From Gemmatales bacterium (lineage in GTDB: Bacteria > Planctomycetota > Planctomycetia > Gemmatales > HRBIN36), in the NCBI GenBank assembly GCA_041640595.1, contig JBEPZY010000006.1, forward strand, positions 160,001 through 224,000: a stretch of 64,000 nucleotides of DNA. Direction: 5' to 3'. How positions within the stretch are numbered: position 1 is the first letter of the stretch; every line of letters begins with the position of its first letter. The notes under the pieces were generated by a model. The model saw only the letters and a program-made list of their open reading frames with translations, did no database searches and was not told where the DNA came from. The position numbers and the translations under genes were made by a program. Shown piece after piece: positions 1 through 64,000 of the stretch.

Positions 1-2
1 CC

Positions 3-836
3 GCTCGCCGAGCTGCTGCCGAGGAAAAACTGGTCATGGTCTTGCATGTTTCGGGCCATTTCGAAGACCCCGGGCTGACCTGAAACAATGCCGAGGCACT
101 CCGGGTGAGCGCCCTGGCTGATCCCCGCGTGGGCGAGTTTGTGCGGGAGCATTTTGTGTGTTCCTTCCAGAAAGTCGGGACGTTTCGCATTGTCGGCGGG
201 CAGAAACAGGGCGGGAACGTGGCCACGTATTTCTGCGCTCCCGATGGCCGGGTCTTGCACGTCATTCCGGGCCCGGTTGGAGCGGAGCAATTTCTAGCGG
301 AAGCCCGCTGGGTGGTTGACAGCGTGCGGCGCGGACTCCAGGAAAGCAAAAAGACAGGTAAGCTGTTCAAAGTGCTGTTCCGCGAATACCATGCCGAGCG
401 GTTACGCAACCAGTATGGCCTGGTGGTGGAGCCGGCACGCTTTGATGTGGATACGGAAGCGCCGGGGGCACTCAGTTACCGCGATCCCACCGGTCGGCCC
501 CTTGCTCCGGTGTTGCTGCCGCCGCCTCTGCACGGGCCGGATGTGACATTCGGCCAGGATCTGTTGCAACAACGGCAAGCCAAAGAAGCCGCCCATCCGC
601 TGGCGCAGACAGTTCCCGGTATTGATGGGCGTCGCTGGGCACTGGGACCGCTCGCGCAAGCGCATCGGTTGCTGGCTGCCCATGCCCTGCAGCCGATTGA
701 CAAACTCTACGGCACCGTCTTCGAGAACATCCTGGGCGAAAAAATTTCCACCAAGCCGGTCGAAATTGTCACGCCATTCCCTTGGCGTCCCGAAGGCAAA
801 CGCGGCCAACCGCTGCCATTACCCGCACGGCCCTAA
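3..836 (+). CDS. Thioredoxin-like protein, probable selenoprotein (in-frame TGA at 81-83), 5' end outside the window; the ORF track shows only 105..836
   Basis: The frame of ORF 105..836 is open from base 3: ARRAAAEEKLVMVLHVSGHFEDPGLT-TGA-NNAEALRVSALADPRVGEFVREHFVC. It later has a ...TYFCAPDGRVLHVIPG segment typical of a Trx-fold beta hairpin. Confidence 0.7.
90..118 (+). other. Putative bacterial SECIS hairpin
   Basis: GCCGAGGCACTC-CGGGT-GAGCGCCCTGGC: 12-position stem with 9 Watson-Crick pairs, 1 G-U pair and 2 A.C mismatches. The 5-nt G-rich loop starts 18 nt after the TGA. Confidence 0.6.
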
Positions 837-959
837 ATCGGACAGGTGGCGGCCCCTGTTCAAACCCTCTCTTACACTGGATTGTGCGCGAGACACAGCC
901 GCTGAGTTATCCTGGCCTGATGCCGTCACTATGTAGTGCCTGCGTAGAAGGACAAGCAC

Positions 960-1364
960 TCAGGCGCGGACTTTACGGGCGAGGCGGAGCATGGCGCGGC
1001 AGCGTTCCCGTTGTTGCATCAGACGCCGTCGCTCCTGAGGCGAAACCGTGGCCGGCACTGGTTGCGCCAGTTCGGATTCCAGAGCAGCGGCGTCCAGTTC
1101 GCTGGCGGGAATGGCTCGCGCGGTCAGGAGCGTTACCGTGTTGCGCTTGATCTGCACAAAGCCGCCGTCCACGAAATACTGCCGTACTTCTTCGCCCCGC
1201 CGCAAACGCAATTCGCCGAATCCTAACCGTCCCACCAGCGGAGCGCGACCGGGTAACACGCCGAGTTCGCCATCATAAAGTGGCACGGCCACGAAATCGG
1301 CTGATTCATCCACCACAGTGCGTTCCGGGGTAATCACCAGACAGTGCAATCGTTCCGCGGCCAT
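960..1364 (-). CDS. atpC: ATP synthase F1 epsilon subunit
   Basis: VITPER...GELGVLPGRAPL...VDGGFVQ motif; last gene of the atp operon. Confidence 0.95.
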   Translation of the reverse strand: MAAERLHCLVITPERTVVDESADFVAVPLYDGELGVLPGRAPLVGRLGFGELRLRRGEEVRQYFVDGGFVQIKRNTVTLLTARAIPASELDAAALESELAQPVPATVSPQERRRLMQQRERCRAMLRLARKVRA

Positions 1365-1427
1365 GCTGCAAATCTCGCTGAGACGTACCAGGGCCTGGTG
1401 AGGCCCAATGCTTTTCGGAAGACCATC

Positions 1428-3945
<2,518 letters not shown>

Positions 3946-3991
3946 AAGTTTGCCTCTCCCGATCCTCAGCGCACAGCAAGATTGGTTGCGT

Positions 3992-5680
3992 TTAGGCCGG
4001 CGGCTTGAATTGCGTCTGGAAGAATTCGATCGCCTTGACCAGACCGGCTTCGATTTCCGGCGTGATCTTCTTTTCGCGGATGAGAGCGTTGCGGACCTCC
4101 GGCACCTGTTCGCGCATGAAGCGTAAAAATTGTTCTTCCCAGGCGGCGACGTGGCGGATAGGCACGGAATCCAGGTAACCGCGTGTGCCGGCGAAGATGA
4201 TCATCACCTGATCGGCGACGTGCATCGGTTTGTATTGCGGTTGCTTGAGAATTTCCACCATGCGGTAACCGCGGTCAAGCTGCGCCTGCGTCGCTTTATC
4301 GAGTTCGGTGCCGAGCTGGGCAAACGCTTCCAGTTCACGGAAGGCCGCCAGGTCCAGTCGCAGGCTCCCGGCCACCTGTTTCATAGCGGGGATCTGTGCT
4401 TTTCCGCCGACACGCGAGACCGAAATACCCACGTCAATCGCTGGTCGCACGCCGGCAAAGAAAAGGCTCGGTTGCAAATAAATCTGGCCGTCGGTGATCG
4501 AAATGACGTTGGTGGGAATGTACGCGGAGACCTCGCCTTCGAGCGTTTCGATGATCGGCAACGCTGTCAGTGAGCCACCGGATTTCGGCAGCTTAGCCAG
4601 CTTATGCCCCGGATACTCGGGGAGGACCACCTCCTGAGCGTGCTTCTTTTCCAGGGGGCCTTTGAAAACGCGAGGCGAGCCATCGGGGTTACGCACCGCC
4701 GAATGTTCCGCCGTCACCTCTTTATCCGGGACGGATTCGGGAACGATCACCCAGTGTTCAGCTAACTTGGCCGAGCGCTCGAGCAAGCGGGAGTGGCAAT
4801 AGAAAATGTCGCCAGGATATGCCTCGCGCCCTGGTGGACGACGCATCAAGAGCGACAGTTGCCGATAAGCCGCCGCCTGTTTGCTCAGGTCATCGTACAC
4901 GCAAAGAGTATCGCGGCCCTGTTCGTACATGTAATACTCGGCCATAGCGCAGCCGGCGTAAGGAGCGATATACTGCAACGCTGCCGGGGCCGACGACGAC
5001 GCAACCACGACAATGGTGTAATCCATTGCCCCGTGTTGCCGCAAAGCCTCGATCACCTGGGCAACGGTGGATTCCTTCTGGCCGATGGCGACATACACGC
5101 AAATAACGTCCTCATCCTTCTGGTTGATGATGGTGTCCACGGCGATGGCAGTTTTGCCCGTTTTGCGGTCGCCGATAATGAGTTCCCGCTGGCCGCGACC
5201 GATCGGCGTCATCGAATCAATGGCTTTGATGCCCGTCTGCAAGGGCACGTTGACGGGTTGCCTTTCGGCAACACCGGGAGCCGGCGATTCCACCAGACGT
5301 GTGTACGGGGTAACAATCGGTCCTTTACCGTCGAGGGGATTGCCGAGCGGGTCGACCACCCGGCCGATCATAGCATCGCCGACCGGCACTCGCAACAATT
5401 GCCCAGTAGCCCGCACCTCATCGCCTTCACGAATCTCCAGGTAATCACCGAGGATGATCACACCGACCGAAGTTTCCTCGAGGTTGAAGGCCAAGCCCAT
5501 GACGCCGGTACGAGTGAACTCGACCATTTCGCCGGACATCACCCCGCCCAAACCATAGACGCGGGCAATGCCATCACCGACTTCCAGAACCCGGCCGATT
5601 TCCCGCGCTTCCAATTCCGCGCGATATTGTTCAATCTCCGCTTGCAGAACAGAAACGATCTCGTTGGGTTTGAATCGCAT
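3992..5680 (-). CDS. atpA: ATP synthase F1 alpha subunit
   Basis: [33 protein letters not shown]. Confidence 0.99.
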
Positions 5681-6302
5681 AGGAAGCCCTCGCCAGAAGT
5701 TCTTTTTCGAGTTTGCTCAGTCGGCTGCGGACCGAGCCGTCGAAGACCCAATCGCCGATCCGTACCACCAGTCCACCAAGCAATTCAGGCTCGACGCGAT
5801 TGGTCACCAGTGGTTCGAGCCGGAAGATGTCGCGGAGTTGACCAGCGATCCGCTCGAGGTAAGCTTCCCCCAGAGGGACGGCGGACTGCACTTCCACGCG
5901 GACCCGGCGTGCTTCCCGGTCACGCAGTTGCCGATAGGCACGCACGATGGTTCGCAATAACGGCAAGCGGTCGTGGTCGTTGAGCACCAGCAGGAAGTTT
6001 AATACCAGCGGATGTGCCCGACCGGTAAACAACCGGGAAATGGTTTCCGCCTTCCGCCGACGGGAAATGATGCCGCTTGTAAGAAAAAGTTCCAGTTCCG
6101 GAGCACTGGTGAACACGTCATCCACCAGGGAATCCAGTTCTTCCAGAACCTGTTCTTCGGCCTGCTGGGCACGAGCAGCGCGAAGCAATGCCTCGGCATA
6201 CACGCGGGCGATCTGCTGGCCGCGAATGTCCAGCACGGTCGGATAGACAGGTCGATCCGCGACCTGTGGCTTGGGATAAGTATGCTGGTGCTCTTCAGTC
6301 AT
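5631..6302 (-). CDS. atpH: ATP synthase F1 delta subunit
   Basis: [28 protein letters not shown]; 3' end overlaps the atpA start by 50 nt. Confidence 0.95.
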
Positions 6303-6363
6303 GTGAGCTGGTCATCTGAATTCCAAGGAGGGAAAAATCGAGGCAAGCAGCACTGCCAGCAAA

Positions 6364-7053
6364 TCAGGGCTGGTAATTGCCCACCAGTGCCATGTGTTCG
6401 CGTTCGTAAGCCTCGCCGTGTTGCCGTAACTCTGCGAGTGCCTCATCCAGAAGCCGACGATGATCCTCTTCGCTCAGCGACCTGCGGATAGCCTTTTCCG
6501 AAACCAACACGGCCAGGCGTACCGCAGATTGCCAGAGTTCCTGCAAAGCCTGGTCGCGAGCTCGCGCCAGTTCACGCAGCAGTCGTTCGCGCTCGGCCTG
6601 GACTTCGGCCAAACCGCGTGCGCGAATCTCCTCGGCAGTGCGCTCGGCATCGCGGCGGGCTTCGTCGAGAATTTCCCGCACCTTCTCGCCGGCTCGTTGC
6701 ATTTCCTGCTGCAACTGGGATCGGATACGTTCGGCTTCCGCACGGGCTTGTTCAGCCTCCTGCAGAGCCCGGCGGATGCTTTCTTCGCGCTTGCGCAGGC
6801 CTTCGAGCATCGGTCGCCAGGCCAGTTTGCGCAGCACCACCAGCAGCAGGCCGAACACGACCAGGCTCCACACCGCCAGGTCGAGCGAGAAGGATAAAGG
6901 TCCTTCCTCGCCCTCAGCATGGCCATGCCCGGCTTCCGCGGCACCAGTGCAGTCCGGCATCAGCAACCACCAGGTCGCGCACCAGGCCAGCACCACAACC
7001 CCACGGGCCAGCCAGTCGGCTCGACCCCACCAGCGCTGTAGGCCCGAAACCAT
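6364..7053 (-). CDS. atpF: ATP synthase Fo subunit b, with N-terminal signal-like extension
   Basis: WSLVVFGLLLVVLRKLAWRPM TM segment followed by a long coiled coil; ATG at 7053 preceded by GGAG. Confidence 0.93.
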   Translation of the reverse strand: MVSGLQRWWGRADWLARGVVVLAWCATWWLLMPDCTGAAEAGHGHAEGEEGPLSFSLDLAVWSLVVFGLLLVVLRKLAWRPMLEGLRKREESIRRALQEAEQARAEAERIRSQLQQEMQRAGEKVREILDEARRDAERTAEEIRARGLAEVQAERERLLRELARARDQALQELWQSAVRLAVLVSEKAIRRSLSEEDHRRLLDEALAELRQHGEAYEREHMALVGNYQP

Positions 7054-7146
7054 CGAATCTTTCCTCCACTTTACAAGGCAGATAAGCACCAAGCCGGCCG
7101 AAGGCGGCGTTTTCTTCTGTCGGGCTGTACCCTGGCCAGCCGCTGA

Positions 7147-7461
7147 TTAGGCCTTGACCGCCATGATGATGCACACGATCAGGGCGAAGAAAGTCGCACC
7201 TTCCAGCAGCGCGGCAATGATCAGCATACCGGTCTGAATGCGGGGTGCGATTTCCGGCTGCCGGGCCATGCTTTCCAGAGCGGCCTGGCCAATTCGACCG
7301 AATCCCCAGCCAGCACCGATCAGCACCAGCGCTGTGCCAAAGCCAGCACCGACAGCGTTCCCGTAAAACTGATGGGCCCCCTGATCTACCGCCAGTGCGG
7401 GCATGGCCAGCACCAGCAGCGCAATCATCACCAGACCCACGCTTGCGAGCATCTGCTTCAT
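7147..7461 (-). CDS. atpE: ATP synthase Fo subunit c
   Basis: GAGWGFG, ARQPE loop, ion-binding Glu in ALLEGAT; GGAGG RBS before ATG 7461. Confidence 0.97.
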   Translation of the reverse strand: MKQMLASVGLVMIALLVLAMPALAVDQGAHQFYGNAVGAGFGTALVLIGAGWGFGRIGQAALESMARQPEIAPRIQTGMLIIAALLEGATFFALIVCIIMAVKA

Positions 7462-7655
7462 CGTTCCTCCTTTCTGTGCATCAATGTCTTGTGGCACCGC
7501 TTCTAGTGCCAGTCTATCGCGTGCTCCGCCAATTCCCAGAAATGGGAATGCAGTATCCCATTCGTTTAGCAAGCAAGAGAATCGCAGCCAGAGATGGTCG
7601 CCAGCGGTGGCGGCAGGCCCACCGATTGGCAAGAGGATGTCCCTGCACCTTTCGC

Positions 7656-8687
7656 CTAATGTTCCATGTGCAGCTGGAAGCCGAGGAAAAGCGCAGTCAG
7701 GAAGGTGAAAATGAACGCCTGCAAAAACGCAACAAAGATTTCCAGCAAACTTAATGCCACGACGCCGAACACACTTCCCAGGGTAACGATCCCCCAGACG
7801 ACTGGCCCGGCGTTTTTGGCCATGACAATGAACGCCATGATAAACGCCAGCACGGTGTGGCCGGCGAAAATGTTAGCGAAGAGTCGCACAGCCAGAACGG
7901 TGGCCTTGATGAAATGTCCGAGGAACTCAATGGCGACGATCATCACAATCAGCGGAAAGCCGAAGATCAATGGAATTCCCGTGTCCGGAACATGGGCGCG
8001 GATGTATCGCCACAATCCCACGATCGGAGCCAGTAACCAGGGAACCCGGGACGACGCGGAATCCGGTTGGGACGATCCCCGATGGCCATGCTCCGCGTGC
8101 CCGACCGGGTGGTGAGTTGCCGCTGGAGATTCTGCTGGGCGTTCTTCGTGCATGGGATGCTCATGGTGGTCGGAATGTTCATCGTGGCCATGATGCCCAC
8201 CGTGTTGGAGCTGGTATTGGATTGCCGCACCGTGAATCAGCAGGAAACTGCAAAAGGCCAGCGCTCCGGTTACGCTCAAATCACCGGTGGGCGACCCCAG
8301 AAACGGTATCATGCCCAGCAGATTGCAAAACAATATGAACAGGAAAACAGTCCAGATGTACGGAACAAAGCGGTCGGCGTCCCGCTCACCAATATACGGT
8401 TTGGCCACCTCATCACGCAGGAAGGTCAGGATCGCCTCAAAACAATTCCAGAAGAACCCTCGGGGTGGCCCACCGCTGCGAGCACGCCGGGCGATCGGCA
8501 CGTAAATCGCCACAAGCAATAGCGCCGCCAGCAACTCGATCACCATGAATTTGGTGATCTGGAGCGGCTTTTCCCGAAACGGAAGCGGAATGGCCGGCAG
8601 GTGAATTTCCACTTTGCCGGTCAGGCTGTTGTCGAAAAATGTCCAGACGGCACTGTCTTTCGAATGTTCAAGAGGGCTGTGAGCCAT
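7656..8687 (-). CDS. atpB: ATP synthase Fo subunit a
   Basis: NLLGMIP, AVRLFANIFAGH (essential Arg), LQAFIFTFL. Confidence 0.97.
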   Translation of the reverse strand: MAHSPLEHSKDSAVWTFFDNSLTGKVEIHLPAIPLPFREKPLQITKFMVIELLAALLLVAIYVPIARRARSGGPPRGFFWNCFEAILTFLRDEVAKPYIGERDADRFVPYIWTVFLFILFCNLLGMIPFLGSPTGDLSVTGALAFCSFLLIHGAAIQYQLQHGGHHGHDEHSDHHEHPMHEERPAESPAATHHPVGHAEHGHRGSSQPDSASSRVPWLLAPIVGLWRYIRAHVPDTGIPLIFGFPLIVMIVAIEFLGHFIKATVLAVRLFANIFAGHTVLAFIMAFIVMAKNAGPVVWGIVTLGSVFGVVALSLLEIFVAFLQAFIFTFLTALFLGFQLHMEH

Positions 8688-8780
8688 ACCGGTTCAAGTT
8701 CTTTTAGGTGCATGCTGAGCGTAGCCGCGCTGAGAAAGCGGGACGCTAGCAAGTTTAGTACCGATTCTCGAAGCAATCGC

Positions 8781-9158
8781 TCACCGGTTTGGAATTTTGC
8801 GGATGGTGAAGACTAGTTCGACACCCAGCGTTGCCAAATATGCAGCCGCCAGGGGCACCCAGAAAGCCAGTCCATCGCCCCACGAAGCTGTAAAGGCCAG
8901 CACCAGGGCACCGCCGAGAGTCAATACCAGGCGAATCCCCGTGCCCATCAGCGCCAGCAAAGGAAAGTTCCCGCCCGATACTCGAGCGGCCCTGGCGGTG
9001 AAAATGTGAGCGGTCAGCGCAGGAATGAGCACCAGAGCCAGGGCAGCGATTACCGGCACAGAGGAATCGCTTGCGCTGGCCCCAACTGCCAGACCACCGA
9101 TCATCGCCGCGGCTATAGATACCGCAGCAAGCAAGCCGATTTCGAGCAGTTCGCCTAT
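8781..9158 (-). CDS. AtpI-like membrane protein with about 4 TM helices (start codon uncertain)
   Basis: Four hydrophobic stretches, GIRLVL motif, position between the atpZ-like gene and atpB. Confidence 0.65.
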   Translation of the reverse strand: MGELLEIGLLAAVSIAAAMIGGLAVGASASDSSVPVIAALALVLIPALTAHIFTARAARVSGGNFPLLALMGTGIRLVLTLGGALVLAFTASWGDGLAFWVPLAAAYLATLGVELVFTIRKIPNR

Positions 9159-9376
9159 CGCGACGAGCCGCCCGGAGGTTCCCTCAGGAGCAACCACAGA
9201 TGGGTCATTCCTACAGCAAAGCCCACGATTACTCCGAGGATCACCATCCACGGGCTTGTTCCCCAGCGATAATCGAGCCAGGCCCCCAGCGCAATGGGTA
9301 TGACCATCTCCAACCCGATCTGGCCCAGGGCGAAGTAGCGTCCCAGTTCCCGAGGACCGACGTCGCTCCTTCTCAC
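9155..9376 (-). CDS. AtpZ/AtpI-family 2-TM protein (ATP synthase gene 1)
   Basis: IGLEMVIPIALGAWLDYRWGTSPWMVILGVIVGF signature; GTG at 9376 with GGAG upstream. Confidence 0.85.
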   Translation of the reverse strand: MRRSDVGPRELGRYFALGQIGLEMVIPIALGAWLDYRWGTSPWMVILGVIVGFAVGMTHLWLLLREPPGGSSR

Positions 9377-9698
9377 TGAGTTGCTCCGCCATCTTCCCCG
9401 TCTTGGGCAATTCGCTCCAGTGGCTAATCCCCATGCCAGTCGGCTTCTTTCACGCTGGGGCAAGCAATACCAGCTGCCGCGTGCGTCCCCGGCCTGGCTA
9501 GCTGTTTGCCTGGCCGGTATTCGTGGCGTGTGGAAAGCTATTCTGGAACTGCTCCCGCGAAAGTCAACCGGTACCCGGAAAATTTTTCCAAACTCACCGA
9601 GTCCGGCCAAATTTTATAGACCCAAGAGGCTGCCTCTAAACGACTTCCGCAGCTTAATCGCTCAGCGAGCCGATTGGCGAGAATTATCCGCTTCGCAC

Positions 9699-10466
9699 CT
9701 ACCGTGGCAATTCACCGGCCACAGGCTGGTCGCCAAGACCCAGGAACTTCTCGATCGCTTGTTCAATAAACATCGCCATTTCCGGTTCGCTCAGCGAGAG
9801 CAGTTTCCGCGCTGTACCGTCGTGAAGCAGCGCGTTCAAATCATACCCTGAATCCGGCTCCGCCTCGCAAGATTCCGATTCGGACTCCTGTTCCGAGGAC
9901 TGATCATCAGGTTTTGAAGGCTGACGCACACACCGGGCACCCACGTAGAGCTGGGCGATCTGCTCAACCGGTAGCACCACGCTGCCGGGCCAGGGAAACG
10001 GTCGGTGCCGCACGCGCAACGTTTCATGATCCACGACGATTTCCGTGCGGTTAACCAGACTCGCCAGGGTAAAGTAAGTGAGCCAGACACCAACAGCCAC
10101 GTGTGCGATGGGAAAAACGATCATGAGCCAATTATTACCGGGCCAAGCCAGGACTTGGTAGTACCAGAAGATCAGAAAGCTATCCCACGCAATGCAGAAG
10201 AAAATCAGGAATACGGCCGACCAGCTAAACCAGGGCCATAATATGCGTAATTGCGTTCCGCTGTCTTCGACGGTGAGTTGATGCGGTTGCGGAGCGACTG
10301 GCCGTGGGCGATTTGCCAGGCCCGCACTTTCCGCGGAACCTTGTTGCGGAACGAAATCGCGAAGGTTAACCAACGCATGGCAACGCCGACACTTCCCGAC
10401 CATCTGGTCGAGATTCATGTCCTCGCTGCGTAGCATCTCCCCGCAGCTGGGGCAAATGACCTGCAT
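9699..10466 (-). CDS. Hypothetical membrane protein with N-terminal zinc ribbon, 2 TM helices and a PH-like C-terminus
   Basis: CPSC...CRRC; hydrophobic FLIFFCIAWDSFLIFWY and FPIAHVAVGVWLTY; GGAG before ATG 10466. Confidence 0.8.
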   Translation of the reverse strand: MQVICPSCGEMLRSEDMNLDQMVGKCRRCHALVNLRDFVPQQGSAESAGLANRPRPVAPQPHQLTVEDSGTQLRILWPWFSWSAVFLIFFCIAWDSFLIFWYYQVLAWPGNNWLMIVFPIAHVAVGVWLTYFTLASLVNRTEIVVDHETLRVRHRPFPWPGSVVLPVEQIAQLYVGARCVRQPSKPDDQSSEQESESESCEAEPDSGYDLNALLHDGTARKLLSLSEPEMAMFIEQAIEKFLGLGDQPVAGELPR

Positions 10467-10771
10467 AGGGGCTCCATTCATAGACGGGTGGTTTTTCGCA
10501 ATTCGCCAGCCCTTGGCGAAGTTTACGCTTGCCTGGGCCGAACTTTTTGGGTGCGTTGTTCCGCAGCGATTTAGTATTCCGGCGATAATCACCCGTCCGT
10601 ATCGGGAAGCTGTTTTTCTTCTCGGGATTGCAGAGTCTCTTCGCTTCGCTTCTTCCGAAATTGGGCATGGCCAGGGGCAGTTTTGCTCCATGCGGGTTCG
10701 GTCGCTGCTTGTCATGCGCTTTTCAGCAGGCCACGGTCGGCGAACATCCAAGCGTCAAGCCGACGCAAGTC

Positions 10772-11542
10772 TTAGTCGGACGGCGGTTGCAAGGCGCCTA
10801 CAAGCTGGGCCAGACGGTTGTCCTGAGGGTAACTGTGGCCCAAATGCTGACGGAAACCCTCGGCATAAGCCACGCCGACACGTTCGCCTTGCTGCCTACC
10901 CCAACGCCGCATCGCTTCCAGATATTCGTCCATACCGTGGTGTTTCAAGAGCCATTGCCGCTGGCTGGCGTGGCAGGCCAGCATTTGTGTCTTGCGGTCT
11001 ATGACGCTGCTTATATCCACGTAAAACTGAGCGGGCACTGGTCGGCCGAATAAATCCTTCCCCTCGATCGGATCGCAGTAATACAGGTGGGGGATGTGGT
11101 CTAAAGGAGCCAGTGCCGGATCGGGAGCGAAGTTCGGCACCGGTGCCGCAAAACAGGCAGCCCGGACTATCTGGCTGGTCACCTCGTGGTCGAGGAGGTA
11201 GTCCGTAGGACAATGCGTGAACACCATTTGCGGGCGTACTTCGCGCAACAGCCTTGTCACCTTGACCAGGGTGCGTTCCTGGTAGAAAATCAGCAGGTCC
11301 CGCTCTTCCAGGCAATGATACCGGCCCCCGATGAGAGCGGCAGAACGTTCGCCTTCCGTGCGGCGAATGGCACTGATTTCTTCTGGCGGCAACTCCGCCG
11401 AACCACAATCGCCCGGCGTCATGCTGGCGATATGCACAACCGCCTGGTGTTCGTTGGCGAGTCGAATCAGCGTACCTGCACACAGAAATTCCGCGTCGTC
11501 GGGATGCGCGAAAACCGCCAGCACAGTTATCGGCATAGTCAT
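10772..11542 (-). CDS. PIG-L/LmbE family deacetylase
   Basis: AHPDDAE, DH metal motif, HASQ, YAEGF. Confidence 0.93.
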   Translation of the reverse strand: MTMPITVLAVFAHPDDAEFLCAGTLIRLANEHQAVVHIASMTPGDCGSAELPPEEISAIRRTEGERSAALIGGRYHCLEERDLLIFYQERTLVKVTRLLREVRPQMVFTHCPTDYLLDHEVTSQIVRAACFAAPVPNFAPDPALAPLDHIPHLYYCDPIEGKDLFGRPVPAQFYVDISSVIDRKTQMLACHASQRQWLLKHHGMDEYLEAMRRWGRQQGERVGVAYAEGFRQHLGHSYPQDNRLAQLVGALQPPSD

Positions 11543-11974
11543 CCCCTTTACCAGGACCTTCCGGTGCTGCTACGTCCCTCGATGCATCCGAATGTTCCTC
11601 CCACGGCAATTGGTAAGCTGGCCTTCCTTGCCAGCGCCACACTCTCGTTCGCGTTCACCCTGTGGAGCCGTTGGCTTTCCAAGCAATAGTGAGACCCGAG
11701 TGCCGTGCTCTGGTTCACGCTCGCCCTGTTCCCAGCCTTTCGTATTCTGGGAAACCTTGCGCTATTAGCCAAGGGTTCCAGTCCAGTGTTCAGGAAAAGA
11801 CGCGAGCGAACATCCGAAATCTGGGAAACTCATTCACGTCCGCCCAGCCATACAAAAGAAAGTCCTTGCAGGGACGCCAGTTGTGTGATGGAACGGGCAA
11901 AAATCACCGGCACGGCTTTTGCTAGTGTGCATTCCACTGCTCAGCAACCCCGGCACCTGCCAGCCAGAGGTTGC

Positions 11975-12002
11975 TTGACATCGAATCATCGCCACCTAAA
12001 AC
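11975..12002 (+). promoter_or_regulatory. Candidate sigma70 promoter of the oxidase operon
   Basis: TTGACA-16 nt-TAAAAC upstream of AGGAGG-GTG at 12064. Confidence 0.4.
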
Positions 12003-12063
12003 AATTGGTCAATGCTGCTGACACGCGGCCAGCTAAACTGGCCGAATAGCTTTCAGGAGGCTT

Positions 12064-13218
12064 GTGGGGATGTCCCGTCCTGCATACTGGCTGATTGGTA
12101 CCCTGGCCGGCCTCGCATTATTTTTCGTCGGCTGTGATGACCGTTACCCGGAGGATTTGGAATACTACTTCAGCGATCATACCCGTCGGGCCGACCCGGC
12201 CACCAAACAGCCCAGTCCGGAGCAACTAACACAAGCCCAGCTCACACCCGAAAAGCTCCAGGTGTTAGCCGGGTTGCTCAAGCCCATTTTCGGCACACCC
12301 GCCCATCCGAAAGTGAACGTAAGCCAAGCTGGTTTGGATTTGCCCGATGATCCCGAATTGGCCGGGCTCGACGAAACCACCCTGGCGGAAGGTAGCCGAT
12401 TGTATCGCCGCTTCTGCATTCACTGTCACGGCATCGTTGGTGACGGACGTGGCAGCACGGGTCGCTGGCTCAATCCACCACCGCGGGATTTCCGCACCAT
12501 CTGGTTCAAGTTCCGCTCCACCTACGATCCGAGTGGGGCACTGGCACTGCCTTCGCGAGAAGACCTGAAGCGGACCATCCGGCAGGGAATCCCCGGGGCG
12601 AGCATGCCTTCGTTCGCGCTGTTGTCGGAAGATGAGCTCGAGGCCCTGGTCAGCTACGTCATTCACCTCAACATTCGGGGCCGAACCGAGCACGCTCTGG
12701 GCAGGATTCTGCTGGAGAGCCCTTCGCCGAGTGCCGGTGAAGCGGAGGCAAGGGAAGTTCTGCCGGAGAGCTTGCAAGCCATTGTGTCCAGCTGGACAAC
12801 GCAGAGAAAGAAAGTTAAACCAGTGCCGCCGGCCCCGCGCTGGCCGATAATTGAAACTGCCAGCACACCCACGGAAGCGGCGGAGTTGATGCAACGTGCA
12901 CGTGATCTGTTCGCCAACAAAGGTGCCTGCGTGCAATGCCACGGCATTGACGGGCGTGGCGATCCGCGCGAGGTGCCTGATAACGCAAACCGACGCGATT
13001 TCTGGGGCAATCCGCTTCCGCCGCGGGATTTGACTCAGGGTGTGTTCCGCGGTGGCAGTCGGCCCCAGGATTTATTCTGGCGAATTCGCTTGGGCATCGC
13101 TGGTACGGATATGCCCGCCACCGAGGAAAAGCAACTCTCTGACGAGGAAGTCTGGCTCCTGGTCAACTACGTACTTGATATGGCGCGGATTCAACCGCCC
13201 AGCAAACTCGCTGAGTAA
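12064..13218 (+). CDS. Di-haem cytochrome c lipoprotein
   Basis: Lipobox FFVGC; CIHCH and CVQCH, each followed by PPRD and a distal Met (SMP, DMP). Confidence 0.9.
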   Translation: MGMSRPAYWLIGTLAGLALFFVGCDDRYPEDLEYYFSDHTRRADPATKQPSPEQLTQAQLTPEKLQVLAGLLKPIFGTPAHPKVNVSQAGLDLPDDPELAGLDETTLAEGSRLYRRFCIHCHGIVGDGRGSTGRWLNPPPRDFRTIWFKFRSTYDPSGALALPSREDLKRTIRQGIPGASMPSFALLSEDELEALVSYVIHLNIRGRTEHALGRILLESPSPSAGEAEAREVLPESLQAIVSSWTTQRKKVKPVPPAPRWPIIETASTPTEAAELMQRARDLFANKGACVQCHGIDGRGDPREVPDNANRRDFWGNPLPPRDLTQGVFRGGSRPQDLFWRIRLGIAGTDMPATEEKQLSDEEVWLLVNYVLDMARIQPPSKLAE

Positions 13219-13236
13219 AACTGCCGGAAGGGAGAA

Positions 13237-14100
13237 TTGTCCGTGCGGCTGCAAAAACTGCTCTGGACGCTGCTATTTTTGAGTGTGCCGATATTCGGCG
13301 TGGTCTCGTTCTGGGTCTGCGACCGGTACCAGGCTTTGTGGCCCGCTAATGTCTCCGAGATTTATGGCCGCAAGATTGACCACCTCTTTGACGTGATCAT
13401 GTGGATCACCGGCATCTTTTTCGTGGGCACGGAATTGCTCCTCGTTTACGCCATGTTCACCAGCAAAGATCAGGACTCCCAGGAGAAAGCCGATTTCGTT
13501 CACGGTAACCGCACGATGGAAATCGGCTGGACGCTCATGGCAGCGGCGATCCTGATTTTCGTGGCGTTTTATCAGATTCCCACCTGGACAGAAGTCAAGG
13601 TGCAGAAACCGAAGAAGCCGGCCGACGCCCATATCACCGCCAGTATGTGGATGTGGCAGGTGCGTTATCCGCTCTGGGATGAAAAAGCCCAAGCTCCGAG
13701 GAAACTCGATGTTGTCCAGCCTGCCCTCTCGGAAACTTTCGAGCTGGTTAACGAGCTGCACATTCCCGCTAAGGAAACTGTGCTTATTTACGTGACTTCC
13801 AGAGACGTCATTCATTCCTTCTACGTGCCAAAGATGCGTGTCAAACAGGATGCTGTGCCTGGCCTGCTCATTCCGGTCTGGTTTGATGCCGCCCGACCAG
13901 GCAACTACGAATTTTACTGCGCGGAACTCTGTGGCCCTGGACATTACATGATGCGCGCCCGCGTGGTGGTGCACGAATCGCGTAAGGAATACGAGCAATG
14001 GTTGCGCGAGCAGACGGAGCGATTGCGGGCACCGACGCCTCCGCCGCAAGTTGCCGCTTCCTCCACACCGACCGAGTCGCTTTCTCTGGCCGGCAAGTAG
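13237..14100 (+). CDS. coxB: Cytochrome c oxidase subunit II
   Basis: DVIHSF and CuA motif CAELCGPGHYMM; no fused cytochrome c. Confidence 0.96.
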   Translation: MSVRLQKLLWTLLFLSVPIFGVVSFWVCDRYQALWPANVSEIYGRKIDHLFDVIMWITGIFFVGTELLLVYAMFTSKDQDSQEKADFVHGNRTMEIGWTLMAAAILIFVAFYQIPTWTEVKVQKPKKPADAHITASMWMWQVRYPLWDEKAQAPRKLDVVQPALSETFELVNELHIPAKETVLIYVTSRDVIHSFYVPKMRVKQDAVPGLLIPVWFDAARPGNYEFYCAELCGPGHYMMRARVVVHESRKEYEQWLREQTERLRAPTPPPQVAASSTPTESLSLAGK

Positions 14101-14192
14101 TGCCCCGCTCAGGCTGCTGGAGCACAACGCATCAATTTTGCCAATGTATCTTTGTAAGGAACGGCGTCCCGCCTAACCGAGGGTAGCTAAAC

Positions 14193-15998
14193 ATGCAAGC
14201 CACGAATACGGAGCACCATGAAGGCCATCATGGCCACGAACTGAGCTTCATTCGCCGCTATATCTTTTCCACCGACCACAAAATCATCGGGTTGCAATTC
14301 TTTTTCACCGCCTGGGTCATGATGATCGTGGGCGGGTTGCTGGCATTGCTCATCCGCTGGCAGCTGGCGTATCCCGATGCCGAGGTGCCGTTGATTGGCC
14401 GCTGGCTCTGGCCGCACAACGCCGGCAAAATGACTCCCGAAGCCTATGTTTCCGCTGTTACCATGCACGGTTCCATCATGATATTTGCAGTCGTGATTCC
14501 GATGACCACGGCCGCTTTCGGCAACTACCTGATCCCGTTGCAGATCGGCTTTCGGGACATGGCGTTTCCGACGCTGAATATGCTTTCGTACTGGTTTATC
14601 TGGCCGGCACTAGCCTGTTTTATCGCCAGCTTCTTCAGTGCCAGCGGCCCGGCCGGCTCAGGATGGACGGCCTATCCGACGTTGAGTGTGATTCAGCAGG
14701 CGGCTCCGGGTTCTGGGACTGGGCAAACACTGTGGTATCTCGGCCTGCTCTTTGTCGGCGTGTCCTCGATGATGGGTTCGGTCAACTACCTGACCACGAT
14801 CATCAATTGCCGAGCGCCGGGCATGACTTTCTTCCGTTTGCCAATGACGACCTGGTCGCTGTTCGTAACGGCCATTTTGCAGGCGTTTGCTTTGCCAGTG
14901 CTCACGGTAGCCCTGATCCTCGGGCTGCTGGATAACCTGGGCTTCACCTCGTTTTTCGTGCCGCAGAACTTCGACGGCAACTGGATTGTCAACAACTTTG
15001 CCCGACGATCGGCGGGTGGCCAGCCGCTGTTGTTCCAGCACCTGTTCTGGTTCTACTCGCACCCGGCCGTTTACATCATGGTGTTGCCGACGATGGGCAT
15101 GGCCTCGGATATTATCGCCACCCATGTCCGCAAACCTTTGTTCGGCTATAAGCCAATGGTTTATTCGATTCTCGGCATCGCCGGGTTGGGATTTATCGTG
15201 TGGGGACATCATATGTTCGTCAGCGGTATGAATCCGACCCTGGGCACGGCGTTCATGGTCGCCACCATCATGATCGCCCTGCCTTCCTCGGTGAAGGTCT
15301 TCAACTGGATTTTCACCCTCTGGGGAAGTAAACCGGACTGGAGCACGGCACTGTTGTTTGCACTGGCATTCGTCGCCTTCTTCATCATCGGTGGGTTGAG
15401 CGGCATTTTCATGGCCTCCACACCGACCGACATTCACATTCACGACACGTACTTCATCGTGGCCCACTTCCACTTTGTCATCATGCTGGGCGGTATGTTT
15501 GCGATCTTTGCCGCCACCTATCACTGGTTCCCGAAGATGTTCGGCCGCAAGATGAACGAGACGCTGGGCAAGTTGCACTTTGTGTTCTCGTTCATCCCGA
15601 TCTTCATCGGCTTCTATCTGATGCACCAGGTGGGTCTGCTGGGGCAACCGCGTCGTTATGCCGACATCCGACCGATGCTGGACACGGAAGCCGGTTATGC
15701 CATCATCCTGATGAATAAGATCAGCACGCACAGCATATTCGTGTTTGCGGCAGCGCAGGTAATTTTCGCGTTCAACCTGTTCTACAGCATGTTCTTTGGC
15801 GAGAAGGTTGACCGCAACCCGTGGCGATCGAACTCGCTGGAATGGGAAGCCCCTTCGCCCCCGCCGCATGGCAATTTCGAGCGTACCCCGGTGGTTTATC
15901 GCGGCCCTTACGAATACAGCCATCCTGCCGCGGAGCAGGACTACTTGCCGCAGACTCACCCACCCATTCCGGGTGAAGAGGAGCACACCGGCCATTGA
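14193..15998 (+). CDS. coxA: Cytochrome c oxidase subunit I (A2 type)
   Basis: STDHK, WFYSHPAVY (YSHPxV marks A2), WGHHM, VAHFH. Confidence 0.98.
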   Translation: MQATNTEHHEGHHGHELSFIRRYIFSTDHKIIGLQFFFTAWVMMIVGGLLALLIRWQLAYPDAEVPLIGRWLWPHNAGKMTPEAYVSAVTMHGSIMIFAVVIPMTTAAFGNYLIPLQIGFRDMAFPTLNMLSYWFIWPALACFIASFFSASGPAGSGWTAYPTLSVIQQAAPGSGTGQTLWYLGLLFVGVSSMMGSVNYLTTIINCRAPGMTFFRLPMTTWSLFVTAILQAFALPVLTVALILGLLDNLGFTSFFVPQNFDGNWIVNNFARRSAGGQPLLFQHLFWFYSHPAVYIMVLPTMGMASDIIATHVRKPLFGYKPMVYSILGIAGLGFIVWGHHMFVSGMNPTLGTAFMVATIMIALPSSVKVFNWIFTLWGSKPDWSTALLFALAFVAFFIIGGLSGIFMASTPTDIHIHDTYFIVAHFHFVIMLGGMFAIFAATYHWFPKMFGRKMNETLGKLHFVFSFIPIFIGFYLMHQVGLLGQPRRYADIRPMLDTEAGYAIILMNKISTHSIFVFAAAQVIFAFNLFYSMFFGEKVDRNPWRSNSLEWEAPSPPPHGNFERTPVVYRGPYEYSHPAAEQDYLPQTHPPIPGEEEHTGH

Positions 15999-16032
15999 CC
16001 GTACCAAAGTCCCCTGCCGGAGTCGGAGTAGC

Positions 16033-17010
16033 GTGACTGGTCAAGGCACCGGTTATTGTTTCGGCTTGCATTTGTGGAGCCTGCTGACAGCGCTGGCAAC
16101 TATTCCGCTGTTGCTGGCTGGCGGCACAGTAACCACCATGCGCTGGGGTATGGTGGACGATACCTGGCCGACTTCGCCCTGGTACTTGCTGGCTAACTGG
16201 TCGGAAGCGCTGGCGCGGGGACTGGCGTTTGTTGCAGAACACGGTCATCGGCAACTCGGTTGGCTGGTGGGCGGTCTGACGCTTGTGTTAACTGGCTGGA
16301 CGTGGTTGACGGCCAAACAACGGCACACGCGTTTGCATAACTGGCTGGCATTGGCGTGCTTGCTCGGTGTCGCCTTGCAGGGGCTTCTCGGCGGTCTGCG
16401 TGTGCTTTACGAGGTGCCCATCGGCCGGGAACTGGCCATGCTGCATGGCATCATCGGGCAGGTTGTCTTCACGCTCCTGGTGGCTATGGCAACAGTCCTT
16501 TCGCCGAGCTGGCTAGCCGGTGAAACGGTGCCCGTGTCTGGCCGCAACAAGATGCTGCGTCTGGCTGGATTGACCCTGGGGCTGCTCATGGCCCAGCTGG
16601 TAGTGGGAGTATGGCTTAGGCAAGCTGGTGGCCGAACCAGCTGGCCGATCGTCGTGCATTTGGTGCTGGCAGCAGGAATTTTGTTCCACGCAGTATTGCT
16701 ATACGTGAAAAGTCAGTCGCTGGAGCCAGGCGCATATCGCTATCTTCGCTGGCCTGGTTTCTGGTTAGGAGTGCTGGCGGGAATCCAGGTCCTGTTCGGC
16801 ATGGGGAGCTGGATGCTGGGCGGCGGTGATGGAGGCTTAAGCCGGGAAATCTCCCCAGAACGTGCTCTGGTGGCGACGGGGCACATGCTGATCGGGGCAC
16901 TGTTGCTGGCGGCATCGGCTACGATGGCACTGCGCATAGCGCACCACCTGAGGGAAAGCGTTTCGACCGTTGCGATTCCATCTCCCCTGGCCCTGGGAGG
17001 GCAGCCATGA
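16033..17010 (+). CDS. ctaA: Haem A synthase (COX15/CtaA)
   Basis: EHGHR, QGLLGG, conserved His in TM helices; GTG 16033 after GGAG. Confidence 0.88.
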   Translation: MTGQGTGYCFGLHLWSLLTALATIPLLLAGGTVTTMRWGMVDDTWPTSPWYLLANWSEALARGLAFVAEHGHRQLGWLVGGLTLVLTGWTWLTAKQRHTRLHNWLALACLLGVALQGLLGGLRVLYEVPIGRELAMLHGIIGQVVFTLLVAMATVLSPSWLAGETVPVSGRNKMLRLAGLTLGLLMAQLVVGVWLRQAGGRTSWPIVVHLVLAAGILFHAVLLYVKSQSLEPGAYRYLRWPGFWLGVLAGIQVLFGMGSWMLGGGDGGLSREISPERALVATGHMLIGALLLAASATMALRIAHHLRESVSTVAIPSPLALGGQP

Positions 17011-18038
17011 AAGTGGTGCCCGCTTCGTCTGGCACCTGGTCTGGTGAGATCCTTGTGCCATTAGTCCCGGCGAAAGAATCAGCCGGAGACAGGGTAACGG
17101 TGCCTGATGGTGTTTCGCTTCAGGTTGGTGGCGTACAGGTTTCCGGTGCAGAAGAAACCCGCCGGGAGATTCGTAGCAGCTGGTGGAGCGATTGGGCCGA
17201 ATTGTGCAAGGTCCGCTTGAACAGCCTGGTGCTGTACACGGTAGTGGTTGGATATGTGAGCGGTTCCGCCTGGCAGGGCGGCTGGACAGGAGCGGGTTTG
17301 TTGTGGACGTTGCTGGGAACGGCATTATTGGCGTTTGGTGCATCCGTGCTCAATCAGTATGTGGAACGGGATTTGGATGCTCGCATGGTGCGAACGCAGC
17401 GGCGACCGCTTCCTGCCGGCAGGGTGCGACCGGAGTCGGCATTGCGAGGCGGAGTGCTGCTTGCATGTGCGGGCCTGGTCGTGCTGGTCGCCGCTACTCC
17501 GCCGATTACGGCTCTGCTTGGTGCTACCACGCTGGCGCTGTATCTGGGCGTTTACACGCCACTGAAGACCCGCTCCACGCTGAACACGGTGGCGGGTGCT
17601 ATAGCTGGTGCACTGCCCCCGCTGATCGGTTGGAGTGCGGCCCGCGGCGAACTGGAATGGCCAGCCTGGTCGTTATTTTTGATGCAGTTCTTGTGGCAAT
17701 TCCCCCATTTCTGGGCGATCGTGTGGCTATATCGTGAGGATTACGCTCGTGCCGGCATGAAAATGGTACCGGTGCTGGACCCGAATGGGCGCATGACCGG
17801 GCGATTGCTGGTCAACCATTGTCTGGTGTTGGCAGCCGCGAGTTTCAGTCCCGTGCTTACCGGACTGAGCGGGACGCGCTATCTGGTAGCTGCTGTTGTG
17901 CTTGGCGCAGCTTTCGTGCTTTCGGCATGGTGGTTTTTGTTGTCGCCGAATCGCGCTCGTGCTCGCTTGGTGCTCTGGACATCGCTGGTCTATCTTCCAG
18001 TCCTTTTCACCATTTTGCTGATAGACGGCACTGCCTGA
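17007..18038 (+). CDS. ctaB: Protohaem IX farnesyltransferase (haem O synthase)
   Basis: NQYVERDLDARMVRTQRRPLP, YTPLK, WQFPHF. Confidence 0.96.
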   Translation: MKVVPASSGTWSGEILVPLVPAKESAGDRVTVPDGVSLQVGGVQVSGAEETRREIRSSWWSDWAELCKVRLNSLVLYTVVVGYVSGSAWQGGWTGAGLLWTLLGTALLAFGASVLNQYVERDLDARMVRTQRRPLPAGRVRPESALRGGVLLACAGLVVLVAATPPITALLGATTLALYLGVYTPLKTRSTLNTVAGAIAGALPPLIGWSAARGELEWPAWSLFLMQFLWQFPHFWAIVWLYREDYARAGMKMVPVLDPNGRMTGRLLVNHCLVLAAASFSPVLTGLSGTRYLVAAVVLGAAFVLSAWWFLLSPNRARARLVLWTSLVYLPVLFTILLIDGTA

Positions 18039-18119
18039 CTGCATCATTTTCTGGAGGCAAGGACGACACAGCATTCCCGAAACGCAATAGCCAGCTGAGA
18101 CAAGAGGAGATAGATAGCC

Positions 18120-19172
18120 ATGGCAGCTCTAGAACATGCCTTGCATGGGGAAGAACCGCGAGCGATGGGGTTGCCTTTACCCAACTCCAAACTCGCGATG
18201 TGGCTGTTTCTGGCAACGGAAATCATGTTCTTTTCGGGCCTGATTGGGGCCTACATCGTGCAACGGTTCGGAGCGCCACACTGGCCCAGGCCGGAGGAAA
18301 TGCATCTGGTCGTGGCCCTGGGAGCCTTCAATACTTTCGTGCTAATCTGCAGTTCGGTTACGGTAGTGCTGGCGCTGAAGGCGTTGCATGAAGAGAAGAC
18401 GCAGCAGGCCGCGATGTTTTTGCTGGCGACATTCCTGCTCGGCGGCGTGTTCATGGTGGTCAAAGCTATCGAATACACCGACAAATGGCGGCATCACCTC
18501 CTGCCGGGACAGGTAATCGAAAGCGTACCGGCCCTGGTGCAGGAAGCACTGGCAGAGCGGCGGCAGGTTGCCCAGCAGCAAAAGAAAAAGCCCGAAGAGG
18601 ACGCCGTTTTTGTCGCTTTGGATCGTTTCTACCGTTACAACATAGGGAATGCTCGCTTGCAACCTGCGCAAGCGCTCAAGTGGTACAATGACGTTCGCAA
18701 CGCATTTCCCCAAGCCGGGCTACCAGACATCACACGTGGTGAAGAAGTGGCCGAGACGGTGGGAAGACTTGTTCAGACCCGTCGCGCCGAACTGAAAGAA
18801 AAGCGTACTGCTCACGACCCCCTTCTGGAGGAACTCGAAGCCTTGTCGTTGGCCGCTCACGGTATTCCCATGAGCAGACGGCAGCAAGCCGTTCACTACC
18901 ACTACTTATCGGAGCAGAAATACCGGGAAGCGCATCTGCCCGAGTTGCGGCTGTACGGAAACACGTGGTCATCGTTTTATTTCACGCTGACGGGCATCCA
19001 CGCGCTGCACGTGCTCGGCGGCATGGTGATCTTCGCCGTGCTCCTGGTGTTTTACCTGCTGGGTCGGCTTGGCCCGGATAAGGCCATCTGGGTCGAAAAC
19101 GCCGGTCTTTACTGGCACTTTGTGGACATCGTCTGGATTTTCCTCTTCCCGCTGCTATACCTGATTGGATAG
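18120..19172 (+). CDS. coxC: Cytochrome c oxidase subunit III with a large soluble insertion
   Basis: [35 protein letters not shown]. Confidence 0.93.
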
Positions 19173-19193
19173 GAGAACGAGGGAGAAATCCAC

Positions 19194-19520
19194 ATGACTG
19201 CGACTCATGAAACCCACGCCCATCCGAATTACCTGGCCGTTTTTGCCGCTCTGGTAGTGCTGACCGGCATCTCGGTCAGTTCGGAGTACTTTCTCGGAGC
19301 CGGCGCAGCCCACGTGGTCAACGTGCTGGTGGCGGTATGTAAGGCCGTGCTGGTGGCTATGTTCTTCATGCACCTGAAGTACGATTGGTTCAAGGTGTAC
19401 TTCATGGTGGTTCCGACGCTCATTGTCGGCATCGTGCTGGTATTGACGCTGATGCCGGACGCCACGTTCTCGCAATACCGCAACTTGCTGGGCGTGCCCC
19501 CGCCGATTGTTGCGGATTAA
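19194..19520 (+). CDS. Cytochrome c oxidase subunit IV family
   Basis: KAVLVAMFFMHLKY motif, 3 TM helices. Confidence 0.9.
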   Translation: MTATHETHAHPNYLAVFAALVVLTGISVSSEYFLGAGAAHVVNVLVAVCKAVLVAMFFMHLKYDWFKVYFMVVPTLIVGIVLVLTLMPDATFSQYRNLLGVPPPIVAD

Positions 19521-19545
19521 CTGCCTACACTGGTGCCGATTGGCG

Positions 19546-20649
19546 ATGCAATGCCGTTCCTGGCTATGGTGGAGTTTGCTGAGCATTGCCATCGCCGGTT
19601 CCATTGGATATGCGCTTTTCGCGCAGTGGGGCAGGTTCCGGACAGGTTCGGAGCGGGAAACCGCAACCGACGAGTACCTCCGCCTGCCGCCAGCCGTGTT
19701 CCTGGAACGTAGCGGTCGCACAGTCAGCACCCGCGATCTCCAGGGGCAGGTTACCATTGTCGGTTTCTTCTTCTCCTGCTGTCAGGCGTCGTGTCCGAAA
19801 ATCTGCCAGGCCATGCAGGATTTGCAATGGCAGCTTCGCGGCACGGATGTTCGGCTGGTGCTGATCAGCGTGGACCCGGAAACCGATCGCGCCGACCGAT
19901 TGCGCCAGGTCGCGGACAGTTTGCAGGCCGACCCCGAACGCTGGTGGTTCCTGACGCAGCCGGAACCAGATTCGGAAAGGTTGTACGCCTGGATCGAAGA
20001 AGGGTTCGGACCAGCCGCTAAGCCAAAGCACCTGAGCTGGTATCACGCCGCACCACGCGGTTGGGACATCGCCCACAGCAACCGACTTTTTTTGCTGGAT
20101 CGACAGGGGCGCATCCGCGACAGTGAACTAGTCGTGCGGCTGGAAGGAGAAAACTCCCCGCTGTTCGTTGTAGATGACGAAGCTGTGCAGAGCCTCGCCG
20201 AAAAAGCCCGTCGCCTTGCTGGCAGTTCCTGGTTATCTCTCCGCTGGCTGCCGACGGTCAACGTTTCGCTCAACGCCACCAGCCTAGTGCTGTTACTATG
20301 CGGGTTCACGGCCATTCGCTTCCGCCGAATTGCATGGCACCGGCGATGCATGATCGCGGCGGCTGTGGTGTCGGCTCTGTTTCTGGCTTCGTATGTTTAC
20401 TACCACTGGCGCGTCGGCCACACGCGCTATCCGGGCGAAGGTTGGGACAGAACTGTGTACCTCGTTATTCTCGCCTCACATATCATCCTTGCTGCCAGCC
20501 TGGTCGTCCTGGTGCCGATGGTCTTATTCCTGGCAATACGTCAGCGCTGGGGCGGACACCGAATTTTGGCCCGGTGTACCTTGCCGATCTGGCTGTACGT
20601 TTGTCTAACCGGTATTGTGGTCTATGCGATGCTGTATGGCTTTCGCTAG
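19546..20649 (+). CDS. SCO-family copper chaperone fused to a DUF420 membrane domain
   Basis: FFFSCCQASCP (CxxxC), ISVDPETD, IAHS; C-terminal LPTVNVSLN...HRRCM...PIWLYV. Confidence 0.85.
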   Translation: MQCRSWLWWSLLSIAIAGSIGYALFAQWGRFRTGSERETATDEYLRLPPAVFLERSGRTVSTRDLQGQVTIVGFFFSCCQASCPKICQAMQDLQWQLRGTDVRLVLISVDPETDRADRLRQVADSLQADPERWWFLTQPEPDSERLYAWIEEGFGPAAKPKHLSWYHAAPRGWDIAHSNRLFLLDRQGRIRDSELVVRLEGENSPLFVVDDEAVQSLAEKARRLAGSSWLSLRWLPTVNVSLNATSLVLLLCGFTAIRFRRIAWHRRCMIAAAVVSALFLASYVYYHWRVGHTRYPGEGWDRTVYLVILASHIILAASLVVLVPMVLFLAIRQRWGGHRILARCTLPIWLYVCLTGIVVYAMLYGFR

Positions 20650-20705
20650 CGGCCAGGCACAGCGCGACCGATTCTCGGACAGTGAACGTTCCCAGCTCAT
20701 GAGGA

Positions 20706-21824
20706 GTGCGCTCCATGATTTCCACTCGTCATGCACCGGTTATGCTGATCACCGCCACGCTGGCTTTGCTGGCTGGTGTGTCGGTATCGCTGCCGGCCAA
20801 TGCGGATAAAACCGCTCCGGTTTATGCGGACCGCCAGAACCTGCTTTTCTACTACGATGCCAAGGGAGAGCTTCGCCCCGTAACGACGCCGCAAGAGTGG
20901 GACATTCGCCGTCAGCATATCCTGGCCAACATGCAGAAAGTCATGGGACCCTTGCCGAAACACGATCCCGATTTGCCGCTGGAAATTCAAATCGTGGAGG
21001 AGGTGGCCACGCCCAAATATGTTCGTCGCAAAATCACGTACCAGTCCGAGAAAGGCGACCGGGTCCCCGCCTACCTGCTGATACCGCGACAACGCACCGG
21101 CAAAGTGCCAGGCGTCGTTTGTCTGCATCCCACCAATCGCGAACTGGGTAAAGGCGTGGTTTGCGGTCTGGGCGGTTTACCGCATCGCCAGTATGCCGTC
21201 GAATTGGCCGAACTCGGCTTCGTGACCATCGCCCCGGACTATGTCAACATGGGCGAGTACAAATGCGATCCCTACCAGCGTGGCTACATCAGCGCCACCA
21301 TGAAAGGCATCGTTAACCACCGCCGCGCAGTGGACGTGTTGCAAAGTTTGGCGGAAGTGGATGCGGCTCGGATTGGCGCTATCGGGCACTCCCTCGGTGG
21401 GCATAACAGTATTTTTCTGGCTGTCTTTGATGAACGCGTCCGCTGCGTGGTTTCCAGCTGCGGTTTTTGCAGTTTTCGCACCTATATGATGGGCAATCTT
21501 CGCGGCTGGAGTCATGCCGGATATATGCCGCTCATCCTCAAGAATTACGACGCCGACCCCAAGAAGATGCCCTCCGAGTTTACCGAAGTGATTGCTGCAC
21601 TGGCTCCGCGTCCGTTCCTGGCTGTTGCTCCGCTCAAGGACTCGAATTTTGATGTCGAAGGCGTTCGAGAGTGTATTCGTGCCGCGGAACCGGTCTATAA
21701 ACTTCTGAACGCTGGTGACCGTCTCCGCGCTTTGTATCCCGATGCGGGACACGACTTCCCTGATGACGCCCGCCAGGAAGCGTATCGCTGGCTGCAACAC
21801 CATCTCACCGCCACAAGCCGCTAA
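20706..21824 (+). CDS. Secreted alpha/beta hydrolase (esterase/dienelactone-hydrolase-like)
   Basis: Signal peptide, GHSLGG nucleophile elbow, GHDFP catalytic His. Confidence 0.88.
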   Translation: MRSMISTRHAPVMLITATLALLAGVSVSLPANADKTAPVYADRQNLLFYYDAKGELRPVTTPQEWDIRRQHILANMQKVMGPLPKHDPDLPLEIQIVEEVATPKYVRRKITYQSEKGDRVPAYLLIPRQRTGKVPGVVCLHPTNRELGKGVVCGLGGLPHRQYAVELAELGFVTIAPDYVNMGEYKCDPYQRGYISATMKGIVNHRRAVDVLQSLAEVDAARIGAIGHSLGGHNSIFLAVFDERVRCVVSSCGFCSFRTYMMGNLRGWSHAGYMPLILKNYDADPKKMPSEFTEVIAALAPRPFLAVAPLKDSNFDVEGVRECIRAAEPVYKLLNAGDRLRALYPDAGHDFPDDARQEAYRWLQHHLTATSR

Positions 21825-22230
21825 CCGTGTTCGTCGTGGGACCTCTCAGCGGCAACCCCTGATTTGGTTCCATCATAACGCCGTGAGCGGGTAACTGCTA
21901 CAGGAAAAATCGCATCCCTGGCTAATTCCAACCGTCATCGTGCGCAGACTCTCCAGCGTAACGACCAACCTCCCAGCCAATCTGGCTCACCACAGGGTGA
22001 ATGAGTTGCTCTCATGTCGTCAGGACAGCAGCGAACGAAATGGATGGTGCAACGTAATTGCAGCCTGGTCTGTCTCCGCTGCGGTCTATCCTTCCAAACG
22101 GCCATCTCCGAGGCGTTGTTCTTGCGTCAATCACAGCAAGGGTATCCCAATTACGAACCAGTTATTCCGAACGGCCGATATAGAGGCATTGCCGCTGCAC
22201 GCCGATACGTGTCATTGTTGTTTATGGGGA

Positions 22231-22598
22231 TTACTCGATCGGTAATCGGCGGATGTGAATGCGAGTGTCCTCAAGAACAACAACACTTCCTTGCTCGAGA
22301 GCGTCCGTGAACCTCGGCAGATTAGTAAGAAGCAAGCGAAGCTGCTCGTTCGGTCTGCGTCCAAACAGCCGCCGGAACAGAATTACCGACGGCTTGTTGC
22401 TGTTTCGGTGAGCCAGGATCACGCTAAAATCCGTGTCTGCCGAAACGGGACACGTTCTTCGGAGGCCGCACGGTCGAATGCTTCCGCGTCTTCAGCCGCT
22501 TGCAGTCCGTATTCGCGAACGTGGACTGTGTCGTGTCCGGCTTGGCGTAGCCCCTCCGCCACTGGAGGCGAAAGAGCATTATCTACCAGGAATTTCAT
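22231..22598 (-). pseudogene. DUF5615 PIN-like toxin, frameshifted
   Basis: ATG 22598 gives [11 protein letters not shown]...EERV. The family continuation [14 protein letters not shown]... is in another frame after a 1-nt loss near 22447. Confidence 0.85.
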
Positions 22599-22822
22599 GG
22601 CGTTGTTAGAGGCAATTCACGTTCTTGCACTGCCTCTGCTGCATAGTGCAGTGCTTCGCGGATGTCTTCCGCTTCCAGGTCGGGATAAGCGGCCCGGATC
22701 TCGTCCACGGCCACCCCGTCCGCCACCATTGCCACGACCGTCGCCACTGGCATTCGCAGGCCTCGAATGCAGGGAGTTCCTCCCATCTGGTCCGGGTTGA
22801 CTGTAATGCGTGCGAACTTCAT
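22595..22822 (-). CDS. DUF433 antitoxin-like protein
   Basis: [21 protein letters not shown]...[20 protein letters not shown] overlap with the toxin gene. Confidence 0.93.
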
Positions 22823-23176
22823 TGCAAGCTCCCATGCGTGCAGAAAATCAGTTTCGCCGGAAGCGTTGATTGAACTACGCGTCCGTGATTCATTATCACT
22901 TTGAGGGCAGCAAGCTGAAGCCCAACCAACGGAATCGCCAACACTAAGCGGAAATCTGAGACATCCGTGCTACTCCTATGCGCCACCGGAAGGCTGCGGG
23001 GGCTACCAATGGCTTTCCACGCCGGTTCTGGACATCACCGGAACAACGCTTGAAACCACGTACAGCTTTCACCAGCCTTTTTCGGTCCGGAATGCCAAAC
23101 CCATGCCAAAATCAAGGATGAGCGAACTGTTGCGTCATGCCTCCGTCCTTGCTTACTGCATGCCGGTTCTTCAGAG

Positions 23177-23249
23177 TGACCCCGACGGGATTCGAACCCG
23201 TGTTACGGCCTTGAAAGGGCCGTGTCCTAGGCCTCTAGACGACGGGGCC
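23177..23249 (-). tRNA. tRNA-Glu (TTC)
   Basis: GGCCCCG...CGGCC-CTTTCAA-GGCCG...GGTTCGAATCC...CGGGGTCA. Confidence 0.97.
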
Positions 23250-23360
23250 ACCAGCTGCTCATTCTCGGGCTACACACGTGACCAGAGGCGAACCATACTG
23301 GCCACCTGTGCCCTCAGGCGGATTCTTCCCGCGGCAGTCTTGGCCGCGTCAAGCGACCAT

Positions 23361-23388
23361 ATTTTAGCGCTGCACCGCTTGCCGTCAA
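23361..23388 (-). promoter_or_regulatory. Candidate sigma70 promoter for tRNA-Glu
   Basis: TTGACG-16 nt-TAAAAT on the minus strand. Confidence 0.5.
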
Positions 23389-23446
23389 CTGCTTTGCCCG
23401 CCGACTTTTCTTCACGGCACCAGGTGAGTTTGCTGGAGCACGGCCG

Positions 23447-23475
23447 TTGACGGGTTGGGCGGGTGTGATTAAACT
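23447..23475 (+). promoter_or_regulatory. Candidate sigma70 promoter for tRNA-Arg
   Basis: TTGACG-17 nt-TAAACT. Confidence 0.55.
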
Positions 23476-23562
23476 TTTCTGCGCGGTAAACGTGCTGCCT
23501 GCTTCGGGCAAGGAAGATTTCCCAGTCGGGGATTGCTGCTGATTTCAGCTTCCAACATCCAG

Positions 23563-23636
23563 GCGCCCGTAGCTCAACTGGATAGAGCAGCGGACTACGG
23601 ATCCGCAGGTTGGGGGTTCGAATCCCTCCGGGCGTA
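23563..23636 (+). tRNA. tRNA-Arg (ACG)
   Basis: GCGCCCG...GCGGA-CTACGGA-TCCGC...GGTTCGAATCC...CGGGCGTA. Confidence 0.97.
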
Positions 23637-23910
23637 TTGCGAGCAGGCGAACGAATGGATTGGCTTCGACCGGTTGAGCTAAAGCGGCATTTAGATTTCG
23701 TCATGGTGTAGCTTCTAGCCCCAGGGTGAGCCAGAATGTGGCGTTGTTTTTGTACGTTACGTTCCCCGAAGTAACACCACATCGGGACAGGAATGCGTGC
23801 TGGTTTTAGGCTGAGGAATATGCTCGTATGAGAAAATCATCTGCTCAAGATGAGTGCAGCGCGTTGGAACTTGAGATGGTTGCCGGTGAGGTATTTGGCG
23901 ATAGTTATGG

Positions 23911-24402
23911 TTAGGTAGTCTGAATGAGTGCGGCCCGTTGGAACTGTAGTCGGCGTTCGCGGAGTTGTTCGGCGATTTTTTCGAGTGCGGCTTTTTTGGT
24001 CCTGCAGCCGACCAGTTGCAGGCGTTGTGCCAGGGCCAACGCTTCATCGCGAGAGAGCTGTTTGTCCAGTTGCCGCAGGACACTGTCGAGTTGGGCGAAG
24101 GAGAACTGCGGTTGGGTAATTTGTTCTTCGAGTTGTTGCAAGGCTTGCTGGGCAGCGGCAAGTTTGCTCTCGTCGAGAGGTTTGGCAGCGCGGCTGCGGG
24201 AACGACCGGTGGGCAGGACGCCCGTGCGCTGATAGGTCTCCGCCTGGTGCAGGAAATCGGCCCACTGGGCGATGGTCCAGCCGGCGAAGGGGGCCAGAGC
24301 GGTGGCAGCGCGTTGCAGGTCGTCGGCAGCGGTTTTGCTCCCTGCAGCACGGACGGCTTCAGCGAGTGCCTGCACATATTGCTGCAATGCCGCTACGTGC
24401 AT
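23911..24402 (-). CDS. Hypothetical helical protein with a C-terminal HeH/Rho-N-like motif
   Basis: AAGGA RBS, overlaps the ParA gene by 44 nt; LSRDEALALAQRLQLVGCRTKKAALEKI. Confidence 0.75.
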   Translation of the reverse strand: MHVAALQQYVQALAEAVRAAGSKTAADDLQRAATALAPFAGWTIAQWADFLHQAETYQRTGVLPTGRSRSRAAKPLDESKLAAAQQALQQLEEQITQPQFSFAQLDSVLRQLDKQLSRDEALALAQRLQLVGCRTKKAALEKIAEQLRERRLQFQRAALIQTT

Positions 24403-25912
24403 TTTCGATATCCTTCATTCGTAGCAAGAGTCCTTGGGCCAGGTCGCGGAAGTAATCGCCCAGCCCTTGCCGGGAGCGCGTGAAAAAGGTACGCAATTCT
24501 GCTGTCGAAAACTGGGCGCTTTCGGGGATACCGTCCGGCCAGACAAAGACCGGGCCGACCCAGCTGTCCTGACATTGCTTAGGCAAACTGTTCAGGATGG
24601 CCGCCTGAGCCCGGATAGGGGCGTTATTGCGGCGTATGACGAAATTGGGCACGACGGCCAGCACCTCCAGGTGCGGACAAATCGCGGGTACGGCTTCGGG
24701 AGTGTGGTCGCCTTCAGGAAATGTTGCATCACTGCCGCGGGCCAGAATCTTCAGGGTGCGTAGCACCCGGATTACCCCGTTGGCGGAGAGCTTGTCGAGC
24801 CGCGTTGGAATCAGCACGTAATCGCAGCAGCACAAGGCGTTGATGCAGGCCGTGCTCAGACGCGGCGGGCAATCGAGCAATACGAAATCGTACTTTGGCC
24901 AGGCCGCCGGATCATGCAGAGCGCGCCGCAGGATCAGGCGGACATCCATGTCGGATCGGCCTTCGAGCCAGCGGGTGAGCAACAGCTCTTCTGTTGGCTG
25001 CAGCGTATCCTCGGCAGCGACGACGTGATAGGCACCGGACTGATCGCACCAATTGTCAGGAACGAGCACGCGGCGACGAAGCTCCTCAAAACACGGCTCC
25101 TGCAACCGTAAAAAATTGTCCACCAGCAAGCGACTTCGCCACGCCTCTTCATAGCGTGTCCCCAAACACAACGCCGAGAGCGACCCCTGATAATCCAAGT
25201 CCACCAGCAGCACGCGCAGTCCCATTTCGCACAACGCCGCACCGAGATAAGCCGCGAGCGTAGTCTTGCCGACGCCACCTTTGAGGTTGACCATAGCCAG
25301 GATGCGCATGCGTCGGCGAGTCAGCGGGACAAAGGCGGGCGAATTCTCCACTGGCTGCCGCTGCCAGATACGCCCATCGAACTGCTCCAGGCTCTGTCGC
25401 GCTTCCAGACGCTGTCGCAGGCTGTCCCGCTCCGTCTTCACCTGGTGCAACGCATCGAGATATTGCTGCTGGCTTTCCCTGGCTCCTTCGAGTTCTTCGC
25501 TGAGTGCCTGGATAATCTCACGGTCTTGCAGTTCGCGCTGGCGACTCTGTTCCAGCGCCGTCTGGGCACAGACCAGTTGCTGATGCAACTGCTGCACTTC
25601 GCGCAGCGATGCTTGTAAACGCTCCCGCAAGGAAGCGGTTTCGCTGCGCGCCTGCGTATAGCTTTGCTGAAGCTGGCGTAATTCCAGTCGCAGGTCGGCA
25701 TTCTGCTGGCGTAACTGAGAAGTTTCCCGTTCCAGTTCTTCGTTGCGGAAGCGTAACGCCAATTCGGTGTCCCGCGAACTCGGTTTGCGTAACCAGAACC
25801 AGGAGTAAATCAGCAGCGTTACCGTCGCCAGGATGCCGAGCAGGAACGCGGCGACGATTTCCGGATTCTGCCGGAGCCAATCCGTCAACAATCGCCACAA
25901 ATCCGTCCACAT
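24359..25912 (-). CDS. ParA/MinD-family ATPase with N-terminal TM helix and coiled coil
   Basis: Deviant Walker A NLKGGVGKTT, VDLDYQGS, LLDCPP; TM IVAAFLLGILATVTLLIYSWFWL; Q/E/L-rich heptads. Confidence 0.92.
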   Translation of the reverse strand: MWTDLWRLLTDWLRQNPEIVAAFLLGILATVTLLIYSWFWLRKPSSRDTELALRFRNEELERETSQLRQQNADLRLELRQLQQSYTQARSETASLRERLQASLREVQQLHQQLVCAQTALEQSRQRELQDREIIQALSEELEGARESQQQYLDALHQVKTERDSLRQRLEARQSLEQFDGRIWQRQPVENSPAFVPLTRRRMRILAMVNLKGGVGKTTLAAYLGAALCEMGLRVLLVDLDYQGSLSALCLGTRYEEAWRSRLLVDNFLRLQEPCFEELRRRVLVPDNWCDQSGAYHVVAAEDTLQPTEELLLTRWLEGRSDMDVRLILRRALHDPAAWPKYDFVLLDCPPRLSTACINALCCCDYVLIPTRLDKLSANGVIRVLRTLKILARGSDATFPEGDHTPEAVPAICPHLEVLAVVPNFVIRRNNAPIRAQAAILNSLPKQCQDSWVGPVFVWPDGIPESAQFSTAELRTFFTRSRQGLGDYFRDLAQGLLLRMKDIENARSGIAAICAGTR

Positions 25913-26259
25913 GGCCAGTACTCCCGAGGCCCATCGGTCGGCGTTGGCGCTTGTTGTAGGCAGCCGCCGTCAACGAGCAAGTGTCCTGTTCGCTAACGCT
26001 GCCGCATTCGGTAACCTGGGGTCTAGGGAAGCGGGATATTCAGTCCATGGGATGCAAGCCGCGCATAGAACCGCCGGCCGAATCGGTGAGAGCCTCGTAG
26101 GCAACGAGGGATCGGTTTCACGCTACCAATAGCACGCAGGAGCCACGAGACGACTATGCCGTGAACTCCCGTGCTTTGCTCTCTTGGTGGTTTAGCCTTA
26201 CGAGGTGGCAAGTCAGTGTAGTCGGTCGAAAAGCGGGTATGGGACTGGCCGCGACATGG

Positions 26260-26288
26260 TTGCGACACGCAGACCGAGCCGGTACAAT
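26260..26288 (+). promoter_or_regulatory. Candidate sigma70 promoter of the kinase gene
   Basis: TTGCGA-17 nt-TACAAT, then GAGGAG RBS. Confidence 0.55.
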
Positions 26289-26360
26289 ATGAGTAACTGT
26301 AGATTAAGCCTGGGCAGCGAAGCCGAGTAGTCCTAACACGCTAACCGAGGAGACCTGGCG

Positions 26361-29300
26361 ATGAGCCAGCCGGCCGGTCGTCCGCCTGGGAAACGAGTTA
26401 CCGCATTACCAGTGTCTGGTTCGAACAATCCCCAGGCCGGTTCCCCATCGGCATCTCCAGCGTCCTCCAACTCACCTCCTGCTGGTCCTGGGCTGACAGC
26501 CCAGAAAGGGCAGATGTTTGGCCAGTACCGTGTGCTTGCCAAGATTGGCGAAGGCGGCATGGGCGCTGTGTATCGGGCGGTGCACGTGCATCTGGATAAG
26601 ACGGTAGCGTTGAAAATTCTGCCGCCCAATCGTTTGCAGAATCAGGAATTGTTGGCCCGTTTCCAGCGGGAAATGAAGGCCGTTGGCCGTGTCGAACACC
26701 CCAATATCGTGCGGGCCCTGGATGCTGGGCAGGTCGGCAATGCTCATTATCTGGCCATGGAATACGTGGACGGCCTGGACGTGGCCAAGATCGTGCGTAA
26801 GACCGGGCCGTTGCCTGTGCCAGAAGCGTGCGAAATCATCCGACAGGCCGCGCTTGGCCTCACTGCTATTCATGCCCACGGACTGGTCCACCGCGACATC
26901 AAACCAGGTAACCTGATGCTGGCGCGCCAGCCCGTTGGTCCACCGATTGTCAAAATCCTCGACCTGGGTCTGGCACGGTTATCGGACATGCACTGCGGCG
27001 AGGCCGGCGGCATCGAAAGTCTGACCGCCAGCAACGTTATTGTCGGCACGCTCGATTACATGGCTCCGGAACAGGCTTCTCACCAGGCCGTGGATATTCG
27101 TGCTGATATCTACAGCTTAGGAGCGACCCTCTACACACTGCTCACGGGCAAACCGCCCTTTTCCGGCCCGCAATACGACAGTCTCATCAGCAAACTGCGG
27201 GCGTTGGCAATAGAAGAACCGCCTCCCATTCAGACCCTGCGAGCTGATGTTCCGTATGAGCTGGCCCTGGTAATCGAACGGATGATGGCCAAAGACCCCA
27301 ACGCTCGCTTCAGCACGCCGCAGGAAGTGGTAGCGGCACTCGAACCGTTCTGTGCTGGCGCTGACCTCGCGCCGCTTCTGGACGGAAAACTGCCCCAGCG
27401 CAGTCCAGCCGCTCCCGTTGCCGTGGCGCCGCCCACACCGGTCCCAGGTACGCAGACGCTATCGGCTAGCCCGGTGACAACCGAAGGCGTGGGTTTACGC
27501 GAATTAATCGGCCGTCGCCGTCGCCGCAATGTTCCGTCCTGGGTGGTCGTAGCCGGCGTGCTCGGAGCCGGGACCGTGTTACTGGTGTTGCTGACCGCTT
27601 TTTTCCTACTGCGGGGTCGTCGCGCACCGGAAGAGGAATCAGTTCGGCCGCCAGCTAAAACCTCGCCGACATCTGCCCAGACGGTAAATATGCCCGCCCC
27701 CGGTACTAAACCCACATCGCCCCCCGGCCAGCGTAAGCCGGTAACCTGGATTATTGGACGCAATATCTCTTCCATCGAGGAAGCTTTATCCAGCGCCCTG
27801 GATGGCGATACGATTCAGCTCCCTGCAGGGCAGTACGCACTTTCCGCAACGCTGGTGTTGAACAAGCGAATTACTCTGCGAGGGGATGGGCAGGACCGAA
27901 CGGTGGTGTATTCGAAGGTCCCCGGAGAGTGTGTGCGCGTAACAGCGTCCGGCGTGCAGATTCAGAACCTGACCCTGGAATATACCGGCGACCAGCCCGC
28001 GAATATTGTCGCGGTTACTGGCCAAGACTGCACTATATCCGAATGCGGCTTTCGCGGGGCGCGAGCAGTCAGAACATCAGGAATACCCCCGGTGACCCAT
28101 GGCGCGGGCGTCAGGATAACCGACGGCGCCTCGGCCTCGATAAATAATTGTTCTTTTCGGAACAATGAAAGGGCTGGGGTTGCAGTTATAAATGCTGCTA
28201 AGGCTCAGATAACAGCTAATACCTTCGCACGCTGCTTTGATGGCGTGCTTTTTTTCAAGGCCGGAGAGGGGCTACTCGAAAACAATCGCTGCGAGGATTG
28301 TAGTGCTTCCGGAATCGCCATTGAAGAAACTGGTGGGCAACTATTTGTCACTCGCAACACTTGTGCTGGAAACGCCCAGGGAATCTTTGTTCGCGACTCC
28401 GTCGCGATCCTGGACGGTAACGATGTTTCTGATAACAAGCTGCACGGGTTCGTCATCGGGGGACCGAACAAACCGACCCTGCGGCGCAACATTATTCAAA
28501 ACAACGGCGCATACGGGATCTATTGCGAGGGCGTCGTTCCGAACATAGAGCCGAACAATATCTTCTCCGGCAATAAGAGCGGGGACGTTTTTCCCCGGGG
28601 TATCTTGCAGTTGGCTGAGCCGCCGCAATCGCCGGCCCGTCCACCAGTTGCTTCCTCGGAGCCGCCTTCATCTAAGCCAACCCAGGAGGAGCAACCCGGC
28701 AAGCCCAGGGTAATTCGCACCTGGCAGGTGGGAAAAGATGCGGCGACTTTGGAAGAAGCAGTGCAGAAAGCGCAAGCCGGAGATATTGTCTTACTGCCCG
28801 AGGGGAAATTCGTGCTCGCCCGCGAACTGGTCATTGACAAGGCATTGACACTGCGTGGCGCTGGCCGCGATAAGACGCACGTCATTTCCACCGCCGCGAA
28901 TTTTGGAATCCAATTCACCGGTCAAGGGCCGTGGACGGTCGAAAATATCCAGTTTACGCATACCGGAAACGCCCCGGCCGACGTGCTGCTCGTCTCCTCG
29001 GGTGCACTCGCCATGAATGAATGTGGTATAACCGGGGGCAAAAAAGACGAAACCAGCCCTAACCGAGGCCATGGCTTGAACGTCCAGCAAGCTGACGCCA
29101 TCTCTGTGAACAATTGTGTTGTGAAAGGCGTTGATTTCATCGGTATTCTAATTGTCGGCCAGGAACGGGGGCAGTACACCATCACTTCTTGCTCGGTTGA
29201 GAATTGCGAGCGGGGTATTGTAATAAGTTCCGGCAAGTTCCAGATTACCAAATCTACCGTGGAAAAGTGTCGGAACGTCGGTATCCTGATACGCGGAGAA

Positions 29301-29855
29301 TCAACAACAGGGCAAGTGGAAGGTTCCATAGTTCGTGGAAATGGCAGCCATGGGGTGGAGGTATGCGACCGTGCCCGCGCTGGTCTGCACAAGAACCAAG
29401 CCATCGCTAATGCCTTGCATGGCCTTGCTGTTTACGACGAAGCTGATGTACATATGGAAGGCAACGTGTGTACTGGCAACGGTCACTTCGGCATCGAGTA
29501 TCACATTGATGCGAAAGGACTATGCAGAGACAACACGTGTACCCAAAACCGCGTTGGCATTGGCCTGGGCATGCGAACCACAGCCCGGGTACAAAACAAC
29601 GTTTGCAAGCAAAACAAGATACATGGCATCTGGGTCCGGGAGTCTGCCACCCCGATCATCGAGAAGAATTCATGTTTGGGAAATGGTGTATCCGGGATTG
29701 CATGTATCGGCCAATGCAGCCCGACAATAGCGGCTAACCGATGTGTGGGCAATCATCAGTACGGCATTCATATTGGCGATTCGGCCAGACCGAAGATTGC
29801 TAAGGACAACATCCTGACACCGAATGGGGCTGGGCCGATTAATCGTGCCCCATAG
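26361..29855 (+). CDS. Transmembrane Hanks-type Ser/Thr kinase with two right-handed beta-helix (pectin-lyase-like) modules
   Basis: GEGGMG, VALK, HRDIKPGN, DLG, YMAPE; TM VVVAGVLGAGTVLLVLLTAFFLL; many N-x-x-x-G-I repeats. Confidence 0.93.
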   Translation: MSQPAGRPPGKRVTALPVSGSNNPQAGSPSASPASSNSPPAGPGLTAQKGQMFGQYRVLAKIGEGGMGAVYRAVHVHLDKTVALKILPPNRLQNQELLARFQREMKAVGRVEHPNIVRALDAGQVGNAHYLAMEYVDGLDVAKIVRKTGPLPVPEACEIIRQAALGLTAIHAHGLVHRDIKPGNLMLARQPVGPPIVKILDLGLARLSDMHCGEAGGIESLTASNVIVGTLDYMAPEQASHQAVDIRADIYSLGATLYTLLTGKPPFSGPQYDSLISKLRALAIEEPPPIQTLRADVPYELALVIERMMAKDPNARFSTPQEVVAALEPFCAGADLAPLLDGKLPQRSPAAPVAVAPPTPVPGTQTLSASPVTTEGVGLRELIGRRRRRNVPSWVVVAGVLGAGTVLLVLLTAFFLLRGRRAPEEESVRPPAKTSPTSAQTVNMPAPGTKPTSPPGQRKPVTWIIGRNISSIEEALSSALDGDTIQLPAGQYALSATLVLNKRITLRGDGQDRTVVYSKVPGECVRVTASGVQIQNLTLEYTGDQPANIVAVTGQDCTISECGFRGARAVRTSGIPPVTHGAGVRITDGASASINNCSFRNNERAGVAVINAAKAQITANTFARCFDGVLFFKAGEGLLENNRCEDCSASGIAIEETGGQLFVTRNTCAGNAQGIFVRDSVAILDGNDVSDNKLHGFVIGGPNKPTLRRNIIQNNGAYGIYCEGVVPNIEPNNIFSGNKSGDVFPRGILQLAEPPQSPARPPVASSEPPSSKPTQEEQPGKPRVIRTWQVGKDAATLEEAVQKAQAGDIVLLPEGKFVLARELVIDKALTLRGAGRDKTHVISTAANFGIQFTGQGPWTVENIQFTHTGNAPADVLLVSSGALAMNECGITGGKKDETSPNRGHGLNVQQADAISVNNCVVKGVDFIGILIVGQERGQYTITSCSVENCERGIVISSGKFQITKSTVEKCRNVGILIRGESTTGQVEGSIVRGNGSHGVEVCDRARAGLHKNQAIANALHGLAVYDEADVHMEGNVCTGNGHFGIEYHIDAKGLCRDNTCTQNRVGIGLGMRTTARVQNNVCKQNKIHGIWVRESATPIIEKNSCLGNGVSGIACIGQCSPTIAANRCVGNHQYGIHIGDSARPKIAKDNILTPNGAGPINRAP

Positions 29856-29999
29856 TAAGCCACCAAGCAAGGTGAGCGATACTCGAGTTTCCCCCCAGTT
29901 AAGTTTCCAAGGACGCTGGCACCAGCTATCAGCAGCGAACAAGTAGGAATTTCGGCCCAGCTGAGCCTGCCGTTACGCGGAGTGCGGAAGCACCGAAAC

Positions 30000-31163
30000 T
30001 TACCTTCCCCAGGGGCGGCGGAAACGACGACCGGCGAGGAAACTTTCCAGCACGCCGCTCGCCAGGTTATCCGCGGAACAATACACGGCCAGCCCTTGGC
30101 ACGCCGCTGCCAGCCGCTGTACGAACCGCGTCAGGCCGAAATAGAACGGATCGTCCACCAACGCCACCGTGCTGATCTGAATCCCCTCGCGGCGACATTG
30201 AACGGCCTCCTGAATGGTCAGGCGAGCAGTTTTCTCCGAGGGCGGATACAGCAGCACCACCTCGGTGCCTTCGATATGGGCAGTGGGTTCGCCGTCGGTG
30301 ATGCACAAAATCTGCCTGTTCGCGCAAGGCTGTCGGCGTAATCGTTCGCGGGCAACTCGCAGACCGGCCTGCAAATTGGTGAAATGTTCGGGGACACGTG
30401 GCGGCGGATTTTCCAGGGAAAAACGCAAATAAACCCGACTGTCGAAAATGCTCACCTCTTTCGGTGCTGCCAGCAGCAAGGCGCGCTCTGGCAAGGGCGT
30501 GGTGAACGTGTAAAAACCGATGATTTCCAGGAAATCTTCCGGATACCTCTGCCGCACCAGTTCCCGCAATGCCAGAGCGACCCGCTTCGCCTGCAGGAAT
30601 TTGCCGAAACGTCCCATCGAACCGCTCATGTCCAATAGCACTACGGTGGCACAGCGGCTGGTTTGCAAGGTCTCCTGAACGACAAAATCTTCTTCCTGCA
30701 AACGCAGATGGGGTTGGGGACCGAACTGGCGAAACTGCTCTGCTTGCCGGTGTAAGGCGTTTTTCAGGGTCTCGTGAACCGCGACCAGCGACAGTGGGTC
30801 GCCAAACTGGTAGGGCCGTGTTTCCTCGGGTGTTACCTCTCCAGTGCCCCGCCAGCCAGTCTCGTGGCGACCGGAAGCGTCGCGCCGCTGGATGATGAAC
30901 AGATCATGCAGTGCCTTCTGGGCGATGCGTCGCAATCCCTTGACGGTGACAACGAGCCGGCCTCGCTCTTCTTCGCTGAGGTAACCTTCCCGGATGAGTT
31001 GTTCGACCAGCCAGCGATCTTCTTCGGGCAAGCGCTGGAGTTGCCGTAGCAACCACTCGCCGTGCTCCAGCAAGGCCTCGCTGAGTTGATCAAACACTCG
31101 CTCCACGGCCAGGGGTTGAAAGGCATGACGGGGATCAAAGCGTTGAAATTCAAACAGTGGCAT
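30000..31163 (-). CDS. VWA domain protein
   Basis: MIDAS motif DMSGSM, TN, ITDGEP. Confidence 0.9.
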   Translation of the reverse strand: MPLFEFQRFDPRHAFQPLAVERVFDQLSEALLEHGEWLLRQLQRLPEEDRWLVEQLIREGYLSEEERGRLVVTVKGLRRIAQKALHDLFIIQRRDASGRHETGWRGTGEVTPEETRPYQFGDPLSLVAVHETLKNALHRQAEQFRQFGPQPHLRLQEEDFVVQETLQTSRCATVVLLDMSGSMGRFGKFLQAKRVALALRELVRQRYPEDFLEIIGFYTFTTPLPERALLLAAPKEVSIFDSRVYLRFSLENPPPRVPEHFTNLQAGLRVARERLRRQPCANRQILCITDGEPTAHIEGTEVVLLYPPSEKTARLTIQEAVQCRREGIQISTVALVDDPFYFGLTRFVQRLAAACQGLAVYCSADNLASGVLESFLAGRRFRRPWGR

Positions 31164-31383
31164 AATCGGGTTTCCTCAAGCCCGGGTTTTTTCCTCGATG
31201 ATCAGTTTACCACCCTGCGGTATCGGCGACACGGGACGGGTTTCTTGTCGAACCACTTTCCATTGCGAGGCGAAAAATTCGACACAGTGAGCCAGGAAAC
31301 TGGCGGTGGCTGTTTTACCGTCCGGCCGGCGCACGTATGCCGCGAATGTTCTTGGCCAGGCCAAGCGAATTCGGCCAGCGTAA

Positions 31384-33081
31384 TCACGTCTGGCTGGCAA
31401 CGCGGCGACCCAAAACAAGCAGGGTGATATCGTCGTGTTGATGGGGGTTACCCGCGCAATGTTGTTCCAGCGCTTTGATCAGGTGTCGGGCACCCTGGGC
31501 TGGCGAGGCTGGGGGAGCGGTCTTGATTGCCTGGAGAATGCGATCCCGACCGAAATGTTCCCCCTGAGCGCTAGTAGCATCCAGCACACCGTCGCTGAAC
31601 AAGTAAACAACATCTCCCGGCATAAGCGACACCTCGCATGCCCGGTAGGTGGCATCGGTAACGATGCCGATGGGCAAACCGATGTCATCACCCGTGGCGA
31701 TCTCCTCGACGCGATCGTTCTGGTTTCGGCGGAGAATAGGAGGCAGGTGTCCGGCGTTGACCAGCACCAGTTTGTGCGACTGGGTATCGAGCACGCCCAG
31801 GGCGAGAGTGACAAACCGGTCGGCCAGGCCGGCCTGGTGCAAAGATTGATTCAGCATGGCCACAGCCAGATGCGGTGCCGGTTGCGTCAACACGCAATAG
31901 CGAACGTCGGCAGTCATGCGGGCCATCAGCAATGCAGCAGCCACACCTTTCCCGGCGACATCGCCAACTGCCAGCACCCATCGCCCATCTCCCAGCGGCA
32001 AGACCGTGTAAAAATCGCCCCCCACATAACGCGCTGCTTTGTAGAAGGCGTGAAACTCGTACTCCGGTAGCCGCGGCAATTCCGAAGGCAACAACACTGC
32101 CTGCACCTGACGGGCGAACTCCATTTCCCGTTCGAGTCGCTCACGAGTAACCCGCTCTTCATGCAGGCGTGCATTCTCCAGGGCCAGTGCTGCCTGATTG
32201 CATACCGCCACTAACAGTTCCAAATCCTCTTTGTTGAATTGCCGATTGCGATCCTGGGTGTCGAGCTGAATGACCCCGAGAATCTTGCCGTCCTGGTTAC
32301 GCAACGGTGCGCAGATCACCGAACGAATCAGGAAGTCGGCAATACTTTCGCTGGCGCGAAATTGCGAGGCAGAGCTGGCATCCTCACACAAAAATGCTTC
32401 CCCGCTCCGCACACATTCTTCAATGATGGTACGCGATGGACGAGCCGTTTCCTCGTCTTTTTCCCGGCGGCACTTCCGGGCCCGCACCAGCCAGCGTTTG
32501 CGCGACTCATCGGGCAACACCAGAAATGCTCGGTCGGCCTGGCGGAATATCTGGAATAAACCTTCCAGCACCTGGGGCAGCAGCTTTTCCACTTCGAGGG
32601 TCCGGCTCAGCGTGTTGCTGATCTCCAGTAACATGCGCAACTTATCGGCCGGCTGAGCCTGCAACAGCAGATAACTCGACTCGTCCTTCACCGCCAGCCG
32701 ACTCATCACTGTCGAACCACCGATTTCCTCCCCTTCGTCCTCTTCTTCGGGACGAAACTCGGGCGGAAGCGGCTTTGGTCGGGCTCCCTGCAAAAATTGA
32801 AATCGAAATTCGCAAATGCGAATCTCATCCTGATCCCGTAGCCGCACCGGCACCCTGGGTTCCAGGGTGTGGCCATTGACGATCGTCTTATTGCGACTAT
32901 CCAGGTCTTTGATGTAATATTCGTCCGGGCCTCGGCGAAAGATTTCCGCATGTTCCCGGCTCACTGCCGGGCTGGGAATGACCAGATGGCAGCTTGGATT
33001 GCGACCAATGATGAACGACTCCTCTTGCAATTCATAGCGTGAGCCAGCATTGGGACCTCGAACTACTACCAGGGCCGCCAT
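31384..33081 (-). CDS. FHA-GAF-SpoIIE/PP2C phosphatase
   Basis: FHA GR...SREH...SRN; GAF SVICAPL...GVIQLD; PP2C VGGDFY, GDVAGKG, SDG, DDIT. Confidence 0.94.
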   Translation of the reverse strand: MAALVVVRGPNAGSRYELQEESFIIGRNPSCHLVIPSPAVSREHAEIFRRGPDEYYIKDLDSRNKTIVNGHTLEPRVPVRLRDQDEIRICEFRFQFLQGARPKPLPPEFRPEEEDEGEEIGGSTVMSRLAVKDESSYLLLQAQPADKLRMLLEISNTLSRTLEVEKLLPQVLEGLFQIFRQADRAFLVLPDESRKRWLVRARKCRREKDEETARPSRTIIEECVRSGEAFLCEDASSASQFRASESIADFLIRSVICAPLRNQDGKILGVIQLDTQDRNRQFNKEDLELLVAVCNQAALALENARLHEERVTRERLEREMEFARQVQAVLLPSELPRLPEYEFHAFYKAARYVGGDFYTVLPLGDGRWVLAVGDVAGKGVAAALLMARMTADVRYCVLTQPAPHLAVAMLNQSLHQAGLADRFVTLALGVLDTQSHKLVLVNAGHLPPILRRNQNDRVEEIATGDDIGLPIGIVTDATYRACEVSLMPGDVVYLFSDGVLDATSAQGEHFGRDRILQAIKTAPPASPAQGARHLIKALEQHCAGNPHQHDDITLLVLGRRVASQT

Positions 33082-33159
33082 GGCTTCTTTCCCGTTCCCC
33101 AACCAGGTTCTGGTTTGTCCAAATAAGTACCCGTGCGCAAGGATGGTTGCTTTTTGGCG

Positions 33160-33189
33160 ATTGTAGCCCTTACCTCCCTGCCCTGTCAA
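33160..33189 (-). promoter_or_regulatory. Sigma70 promoter of the PP2C gene
   Basis: TTGACA-18 nt-TACAAT on the minus strand, about 80 nt upstream of ATG 33081. Confidence 0.65.
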
Positions 33190-33390
33190 GCAAGCGCAGT
33201 GCTGATGGGTCCGTATGCTGGCAACGACAACTCACCAGCTCCCTGCCGTGCCAAACAACCGCATCGTTTCCCACAAAAAGCGACTGTTTGACAGCCCCCT
33301 TTAGCTCGCTGCCCTGCCGGGTAATTACGTCGTTTTCCACACAAAGCGATTGTGCAGCGCCGCGCGTCAGTTCCCTGCCCTGCCAAAGCA
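33174..33390. repeat. Degenerate tandem repeat, period 65-66 bp, four motif copies
   Basis: CTCCCTGCCCTGTCAA (33174), CTCCCTGCCGTGCCAA (33239), CTCGCTGCCCTGCCGG (33305), TTCCCTGCCCTGCCAA (33371). Confidence 0.8.
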
Positions 33391-33500
33391 CTGTTCCGCG
33401 AACCTCGCCGAGGACCCAGCAAAAGCCACATCGGCTCTAAACACCTTTCCACCCACAGTGCTGACCTATGCCCATTTCTGCCAAGAACAAGGGAAAATGC

Positions 33501-33530
33501 TTGACTCAGTTGCCAGCGGTGAGTTATAAT
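33501..33530 (+). promoter_or_regulatory. Sigma70 promoter
   Basis: TTGACT-18 nt-TATAAT, then AGGAG RBS and ATG 33572. Confidence 0.65.
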
Positions 33531-33571
33531 CGAGCTAATTCACTGGGACTCGCGCCCCTAGGAGCCTTTAC

Positions 33572-34663
33572 ATGAAGCGAAGTGCAGCATTGCGGGTGGA
33601 AGCACTGGAAGATCGCTCTGTGCCAGCCGGTACCGTAACCATTTCCGGATGGGGAACCGGCAACATCAATGTCATCGGTGACCCCCAGGACAACCAAATC
33701 GAAATCACCCAGCCTGGCGGCCCAGCTACACTGAGGATTACAGGTCTCAGCGGCACTACTCTGGCTCTTGGAACCATCCCCGCTTCCTGGGTTTCTAGCA
33801 CAGTCCCCTCCACGCCGCCCTTTACCCAAGTGGACCTGGACTTGTCTTCTGTCAGCCTGGTCATCAATCAACTCTTCGTGGACCTCAGGGCTGGTAATGA
33901 TACCCTCAGCATCAATGGGGTCACTACGGCGGGCAATTTGATCGCGGCTTCCAGCGGTAACACCGGTAGCGACAACGATGTCTATCGCCTGGGCGCAGAC
34001 CATGCTGGCAGAGCCCTGTTAATTCGCGACAGTTTCGGGAGCAATAGAGCTATTCTCGATGCCGTCACAGCCCAAGACCCATCTACAATCTTTTTCGGAG
34101 CGGGCAACGATTTCCTGCTCATTGCAGGCAGCGGTACTATCTTCGCTAACGATTTGAAGATTTTCATGGGGGCTGGAAGCGATATCGTCCGGTTCGTTCC
34201 GGGCACCTCGCTTATCCAGGGCGATCTCCTTATCAACACCACTTCCAGTGTTGGCGATGGTGGTGACGCGGTGCTGATTGAGTGGGCCACCAGTCCCACC
34301 GCTCCTCCAACGCTGCAGGTTGACGGAAACACGACCATTGTTACAGGAAATGGAGCGGACTTGGTTCGATTTGGTTTTGGTACCGGCACCGGCCCGAGCG
34401 CCAAGCTCGGAGCGACTGCCAATAACACAGTCAACATCAATACTGGCAACCACAATGACAAAATCTTTGCCTCGCGTGTACAGTTTCCACTACTTACCGT
34501 TCAGCTCGGCAACGGCGACGATCAGGTTATGAACAACTGGGGCACTGCCAGTGTCAGCGTTGCGCCTGGCTCGGTCATAGATGGAGGCCCACACGTCAAT
34601 GGCGACACCATACCGTGGACTCCACCGCCACCGCCTGGCTTAACCGCGATAAACTTTCCGTAA
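33572..34663 (+). CDS. Planctomycete extracellular protein (LEPRxLL-like N-terminus, GxGND beta-roll-like repeats)
   Basis: LRVEALEDRSVPA; repeats AGND, GAGND, GAGSD, GNGAD, GNHND, GNGDD; rich in Gly/Thr/Asn. Confidence 0.8.
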   Translation: MKRSAALRVEALEDRSVPAGTVTISGWGTGNINVIGDPQDNQIEITQPGGPATLRITGLSGTTLALGTIPASWVSSTVPSTPPFTQVDLDLSSVSLVINQLFVDLRAGNDTLSINGVTTAGNLIAASSGNTGSDNDVYRLGADHAGRALLIRDSFGSNRAILDAVTAQDPSTIFFGAGNDFLLIAGSGTIFANDLKIFMGAGSDIVRFVPGTSLIQGDLLINTTSSVGDGGDAVLIEWATSPTAPPTLQVDGNTTIVTGNGADLVRFGFGTGTGPSAKLGATANNTVNINTGNHNDKIFASRVQFPLLTVQLGNGDDQVMNNWGTASVSVAPGSVIDGGPHVNGDTIPWTPPPPPGLTAINFP

Positions 34664-34791
34664 TCAGCAGCGCAAACTAGCCTGGCACGCGGAACGGTCC
34701 AGGCCGGTGGTCGTGGCCCCTTTTTGCGGACACCGGCACGTTTGGCTACGGTGGCCCGATTTCCTTCCGGGCATGTCTGAAAATCGCCGAT

Positions 34792-34864
34792 TAGCGGCGG
34801 GTGGATTCGAACCACCGACCCACGGCTTATGAAGCCGCTGCTCTGACCACTGAGCTACGCCGCC
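34792..34864 (-). tRNA. tRNA with CAT anticodon, probably elongator tRNA-Met
   Basis: GGCGGCG...GCGGC-TTCATAA-GCCGT...GGTTCGAATCC...CGCCGCTA; paired 1-72 position argues against initiator. Confidence 0.93.
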
Positions 34865-35187
34865 ACTCTTGAGGTTTGCGGCAAAAGGCAAGGTGCCATC
34901 GGCACCGCACCATTTATCGAGCTACGCCAGGACAAGGTTCACGCAAATTGTTCCTGGGCGTTTCGCTCGCGCCAGTTTTCCCTACTGATTGTATCACCGC
35001 ACTGGCCAGCGTGTCCAGCAGGCCGGTGCGGACATATTTGCTTCCCGGAAATTGATCGCATCAACCTTGCCCGCAGCCGAGCGTTTCATACCTAAATAGG
35101 CAACCCTCCTGTACCCTGCCTTCCCCAATGATTGCCTCCGAATTGTGGACGATGGCCGTACCACTGAACCCATAAAGGAGAGCGACG

Positions 35188-36084
35188 ATGCGTGTATGCT
35201 TTTGCGTTGCTGGAATGCTCGTGCTGATGGTGAATGCCGCCCCTGAACCGACAATCGCTCAGGATGGTGCCGGCAAAATCCGCGTGGTGATCATTGACGG
35301 CCAGAACAACCACGATTGGCGCAGCACTACGCCGTTCATGAAGCGAGTGCTCGAAGAGAGTGGGAAATTTACCGTGGACGTGTCATCAAATTTGCGGCCC
35401 GGCGACAAACCCGGCCGTGTACCCACCGTGCCATTCCCGCCCGATTTGAGCAAGTATGATGTGGTGCTGAGCAATTACAACGGTGCTCCCTGGCCGAGCG
35501 AGTTTCAGAAAGAACTGGAGACCCGTCTGCGGGAAGGCAAGATTGGTTTAGTCATCGTGCACGCCGCCAATAACGCTTTCGGTAACTGGGCCGAGTACAA
35601 CCGCATGATCGGTTTGGGCTGGCGTAACCCCAAAGGCGGCGAACGCATTTACCTGGACGACAACGGTCAGCTGGTGCGCGTGCCCGCCGGGCAAGGTGAT
35701 GGTTCCGGGCATCGCTATACCGGTGAATTTACTGTCGTCATCCGCGACCCTGAGCATCCCATCACAAAAGGACTGCCTCGGGAATGGCGGCATACTCGCG
35801 ATGAACTGTACGACAATCTGCGAGGCCCCGGGGAGAATATGCACCTACTGGCCACCGCCTACTCCAAAGGTACCCGGGCTCATGAACCCATGCTCTGGAC
35901 GGTCAGTTACGGTAAGGGCCGCGTTTTCCACACGCCGCTGGGGCATGACCTAAACGGCATGCGTTGCATCGGCTTTATTACAGTGTTACGGCGTGGTACG
36001 GAATGGGCAGCCACCGGCAAAGTGACCATTCCTGTCCCGGACAATTTCCCCACCGCCGACAAGACCAGCGCTGTCAAAGAGTGA
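35188..36084 (+). CDS. Secreted ThuA-like domain protein
   Basis: Signal peptide, DGQNNHDW, HPIT, DELY, YGKGRVFHTPLGH. Confidence 0.9.
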   Translation: MRVCFCVAGMLVLMVNAAPEPTIAQDGAGKIRVVIIDGQNNHDWRSTTPFMKRVLEESGKFTVDVSSNLRPGDKPGRVPTVPFPPDLSKYDVVLSNYNGAPWPSEFQKELETRLREGKIGLVIVHAANNAFGNWAEYNRMIGLGWRNPKGGERIYLDDNGQLVRVPAGQGDGSGHRYTGEFTVVIRDPEHPITKGLPREWRHTRDELYDNLRGPGENMHLLATAYSKGTRAHEPMLWTVSYGKGRVFHTPLGHDLNGMRCIGFITVLRRGTEWAATGKVTIPVPDNFPTADKTSAVKE

Positions 36085-37329
36085 TCACTCCACGGTGATG
36101 CGAAGCAGGTCGTCTCGCAGTTCCGGCAATTCCGCCAGACGATTTTGCCGGGCGGCTTCGCGGAACCGACGCAACGTAAGTTCCAGATGCTCTGCCGCAT
36201 CCGGATAATCTTCTCGGACGTCGTTGACCTCCCAGCGGTCATCCGGCTTGATGTACAACTGAGGCGGTGGGATAGGGCGATCCGGCAGGCTTCGCACCGG
36301 CAGAATCAGGTACCATTGATGCGTGCGGAGCGACCAGCACTCATCGAACTCCGATCGGCCAATGGCACAGGCGTATTCGCGCAGTTGCACATACTCGCCG
36401 CGTGCCAGTCCCAGAATGCTCTTGCCGTGAATTTCCTGGGGAACGGGAGCGGCGAAATATTCGAGCAAAGTCGGGAAAAAGTCCACCGGTTGCACCAGCT
36501 GCTGAATGCGTCGGCCTGCTTCTTTGCCGCCTGGCCAGCGGAGCAATAGCGGCAGGTGCACCATCTCTTCGTGTAAACAAACCCCGACATCGCCAACCAG
36601 TCCATGCTCGCCCAGAGGCAGCCCGCAATCGCTGGTGACCACCAGGAGCACCTCGTCGTACAGCCCTTTGCTCCGCAGAAAGTCCAAGAGCATGCCCAGC
36701 CATTGATCCACGCCGCTGACTACCCCGGCGTAACTGTAAAGCAAAACCTCGCGCTCCTCTTCAGTCAAATCCACGCCGACCCGTCCGATCTTCGGTTCGA
36801 GGATGGGTTGCTCCGGTGCCCCTTCGAGAGATCGAACGGCGTCATGGTCATATAGAGCCGACTCCCACGGCGGCTGCAGGGCACCTAACTCCAGCCATAA
36901 CAACCACGGATCGCTGGCGGCATACCGGCTGAGCCAATCGGTGGCGGCTTGGATACAACCAGCCGTGAGACTTTCTTGCTCGAGTTCCGCCAGACGATTT
37001 CGCCGGACTACCTGCACCATTTCCCAACCGCTGGCCCAGACCCCACGAATACTCGGACTGCGTTCATCACCGATGAAGACCGTGCGAACTCCTTGTTCCC
37101 ACAGTAACCGCAAAAGGCCTGGAGTACGGCTGGGACCACCGAAACCATGTCGGCCCGTAAACCAGCTCCGCCGCACTGCGATCGGCGATGCCCGATCCAC
37201 ATAGCACTGGTCAAACACAATGCCTTCCGTGGCTACACGATCGAGCGTAAAAGTATCCAGCCATTCGCTGCCGTAACAGCTCAGGTATGCCGGTTGCAGC
37301 CGATTGACGACTATCCAGATGCACTTCAT
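36085..37329 (-). CDS. Sulfatase-like (alkaline phosphatase superfamily) protein with degenerate active site
   Basis: LSCYG, FTGR, VVTSDCG-GEHG, HLPLLLRWP, VDFFPT; lacks the C/SxPxR motif. Confidence 0.85.
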   Translation of the reverse strand: MKCIWIVVNRLQPAYLSCYGSEWLDTFTLDRVATEGIVFDQCYVDRASPIAVRRSWFTGRHGFGGPSRTPGLLRLLWEQGVRTVFIGDERSPSIRGVWASGWEMVQVVRRNRLAELEQESLTAGCIQAATDWLSRYAASDPWLLWLELGALQPPWESALYDHDAVRSLEGAPEQPILEPKIGRVGVDLTEEEREVLLYSYAGVVSGVDQWLGMLLDFLRSKGLYDEVLLVVTSDCGLPLGEHGLVGDVGVCLHEEMVHLPLLLRWPGGKEAGRRIQQLVQPVDFFPTLLEYFAAPVPQEIHGKSILGLARGEYVQLREYACAIGRSEFDECWSLRTHQWYLILPVRSLPDRPIPPPQLYIKPDDRWEVNDVREDYPDAAEHLELTLRRFREAARQNRLAELPELRDDLLRITVE

Positions 37330-37692
37330 GTTCCTATCACCCAGGCGATCCAGGAAATGGCTTGAAAAGCTGTTTTCACGAGCCGATCTTCCCGAAATAA
37401 CGGAGTTACTGTCCCGAGACCAGCAGCATTCCAGCCAATCAGCTCAGGAACATTGTAGGATATGCCGCCTTCCGGAAACCCGCAACCTGACGTTTCACAG
37501 GATTGATCCAACGCGACCGCGAACGGAGCCGTTCAAACTTCTCGATAGCGGCAACTCAGCCCACGCCCACACTCCACATAAATCAGCAATACACGACCGG
37601 AGCCGCTCAGTCTTCCTGATAGCGGCACCCCCGCGAAAACTACCCTGGCAATTCCCACAAGCTTTACGCAAGTGCCGGCCTGACCCGGTCAG

Positions 37693-37721
37693 TTGACGTT
37701 ACCAACGCCCGGACACAAAAT
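37693..37721 (+). promoter_or_regulatory. Candidate sigma70 promoter of the VWA-FHA pair
   Basis: TTGACG-17 nt-CAAAAT. Confidence 0.35.
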
Positions 37722-37819
37722 ATTGTGGTGACGGAAGCTGCCGGACAACACGTTATTGTCAGCAACCGGACTGCCAATCAGGCCAATGGCGCGCCAAACG
37801 CACCAGGGATCAGGAATCC

Positions 37820-39100
37820 ATGACTCCAAAAATTCACCTCGAACGAATGATGCATCGTGACGTTATCAAAGTAGCCGGCGAGTCCGTAGCCAGCTACGCC
37901 TTGATCAAGTTGATACCGGCCGGGGATTTCAATGCCGTGCCCATGCGGCTAAACGTAGCCCTGGCTCTGGATGTCAGCGGCTCGATGTACGAAGAAGACG
38001 GTACGGGTTTGAGTCGCTTGCACCGTGTCCAGGAAGCTGCTCGTCGCGCGTTACAGCAGTTGCAGCCGCACGACCTCATCAGCATTGTCGCGTTTGGCCA
38101 CGATGCCCGCGTCATTTTGCCGCCCACACCTTTGTCCGAGCGGCAGAAGATTGAGGATCACCTGCTGGCCGTGGATCAGTTCAACGTGGACCCCGGCGGC
38201 ACTTCTATGGATCAGGGCATGCAACTGGCCGTGGCAGAGCTCCAGAAAAATCACGGCGAGGGCATTCTATCTCACCTGGTTATCCTCACCGATGGCGAGA
38301 CTTCCGGTGAATCCCTGTGCAAACAAATCGCCGCTTCCTTGCCCCAGCAAAAGATGCATCTCACCATCATGGGGATCGGCACGGAGTGGAATGCCAACCT
38401 GGTGAAAGAGTTGGCCAAACTGAGCAACGGCAAATGGTTTTACATCGAAGCCGAGAAACGCGAGGAAGCCGAACGCATTTTCGTTCAGGAATTTACTCAT
38501 CTGGCGAGCACAGCGTTTACTGAGGTGGAGATGCATCTGCGTCCACTCAAGGATGTCCGCGTGAAACGCTGCCGGTTAGTGGTGCCGGAAATCCGCGAAT
38601 TACCCTTGCGGGAAGTAGAAGAGCGGCATCTGGTCGCGGACCTCGGCACATTGGAAAAGGACAAGTCCACCCGCTACATCCTCGATTTCAGTTTGCCGCC
38701 ACGACCGGACGGTGATTACGTGATTTGCCAGGTGGAAGTTACCTACAAACTCGGAGCGGTGCCTGGCACCACTGGCGCGGTACCGCTGAAGGTGCGTTAC
38801 TCGGCTACGCAGCCCAGCTATGTCAACGCCGAGGTCATGAAGCACATTGACGATGTGCAAATTTATGAGATGAATGCCAACTTGCAGCAGGCGATCCAAC
38901 AGAATAAGGTTGAGGAAGTCAAGCGTCTGGCTCAGGCTATCGAACGCAAGGCCACTATGCTTGGCCCGCGCGCGGCCAAGAAAACTATGCTCGCCAAACA
39001 GGCGTTGCAGGAAATTAACGCCGGTGGGCGCGTCTCCAAGAAAACCATGCTCGCTCTGGAAGATTCCATGCGACTGGCGGAGGAAATGCCCACCAGCTGA
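37820..39100 (+). CDS. VWA domain protein (YfbK-like)
   Basis: LDVSGSM, GGT, LTDGE, IGTEWN. Confidence 0.9.
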   Translation: MTPKIHLERMMHRDVIKVAGESVASYALIKLIPAGDFNAVPMRLNVALALDVSGSMYEEDGTGLSRLHRVQEAARRALQQLQPHDLISIVAFGHDARVILPPTPLSERQKIEDHLLAVDQFNVDPGGTSMDQGMQLAVAELQKNHGEGILSHLVILTDGETSGESLCKQIAASLPQQKMHLTIMGIGTEWNANLVKELAKLSNGKWFYIEAEKREEAERIFVQEFTHLASTAFTEVEMHLRPLKDVRVKRCRLVVPEIRELPLREVEERHLVADLGTLEKDKSTRYILDFSLPPRPDGDYVICQVEVTYKLGAVPGTTGAVPLKVRYSATQPSYVNAEVMKHIDDVQIYEMNANLQQAIQQNKVEEVKRLAQAIERKATMLGPRAAKKTMLAKQALQEINAGGRVSKKTMLALEDSMRLAEEMPTS

Positions 39101-39173
39101 ACCGGTAGGCTTGCAATACCCAGGCCGTGCATCCATTGGCTAGCGAACAGCATCACTCGGGAGGACAGCATCC

Positions 39174-40064
39174 ATGATCCAGTGTCCGTTCTGCGGTTAC
39201 AACAATGAAGATGGCTCGCTCTTCTGCGAGCAGTGTAAGTCGGAGTTACCCGAAACTCTGGCTGCGGGCTCCCCTGTCGAAAAGCCTGTATCTTCCGGCC
39301 CGCCAATCGGTTTTGCCACACCGGCAGCTGAAGCGATCCCGGCTGCGGAACCATTGCCGGGTGTCGCGATCGCAGAGGCCGTTCCTGCCGCTCAAATTTC
39401 ACCTGCAGGTGTGCCAACGGCCGAACCGACTGCTCCGGCAATGCCCATAGCAGAGGCCGTACCCGTATCGCCGGCTGCACCGGTTGCCGAAGCCGTGCCG
39501 GTACCACCAGCCGCACCAGTTGCTGAAGCTGTACCGGTGGCGGCGGCTCCTCCGGTTGCAGAAGCAGTCCCAACTGCGGCGCCGGTTGCCCCGGCTGCTT
39601 CTCCTGCAGCGCCGGCAGCGGAAACGCCAGGGGTTACACCCGCCGCGACGGTCCCGCCAGCCCCCACAACCACGCCCACGGCCACTCCATCCGCGGCACC
39701 AAGTCCAACCGCTCCGCCCGCGGCAGCAGTCTTTCCTCCGGGAAGCCAGCCGCGCCTCAAGGTGATTCGCGGCATGAAAATCGGGGACGAATTTCCGATT
39801 TACGAAGGCGAAAATTTCATCGGCCGAGCTGACGAAAAACCCGTAGATATAGACCTCGAATATCAGGAACCCCCTGACCGCATCTGGACGTCACGTCAGC
39901 ACGCGGTGATCATTTTCGAAAACGGCCAGATGCATATCGAAGACCTGAACAGTGCCAACGGCACCTACGTCAACCGCCAGCGGGTTTATCCCGGCCAAAA
40001 ACAGCCGCTCAAACCCGGCGACGTGATTCAGATCGGCACGGTGCAAATGCGGGTGATCGTTTAG
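39174..40064 (+). CDS. Zinc ribbon + Pro/Ala linker + FHA domain protein
   Basis: CPFC...FCEQC; FHA IGR...SRQHA...SANGT. Confidence 0.92.
   Translation: MIQCPFCGYNNEDGSLFCEQCKSELPETLAAGSPVEKPVSSGPPIGFATPAAEAIPAAEPLPGVAIAEAVPAAQISPAGVPTAEPTAPAMPIAEAVPVSPAAPVAEAVPVPPAAPVAEAVPVAAAPPVAEAVPTAAPVAPAASPAAPAAETPGVTPAATVPPAPTTTPTATPSAAPSPTAPPAAAVFPPGSQPRLKVIRGMKIGDEFPIYEGENFIGRADEKPVDIDLEYQEPPDRIWTSRQHAVIIFENGQMHIEDLNSANGTYVNRQRVYPGQKQPLKPGDVIQIGTVQMRVIV
39330..39600 (+). repeat. Coding repeat (V/I)AEAVPxxxAAP, about 36 bp units
   Basis: IAEAVPVSPAAP / VAEAVPVPPAAP / VAEAVPVAAAPP / VAEAVPTAAP. Confidence 0.8.
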
Positions 40065-40653
40065 ACGGCTCCTGGCCTGTAGCGACCGGCAATTTCCTCT
40101 AACGCTCGATGGCCGATGGCGGATGGCCTCTTCGGTCGCCTCGTCTTGCTTCTGCGTGCCACCCGAAAGATGGATTTGCCCAGAATCGTAGAGGTGAAGC
40201 TCCTGTTTGCCCGATGGCGATATATCCGTGAAGGCAAGTCCCGATCCTGGGTGATTTATGAGCCGAAGTGCGGGGCTAGCCGCCAATGTACCTGCTATTC
40301 CGAACATCGCTGTTGGCGTTCTGCTTTTTCCGCAGAAAATCGGTTGTTCTCGTTGTGAGTAAATTGCCAGCAGTTCGTGCTGGTGTAGTGGCACCGAAAT
40401 TTCCTGATTGAGATGTTTCACCGCGTGTCGCACACGCAAACACATACAGAGCGCGACAGTATGGAAATTCCCTGGTTGAGATGCTTCGCCGCTGTTACGC
40501 AGATAGTACAACATCCGAAACGAGGTAAGAACACTGGTGCCCTGGCGAAGCAGTAGCGGTAGGCTTATAGTCAAGGGAACGATGCTGGCCCAGGCAACTC
40601 TTGTTCAGGGATCGGCTGTGCGCAATTGGCACGGAGCGTGAGAGGAGCTGCTT

Positions 40654-41739
40654 ATGCCAAGAGGATTGCGAGCTCTGGAATGGGTGGGCGAACGAGACGG
40701 CTTTTTGCGGATCGTTGACCAGACCAGGTTGCCGGGAGAAATACGTTATTTGCGACTGGAAACGGCGGAAGAAGTCTGCGAGGCGATTGTGCAATTGAGG
40801 ATACGCGGGGCACCCGCAATTGGCGTGGCCGCTGCATTCGGTGTCGTGTTGGGAATGCGCCGGGCGCGTTACACAACGGCAGCGGATGCCCTTGCCCATT
40901 TGCAGCGAGTGGTAGAAATGCTTCGTGAAAGTCGGCCAACCGCGGTGAATCTTTTTCACGCTTTACAGCGCATGGAGCGAATTGGGCAGTCGGTGATCAA
41001 GGATCCAGCGTTCAACCCGGCGGTAAATGACCTGGTACCACGGTTACTGGCAGAAGCGAAAGCGATATGGGACGAAGACCGTAACCAGTGTCGCAAACTG
41101 GCCGAACAGGGCGTTGGCCTGATCCGCGACGGAATGAATGTGCTGACTCATTGCAACACCGGTGCACTGGCGGCTTCGGATTACGGCACGGCGTTGGGGG
41201 TGTTGTTTGTGGCCCACGAATTGGGGCGATGCTTTACTGTGTACGCCACCGAAACCAGACCGTTATGGCAGGGAGCGCGACTCACCACCCTGGAGTTACA
41301 ACAGCGTGGCATCGAGACGGTGCTGATCTGCGATAATGCTGCCGGCTGGCTGATGCGGCAGGGGAAAATCCACCTGGTGTTGGTCGGTGCTGACCGCATT
41401 GCAGCCAACGGCGATACGGCGAATAAAGTTGGTACTTACACTTTGGCAGCTCTGGCACGCAGGCATGGCATCCCGTTTTACGTTGCCGCACCCACCAGCA
41501 CTTTCGATCCAACTTTGCCCGACGGTGAAAGTATTCCTATCGAACAACGTTCGCCGCAAGAAGTGACACAACCGTTCGGCTTGACGATTGCCCCCGCAGG
41601 AATCCGTGCCGAAAATCCGGCTTTCGACGTGACGCCAGCCGATCTGATTACGGGTATTATTACTGAGAAAGGCATCGTCCAGCCCGTGCAGCAGGAAACC
41701 GTAGCCCGAATACTGCAAACTACATGTCACGAAGCTTGA
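40654..41739 (+). CDS. mtnA: S-methyl-5-thioribose-1-phosphate isomerase
   Basis: DQTRLP, IRGAPAIG, RPTAVNL, THCNTG, GDTANKVG, NPAFDVTP. Confidence 0.96.
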   Translation: MPRGLRALEWVGERDGFLRIVDQTRLPGEIRYLRLETAEEVCEAIVQLRIRGAPAIGVAAAFGVVLGMRRARYTTAADALAHLQRVVEMLRESRPTAVNLFHALQRMERIGQSVIKDPAFNPAVNDLVPRLLAEAKAIWDEDRNQCRKLAEQGVGLIRDGMNVLTHCNTGALAASDYGTALGVLFVAHELGRCFTVYATETRPLWQGARLTTLELQQRGIETVLICDNAAGWLMRQGKIHLVLVGADRIAANGDTANKVGTYTLAALARRHGIPFYVAAPTSTFDPTLPDGESIPIEQRSPQEVTQPFGLTIAPAGIRAENPAFDVTPADLITGIITEKGIVQPVQQETVARILQTTCHEA

Positions 41740-41810
41740 CCCTGCCTTGCTCAAGAGCACGGCCAGGGTCTGCGTCATAGTGGAGCCATTCACCAGGTCT
41801 CGGGCCGCGT

Positions 41811-43964
41811 ATGACCACAACAGCAACAACCACCGCGGAATTTCTGGAAAAACTTCCCGATCCGACAACCGGCGGCAACGTGCCGGGGCGACTTGGTTCA
41901 ATTTGGCGGAATCGGTTTTACCGTATTTTCGGTTCGCCAGAGCAACGCCGGCTGGCACGAGCAGCATTGTTTATTCCGCAAATTCGCCACTGGGAACGGC
42001 AATACTGGCGGCTGAGCAATGAAGAGTTACGGCAGGTGAGTATGAGATTACGCGGTCGGGCACGCGGTGGCGAAAAACTCGACCATCTGTTACCGGAAGC
42101 GTTTGGACTGGTATGCGTTGCCGCGTGGCGAACCCTGGGATTGCGACCGTTCGATGTCCAGCTGGCAGCCGCGGTAGTCTTGCACGATGGTGGCTTGGCA
42201 GAAGTGGTCACCGGTGAAGGCAAGACCCTCATCGCCGCCATGCCCGCATATCTGAACGCCCTGACCGGCAAGGGAGTGCACGTAACCACGGTCAATGATT
42301 ATCTGGCTCGCCGCGATGCTGAGTGGATGGGAGCCATTTACCGTTTGCTCGGATTGACCGTCGGTGCTCTGCAAATGCAGATGTCGGATGAGGAACGCCG
42401 CACCATTTACCGCTGCGATATTACCTACGGCACGGCTTCGGAATTCGGGTTTGATTTTCTTCGCGATCGTTTACGGCTTCGGGATCAGGCACGCACCGGC
42501 GGAACACCGTTCTGGCAAGCCTGGCTTGGCGATGGACAGAGTGCACGGCCGCCTGACCCGCGCGTGCAACGGGAGCATCACTACGCCATCGTGGACGAAG
42601 CCGATAGCATCCTGATTGACGAAGCCCGTACCCCGCTCATCATCAGCACCGGCACCCAACTGGCCAGTCCTGAGGAAACCGCAGTCTTCCAGTGGGCCGA
42701 TCACATCGCCCGGCAGTTGCAATGGGAGGCACATTTTACCTTCGACATTCGCAAACAAAAAATCGAACTGACCGAAGAAGGTCGCCAGTACATTCGCTGG
42801 GCCGGCTTTCCGTCCGGGCCGAAAATTCCCGGCCTGGACAAGCTCTTCGAACACGTCGAGCGTGCTCTGTGGGCCCATCATCGCTATCGTCGCGATCAGC
42901 ACTATCTCGTCGAGGATAACAAAGTCATCATCATTGACGAATATACTGGCCGACGCATGCCCGATCGCCACTGGCGGGAAGGAATGCATCAGGCCGTCGA
43001 AGCCAAGGAAGGACTGCCCATCACCAAGCCTACTGAGCATGCCGCACAAATCACCTATCAGAGCTACTTCCGGCTTTACCAGAAACTAGCGGGAATGACC
43101 GGTACAGCTTACGAAAATCGCCGCGAGCTTCGCAAGGTTTACAAGCTGGTGACGGTGCGGGTTCCGACCAATCGTCCCGTCATTCGTCAGACACTGCCTG
43201 ACCGCGTTTATGCGACCGAACGTGCCAAATTCCGAGCCGTCGTTGAAGAAGTGCAGCGCTTGCGGCAACTGGGACGTCCGGTGCTGATCGGCACCCGCAC
43301 GGTAAAAAAAGCGGAAACCTTAAGCCGACTTCTGGACGAAGCTGGTATCCCTCACCAGGTCCTCCATGCTCGCCAGCACGAACGCGAAGCGGAAATTGTT
43401 GCACAAGCTGGCCGACCTGGAACCGTTACCATTGCCACGAACATGGCCGGACGTGGTACCGATATCCTCCTGGGCGGTAACCCCGAATATCTGGCCTGGC
43501 AGGAATTACGCTCATCGTATCGCTCTCGCCTGGATGTCCCGCCCGAAATCTGGCGACAAAAAGTGCGTGAAATAGCTGAACGAGAAAATATCGCTGAGTT
43601 GCATCAGCAAGTTGTTGCCGCCGGCGGATTACATGTGATCGGCACCGAACGTCACGATGCCGCTCGCATTGACCGCCAGCTGATTGGCCGCGCTGGACGT
43701 CAGGGCGATCCTGGCAGTGCACAATTTTTCCTCTCCCTTGAAGATGAGCTGCTGGAATCGCTGGGCTGGAAACGCCGCAACAAGCTCCTTGCTTTGGCCA
43801 GGCGAAATCCCGACGCCCGGCTGGATCACCTACTACCGCTGTTCCTCAAAGCCCAGCGTCGTACTGAACGTCGCCATTATCTCCAGCGTGTGGACTTGAT
43901 GGTTTATGAGCGTGAACGCCAGGAAATTCTCAAAAATATCGGCGCCGATCCTTACGTGGACTAG
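41811..43964 (+). CDS. Short SecA paralogue (SecA_DEAD type, no wing/C-terminal domains)
   Basis: TGEGKT, VNDYLARRD, VDEADSILIDEARTPLIIS, ATNMAGRGTDI, GRAGRQGDPG; only 717 aa. Confidence 0.92.
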   Translation: MTTTATTTAEFLEKLPDPTTGGNVPGRLGSIWRNRFYRIFGSPEQRRLARAALFIPQIRHWERQYWRLSNEELRQVSMRLRGRARGGEKLDHLLPEAFGLVCVAAWRTLGLRPFDVQLAAAVVLHDGGLAEVVTGEGKTLIAAMPAYLNALTGKGVHVTTVNDYLARRDAEWMGAIYRLLGLTVGALQMQMSDEERRTIYRCDITYGTASEFGFDFLRDRLRLRDQARTGGTPFWQAWLGDGQSARPPDPRVQREHHYAIVDEADSILIDEARTPLIISTGTQLASPEETAVFQWADHIARQLQWEAHFTFDIRKQKIELTEEGRQYIRWAGFPSGPKIPGLDKLFEHVERALWAHHRYRRDQHYLVEDNKVIIIDEYTGRRMPDRHWREGMHQAVEAKEGLPITKPTEHAAQITYQSYFRLYQKLAGMTGTAYENRRELRKVYKLVTVRVPTNRPVIRQTLPDRVYATERAKFRAVVEEVQRLRQLGRPVLIGTRTVKKAETLSRLLDEAGIPHQVLHARQHEREAEIVAQAGRPGTVTIATNMAGRGTDILLGGNPEYLAWQELRSSYRSRLDVPPEIWRQKVREIAERENIAELHQQVVAAGGLHVIGTERHDAARIDRQLIGRAGRQGDPGSAQFFLSLEDELLESLGWKRRNKLLALARRNPDARLDHLLPLFLKAQRRTERRHYLQRVDLMVYERERQEILKNIGADPYVD

Positions 43965-44105
43965 GTTCCGCTTCAGCACCCTGGTTCGTTTGTCATTCGC
44001 GAAACTCATCCCGGCTTTCGTCCGTATTGTTGTCTCCCGTCCGATTTTCCTATAACGTAGCTGGAGCCGTCTGGAAACCGCATTTCCAACCACCAGGAGG
44101 TGGAC

Positions 44106-44783
44106 ATGCGCCACGAATTCGTCCATTCTGGCCCGTTTATGATGTTGAAAGTTCATCTGGACATTGGCGAGTCGCTCAAGGCCGAGGCGGGTGCCATGGT
44201 CGCCATGAGCGATACGCTGGACGTCGAGGGTAAGGCGGAAGGAGGCATCCTGAAAGGTCTGGGACGGTGGCTGGCAGGGGAATCGTTTTTCTTCCAGACA
44301 TTGACGGCTCGGCGTGGGCCAGGAGTCGCCCTGTTAGCCCATGAATTACCAGGCGAGATTTATGCCCTTCAGCTCGACGGTAATACAGGTTACATCCTTC
44401 AAAAGGATGGCTTTTTCGCTGCCAGCCGGGACGTCGAGATCAGCACGAAAGTGCAGAATCTCGTCAAGGGACTGTTTTCGGGAGAAGGTTTCTTCGTGCT
44501 CAAGGCCAGCGGCATGGGGACGCTGTTCGTCAGCTCCTATGGTGCTATTCATCCGATTGATCTCGCGGATGGACAGGAAATCATCATTGATAACGGCCAT
44601 TTAGTTGCCTGGCCCGAGACGCTCGATTACGAAATCCAGAAAGCTTCCAGTGGCTGGATCTCTTCGTTCACCTCCGGCGAAGGACTGGTTTGCCGATTTC
44701 GCGGACCAGGACGGATATTAATCCAGACACGCAATCCTCGCGGCTTCATCGCCTGGCTGATGCAATTTTTACCGAAGAAGTAA
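44106..44783 (+). CDS. TIGR00266/AIM24 family protein
   Basis: AEAGAMVAM, GESFF, SGEGFF, IDNGHLVAW, SGEGLVC; GGAGG RBS. Confidence 0.93.
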   Translation: MRHEFVHSGPFMMLKVHLDIGESLKAEAGAMVAMSDTLDVEGKAEGGILKGLGRWLAGESFFFQTLTARRGPGVALLAHELPGEIYALQLDGNTGYILQKDGFFAASRDVEISTKVQNLVKGLFSGEGFFVLKASGMGTLFVSSYGAIHPIDLADGQEIIIDNGHLVAWPETLDYEIQKASSGWISSFTSGEGLVCRFRGPGRILIQTRNPRGFIAWLMQFLPKK

Positions 44784-45270
44784 GTAAATTCTTCGGACAG
44801 GCGCAATCAACATCCGCACCAGCGTCGTGATTGGATGCTATTGTTCCGGTGCGTAAATGCAGACTCTCCAGCGCTGCGTTTCTGTTGTGCTCAAAATGCA
44901 GCGAGGCGTGGTTTGCTGGCAGCGGATGCTATTCGCGCATCCTGTATTGGCCAGCCCAGTAAACAGTGCTCAACTTCAACGAACCGACCAAAACGGACCA
45001 TTGCGGTTCCATTCTCGCATCTAAGACTTCGCCCCTGCTAACCTTGAAGACGCCGCCGGGGAAACATTGTTGTTTGCGTCTGCTTTCGGTGTGGCAACGC
45101 ACCGTCCCGGCAGCAGATCGCCTGCAATATGGAGCTGACATAACCTGCAAAGCCTGCGGCAAAACCAGCTTTGCTGTCGAGGTCGGGCTATTCACAATCC
45201 ATAGGCCCTGGCGCAGGTCAACAGGTAAAAGCCGAGCGCTGCCCAGGAGGCAGTGTCATGCGACTGACAG

Positions 45271-45343
<73 letters not shown>

Positions 45344-45782
45344 GATGCTGGACTGGACAGGGTCGCTGAGGCTGGCTGACCGTTCGCGCAGTCCGTCGAG
45401 CCTTTGGCATATCACCGTTCGTCAGGCAGGTTCCAGCAGGTCGCATTCAGAATGCTTGCTGTGATCATTCGCCCGGCCGGGTCATTGTTCGCCAAGCAGG
45501 CTTTGGAATGCAGCATTCAGAATGGCCAGAAGTGCCCGGAGGCCCTGTTCCGGCAGCGACAACTAATGCTACGATTTATCAGGCGTGAGGTCAACCGTGT
45601 GGCTCACGGTGCTGGGCAGATTGAGCGTTGACCCGTATAACACAAGAACTGCCTAGAACGAGGCAGGCATACCGGCAACGCGAAATATGTCCAGGTGCCC
45701 AGGAAGTGACTGAGAGTGCAAACGCATAATGGACTCGAATATTGACGGTCTGAAACCAGGTTGAACGGGTGTCGGTATCTGT

Positions 45783-46802
45783 ATGGATTTGCACAGCTTA
45801 ACGCGACAGCTGCTGGCCAAACAGGAATTGAGCGCAGAGCAAGTGTGGGCAGCTCTGCACGCCATGACCGAAGAAACCAGCGACAAAATCGCGGTGGCGG
45901 CGTTGTTGACAGCCTGGCGTGCCAAAGGAGAGACGCCGAATGAACTGTCAGCGGCGTGTCAATGGTTACGGCAACGTATGGTTCCGGTGGCCACGGGTGG
46001 GTTAGAAGTGCTGGACACCTGTGGTACAGGCGGCGATGAACTGGGCACATTCAACGTGAGTACGGCAGCAGCACTGGTAACAGCGGCGTGCGGCGTGCCG
46101 GTGGTCAAGCACGGTAACCGCAGTGTTTCCAGCAGAAGCGGCAGCGCTGATGTCCTGGAGCGGTTGGGTGTGCCGGTAGAGTTGACAGCACCGGACGTGG
46201 CGGCGTGTTTGCGAGATCACGGGTTTGCGTTTTGTTTTGCTCCGCGGTTTCATCCGGTGCTGGCCCAGGTAGCGGAAGTGCGACGCCGGCTCGGTTTTCG
46301 CACCATCTTCAATCTGCTCGGGCCACTTCTGAACCCGGCAAGTGCGAAGCGGCAGTTGCTGGGTGTTGGCCGACCGGAGCTTCTTGATTTGCTGGCACAG
46401 ACGTTAGCACGCCTGGGTGGGGTAGAAGCTCTGGTGGTGCACGGCAGTGACGGGCTGGATGAAATTACGCTCAGCGGACCGACCCATGTTCGCAAGGTAG
46501 TCGGCGGGAACGTCGAAGCAACCGTGTGGTATCCCGAAAGTTTCGGTTTACCGCGCTATCCTGTCGAAGCCTTTCAGGTGAGCGGGCCGGAAGAAAGTGC
46601 CGAACTGATCGTGGCGGTTTTGTCGGGTGCGAAATGCCCGGCTCGAGATCTGGTTCTGGCAAATACAGCAGCGGCGCTTTTACTGGCCGGTCGCGTATCC
46701 CGCCTGACCGACGGCGTGCGCATCGCCGCGGAAACCGTGGATTCCGGAAAGGCCCTCGACCTGCTGCAAGCGTTGCAGCGGTCGCACCCTTCGACGCAAT
46801 AA
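45783..46802 (+). CDS. trpD: Anthranilate phosphoribosyltransferase
   Basis: DTCGTGGD, NVST, KHGNRSVSSRSGSADVLE, GLDE. Confidence 0.97.
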   Translation: MDLHSLTRQLLAKQELSAEQVWAALHAMTEETSDKIAVAALLTAWRAKGETPNELSAACQWLRQRMVPVATGGLEVLDTCGTGGDELGTFNVSTAAALVTAACGVPVVKHGNRSVSSRSGSADVLERLGVPVELTAPDVAACLRDHGFAFCFAPRFHPVLAQVAEVRRRLGFRTIFNLLGPLLNPASAKRQLLGVGRPELLDLLAQTLARLGGVEALVVHGSDGLDEITLSGPTHVRKVVGGNVEATVWYPESFGLPRYPVEAFQVSGPEESAELIVAVLSGAKCPARDLVLANTAAALLLAGRVSRLTDGVRIAAETVDSGKALDLLQALQRSHPSTQ

Positions 46803-47156
46803 CGCCTCGCGGTTGTGGGATTAACCAGCTAACGTTTGCGAAGCGGCCAAAGTGTTGGTCAACCCCGGTGCAGCCCGACACCGGATCGGAACCGACAATT
46901 CCTGTGGCTCACTGCGAGCTATCAGCGCTGGTCGGTGTCCACCTGGCGTGGCGCAACGGATAACTTATAGTACACATGCTATCAATCGCCGCGGCGATAC
47001 TGACTGGCCTCGCCAAATGCAGCGTCGCTGAAAGACGGCGGGGCTGAACTGGCCATGTCATGCAGAATGGCTCGATAGCATCGGTGCTGACTATCGGCCA
47101 AGGCTCCAATTTGCCTGTGCATTCCCCCAGGCGGTGTATCAGGAGAAAAAACGACC

Positions 47157-47741
47157 GTGACAAAAGGCATCCATGTGACGGTCTTTTGCGGTTCGCGATT
47201 CGGTCGCAGACCAGAATACGCAGAGGCAGCTCGGCAACTGGCCCGTGCACTAATCCAGCGGCAAATAACGCTCATTTATGGCGGTGGACACGTCGGATTG
47301 ATGGGCGCGCTCGCTGACGCCATGCTCGCCCTGGGTGGCCAGGTGATCGGTGTAATCCCGGAAAGCATGGTCGAAAGCGAACTGGCGCACACCGGCTTGA
47401 AGGAGTTACACATTGTGCCAAGCATGCATGCACGCAAAGCGTTGATGGCGGAAAAGGCCGATGCTTTTGTGGCCCTGCCCGGCGGTTATGGCACAGCCGA
47501 AGAGTTTTTCGAAATGGTTACCTGGCGGTTACTGCGCCTGCATCGCAAACCGATCGGGTTGCTCAATGTATGTGGCTACTTCGACAACTTGCTTGCCTGG
47601 ATCGAGCACGCTTTTGAAGAGGATTTCATTTCGCCCAAATACCGCGACCTGTTTGTCGTGGAAACCCAGGCCGAGGCCCTGATGGACCGTCTTCTAGCTG
47701 CCATGAAACCGACCAGCAGCGCCAATCAAATCCAGTCGTGA
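47157..47741 (+). CDS. LOG family (TIGR00730) phosphoribohydrolase
   Basis: YGGG-VGLMG, MHARK, PGGYGTAEE. Confidence 0.95.
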   Translation: MTKGIHVTVFCGSRFGRRPEYAEAARQLARALIQRQITLIYGGGHVGLMGALADAMLALGGQVIGVIPESMVESELAHTGLKELHIVPSMHARKALMAEKADAFVALPGGYGTAEEFFEMVTWRLLRLHRKPIGLLNVCGYFDNLLAWIEHAFEEDFISPKYRDLFVVETQAEALMDRLLAAMKPTSSANQIQS

Positions 47742-47774
47742 GCCGCGGAATTTCAGCGTCCGGGGCCAGTTCAA

Positions 47775-50285
47775 TCAATGCCGGAAGAGGAATTCCTTGG
47801 CGTTGAGCAAGGCCCAGTGCACATCTTCCCAGGCTCGACGTTTGTCGGAGCTGTTCTGGACATGCTGGAGAGCAGCCTGGACCTCTGAAGGTTCCGGTCG
47901 GCGGGATAACGTGCTCAGATACAACTCCTCGACAATCTGCTGCGGGGAGAGATTCTTAGCCAGCAGCTGACCGATACGATTGTTCGGTTCGCGGAGCTTC
48001 TGATGGATCGTGGGGCCGTTGATTAATTGCAAAGCCTGGGCGAGGTTGCTTTCGCTTTCGCGCTCGCATTCACAAGCCAGCTCACGGGCGGGCTGACCGA
48101 AGGTTTTGAGGAAAACGTGATTTACCTCGCCATCGGGTAGCTGCACTGCGCGGGTGCCAGACGGTAAACCGGCAAATCTCTCGGGCACGCCTGTCGCCTG
48201 GCTGATAGCGTCAAGTAAGACTTCCGCCGGCAACAGCTTCGGATAACAGTGCGAGAAATACTTGTTATCTTCCTGGTTGCGATCGTTGGTTTGAGCACTG
48301 AGCTGATAGGTACGGGAGTTGAGGATGAGACGAATGATGTGTTTGGCATCGTAGCCGTGAGCGACAAACTCACGAGCCAGAGCATCGAGCAACTCATCGT
48401 TACTGGCAGGGTTGGAGTCGCGGAAATCATCGGGTGGATCGACAATACCGCGGCCAAACAAATGGAACCAGATGCGATTGACCAGGGCTCGCGCGACAAA
48501 TGGATTGTCCGGACTGGCAAGCCAGTTCGCCAGTGCCATCCGGCGATCTCCATTTTCCTGCCGGATGGCTTCCCCACCGAGGAACTTGGGCCGCACTGGC
48601 TGGTTCGTGCGGGGGTGAATCACCTCACCGCTGCGGTCAACGTACACATGCTCCGCAGCAGGAGCAGGTTTGTCCGGGCGACGCTCGTTGAGCGGGTCGT
48701 TCTTGAGTTTGACGCGAGCGAAAAACGCCGCCAGGCCGTAATAATCGTCCTGCGTCCAGCGCTCAAAGGGATGGTTATGGCATTTCGCGCACTGCAATCT
48801 TATGCCCAGGAATAACTGGGCCGTGGTTTCAGCCAGACTGGCCGGGTCGCGTGCGACACGGTAATAGTTCGCCGCCGGATTCGCGTAGGTGCTTCCGGAA
48901 GCGGTGAGTAACTCTTTCAATAACTCGTTCCAGGGTCTGTTGGCAGCAATCTGACTGCGAAGCCAGGCCTGGAATTTATGCACGCCATCAATCTGCATGG
49001 TCTTGCGGTTGGCGCGGAGCACATCTGCCCATTTGAGAGTCCAGAAGTCCGCATACTCCGGCCGTTCGAGAACACGGTCAATGAGCTTCTGCCGCTTATC
49101 CGCAGATTTGTCGTCCAGAAAGGCCCGCACTTCGTCAGCAGTTGGCAGGATGCCGCAAACATCGAGATACACACGACGGATGAATTCAGCATCGGTGCAA
49201 AGCTCCGAAGGCGGAATCTGCAACCGCTTCAGTTTGGCAAATACCAGCCGGTCAATGAAATTGTTTTCCGGCACGTTGGGCCAGGCGAATTGCGGATCCG
49301 GCCGAAGCAAGGCCAGACGGACGGTGACCATGGTTTCCAGGTAGCGCACCAGGATGGCTACCTCGCCCGGAGCGCGGAAGCGTACCAGTCCCTGCCGATC
49401 TACCATCGCTACGGTTTCATCGCTGGAAGTGAACACGCTTAACAAGGTCACATCGCGCCGGCTGCCATCGCTGAAATAACCAAGCACGGTCAGCTGCTGC
49501 GTTTGCCCTGGCCAGATAAGCGTCCGCGACCCGGGCAGAACTTCCAACCGTTCTAATCGGGCAGCACGCTGGCTGTCTTCCAGCTGCATACCCTCAGCGA
49601 TCCATTGCCGAACCACTTCGTACCAGAATGACCCGACCGCAAAACGCTGCCCACCCTCGTGAGGAACGCGGCCAGCACCTTTCAGCAGAATCAGGCTCAG
49701 GTCGGGTTGCAACAAATTGGTGCGCCGACCGTTCATATCGCGGGTCAGCTGGAGGAAGTCCGCATCCGGATCATAGCCGCGCAGGCTGAGTTTGAAGCCA
49801 TTTTTGCCGTTAGGCGTACCGTGGCAGGCTCCCATATTGCAACCGGCCACGTTGAATGCCGCGATGACCTCGTTGCGGAAACTGATGGGTGGTTTCACGC
49901 CGGCGTGTTCGACGCGCAGCGGAACGGCAACCCGCTTGCTGCCAAACTCGACGACAACCGAGCCAGAACCACCGGCCAGTGGTGTAATCACGCCGGACTC
50001 GGTGCTTTGAGCCAAATGCGGCGGTTCGACCCGATAGCGAACCGAATGGGTCAAGTCCCGCAATGCACCATCGGCATATTCGCCGGTTACCACCAGTTGT
50101 TGTCGGTCGCGACCGTGTAGCAAATGTACTTCCGCCGGCTGGACACTGAGCCGTTGCAGCGACTCCGAAGCAGGAAGGTTCGGCTTTTCCTGGGCCTGGA
50201 AATGGTGGGGACTGAGCAGGCTTGCCAGCACGGTGATAAACGGAGTGATGCCCAGTACCAGAAGCAACTGCGTTCGTTTTGGCAT
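47775..50285 (-). CDS. DUF1549/DUF1553 protein with Ig-like (Big_2) domains
   Basis: CNMGACHG, CAKCHNHP, FIRRVYLD, VNRIWFHLFGRGIV, C-terminal KEFLFRH. Confidence 0.92.
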   Translation of the reverse strand: MPKRTQLLLVLGITPFITVLASLLSPHHFQAQEKPNLPASESLQRLSVQPAEVHLLHGRDRQQLVVTGEYADGALRDLTHSVRYRVEPPHLAQSTESGVITPLAGGSGSVVVEFGSKRVAVPLRVEHAGVKPPISFRNEVIAAFNVAGCNMGACHGTPNGKNGFKLSLRGYDPDADFLQLTRDMNGRRTNLLQPDLSLILLKGAGRVPHEGGQRFAVGSFWYEVVRQWIAEGMQLEDSQRAARLERLEVLPGSRTLIWPGQTQQLTVLGYFSDGSRRDVTLLSVFTSSDETVAMVDRQGLVRFRAPGEVAILVRYLETMVTVRLALLRPDPQFAWPNVPENNFIDRLVFAKLKRLQIPPSELCTDAEFIRRVYLDVCGILPTADEVRAFLDDKSADKRQKLIDRVLERPEYADFWTLKWADVLRANRKTMQIDGVHKFQAWLRSQIAANRPWNELLKELLTASGSTYANPAANYYRVARDPASLAETTAQLFLGIRLQCAKCHNHPFERWTQDDYYGLAAFFARVKLKNDPLNERRPDKPAPAAEHVYVDRSGEVIHPRTNQPVRPKFLGGEAIRQENGDRRMALANWLASPDNPFVARALVNRIWFHLFGRGIVDPPDDFRDSNPASNDELLDALAREFVAHGYDAKHIIRLILNSRTYQLSAQTNDRNQEDNKYFSHCYPKLLPAEVLLDAISQATGVPERFAGLPSGTRAVQLPDGEVNHVFLKTFGQPARELACECERESESNLAQALQLINGPTIHQKLREPNNRIGQLLAKNLSPQQIVEELYLSTLSRRPEPSEVQAALQHVQNSSDKRRAWEDVHWALLNAKEFLFRH

Positions 50286-50701
50286 GGGTAGGCCTCCATT
50301 CGGGCGGGAATTTTGGATGGCAGGCGTAATGGGCTGATCTACCGCGAATATCGGGGCAGGTAATTAGCGCGTCAGCTGGCTCAGGTGAGGCGCAATTAAG
50401 CCAGAGCAACCGGGCCAAATTCCGGCAGAGGATTGCGGCTGCGGATCGCCAGGGGCCAGCAAATTCACAATACCGACCCAATCGGGACTGGCCACTTGCG
50501 CCTGAGCGATCGGCCCAATCCTTTTATGCGTCGGCATCTATGGGTCATTATACAAAACTTTCGGCCGCCGGCTGACACCAACTGCCTCCTGGCAGTACAC
50601 ATGCAACTTTTCGATTTGCTCAACCAGTCAAGGTCGTCTTGCCCTCACCGCTATGACTTGCGGTGTGCCTGAGGACGCAACTTTTTAGTTTGCCAGACCA
50701 A

Positions 50702-52960
50702 TCAGGGTCGTGGCTCGGTGGGAAGTGGCGTGGGTGCAGGCAATTCTGGCAACCGATCCGGCACACTCTCGGGACGAACTGATGGAACTTGCTCGCCGCT
50801 GAAGTACGGCGGCCGAGTTCGCCCGGGCGATGAGCCAGCAGGAGGAGCAAACGGTAAACGCTTCTCCTCGGGCGGCTCCGACGGTATAGACAGCGGCTGG
50901 CGCATCGGCCTGGACGTACCCGAAAGTGTTTCCGGCAGGGGCGGCAACGTTCGCTGTTGCTGCAACAATCGTGGTAAGGGCAACACTCCGTCTTCGTCGG
51001 CTGGGATCGGTAAAGGCGACTCGTCGCCGGAATTCGGGCTCGCGGGAGCATGTGGACGGTCGGGTGCCGCTTGCAAGATCAGGCTACGGCTGCGTTCGCG
51101 GATATGTTCGCTGGCACGGGCGCGGGCACAATCCGGCAATGGCCCTTCCACAATGGTCACGTTGTTGTGCCGCAGTAGTGTTCCCTTGTCGCGCTCGAAT
51201 TCGGCCAGGGCAACGTTATACTCAGAAATGGCCACATATTCATCGCGCAGGGCTTCGGCAAATGCACGCTGAGCGTTGAGCAAAGCGGTGAGAACATCGC
51301 GGCCTTCACGAGTTTGTGCCTGTCCTGCTTCGTAAAGGCTCTGGAATGCTTCCAGTTCCTGCCGGGCTGCCTCGCGGCGAGCACGCTGAATGGAAATCTC
51401 CTGCACTAGCTGGATAATCCGCCGGTAGCTGTCCTGCAACTGAAACTTCGTTGCCTCTTCCTGATTCCGCAAAAAGACCGTCCATTTGGCCACCTGGATT
51501 TGAGCCTGACGAAATTCCGAATAGGCTTCGCGGAAGCCTAACGGCATTTGCAGAATCAGGCCGACCTGCCAGTCGTTGAATCGTCCCTCGAAAAGGTTAT
51601 GGATAGCGGAACTGGGATCGTCGCCATCGAGTTTGCGCCCCAGCGCGTTGACGTTGTAAGTAGCAAAGGTGCGCAAATCCGGAAGCAACCGGTCACGAGC
51701 CGCCAGTAATTGCAATTGGGCATGCTGCAACGCCAGTCGGGTTGAGGTCAACTCCGGGCGATTCACCAGGGCTTCGCGGAACGCTTCTTCGAAATTCGGC
51801 TGGTACGGCGCTGTGGTGGGGGCATCCGCAGGCACCAGCCGTGTTCCGTCCTCCGCGGGCAAGCCGATCACATAACGCAACCGCCGCTCCGCTTCCAGCA
51901 CGCCTGGCCTGGCACCACCGCGTCCCAGAGCTTGCAACCGCTGGGCACGGAAAACTTGATATTGCTCCTCGATCTGAGCGACGTTGTAAATCGGCTCCTG
52001 GCCAGCATCGAATCGCGCTTTCGCCCGTTGCCAAGCCCGCAACGCCTGCCGCATGCCCACTTCCGCACTAAAAAGCTCCCAATACGCCGAATACAGATCC
52101 CAGTACGCCCTTTCCACTCCTAATAACAGATCCTGAACGCGGCGTTGAAACTCAAACTGACTGGCGTTGTAAGTCAAGCGTGCCAGCAGAATTCCCTGGG
52201 CACGTCCCCCAACCGGTATGTTAAACAAAAGACTGCCCGGATGCGTGCTTCGTAACTGGTTGATGCCAACCCCCGCTCCCTGCAATAGCGGTTGTTCAAA
52301 CGAGAATTCCAGTACTGGGCGATAGGCCGGGTTCACACGCGCCGGCAGGTTGGAGAACTCATAATCGGTGCGGAAGGTAATGCCCGCCACGCCGCCGGTC
52401 GGCAGCGGTTTGACCAACCGGGTTTGAAACTGGGCAATGTCGCGTTCGATAACGTTTTGAAAACCAGCCTGGAACTGTTCCAGTGCCGTACCTACGGGCC
52501 GGTCCTGCTTTTGCCAGACCATTGCCGTTTGCCATACTGCGTCAAATTTGGCTAACGACGTTTCGATCTCATTCGCAAGCTCCGCAGGGTCATACGCTAG
52601 AACCCGAATCTGATCGCTTAGGAATGCCGGGTCGCTGAAACCGCCCGCTTGAACGCGAATAGGCACAGGAGCAATGCTGCCACCCTGCGACACCCGCCCG
52701 TTTTCCAGGGCCAGGGCAATGCATTCGGCCAGGGTAATGTAACGTTTGGGGGCGTCGGGATTGAGCACGGTACGAACGTCCGCGACCAAGGCCGGTTCAG
52801 CCGGCAGCGTAGTGCTACGTTCGGGCATCAAGTCGTTTTGAGAGGTCAGAAGCGCCGAGTATCGCAAAGCCGGGCCGTTAATCAGGTTGTGTTGCTGGCA
52901 TCCCATAAACACAGCCAGCAACAACACCACCGCAGCTCCTCCGCTGTGGGTCTGCCTCAT
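50702..52960 (-). CDS. TolC-family outer membrane protein (lipoprotein signal, Pro-rich tail)
   Basis: FMGC lipobox, ITLAECIALALEN, QPLLQGAG, VERAYWDL, RPEL. Confidence 0.88.
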   Translation of the reverse strand: MRQTHSGGAAVVLLLAVFMGCQQHNLINGPALRYSALLTSQNDLMPERSTTLPAEPALVADVRTVLNPDAPKRYITLAECIALALENGRVSQGGSIAPVPIRVQAGGFSDPAFLSDQIRVLAYDPAELANEIETSLAKFDAVWQTAMVWQKQDRPVGTALEQFQAGFQNVIERDIAQFQTRLVKPLPTGGVAGITFRTDYEFSNLPARVNPAYRPVLEFSFEQPLLQGAGVGINQLRSTHPGSLLFNIPVGGRAQGILLARLTYNASQFEFQRRVQDLLLGVERAYWDLYSAYWELFSAEVGMRQALRAWQRAKARFDAGQEPIYNVAQIEEQYQVFRAQRLQALGRGGARPGVLEAERRLRYVIGLPAEDGTRLVPADAPTTAPYQPNFEEAFREALVNRPELTSTRLALQHAQLQLLAARDRLLPDLRTFATYNVNALGRKLDGDDPSSAIHNLFEGRFNDWQVGLILQMPLGFREAYSEFRQAQIQVAKWTVFLRNQEEATKFQLQDSYRRIIQLVQEISIQRARREAARQELEAFQSLYEAGQAQTREGRDVLTALLNAQRAFAEALRDEYVAISEYNVALAEFERDKGTLLRHNNVTIVEGPLPDCARARASEHIRERSRSLILQAAPDRPHAPASPNSGDESPLPIPADEDGVLPLPRLLQQQRTLPPLPETLSGTSRPMRQPLSIPSEPPEEKRLPFAPPAGSSPGRTRPPYFSGEQVPSVRPESVPDRLPELPAPTPLPTEPRP

Positions 52961-53178
52961 AATCTCTCCTCGCCGCACGCCCAGCAGCTCCGTCTGTACA
53001 AGCCTCCCCGAATTGCACCCGACCGGACGCCGGAATACCGACATCCAGCTCCGGCGCAATCACCTTGCGGCACCGGGCGAAAATCTAACGCTTGTATCGG
53101 CAATAGCGACGCGGGAGTCCAGAAAAACTTTGCTCAGCAGACAGACCGCACGGATTTTAGCAAATGTGCCGGCATAAT

Positions 53179-53601
53179 TTAGGAAGGGTTCTTTCGCCTC
53201 ACTTTCAAAGTTACTTCAGTGGAGTCTGGCTTGACCTCCAGCATCAGCTCATTGCCCTCGGCATAACTTTCCGGTACCATCTGGAAGAAGTTTTGACTAT
53301 CATTGGCCGGAGCGGCGATCCGCACCCGGTATTTGCCGATCTCCGCACCATTAGCACCACCACTATGCTTGAGTTCGAACGATCCATCGTCCTTGACTTC
53401 GCCGGTTGCCGGTTTCCGATCCGGGTCCACCGGTTCCAGAATGATTCGCGTGCCCACCGGCAAAGGTCTGCCATCCTCAAAGACCACCCGCCCTTTCACC
53501 CGCACCACCGGATGTTTCGCTCCTCCGCAGCCGCACATTAAACCCCCGACCATTATCAAAGCACCCAGCCACAGCACACTTGCGCGGACACCTTTCGTCA
53601 T
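53179..53601 (-). CDS. Small lipoprotein (carboxypeptidase-regulatory-like fold), typical DUF1559 partner
   Basis: MCGCGG lipobox, VKGRVVFEDGRPL, DGSFEL, GKYRV. Confidence 0.85.
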   Translation of the reverse strand: MTKGVRASVLWLGALIMVGGLMCGCGGAKHPVVRVKGRVVFEDGRPLPVGTRIILEPVDPDRKPATGEVKDDGSFELKHSGGANGAEIGKYRVRIAAPANDSQNFFQMVPESYAEGNELMLEVKPDSTEVTLKVRRKNPS

Positions 53602-53831
53602 GCTTAGTTCCTCCTTTCTGTACAGCTTGCTTACACACCGCCTATGTCGGTGTTCTATCTATGCCATCCGATTAGGAAGATTCTGCCAGCCATTCCCGTG
53701 TATTAGTCGTAAAGTTGGGTTTCTAATAAAGGGACGTCCCCCTTACCTTAGAGGCTCGGGGGACTATAGGACTCTAAATGTGGGGATGTGGTGTCATCTC
53801 GAAGAATCGCGCGTACCTTAACTTACCACGA

Positions 53832-54956
53832 CTAATCTTCCAGGTGGACCGTTTCCCGACCGGCCCGCGTACCGAGAGCGAAGACCACTCTTAGAGTGAT
53901 ACCTTCCGATACGAAGCGCACACTTCCATCCGCGAATAATGCGTAGGCACCGCCGACATGGAAACTAAACCATTCATTGTTCGGACCGCAATCGTGATAC
54001 GTCCACGGGCAGGTTGGAGGCCCTCCAAAAGGTCGGGGATTGTTATTCAATGGTTGTGAACAGCCTGAGGTATTATCAGGTTCCGCCCAGCGCCAGTGAG
54101 CACGACCACAGCCGGTTACCGGATCGTGATAGTTGTTTACGGGCAAGCCGGAGGAACCAGGATCCCCGATCATCGTGGAATTCCTACCAACATCTTCGTA
54201 AACGAGGATGGTATAAGAAGTGCCGTCAGCAATTTGTGTTATATTCGATGCGCCATAACTAAGATCGATACCACCCATAGCCTTGATCGCCGAACTTTCC
54301 AGCAACTGCACGCTCTTTTTATCACTTACGAAGCACGGAGCTCCGCTATTGACCGAATACTTTTTGTAGTAAGAAAGCGGATACGGGTCAGAAGTGAATG
54401 CCGAAGCAAACCTGCCAGCGGGCAAGCCGGTGGCTGCAGCATTGGCACTGCTAATCTCAACATAAGGAAGCACAGCGTAATCCGAAGCAGCATATCCTTC
54501 CGAGTCGCGCGGCGAGCTGCGTAGAGGATTAGTCGGGCAGAGCAGGGTCTTGATCACCTTTCCTGGTCCCCGGCCCTGACTGGCTAGGGTGGCATTAATT
54601 CCCTCGTTGTAGCGTAAAGTCAAATCCATGTCCGTATAGGCAACTTCTTCGTCCAGGTAAGGCAAAAGTATTGTCCAGGGACTATGAAAGCACTGGGTTT
54701 TATACACGTTGCCGTCCGTCCACGTGACCAGATGCTCACCACTGCGAGGAAACTTATTGCGGTCACTGTGGTAATTGTGGATTGCAATACCCTGTTGCCG
54801 CATGTTATTCATGCAGCGGGCACGGTTCGCTGCTTCCCGAGCTTTCTGGATCGCCGGCAGCAATAGCGATACCAGCAAGGCAATGATCGCGATTACCACC
54901 AGCAGCTCGACCAGCGTAAAGGCATGGCTTTTCCTTCCTTCTCGCAGCATGGTCAT
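53832..54956 (-). CDS. DUF1559 prepilin-type / H-X9-DG protein
   Basis: [50 protein letters not shown]. Confidence 0.95.
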
Positions 54957-55483
54957 CCTCCCATCTTTGCGGTTGAAGCGGGAATCCCCCTTGACATTGT
55001 TTCTCTCTCGCATGATGGTAATCCTCCAATGCTTAGCAAGGCTCTGCTTAGTGCTCTTCACATCCATCGGCTCGCTCCTAATGTTTAGAGCCACATGCCC
55101 ACATTTGCCGCATGGGTTGCATCTTGCCTCTTCGTCGGAGATTCGTGCCGACATCTAAGCTTCCTCCTGGATTTAGGTTAGCCAGCATAAGCTTCGTCTC
55201 CATTGATGGAGCCTGACCGGCTTAGACTGTTCAGAGCTTAGTTGCTAATTGCCTCCACCCCTGATTAGCTGCGATGCTGACCTGGAGACTTAGTTTCTTA
55301 TCAAGGTTCGCCGGGATTATAGCAATCGAGTGTGAAGATTCGGCGAAGGAACCGCGAAAAACTGGCGGAATGCACGATTGCTTGCGGTTAACGAAGCGAA
55401 AGGCAGCGCGCCGTTGCACATGGCCAAAGCTATATAATGGCACCGGAACGGAAGTTACGTCGAACCGATTGAAGGAGATCCTC

Positions 55484-56545
55484 ATGCAACGCAGTCTGGC
55501 GATGATGGTGCTGCTCGGAGTGAGTCTGGGACCTGCCGTGAACCAGAGTGAGCTGGATTGGACAAAAGCCGAGGCGAAATATCTACGCAACATCCGTCAG
55601 CTGACGTTTGGCTTTGAGCGAGCGGGCGAGGCGTATTTTTCGCCGGACATGAGGCACATCGTTTTCCAGGCGGAAGAGAAGGGAGCGAATCCGTTTTACC
55701 AGATATACGTGATGGAACTTGCTAGCGGTCGAACCTGGCGCGTCAGTCCCGGTGTGGGGCGTTGCACGTGCGCCTATTTTCATCCGAGCGGAGAAAAATT
55801 GATTTTTGCGAGCACCCATCTCGATCCGGAAGCCCCGCGGAAACAACGGGAGGAGCTGGAACGGCGGGCTGCGGAAGCGAAACAAGGCAAGCCTCGCCGC
55901 TACGAATGGGTTTTCGACCCGGCCTTCGACATTTTCGAATGCCGATTGGACGGTACGAGCCTGCGGCGTTTAACCGATACGCCGGGATACGATGCTGAAG
56001 GAAGTTACTCGCCGGACGGCAAGCAGATTGTGTTTTGCTCGGCACGCGATGGCAACCTGGAACTGTACATTATGGACAGCGATGGTCGCAACGTTCGCAA
56101 ATTGACGAATGCTCCCGGTTGTTACAACGGTGGGCCATTCTTTTCGCCCGATGGTAAGCGCGTCATCTTCCGTGCCGACCGCAGGAAAAAAGATTACCTT
56201 CAGATTTTCGTCATCAACAGCGACGGTACTGGTGAGGAACAATTGACCGACACTGAAGGCGTCAACTGGGGCCCTTACTGGCACCCGAACGGTCAACATA
56301 TCATTTACGCAGCTGCCGATCATTCCAATCCGGCAGTTCGGCCGAATTATGATTTGTGGCTGATGCATGTCGCCACCCGTCGGAAAGTTAGAATAACTTA
56401 TGCACCGGGAGCCGATGTCCTGCCGGTATTCAGCCCGGACGGCAAGAAACTGATGTGGACTTCAACACGGGATGGACGAATGGCCGGGTCGCAGATTTTC
56501 CTGGCCGATTTCATCATGCCCGCAGAAAGCGAGTTTCAACCGTGA
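55484..56545 (+). CDS. TolB-like beta-propeller (PD40 repeats)
   Basis: Repeated FSPDG(K) units, signal-like N-terminus, GAAGGAG RBS. Confidence 0.9.
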   Translation: MQRSLAMMVLLGVSLGPAVNQSELDWTKAEAKYLRNIRQLTFGFERAGEAYFSPDMRHIVFQAEEKGANPFYQIYVMELASGRTWRVSPGVGRCTCAYFHPSGEKLIFASTHLDPEAPRKQREELERRAAEAKQGKPRRYEWVFDPAFDIFECRLDGTSLRRLTDTPGYDAEGSYSPDGKQIVFCSARDGNLELYIMDSDGRNVRKLTNAPGCYNGGPFFSPDGKRVIFRADRRKKDYLQIFVINSDGTGEEQLTDTEGVNWGPYWHPNGQHIIYAAADHSNPAVRPNYDLWLMHVATRRKVRITYAPGADVLPVFSPDGKKLMWTSTRDGRMAGSQIFLADFIMPAESEFQP

Positions 56546-57828
56546 GCCAGTCCTCAGCCATGCTACCTTTTGACACGCCGCCATCTCCACCCGGTGCGAA
56601 AGCGGTGTCGGCACTGACCGTCTCGCAGTTGACCGCGCTTATCCGGGAACTGCTCGAAGAAGCGTTCGACGACGTTTGGGTCTGTGGCGAGATTTCCAAC
56701 CATAAGGAGCACATGTCTGGACACGTGTATTTCACCCTCAAGGACGAGACAGCGCAAATACGCTGTGTTATGTGGCGGGATGCAGCGAAACGGTTGCGGT
56801 TTCGGGTTCACGACGGCTTGCAGGTTCTCGTGCGTGGACGGGTAAGCGTTTTTCCGCCACGGGGCGATTACCAGCTGTACGTCCGCGAGATGCAACCGCG
56901 TGGTCTGGGCCCGCTGGAGCTGGCTTTTCGGCAGCTGTACGAAAAGTTGCAAAAACTTGGCTTGTTTGCCCCGGAACGAAAACGGCCATTACCCCGTGTG
57001 CCGCGACGTATCGGCATCGTCACCAGTCCACGCGGCGCGGTAATCCGCGATATGTTGCGCATTCTGGGACGCCGCTGGCCACTCGCAGAGATCTGGATTC
57101 GTCCCGTAACCGTACAGGGCGAAACGGCTCCGGCGGAGATCACGGAAGCCCTGCGCTGGTTTGGTCGGTTGAGCGGAGTAGTGGACGTGGTGATTGTGGC
57201 CCGAGGCGGAGGAAGTGCCGAAGACCTGTGGGCCTTCAACGAAGAATGCGTTGCTTTTGCTATTCGTGCTTGCAGTGAAAATGGCGTACCTGTGATCTCT
57301 GCGGTTGGCCACGAAGTGGACTGGACGATTGCTGATTATGCCGCCGACAAACGCGCCGCCACGCCCAGTGAGGCCGCTGAAATGGTCGTTCCCGACCAAC
57401 AGGAAATGCGGCAGCTGCTGCAAACGTGGAAACGGCGACTCGAACAGGCGTTGCGGAGCCGAGTGCAAAATGCTCGACGGCATCTCGAAAGTTTTCTGCG
57501 GCATCCGGTTTTTCGCCGCCCCCTCCAGCGTATCAAGGAAAAAGTGCAGCTGGTGGACGATCTGGGTTCCCAGTTGCACCAGGCTATGCAGCATTTCCTG
57601 TCGGAGCGAAAACAGCAACTGGCTTTGCTGAGCAGTCGGCTGCACGCTCTCAGTCCCCTGCAGGTCCTGCAGCGAGGTTACAGCTTGACGTGGAAAGAAG
57701 GGGAAAAAGCGTTGCTCCGCAGTAGCGATGAGGTAGCGGTAGGGGATTGTTTGATTACCCAGCTGGCTCGGGGCTGCCTGCGCAGTCGTGTCGAAAGCGT
57801 ACAATCTCCGGGAGATGCTCACTCATGA
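56542..57828 (+). CDS. xseA: Exodeoxyribonuclease VII large subunit
   Basis: GEISN, SGHVYFTLKD, ARGGGS-EDLW, SAVGHE, TPSEAAE. Confidence 0.96.
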   Translation: MSQSSAMLPFDTPPSPPGAKAVSALTVSQLTALIRELLEEAFDDVWVCGEISNHKEHMSGHVYFTLKDETAQIRCVMWRDAAKRLRFRVHDGLQVLVRGRVSVFPPRGDYQLYVREMQPRGLGPLELAFRQLYEKLQKLGLFAPERKRPLPRVPRRIGIVTSPRGAVIRDMLRILGRRWPLAEIWIRPVTVQGETAPAEITEALRWFGRLSGVVDVVIVARGGGSAEDLWAFNEECVAFAIRACSENGVPVISAVGHEVDWTIADYAADKRAATPSEAAEMVVPDQQEMRQLLQTWKRRLEQALRSRVQNARRHLESFLRHPVFRRPLQRIKEKVQLVDDLGSQLHQAMQHFLSERKQQLALLSSRLHALSPLQVLQRGYSLTWKEGEKALLRSSDEVAVGDCLITQLARGCLRSRVESVQSPGDAHS

Positions 57829-58142
57829 CCGCAGATGAATTCGACCAGACGCTTGTGCAACTGAGCTTTGAACAGGCGTTGACGGAGTTGGAAAAACAAG
57901 TGGATGCGCTCGAGCACGGCCAGTTGGGGCTGGAAGACGCGCTGGCTTGTTTCGAGCGAGGAGTGAAGCTGCTGCGGCGATGCTATCAGTTGCTGGAACG
58001 TGCCGAGCAGCGCGTGCAGGAACTGGTCGGCTTATCGGAACGCGGAGAGGCCGTGGTTCGACCTTTCTCGTTGCCGGAAGAGGAAGCTACTCCCGGCCGG
58101 GCCGCCAACAGTGCTTCCGCTGCCCAGTCCAAGACCACTTGA
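57825..58142 (+). CDS. xseB: Exodeoxyribonuclease VII small subunit
   Basis: SFEQALTELE...LEDALACFERG...AEQRV; ATGA overlap with xseA. Confidence 0.93.
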   Translation: MTADEFDQTLVQLSFEQALTELEKQVDALEHGQLGLEDALACFERGVKLLRRCYQLLERAEQRVQELVGLSERGEAVVRPFSLPEEEATPGRAANSASAAQSKTT

Positions 58143-58155
58143 TCTGGCGCTGCTT

Positions 58156-59106
58156 ATGAACGACTGGCCATTTGCCGAACTGCGGCAGGTTATTGAAGAA
58201 GCGCTGGAAGCCTATCTCCGACCGCAAGCCCATGTGCCGGAGCGGTTACGGCAAGCCATGCACTATGGGTTACTCGGGCCCGGCAAACGTTTGCGACCCA
58301 TCTTGACGCTGCTCAGCGCTGAGGCTTGCGGTGCCGATTATCGCTCGGCATTGCCCGCTGCCTGTGCGGTTGAAATGGTTCACGCTTATTCGCTGATTCA
58401 CGACGATTTGCCAGCCATGGACGATGATGACCTGCGTCGCGGTCGTCCGACATGCCATCGCCAATTCGACGAGGCAACCGCTATCCTGGCCGGCGATGCT
58501 TTGTTGACTTTGGCTTTCGAGGTACTCTGCACCATTTCGCCGCCGGCTCTGGCCAGCGTATGCGTGCAAACTCTGGCCCGGGCAGCGGGGATGGCTGGAA
58601 TGGTTGGCGGGCAAATGGATGATTTGCTGGCGGAACGGCACGCGTTACCCCAGGACTTGACTGTTCTGTCCAGCATCCACGCCCGAAAAACCGCTGCCCT
58701 CTTTCGAGCCGCTGCACGACTCGGTGGTTGCATCGCCAACTGGCACCGCTTGCAGCAACCCGAACTGTTACTATCCAGCCAGACACTGCCGCCGAATGCC
58801 TCGTCTGATTCCCTGGCCTGGCAGCAGTTGTTCGCGCTGGACAAATATGCGGCGGCTCTGGGACTGGCTTTTCAAATCGCTGACGATTTGCTCGATGTCG
58901 AAGGCCACGAACAGCAGACCGGCAAGCGCGTCGGCAAAGATGCGCGTCGGGGTAAATTAACGTTCCCCGGCCTTTGTGGTGTCGAAGAAGCCCGTCGGCA
59001 AATGGAACTGGCCCGACAGCAAGCGGAGGAGGCTTTGGGCATTTTCGGCAATTCGGGCGACAAATTGCGGCTATTGGCGCAACTGGTCGTGCGTCGCAGT
59101 CGCTGA
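58156..59106 (+). CDS. ispA: Farnesyl/geranylgeranyl diphosphate synthase
   Basis: GKRLRP, DDLPAMDDD, GQ-DD, KT, FQIADDLLD. Confidence 0.94.
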   Translation: MNDWPFAELRQVIEEALEAYLRPQAHVPERLRQAMHYGLLGPGKRLRPILTLLSAEACGADYRSALPAACAVEMVHAYSLIHDDLPAMDDDDLRRGRPTCHRQFDEATAILAGDALLTLAFEVLCTISPPALASVCVQTLARAAGMAGMVGGQMDDLLAERHALPQDLTVLSSIHARKTAALFRAAARLGGCIANWHRLQQPELLLSSQTLPPNASSDSLAWQQLFALDKYAAALGLAFQIADDLLDVEGHEQQTGKRVGKDARRGKLTFPGLCGVEEARRQMELARQQAEEALGIFGNSGDKLRLLAQLVVRRSR

Positions 59107-59192
59107 TGTTTTCTATAATGTTCCGGGGTCAACATCCCAGGAGCAGGATGGCTCCGGTCGAAGAGCTACGGACGGGAAAAAGTTACCGCGGC

Positions 59193-61115
59193 ATGACTTC
59201 AGCAAAGCTTCTCCCGCAAATTCGCACACCCGCGGATTTGCACCGCCTTTCTGATGCCGAATTGCTGGAGCTCGCCCAGGAAATCCGCGACGAACTGGTG
59301 CGGGTGTTGCGCCTGCGCTCTGCACATTTTGCCAGCAACCTCGGTGTCGTGGAGTTGTGCCTGGCACTGCATTTGACCTTTGATTTCAGCCGCGATCGGT
59401 TGATCTGGGACACAGGGCATCAGATTTATCCGCACAAACTCATCACCGGTCGTTACCATTTGTTCGACACCATTCGCAGCAAAGGCGGCCTGATGGGTTA
59501 TCCCAACCCAGCGGAAAGTCCTTACGATTTGTTTCTCACGGGACACGCCGGTTGCAGCATTTCCTGCGGTCTGGGTTTGCGAGTCGGCGACGAATTGCTC
59601 GGCGAAGCCGACCGCCACACGGTTGTTGTCATCGGTGATGGTGCGTTGCCCAGCGGTATTGCCTACGAGGCGATGAACAATGCCGGCGGGCTGAAAAAGA
59701 AGCTGATCATCATTCTCAACGACAACAAAATGTCCATTTGTCCGCGGGTCGGTGGGCTGGCGCAGATGCTCGATCGTGCGCGGCTGACGCATTTGTACCA
59801 GGACAGCAAAGCCGCTCTGCAGAATTTGCTGGCGCGACTACCGCTGGTGGGGGCTGTGGCCACGCATTATTTCGAGCATGCCCGCGATGCTCTCAAAGCA
59901 TTTTTCACCGGCGGCATGCTTTTTGAAGAACTGGGCCTGCGCTATTTCGGTCCCGTGGACGGTCACGATCTGTTCGGGCTGCGTCGCTGGCTGCACGATC
60001 TCAAGCAACAGGACGGCCCTATCCTATTGCACGTGCTGACCCAGAAGGGTCGGGGCGTTCCTCAAGCCGAGCAGGACCCGGTCACGTTCCATGCTCCGCC
60101 GGTCATTGAGGAGGTAGATGCCCAGCGCAACATCCTGAAACTGAAGCGGGCCGGCCAGCTTTCCTATACCGATGCCGTCAGCCGCACCATCTACCAACTC
60201 ATGTCCGAGAACCGTCGCGTTGTGGCGATCACCGCGGCCATGTGCCAGGGCAACAAACTGGAAAAGGTTCGCAGCGATTTTCCCGACCGCTTTTTTGACG
60301 TAGGAATCTGCGAAGCTCACGCGGTTGCCTTTGCTGCGGGGCTGGCTAAGGCAGGCATCCGACCCATTGTCGCTATTTATTCGACTTTCCTGCAGCGGGC
60401 TTTTGACCAACTGTTCCAGGAAATAGCCCTGCAGGATTTGCCTGTGGTCTTCTGCCTGGATCGCGCCGGCCTGACCGGCCCCGATGGCCCCACGCATCAC
60501 GGCGTTTTCGACACGGTGTATCTACGATTGTTCCCAAACTTCATCGTCATGGCTCCCGGGGATGAACTCGACATCGCCCCTATGCTTCAGTTTGCCCTGG
60601 AACAAAAGCATCCCACCGCCCTGCGCTATCCCAAAGCCAATCTCGACCGCGTGCCTCGACAGGTGGCACCGGTTCGTCTGGGCCAGGCAGAAGTGCTTCG
60701 CCGGGGACACGACGGTGCACTGATCGTTTACGGTAGCTTGCTGGCTCAGGGCTGCCAGGCCGCCGAACAGCTCCGCACGCAGCATGGCCTGGAACTGACC
60801 GTGATCAATGCACGCTTCGCCAAACCACTCGACCGCCAGACCATACTGACCGCTGTCCGCGAGTTGCCTTTTGTCATCACCGTGGAAGAAGGCACATTGG
60901 AAGGTGGATTCGGGAGCGCTGTTCTGGAAGCCGCTAACGATGCCGGTCTCGACACCCGCCATATTCATCGCCTCGGCATCCCCGACCGCTTTATCGAACA
61001 CGGCGAACGCGCTGAGTTACTGACCGACCTTGGTCTCGACGCTCACGGCATCGCACAGTGTGCTTTGCAGCTGGCCCAGCGCCGCCTCTCATTCACCGCC
61101 TCCGCAGGCGCTTGA
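59193..61115 (+). CDS. dxs: 1-deoxy-D-xylulose-5-phosphate synthase
   Basis: WDTGHQIYPHK, GDGA...LNDN (ThDP), YSTFLQRA, DGPTHHG. Confidence 0.97.
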   Translation: MTSAKLLPQIRTPADLHRLSDAELLELAQEIRDELVRVLRLRSAHFASNLGVVELCLALHLTFDFSRDRLIWDTGHQIYPHKLITGRYHLFDTIRSKGGLMGYPNPAESPYDLFLTGHAGCSISCGLGLRVGDELLGEADRHTVVVIGDGALPSGIAYEAMNNAGGLKKKLIIILNDNKMSICPRVGGLAQMLDRARLTHLYQDSKAALQNLLARLPLVGAVATHYFEHARDALKAFFTGGMLFEELGLRYFGPVDGHDLFGLRRWLHDLKQQDGPILLHVLTQKGRGVPQAEQDPVTFHAPPVIEEVDAQRNILKLKRAGQLSYTDAVSRTIYQLMSENRRVVAITAAMCQGNKLEKVRSDFPDRFFDVGICEAHAVAFAAGLAKAGIRPIVAIYSTFLQRAFDQLFQEIALQDLPVVFCLDRAGLTGPDGPTHHGVFDTVYLRLFPNFIVMAPGDELDIAPMLQFALEQKHPTALRYPKANLDRVPRQVAPVRLGQAEVLRRGHDGALIVYGSLLAQGCQAAEQLRTQHGLELTVINARFAKPLDRQTILTAVRELPFVITVEEGTLEGGFGSAVLEAANDAGLDTRHIHRLGIPDRFIEHGERAELLTDLGLDAHGIAQCALQLAQRRLSFTASAGA

Positions 61116-61206
61116 TAACGCTGGCGATGAGCAGCACACTCGCACGCAAGCGAACCCATCGCGACGCAGTCAGTGTCGTCTCCCTGGTTGGAGTTTCGGC
61201 ACTTAA

Positions 61207-61899
61207 TCAGGGGACTTCTTTGTCGGCGGGTTGTAGCGAGGCAAATTGCTCAGACATCCGGGGACGAATGTGCTGTTCGAGCAAGGCGACCACCTCGTCC
61301 ACCGAAAGACCGGTAGTGTCCACGACCACCGCATCCGGAGCGGGGACCATCGGGGCCAAGGCTCGCGTGGCATCCTGAAGGTCGCGCTGCTGTTGCTGCT
61401 CTAAAACTTCCTCCAGCGTGAGAGCAATGCCTCGTTTGCGTAACTCTTCCCAGCGACGGCGGGCTCGGACTTCCGGTGAGGCGGTGAGGAAGAATTTGCA
61501 CTCCGCGTGCGGGAAAACGACCGTACCCTGGTCGCGGCCTTCGGTAACGAGGTTGGTATTGTGGGCGATTCGGCGTTGCCAGTCGCTCAAAAATCGCCGC
61601 ACCGTGGGGCTATCGGCTATGCGTCGCGACAACTCGGTAATCTCCGGCTGGCGGATTTGCTCACTGACATCTTCACCAGCCAGGTAAATCCGCCCCTGCT
61701 TCCATTCCAGACGCAGTTGCGGCAGGAGCTCGGCCAGGGCCTGTTCATTATCCGGCGCGATTCCGCGTTGGCGAACTGCCAGGGCGACTGCTCGATACAT
61801 CGCACCTGTGTCCAGATAGGTGAATCCGAGGCGTTCAGCCAACTTTCGCGCTACTGTGCTTTTCCCTGCCCCAGCCGGACCGTCCAGCGTGATGATCAT
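61207..61899 (-). CDS. cmk: Cytidylate kinase
   Basis: DGPAGAGKST, LDTGAMYR, EGRDQGTVVFP. Confidence 0.96.
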   Translation of the reverse strand: MIITLDGPAGAGKSTVARKLAERLGFTYLDTGAMYRAVALAVRQRGIAPDNEQALAELLPQLRLEWKQGRIYLAGEDVSEQIRQPEITELSRRIADSPTVRRFLSDWQRRIAHNTNLVTEGRDQGTVVFPHAECKFFLTASPEVRARRRWEELRKRGIALTLEEVLEQQQQRDLQDATRALAPMVPAPDAVVVDTTGLSVDEVVALLEQHIRPRMSEQFASLQPADKEVP

Positions 61900-61944
61900 G
61901 GAAACCGTCCCTGTTCTGGTGATGCCGTCCTGGCACATCGCCTC

Positions 61945-62643
61945 TTACGGATGGGCGATGCGAATGAGGAATTGTTCGCCTGCTTCCAGCGTTCGACTGC
62001 GAGGTGCCTGCCAGCCGTGCACTTCGTAGGTAAACGTTCCGGGAGTACGGACGACTCGCTGTTCCTGGCCGGGAGACACGGTGTAGGCAATGCCATCCAC
62101 GCTTACCGTGACTGGCAAGCTCCAATCATTACGGATGATCACCTGACCGGTGGCGATCGGAGCCGCAAATGCTTTACGCACTTCCGGTGCGGAGCGTTGA
62201 GCGATCGAGGATTGCAACCGGTCCATTTCCTGTTTGAACGTGTCGCGAAGGCGAGCCAGTTCCTGTTCGAGCAGGTCGAGCCGTTTAGCCAGCATTTGTT
62301 GCTGCAGAACAGTGTTGACGGCCGCCACGTCTTTTTTCAGTTCGTCAACGCTCTTATCCACCGTCGCCACACCCTGGCGCAACACGGTTATTTCCTGCTT
62401 CAGCTCGCCGACGGCCTTGCTCAGCTGCATTAGCTCCTGCTGTAATTTATCCAGGCGACTGGCCAGGTTCGCTTCATCCGGATTCGCCGGTTTGGCAGGA
62501 GCCGGTTTTTCACCAGGGGCAGACGACCCGGTTGGGTTTGCCGAACCGGATTTCTCCGGCGGTTCCTGTGCCAGTCCCGGCCCCGGTACAACCGAGCCGA
62601 ATAGTGCACTCAGTGCCATCGCTGCGAAGATTCGCCACCACAT
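61945..62643 (-). CDS. Secreted hypothetical protein, coiled coil plus C-terminal beta-sandwich
   Basis: Signal peptide ending GLA-Q, heptad region, GQVIIRNDWSLPVTVSVDG; GGAGG RBS. Confidence 0.75.
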   Translation of the reverse strand: MWWRIFAAMALSALFGSVVPGPGLAQEPPEKSGSANPTGSSAPGEKPAPAKPANPDEANLASRLDKLQQELMQLSKAVGELKQEITVLRQGVATVDKSVDELKKDVAAVNTVLQQQMLAKRLDLLEQELARLRDTFKQEMDRLQSSIAQRSAPEVRKAFAAPIATGQVIIRNDWSLPVTVSVDGIAYTVSPGQEQRVVRTPGTFTYEVHGWQAPRSRTLEAGEQFLIRIAHP

Positions 62644-62813
62644 GTTTGTTCCTCCACTCAGATGCAGGGCCCCCATCCCCGCCGCACAAGCTTTCCGAAA
62701 TTGGTGTTCCTATGACAGCGTAAGTTTCCATTTGCCCCGTGGCAAGGTAAAACGTTGAGCAGGTACAGCTAGCCGTCGCGAGAATCAAAAGATCGCCGGC
62801 GAAAGGGATACCT

Positions 62814-63878
62814 ATGACCACGGTACGCATTGACCGGGTAAGCAAACGTTTCGGGCAGACTGTGGCCGTGGATGAGGTGAGTCTGGAGATCGCCTCGGGC
62901 GAGTTATTCTTTCTCCTCGGGCCATCTGGTTGTGGGAAAACCACCCTGTTACGGCTCATAGCGGGTTTTCTGGAACCGGATAGCGGCGAAATCTATTTCG
63001 ACGGCCAGCCGATGCGACACGTGCCCGTACAGAAACGCAATTTAGGCATTGTGTTCCAGCATTATGCCCTCTGGCCACACCGCAGCGTTTTTGAAAATAT
63101 CGCCTACGGTCTGCAAGTCCGTCGCTTCTCAGCATCGGAAATTGAACGCCGGGTGCAAGAGATGTTACGCCTCATGCGCCTGGAGGAGTGCCGCGACCGA
63201 TACCCATCGCAATTGTCGGGAGGCCAGCAACAAAGAGTCGCCATGGCCCGTGCGTTAGTCGTTCGACCGCAGCTATTGCTTCTCGATGAACCGCTATCCA
63301 ATCTGGATGCAGCCCTGCGTCAGGAATTGCGAGAGGAAATCCGCCGTGTGCAACGCACCCTGGGCATTACCACCGTTTACGTAACCCACGACCAGGAAGA
63401 AGCCCTCGCCCTGGCAGACAGGCTGGCGGTTTTGCATCAGGGTCGCGTTTTCCAGGTCGGCTCACCGCGGCAGGTGTACGAACTGCCCACGACTCGATTT
63501 GTCGCAACCTTTCTCGGCGGAGGTAACATCCTGCCAGGTCGTTATCTGGGGCGAACCCACGATGGCCATCTGGTGGAGACGCCGCTGGGACGCTGGCGTA
63601 CCGTTACTCCTCCGCCCGCCGCACTCGCCGACGGTCAGACCGTTTACTGTCTTGTGCGAGCTGAACACTGGCAACCTGGCCCGCTGTCGGTTGAAAATAG
63701 CTTCGAAGCAACCGTCAAGCGCATTCAATTTCACGGCGATAGCTTTGCCGTAGAGCTTGTAGCCGGCGATTTGAGCCTGGATTGGCGTGTGCCTGCTGGC
63801 CAATGGTCAGAGCTGAGCACCGGTCAGACCGTGTTCCTCTCGGCACCGCCACAGCGTCTCGTACTGCTGCCGGAATAA
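62814..63878 (+). CDS. ABC transporter ATP-binding protein (PotA/FbpC family, TOBE domain)
   Basis: GPSGCGKT, LSGGQQQR, LLDEP, VTHDQEEA. Confidence 0.95.
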   Translation: MTTVRIDRVSKRFGQTVAVDEVSLEIASGELFFLLGPSGCGKTTLLRLIAGFLEPDSGEIYFDGQPMRHVPVQKRNLGIVFQHYALWPHRSVFENIAYGLQVRRFSASEIERRVQEMLRLMRLEECRDRYPSQLSGGQQQRVAMARALVVRPQLLLLDEPLSNLDAALRQELREEIRRVQRTLGITTVYVTHDQEEALALADRLAVLHQGRVFQVGSPRQVYELPTTRFVATFLGGGNILPGRYLGRTHDGHLVETPLGRWRTVTPPPAALADGQTVYCLVRAEHWQPGPLSVENSFEATVKRIQFHGDSFAVELVAGDLSLDWRVPAGQWSELSTGQTVFLSAPPQRLVLLPE

Positions 63879-63959
63879 TTTCCGCCTCGTAACTTAACGC
63901 AGGCAATGTTCTGCGCGCGAAGAACAACGTAGGCGACTGGAGCCATTAGGAGCCCGACT

Positions 63960-64000
63960 ATGCCAGCTATGAAGAAGGCCCTACTTGCTCGGCTGCACTA
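63960..64000 (+). CDS. Start of the next gene, runs off the window
   Basis: AGGAG RBS then ATG (MPAMKKALLARLH...). Confidence 0.45.
   Translation, partial: MPAMKKALLARLH

Follow-up and report, generated by a model that had tools for sequence, protein, structure and literature searches.

Does the interrupted reading frame at the start of the window, the whole 64,000-nucleotide stretch of Gemmatales DNA analysed here, encode two proteins or one selenoprotein whose selenocysteine (Sec, U) codon has been taken for a stop, and, if the latter, how is it related to animal selenoprotein N (SELENON)? A sequence-only reading of the locus had proposed a bacterial SelN-like selenoprotein. The explanation that we favour, with a probability of about 0.87 as a whole, is a single gene for an exported thioredoxin-fold selenoprotein of a clade with a Thr-Sec (T-U) site, distantly paralogous to SELENON.

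The frame running from base 3 to base 836 is open except for one internal stop, the TGA at 81–83 (+), in the very peptide that the sequence-only reading had quoted. The frame extends upstream of the window as far as an ATG at G000:C6:159814, which lies 187 nt ahead of base 1 and has a GGAGG on its 5′ side. Reading TGA as U yields a protein of 340 residues with Sec at position 90. Positions 1–836 (+) hold the 3′ portion of this 340-codon gene, base 3 opening codon 64 and a TAA at 834–836 closing the frame; the 5′ part, with the ATG and GGAGG, signal-peptide-like residues 1–33 and a conserved Cys47, lies before the window from G000:C6:159814 onwards (L010:2814–3836). The N-terminus is basic, then hydrophobic, and ends in VWA; a crude hydropathy test finds an N-terminal hydrophobic stretch in 57 of 60 orthologues. 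Export through this predicted signal peptide, by the Sec pathway to the periplasm, is highly probable. A promoter scan returned no promoter. A sequencing error at the TGA was considered and ruled out, since the codon is unchanged in a contig that another study obtained for this region. A contig from an RNA library also covers the TGA, with no difference listed; contigs cannot show transcription, as DNA may be present.

Gene callers place a start at the GTG at 105–107 (+), and 75 of 150 matches in the protein database begin at its equivalent, so that annotation pipelines do split the gene, as had been anticipated. The corresponding explanation posits two coupled genes, an 89-residue exported peptide ending at a true TGA stop and a protein restarting at the GTG; beyond the annotation itself, it can draw on the presence of GTG in 56 of 60 genome loci and on a GAGG at 93–96, 8 nt upstream of the GTG in the window copy. 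Four lines of evidence oppose it. First, the GTG equivalent is found in 73 of 101 distinct sequences and is replaced by GCG, GTC, CGG, GAG and others in the remaining 28, and there is therefore no conserved start. Second, the seven codons from the stop to the putative start are conserved as protein. Third, neither TAA nor TAG ever takes the place of the TGA, although long frames of the source genome (n = 846) end in TAA (278), TAG (208) and TGA (360). Fourth, the cut would divide a thioredoxin fold, and uninterrupted homologues exist. We regard two genes as extremely improbable and do not keep the GTG as a start codon. It lies inside an RNA hairpin, as claimed (loop 102–106, G107 pairing with C101); the accompanying statement that it has no strong Shine–Dalgarno sequence needs qualifying, as the window copy carries the weak GAGG at a site where most orthologues read GAAGCG.

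The TGA column is invariant. Genome searches gave 64 loci, of which seven fall short of column 90, and TGA occupies the column in all 57 that cover it (the gene itself, two duplicates, two distant relatives and the rest). A metagenome scan that allowed any codon at the column found TGA in 120 of 120 among the matches listed, and versions of the same pattern with TAC, TAT, TAG, TGC, TGT or TGG were absent from the whole metagenome collection; TAA, which the pattern did not include, occurs in none of the 57 and 120 loci. Homologues with TAA or TAG, which the sequence-only reading had named as a ground for abandoning it, were thus not encountered. The comparison it had suggested across Planctomycetota came out in its favour on the flanks as well: in 53 distinct close loci the protein is conserved on both sides of the TGA, the 5′ codons being free at third positions and codons +5 to +8 nearly fixed. 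The close relatives with names belong to Gemmatales, Gemmataceae and other Planctomycetota. Four loci (L023, L037, L042 and L053) are titled ‘uncultured Alcaligenaceae’ and hold Gemmataceae-like copies of 54–59% identity, and their titles may be mislabelled. Two others, L067 and L068, from two large-contig assemblies, carry frameshifts 3′ of the Sec codon that are possibly assembly errors.

The source genome has the machinery for Sec insertion that the sequence-only reading had asked for: adjacent selA and selB, tRNA-Sec (selC), and a selD with its own in-frame TGA. In the wider sample of 401 Planctomycetota genomes, selA, the one marker tested outside the source genome, is present in 268. With a single-protein query, all 40 genomes with a TGA-containing match have selA. 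With a wider profile, TGA is present in 132 of 150 among the matches listed (a further 119 are not among them), spread over 75 genomes, and selA accompanies it in 75 of 75 against the background of 268/401; the genomes are related, so this statistic is overstated, and the position of the TGA at the Sec column was read in part of these loci. Four selA-less genomes have solely stop-free forms among the matches listed. These data also bear on a reading of the TGA as Trp or Gly under an alternative code, or of the gene as a pseudogene. One database protein, P0155, has W at the site, and a relative (L020; G006:C38:157972–158280, −) holds a degraded superfamily copy with extra in-frame stops 5′ of the Sec codon, likely a pseudogene itself. 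TGA is, however, the commonest stop of the source genome, and a recoded genome is therefore excluded; no TGG form was found in the metagenome pattern search, and dozens of families share a single TGA at the same column, in every case alongside selA. Both variants have a negligible chance of being correct, and from its conservation and distribution we judge it nearly certain that the TGA at 81–83 is a selenocysteine codon at which Sec90 is inserted.

A candidate bacterial SECIS (bSECIS) follows the TGA. Its upper hairpin occupies positions 96–112 (+), with 96–101 pairing with 107–112 around the loop CGGGU at 102–106, 18 nt after the UGA, and it can be extended to 90–118. Rules given in PMC13188914 call for a loop of 3–9 nt, a G in the first two loop positions, a distance of 16–37 nt from the UGA and a minimum free energy of −7.5 or below; the window hairpin has a 5-nt loop, G103, a distance of 18 nt and −14.8 kcal/mol. 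Folded as a single sequence, it does not exceed shuffled sequences in stability (z −0.36 to 0.60), and support for the hairpin therefore comes from covariation, not energy. Pair 98:110, an A-C mismatch in the window copy, is G-C 83 times, A-U 7 times and C-G 5 times, and pair 101:107 is C-G 93 times and G-C 6 times. Changes on both sides number 12 at 98:110 (1.2 in shuffles) and 6 at 101:107 (0.5 in shuffles), values reached by none of 5000 column shuffles; because such shuffles ignore relatedness and kin are not independent, these statistics are overstated. G103 is invariant in 101 of 101 distinct sequences, a position also demanded by the Arg codon at U+7. In the proposed mechanism, SelB would bind this hairpin and deliver Sec-tRNA to the UGA. 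A script that accepts hairpins without mismatches had picked an alternative stem in the window copy; this is an artefact of the A-C mismatch, and the alignment sets the register. An Rfam search of the gene region gave no match. Across 52 superfamily Sec loci, the script places the loop in two registers, 21 nt from the T of TGA in 6 loci (mainly T-U, some of the S-C-U clade described below) and 26–27 nt from it in 40. The T-U relatives L085–L087 are in the later register, so the hairpin has shifted by two codons more than once.

The claim of a thioredoxin fold was upheld by structure modelling. The model (pLDDT 90) finds its best match in 3f9u, with Z 10.9 and an rmsd of 1.9 Å over 103 residues (Foldseek E 7e-4). 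The domain spans residues 47–175, of which 64–175 are in the window (3–338, +), and is of the DsbD-gamma/DsbH/AGR/UAS type. It is followed at 339–833 (+) by a helical, proline-rich extension of 165 residues that ends in a conserved VFENILGEKIS helix and for which no fold or family match was found. The TGA falls where the redox residue had been predicted, as weak profile alignments (3ira, AGR2; E 0.03–0.15) put Sec90, in the motif T-U-N-N-A, on the first Cys of the CxxC or CxxS of solved thioredoxin-fold proteins. The protein has neither the CxxC or UxxC nor the cis-Pro of a classical dithiol thioredoxin; a GGNV, aligned with YP(V) of the S-C-U clade, stands in place of the cis-Pro. Residue U+3 is Ala in 60 of 60 orthologues (UxxA), in accord with the earlier statement that no resolving Cys is nearby. 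That statement holds within the motif; a Cys 39–52 residues before Sec in 60 of 60 orthologues and the Cys of a YFC motif in 58 of 60 (Cys141, at 234–236) are candidates for a distant resolving Cys. Relatives of the same fold, namely Thioredoxin_7 (PF13899), Thioredox_DsbH (PF03190), DsbD-gamma, AGR2-AGR3-ERp18 and UAS (3f9u, 2lst, 3ira, 2ju5, 3ph9 and 2dlx), match at Z 8.3–10.9 and 14–22% identity, with Sec on their first Cys. The window clade differs from them in a loop insertion before the redox residue, a long β-hairpin insertion, its C-terminal extension, and the lack of CxxC and cis-Pro.

Family models do not capture the protein. Neither Pfam nor NCBIfam has a model that the read-through sequence matches, even at E up to 10. 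PF13899 is matched weakly by 12 of 28 superfamily members (best E 8e-5), and 16 members other than the window protein reach at best E 0.037 in NCBIfam, at 13.7 bits against a cut-off of 275. In the ESM Atlas, queries with two natural Cys homologues led to bacterial clusters without a name (under 0.9) or to nothing usable, which is evidence of neither novelty nor absence. Among the 119 prokaryotic selenoprotein families of Table 1 in the 2026 catalogue PMC13188914, none is named SelN-like and none combines T-U-x-x-A with Arg+7. The thioredoxin-fold families catalogued there (Trx UxxC, Prx-like, DsbA/DsbG-like, SaoT, VPGUxxT NF041383, Trx7/PDZ NF041199, Sec.1/Sec.2) share the in-ORF SECIS, the fold and Sec/Cys exchange with the window protein, which differs in its T-U-x-x-A, its Arg+7 and its lack of any model match. 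By the comparisons made here, the T-U gene is a real selenoprotein of a large planctomycete superfamily absent from Pfam, NCBIfam and the 119-family table.

Homologues without Sec inform on the role of the residue. Cys forms, for which the sequence-only reading had suggested a search, do exist: the stop-free loci L099, L102 and L104 of a sister branch, two of them from genomes without selA, have TGC at the Sec column and 0–2 bp at the stem site of the Sec forms. Judged from their DNA, the hairpin is lost in these TGC forms. Within the T-U clade, Cys appears in protein records alone (P0152 and P0153; P0155 shows W), and a Cys form was not seen at the DNA level in the metagenome pattern search, which included TGC and TGT. 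P0152 carries a fused caspase-like domain (PF00656). In the set of 27 full-length protein homologues, the Sec column holds C in 5, S in 7, A in 5, G in 3, E in 2, D in 2, L in 1 and a gap in 2; the S, A, G, E and D forms indicate that some paralogues retain the fold without a redox residue. P0009, P0015, P0021, P0027, P0033, P0130 and similar proteins have an N-terminal membrane anchor, a long Pro-rich linker and S, A, E, G or D at the column, and these anchored paralogues are probably redox-inactive versions.

How Sec90 acts can be modelled from these features. It would occupy the site of the attacking Cys, with Ala at the resolving position and the invariant Arg seven residues on. Its target may be a disulfide or oxidised Cys on a specific client in the envelope, which the C-terminal extension would hold; the conserved Cys47 of the protein itself, or else an external DsbD-type dithiol carrier, would then reset Sec90. 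We infer such a mono-selenol oxidoreductase with even odds. Sec could instead be inserted without serving disulfide exchange: it could bind a metal or metalloid, sense or scavenge peroxide, or act as a regulatory switch on a binding protein, roles of the kind proposed for AGR2-like and SELENON-like proteins. The absence of a +3 resolving Cys and of cis-Pro, the occurrence of S, A, G, E or D at this position in paralogues, and the non-catalytic UAS and AGR domains among the nearest folds would fit such a role, and a 2026 review gives metal-ligand roles for some bacterial selenoproteins. The retention of Sec at the canonical nucleophile position across many clades, and its replacement by Cys in the sister branch, argue the other way. 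Sec/Cys exchange is the usual pattern of catalytic residues. For a metal ligand in particular, no metal-resistance neighbourhood was seen. A non-exchange role is a serious minority possibility, and the oxidoreductase remains our working model.

The T-U clade is one part of the superfamily. With an iterated profile, matches at E up to 1e-5 occur in 138 of 401 genomes, with as many as eight per genome (G179, G210, G264 and G271); the weakest of these matches are probably ordinary thioredoxins. The sites that define clades are T-U, C-U, L-U, A-U and S-C-U. An upstream G, the Sec column and an Arg seven residues on are invariant in 28 of 28 aligned rows; in the window this Arg (codon 102–104, +) coincides with the SECIS loop, as in the T-U clade generally, and its offset from Sec is that of Arg469 in SELENON. 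The source genome has a second Sec-containing member (L230:1351–2634, +; G000:C8:50746 region), of 428 residues with a signal-peptide-like start, which reads V-C-U-A-A-G-S-G-G-R and has its hairpin loop on the Arg+7 codon. At L232, L250, L258 and L261, superfamily selenoprotein genes occur in tandem pairs.

Kinship with SELENON is clearest in the S-C-U clade, found in 15 of 401 genomes and not in the source genome. Its members read G-x-L-D-D-E-S-C-U-G-S-G-K-x-L-R, have an extra N-terminal domain of 250 residues and continue for 100–127 residues past Sec. L273:994–2208 (+), L274, L275, L276, L290 and L294 encode exported two-domain proteins whose Sec motif is S-C-U-G or a close variant and whose genes carry a bSECIS, with L272, L277, L281, L283 and L293 as related loci; the genes are annotated as hypothetical proteins that end at the Cys before the TGA. 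Among the S-C-U loci, SCUG is exact in 6 of 11 read, Arg+7 is present in 11 of 11, and a GYIP-like motif lies 68–81 residues before Sec in 6 of 8. L273, L274 and L276 combine SCUG, Arg+7, an upstream GYIP and a C-terminal thioredoxin domain, as a SELENON-type protein should, and in L273 the three motifs are exact. A model of the clade (pLDDT 91) has a β-rich N-terminal domain, for which a single whole-model Foldseek search of the PDB gave no clear match. The motifs HAEF, PAQF-x-G and NVD of this N-terminal domain presumably occur in the same order in SELENON.

The Sec motif of human SELENON is SCUG (PMC12839072), and its further published anchors are U462, R466, R469, G360-Y-I-P363 (the latter from a duplication variant) and 128 residues after Sec. 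SELENON thus resembles the S-C-U clade in SCUG, GYIP and domain order; the spacing from GYIP to Sec is 99 in the human protein against 68–81 in the clade, whose U+4 is Lys, Gln or Thr, not Arg, and which has no EF-hand match. HHalign connects the T-U and S-C-U clades with a probability of 96.2 and E 2.2e-9, their Sec columns being in register, and a tree of 56 rows separates them with support of 100/99 and 99/99, the deeper branching order being left open. From these published anchors and the bacterial bridge clade, homology of the superfamily with SELENON is judged very probable, and the S-C-U-G clade is almost as probably the bacterial counterpart of SELENON.

The window gene itself could be taken for the bacterial orthologue of animal SELENON, given the shared G(x)7-8-U-(x)6-R pattern, the common fold class and the HHalign link to the S-C-U clade. 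It also resembles SELENON in being predicted extracytoplasmic, with a lone Sec without a +3 Cys, and in an RNA hairpin right after the UGA, where SELENON has its Sec redefinition hairpin (SRE). Against orthology, it reads L-T-U-N (T-U-N-N) in place of S-C-U-G, has Glu at U+4 and Sec at residue 90 of 340 in an N-terminal thioredoxin domain with 250 residues after it, lacks GYIP, an EF-hand Pfam match, a membrane anchor and the SELENON-type N-terminal domain, and carries its SECIS within the ORF, not in a 3′ UTR. The features of SELENON sit instead in another, well-supported clade. Orthology is thus very unlikely, and the gene is probably a distant paralogue of SELENON. The label ‘SelN-like’ stands at the level of the superfamily, by way of the HHalign link; for the window gene it does not, as the T-U clade is separate and without SCUG, Arg at U+4 or the N-terminal domain.

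Searches further afield were negative. Word-index searches of protein databases for eukaryotic SELENON gave bacterial-type, mostly TGA-truncated proteins among the best ~8000 candidates, which is weak evidence; the PDB copy searched holds no SELENON by sequence or fold and no solved SELENON structure, and viral contigs contain no S-C-U relatives. The literature searched, which mostly excludes subscription journals, has no mention of bacterial SELENON relatives or of the T-U family; this applies also to passages of PMC8639696, PMC3541580, PMC8704476, PMC7539508, PMC3473315, PMC4807772 and bioRxiv 10.1101/716472, and a term search of PMC12013277 gave no match. The planctomycete selenoprotein candidates of Table S9 in PMC4807772 and the supplements of PMC3473315 and PMC7539508 may bear on novelty. 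No papers on further SELENON variant positions were found.

The two hairpins invite comparison. A 2026 review (PMC12936836) likens the SEPN1 SRE, just after the UGA, to a bacterial SECIS. In the clade of the window gene, 22 nt lead from the T of TGA to the loop G, and c.1406G (R469Q) is equally far past c.1384T (U462). The Arg+7 codon carries the loop in the T-U clade, as it does in four loci of the S-C-U clade (L288, L289, L293 and, by the pick of the script, L283). Since Arg+7 alone dictates the 22-nt offset, and 40 of 52 loci have the loop at 26–27 nt, the coincidence is suggestive and descent hypothetical. Transfer in the direction from bacteria to eukaryotes is marginally favoured, and it is doubtful that the SRE is an inherited SECIS. 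The combined scenario, in which SELENON derives from the planctomycete superfamily, with the S-C-U-G clade as its full-length bacterial form, the window gene in a sister clade and the SRE as a relic of a bacterial SECIS, is unlikely.

The locus brings to light a selenoprotein superfamily that many Planctomycetota possess (the 138 of 401 genomes include some weak matches) and is cut in two by annotation. As a paralogue, the window gene matters mainly as an entry to this superfamily, and most of the interest lies in the SELENON-like sister clade. PMC12936836 still describes what SELENON does biochemically as ‘enigmatic’; soluble bacterial relatives and natural Cys forms would make the SELENON fold, the chemistry of its Sec and residues affected in myopathy, R469 among them, directly testable, and a bacterial SECIS origin of the SEPN1 SRE could be explored with them. 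Gene context gives no substrate, as no neighbour is conserved: the best clusters are found at 10 or fewer of 52 loci and are restricted by lineage. Downstream in the window, at 960–9434 (−), lie what we take to be F-type ATP synthase genes for epsilon, beta, gamma, alpha, delta, b, c and a, which converge on the selenoprotein gene and are not kept as neighbours in orthologues. Upstream of the gene, at G000:C6:150000–159240, we presume a cluster of a large multiheme cytochrome c, a cytochrome b and a Rieske protein (−), and a prepilin-type DUF1559-like gene (+).
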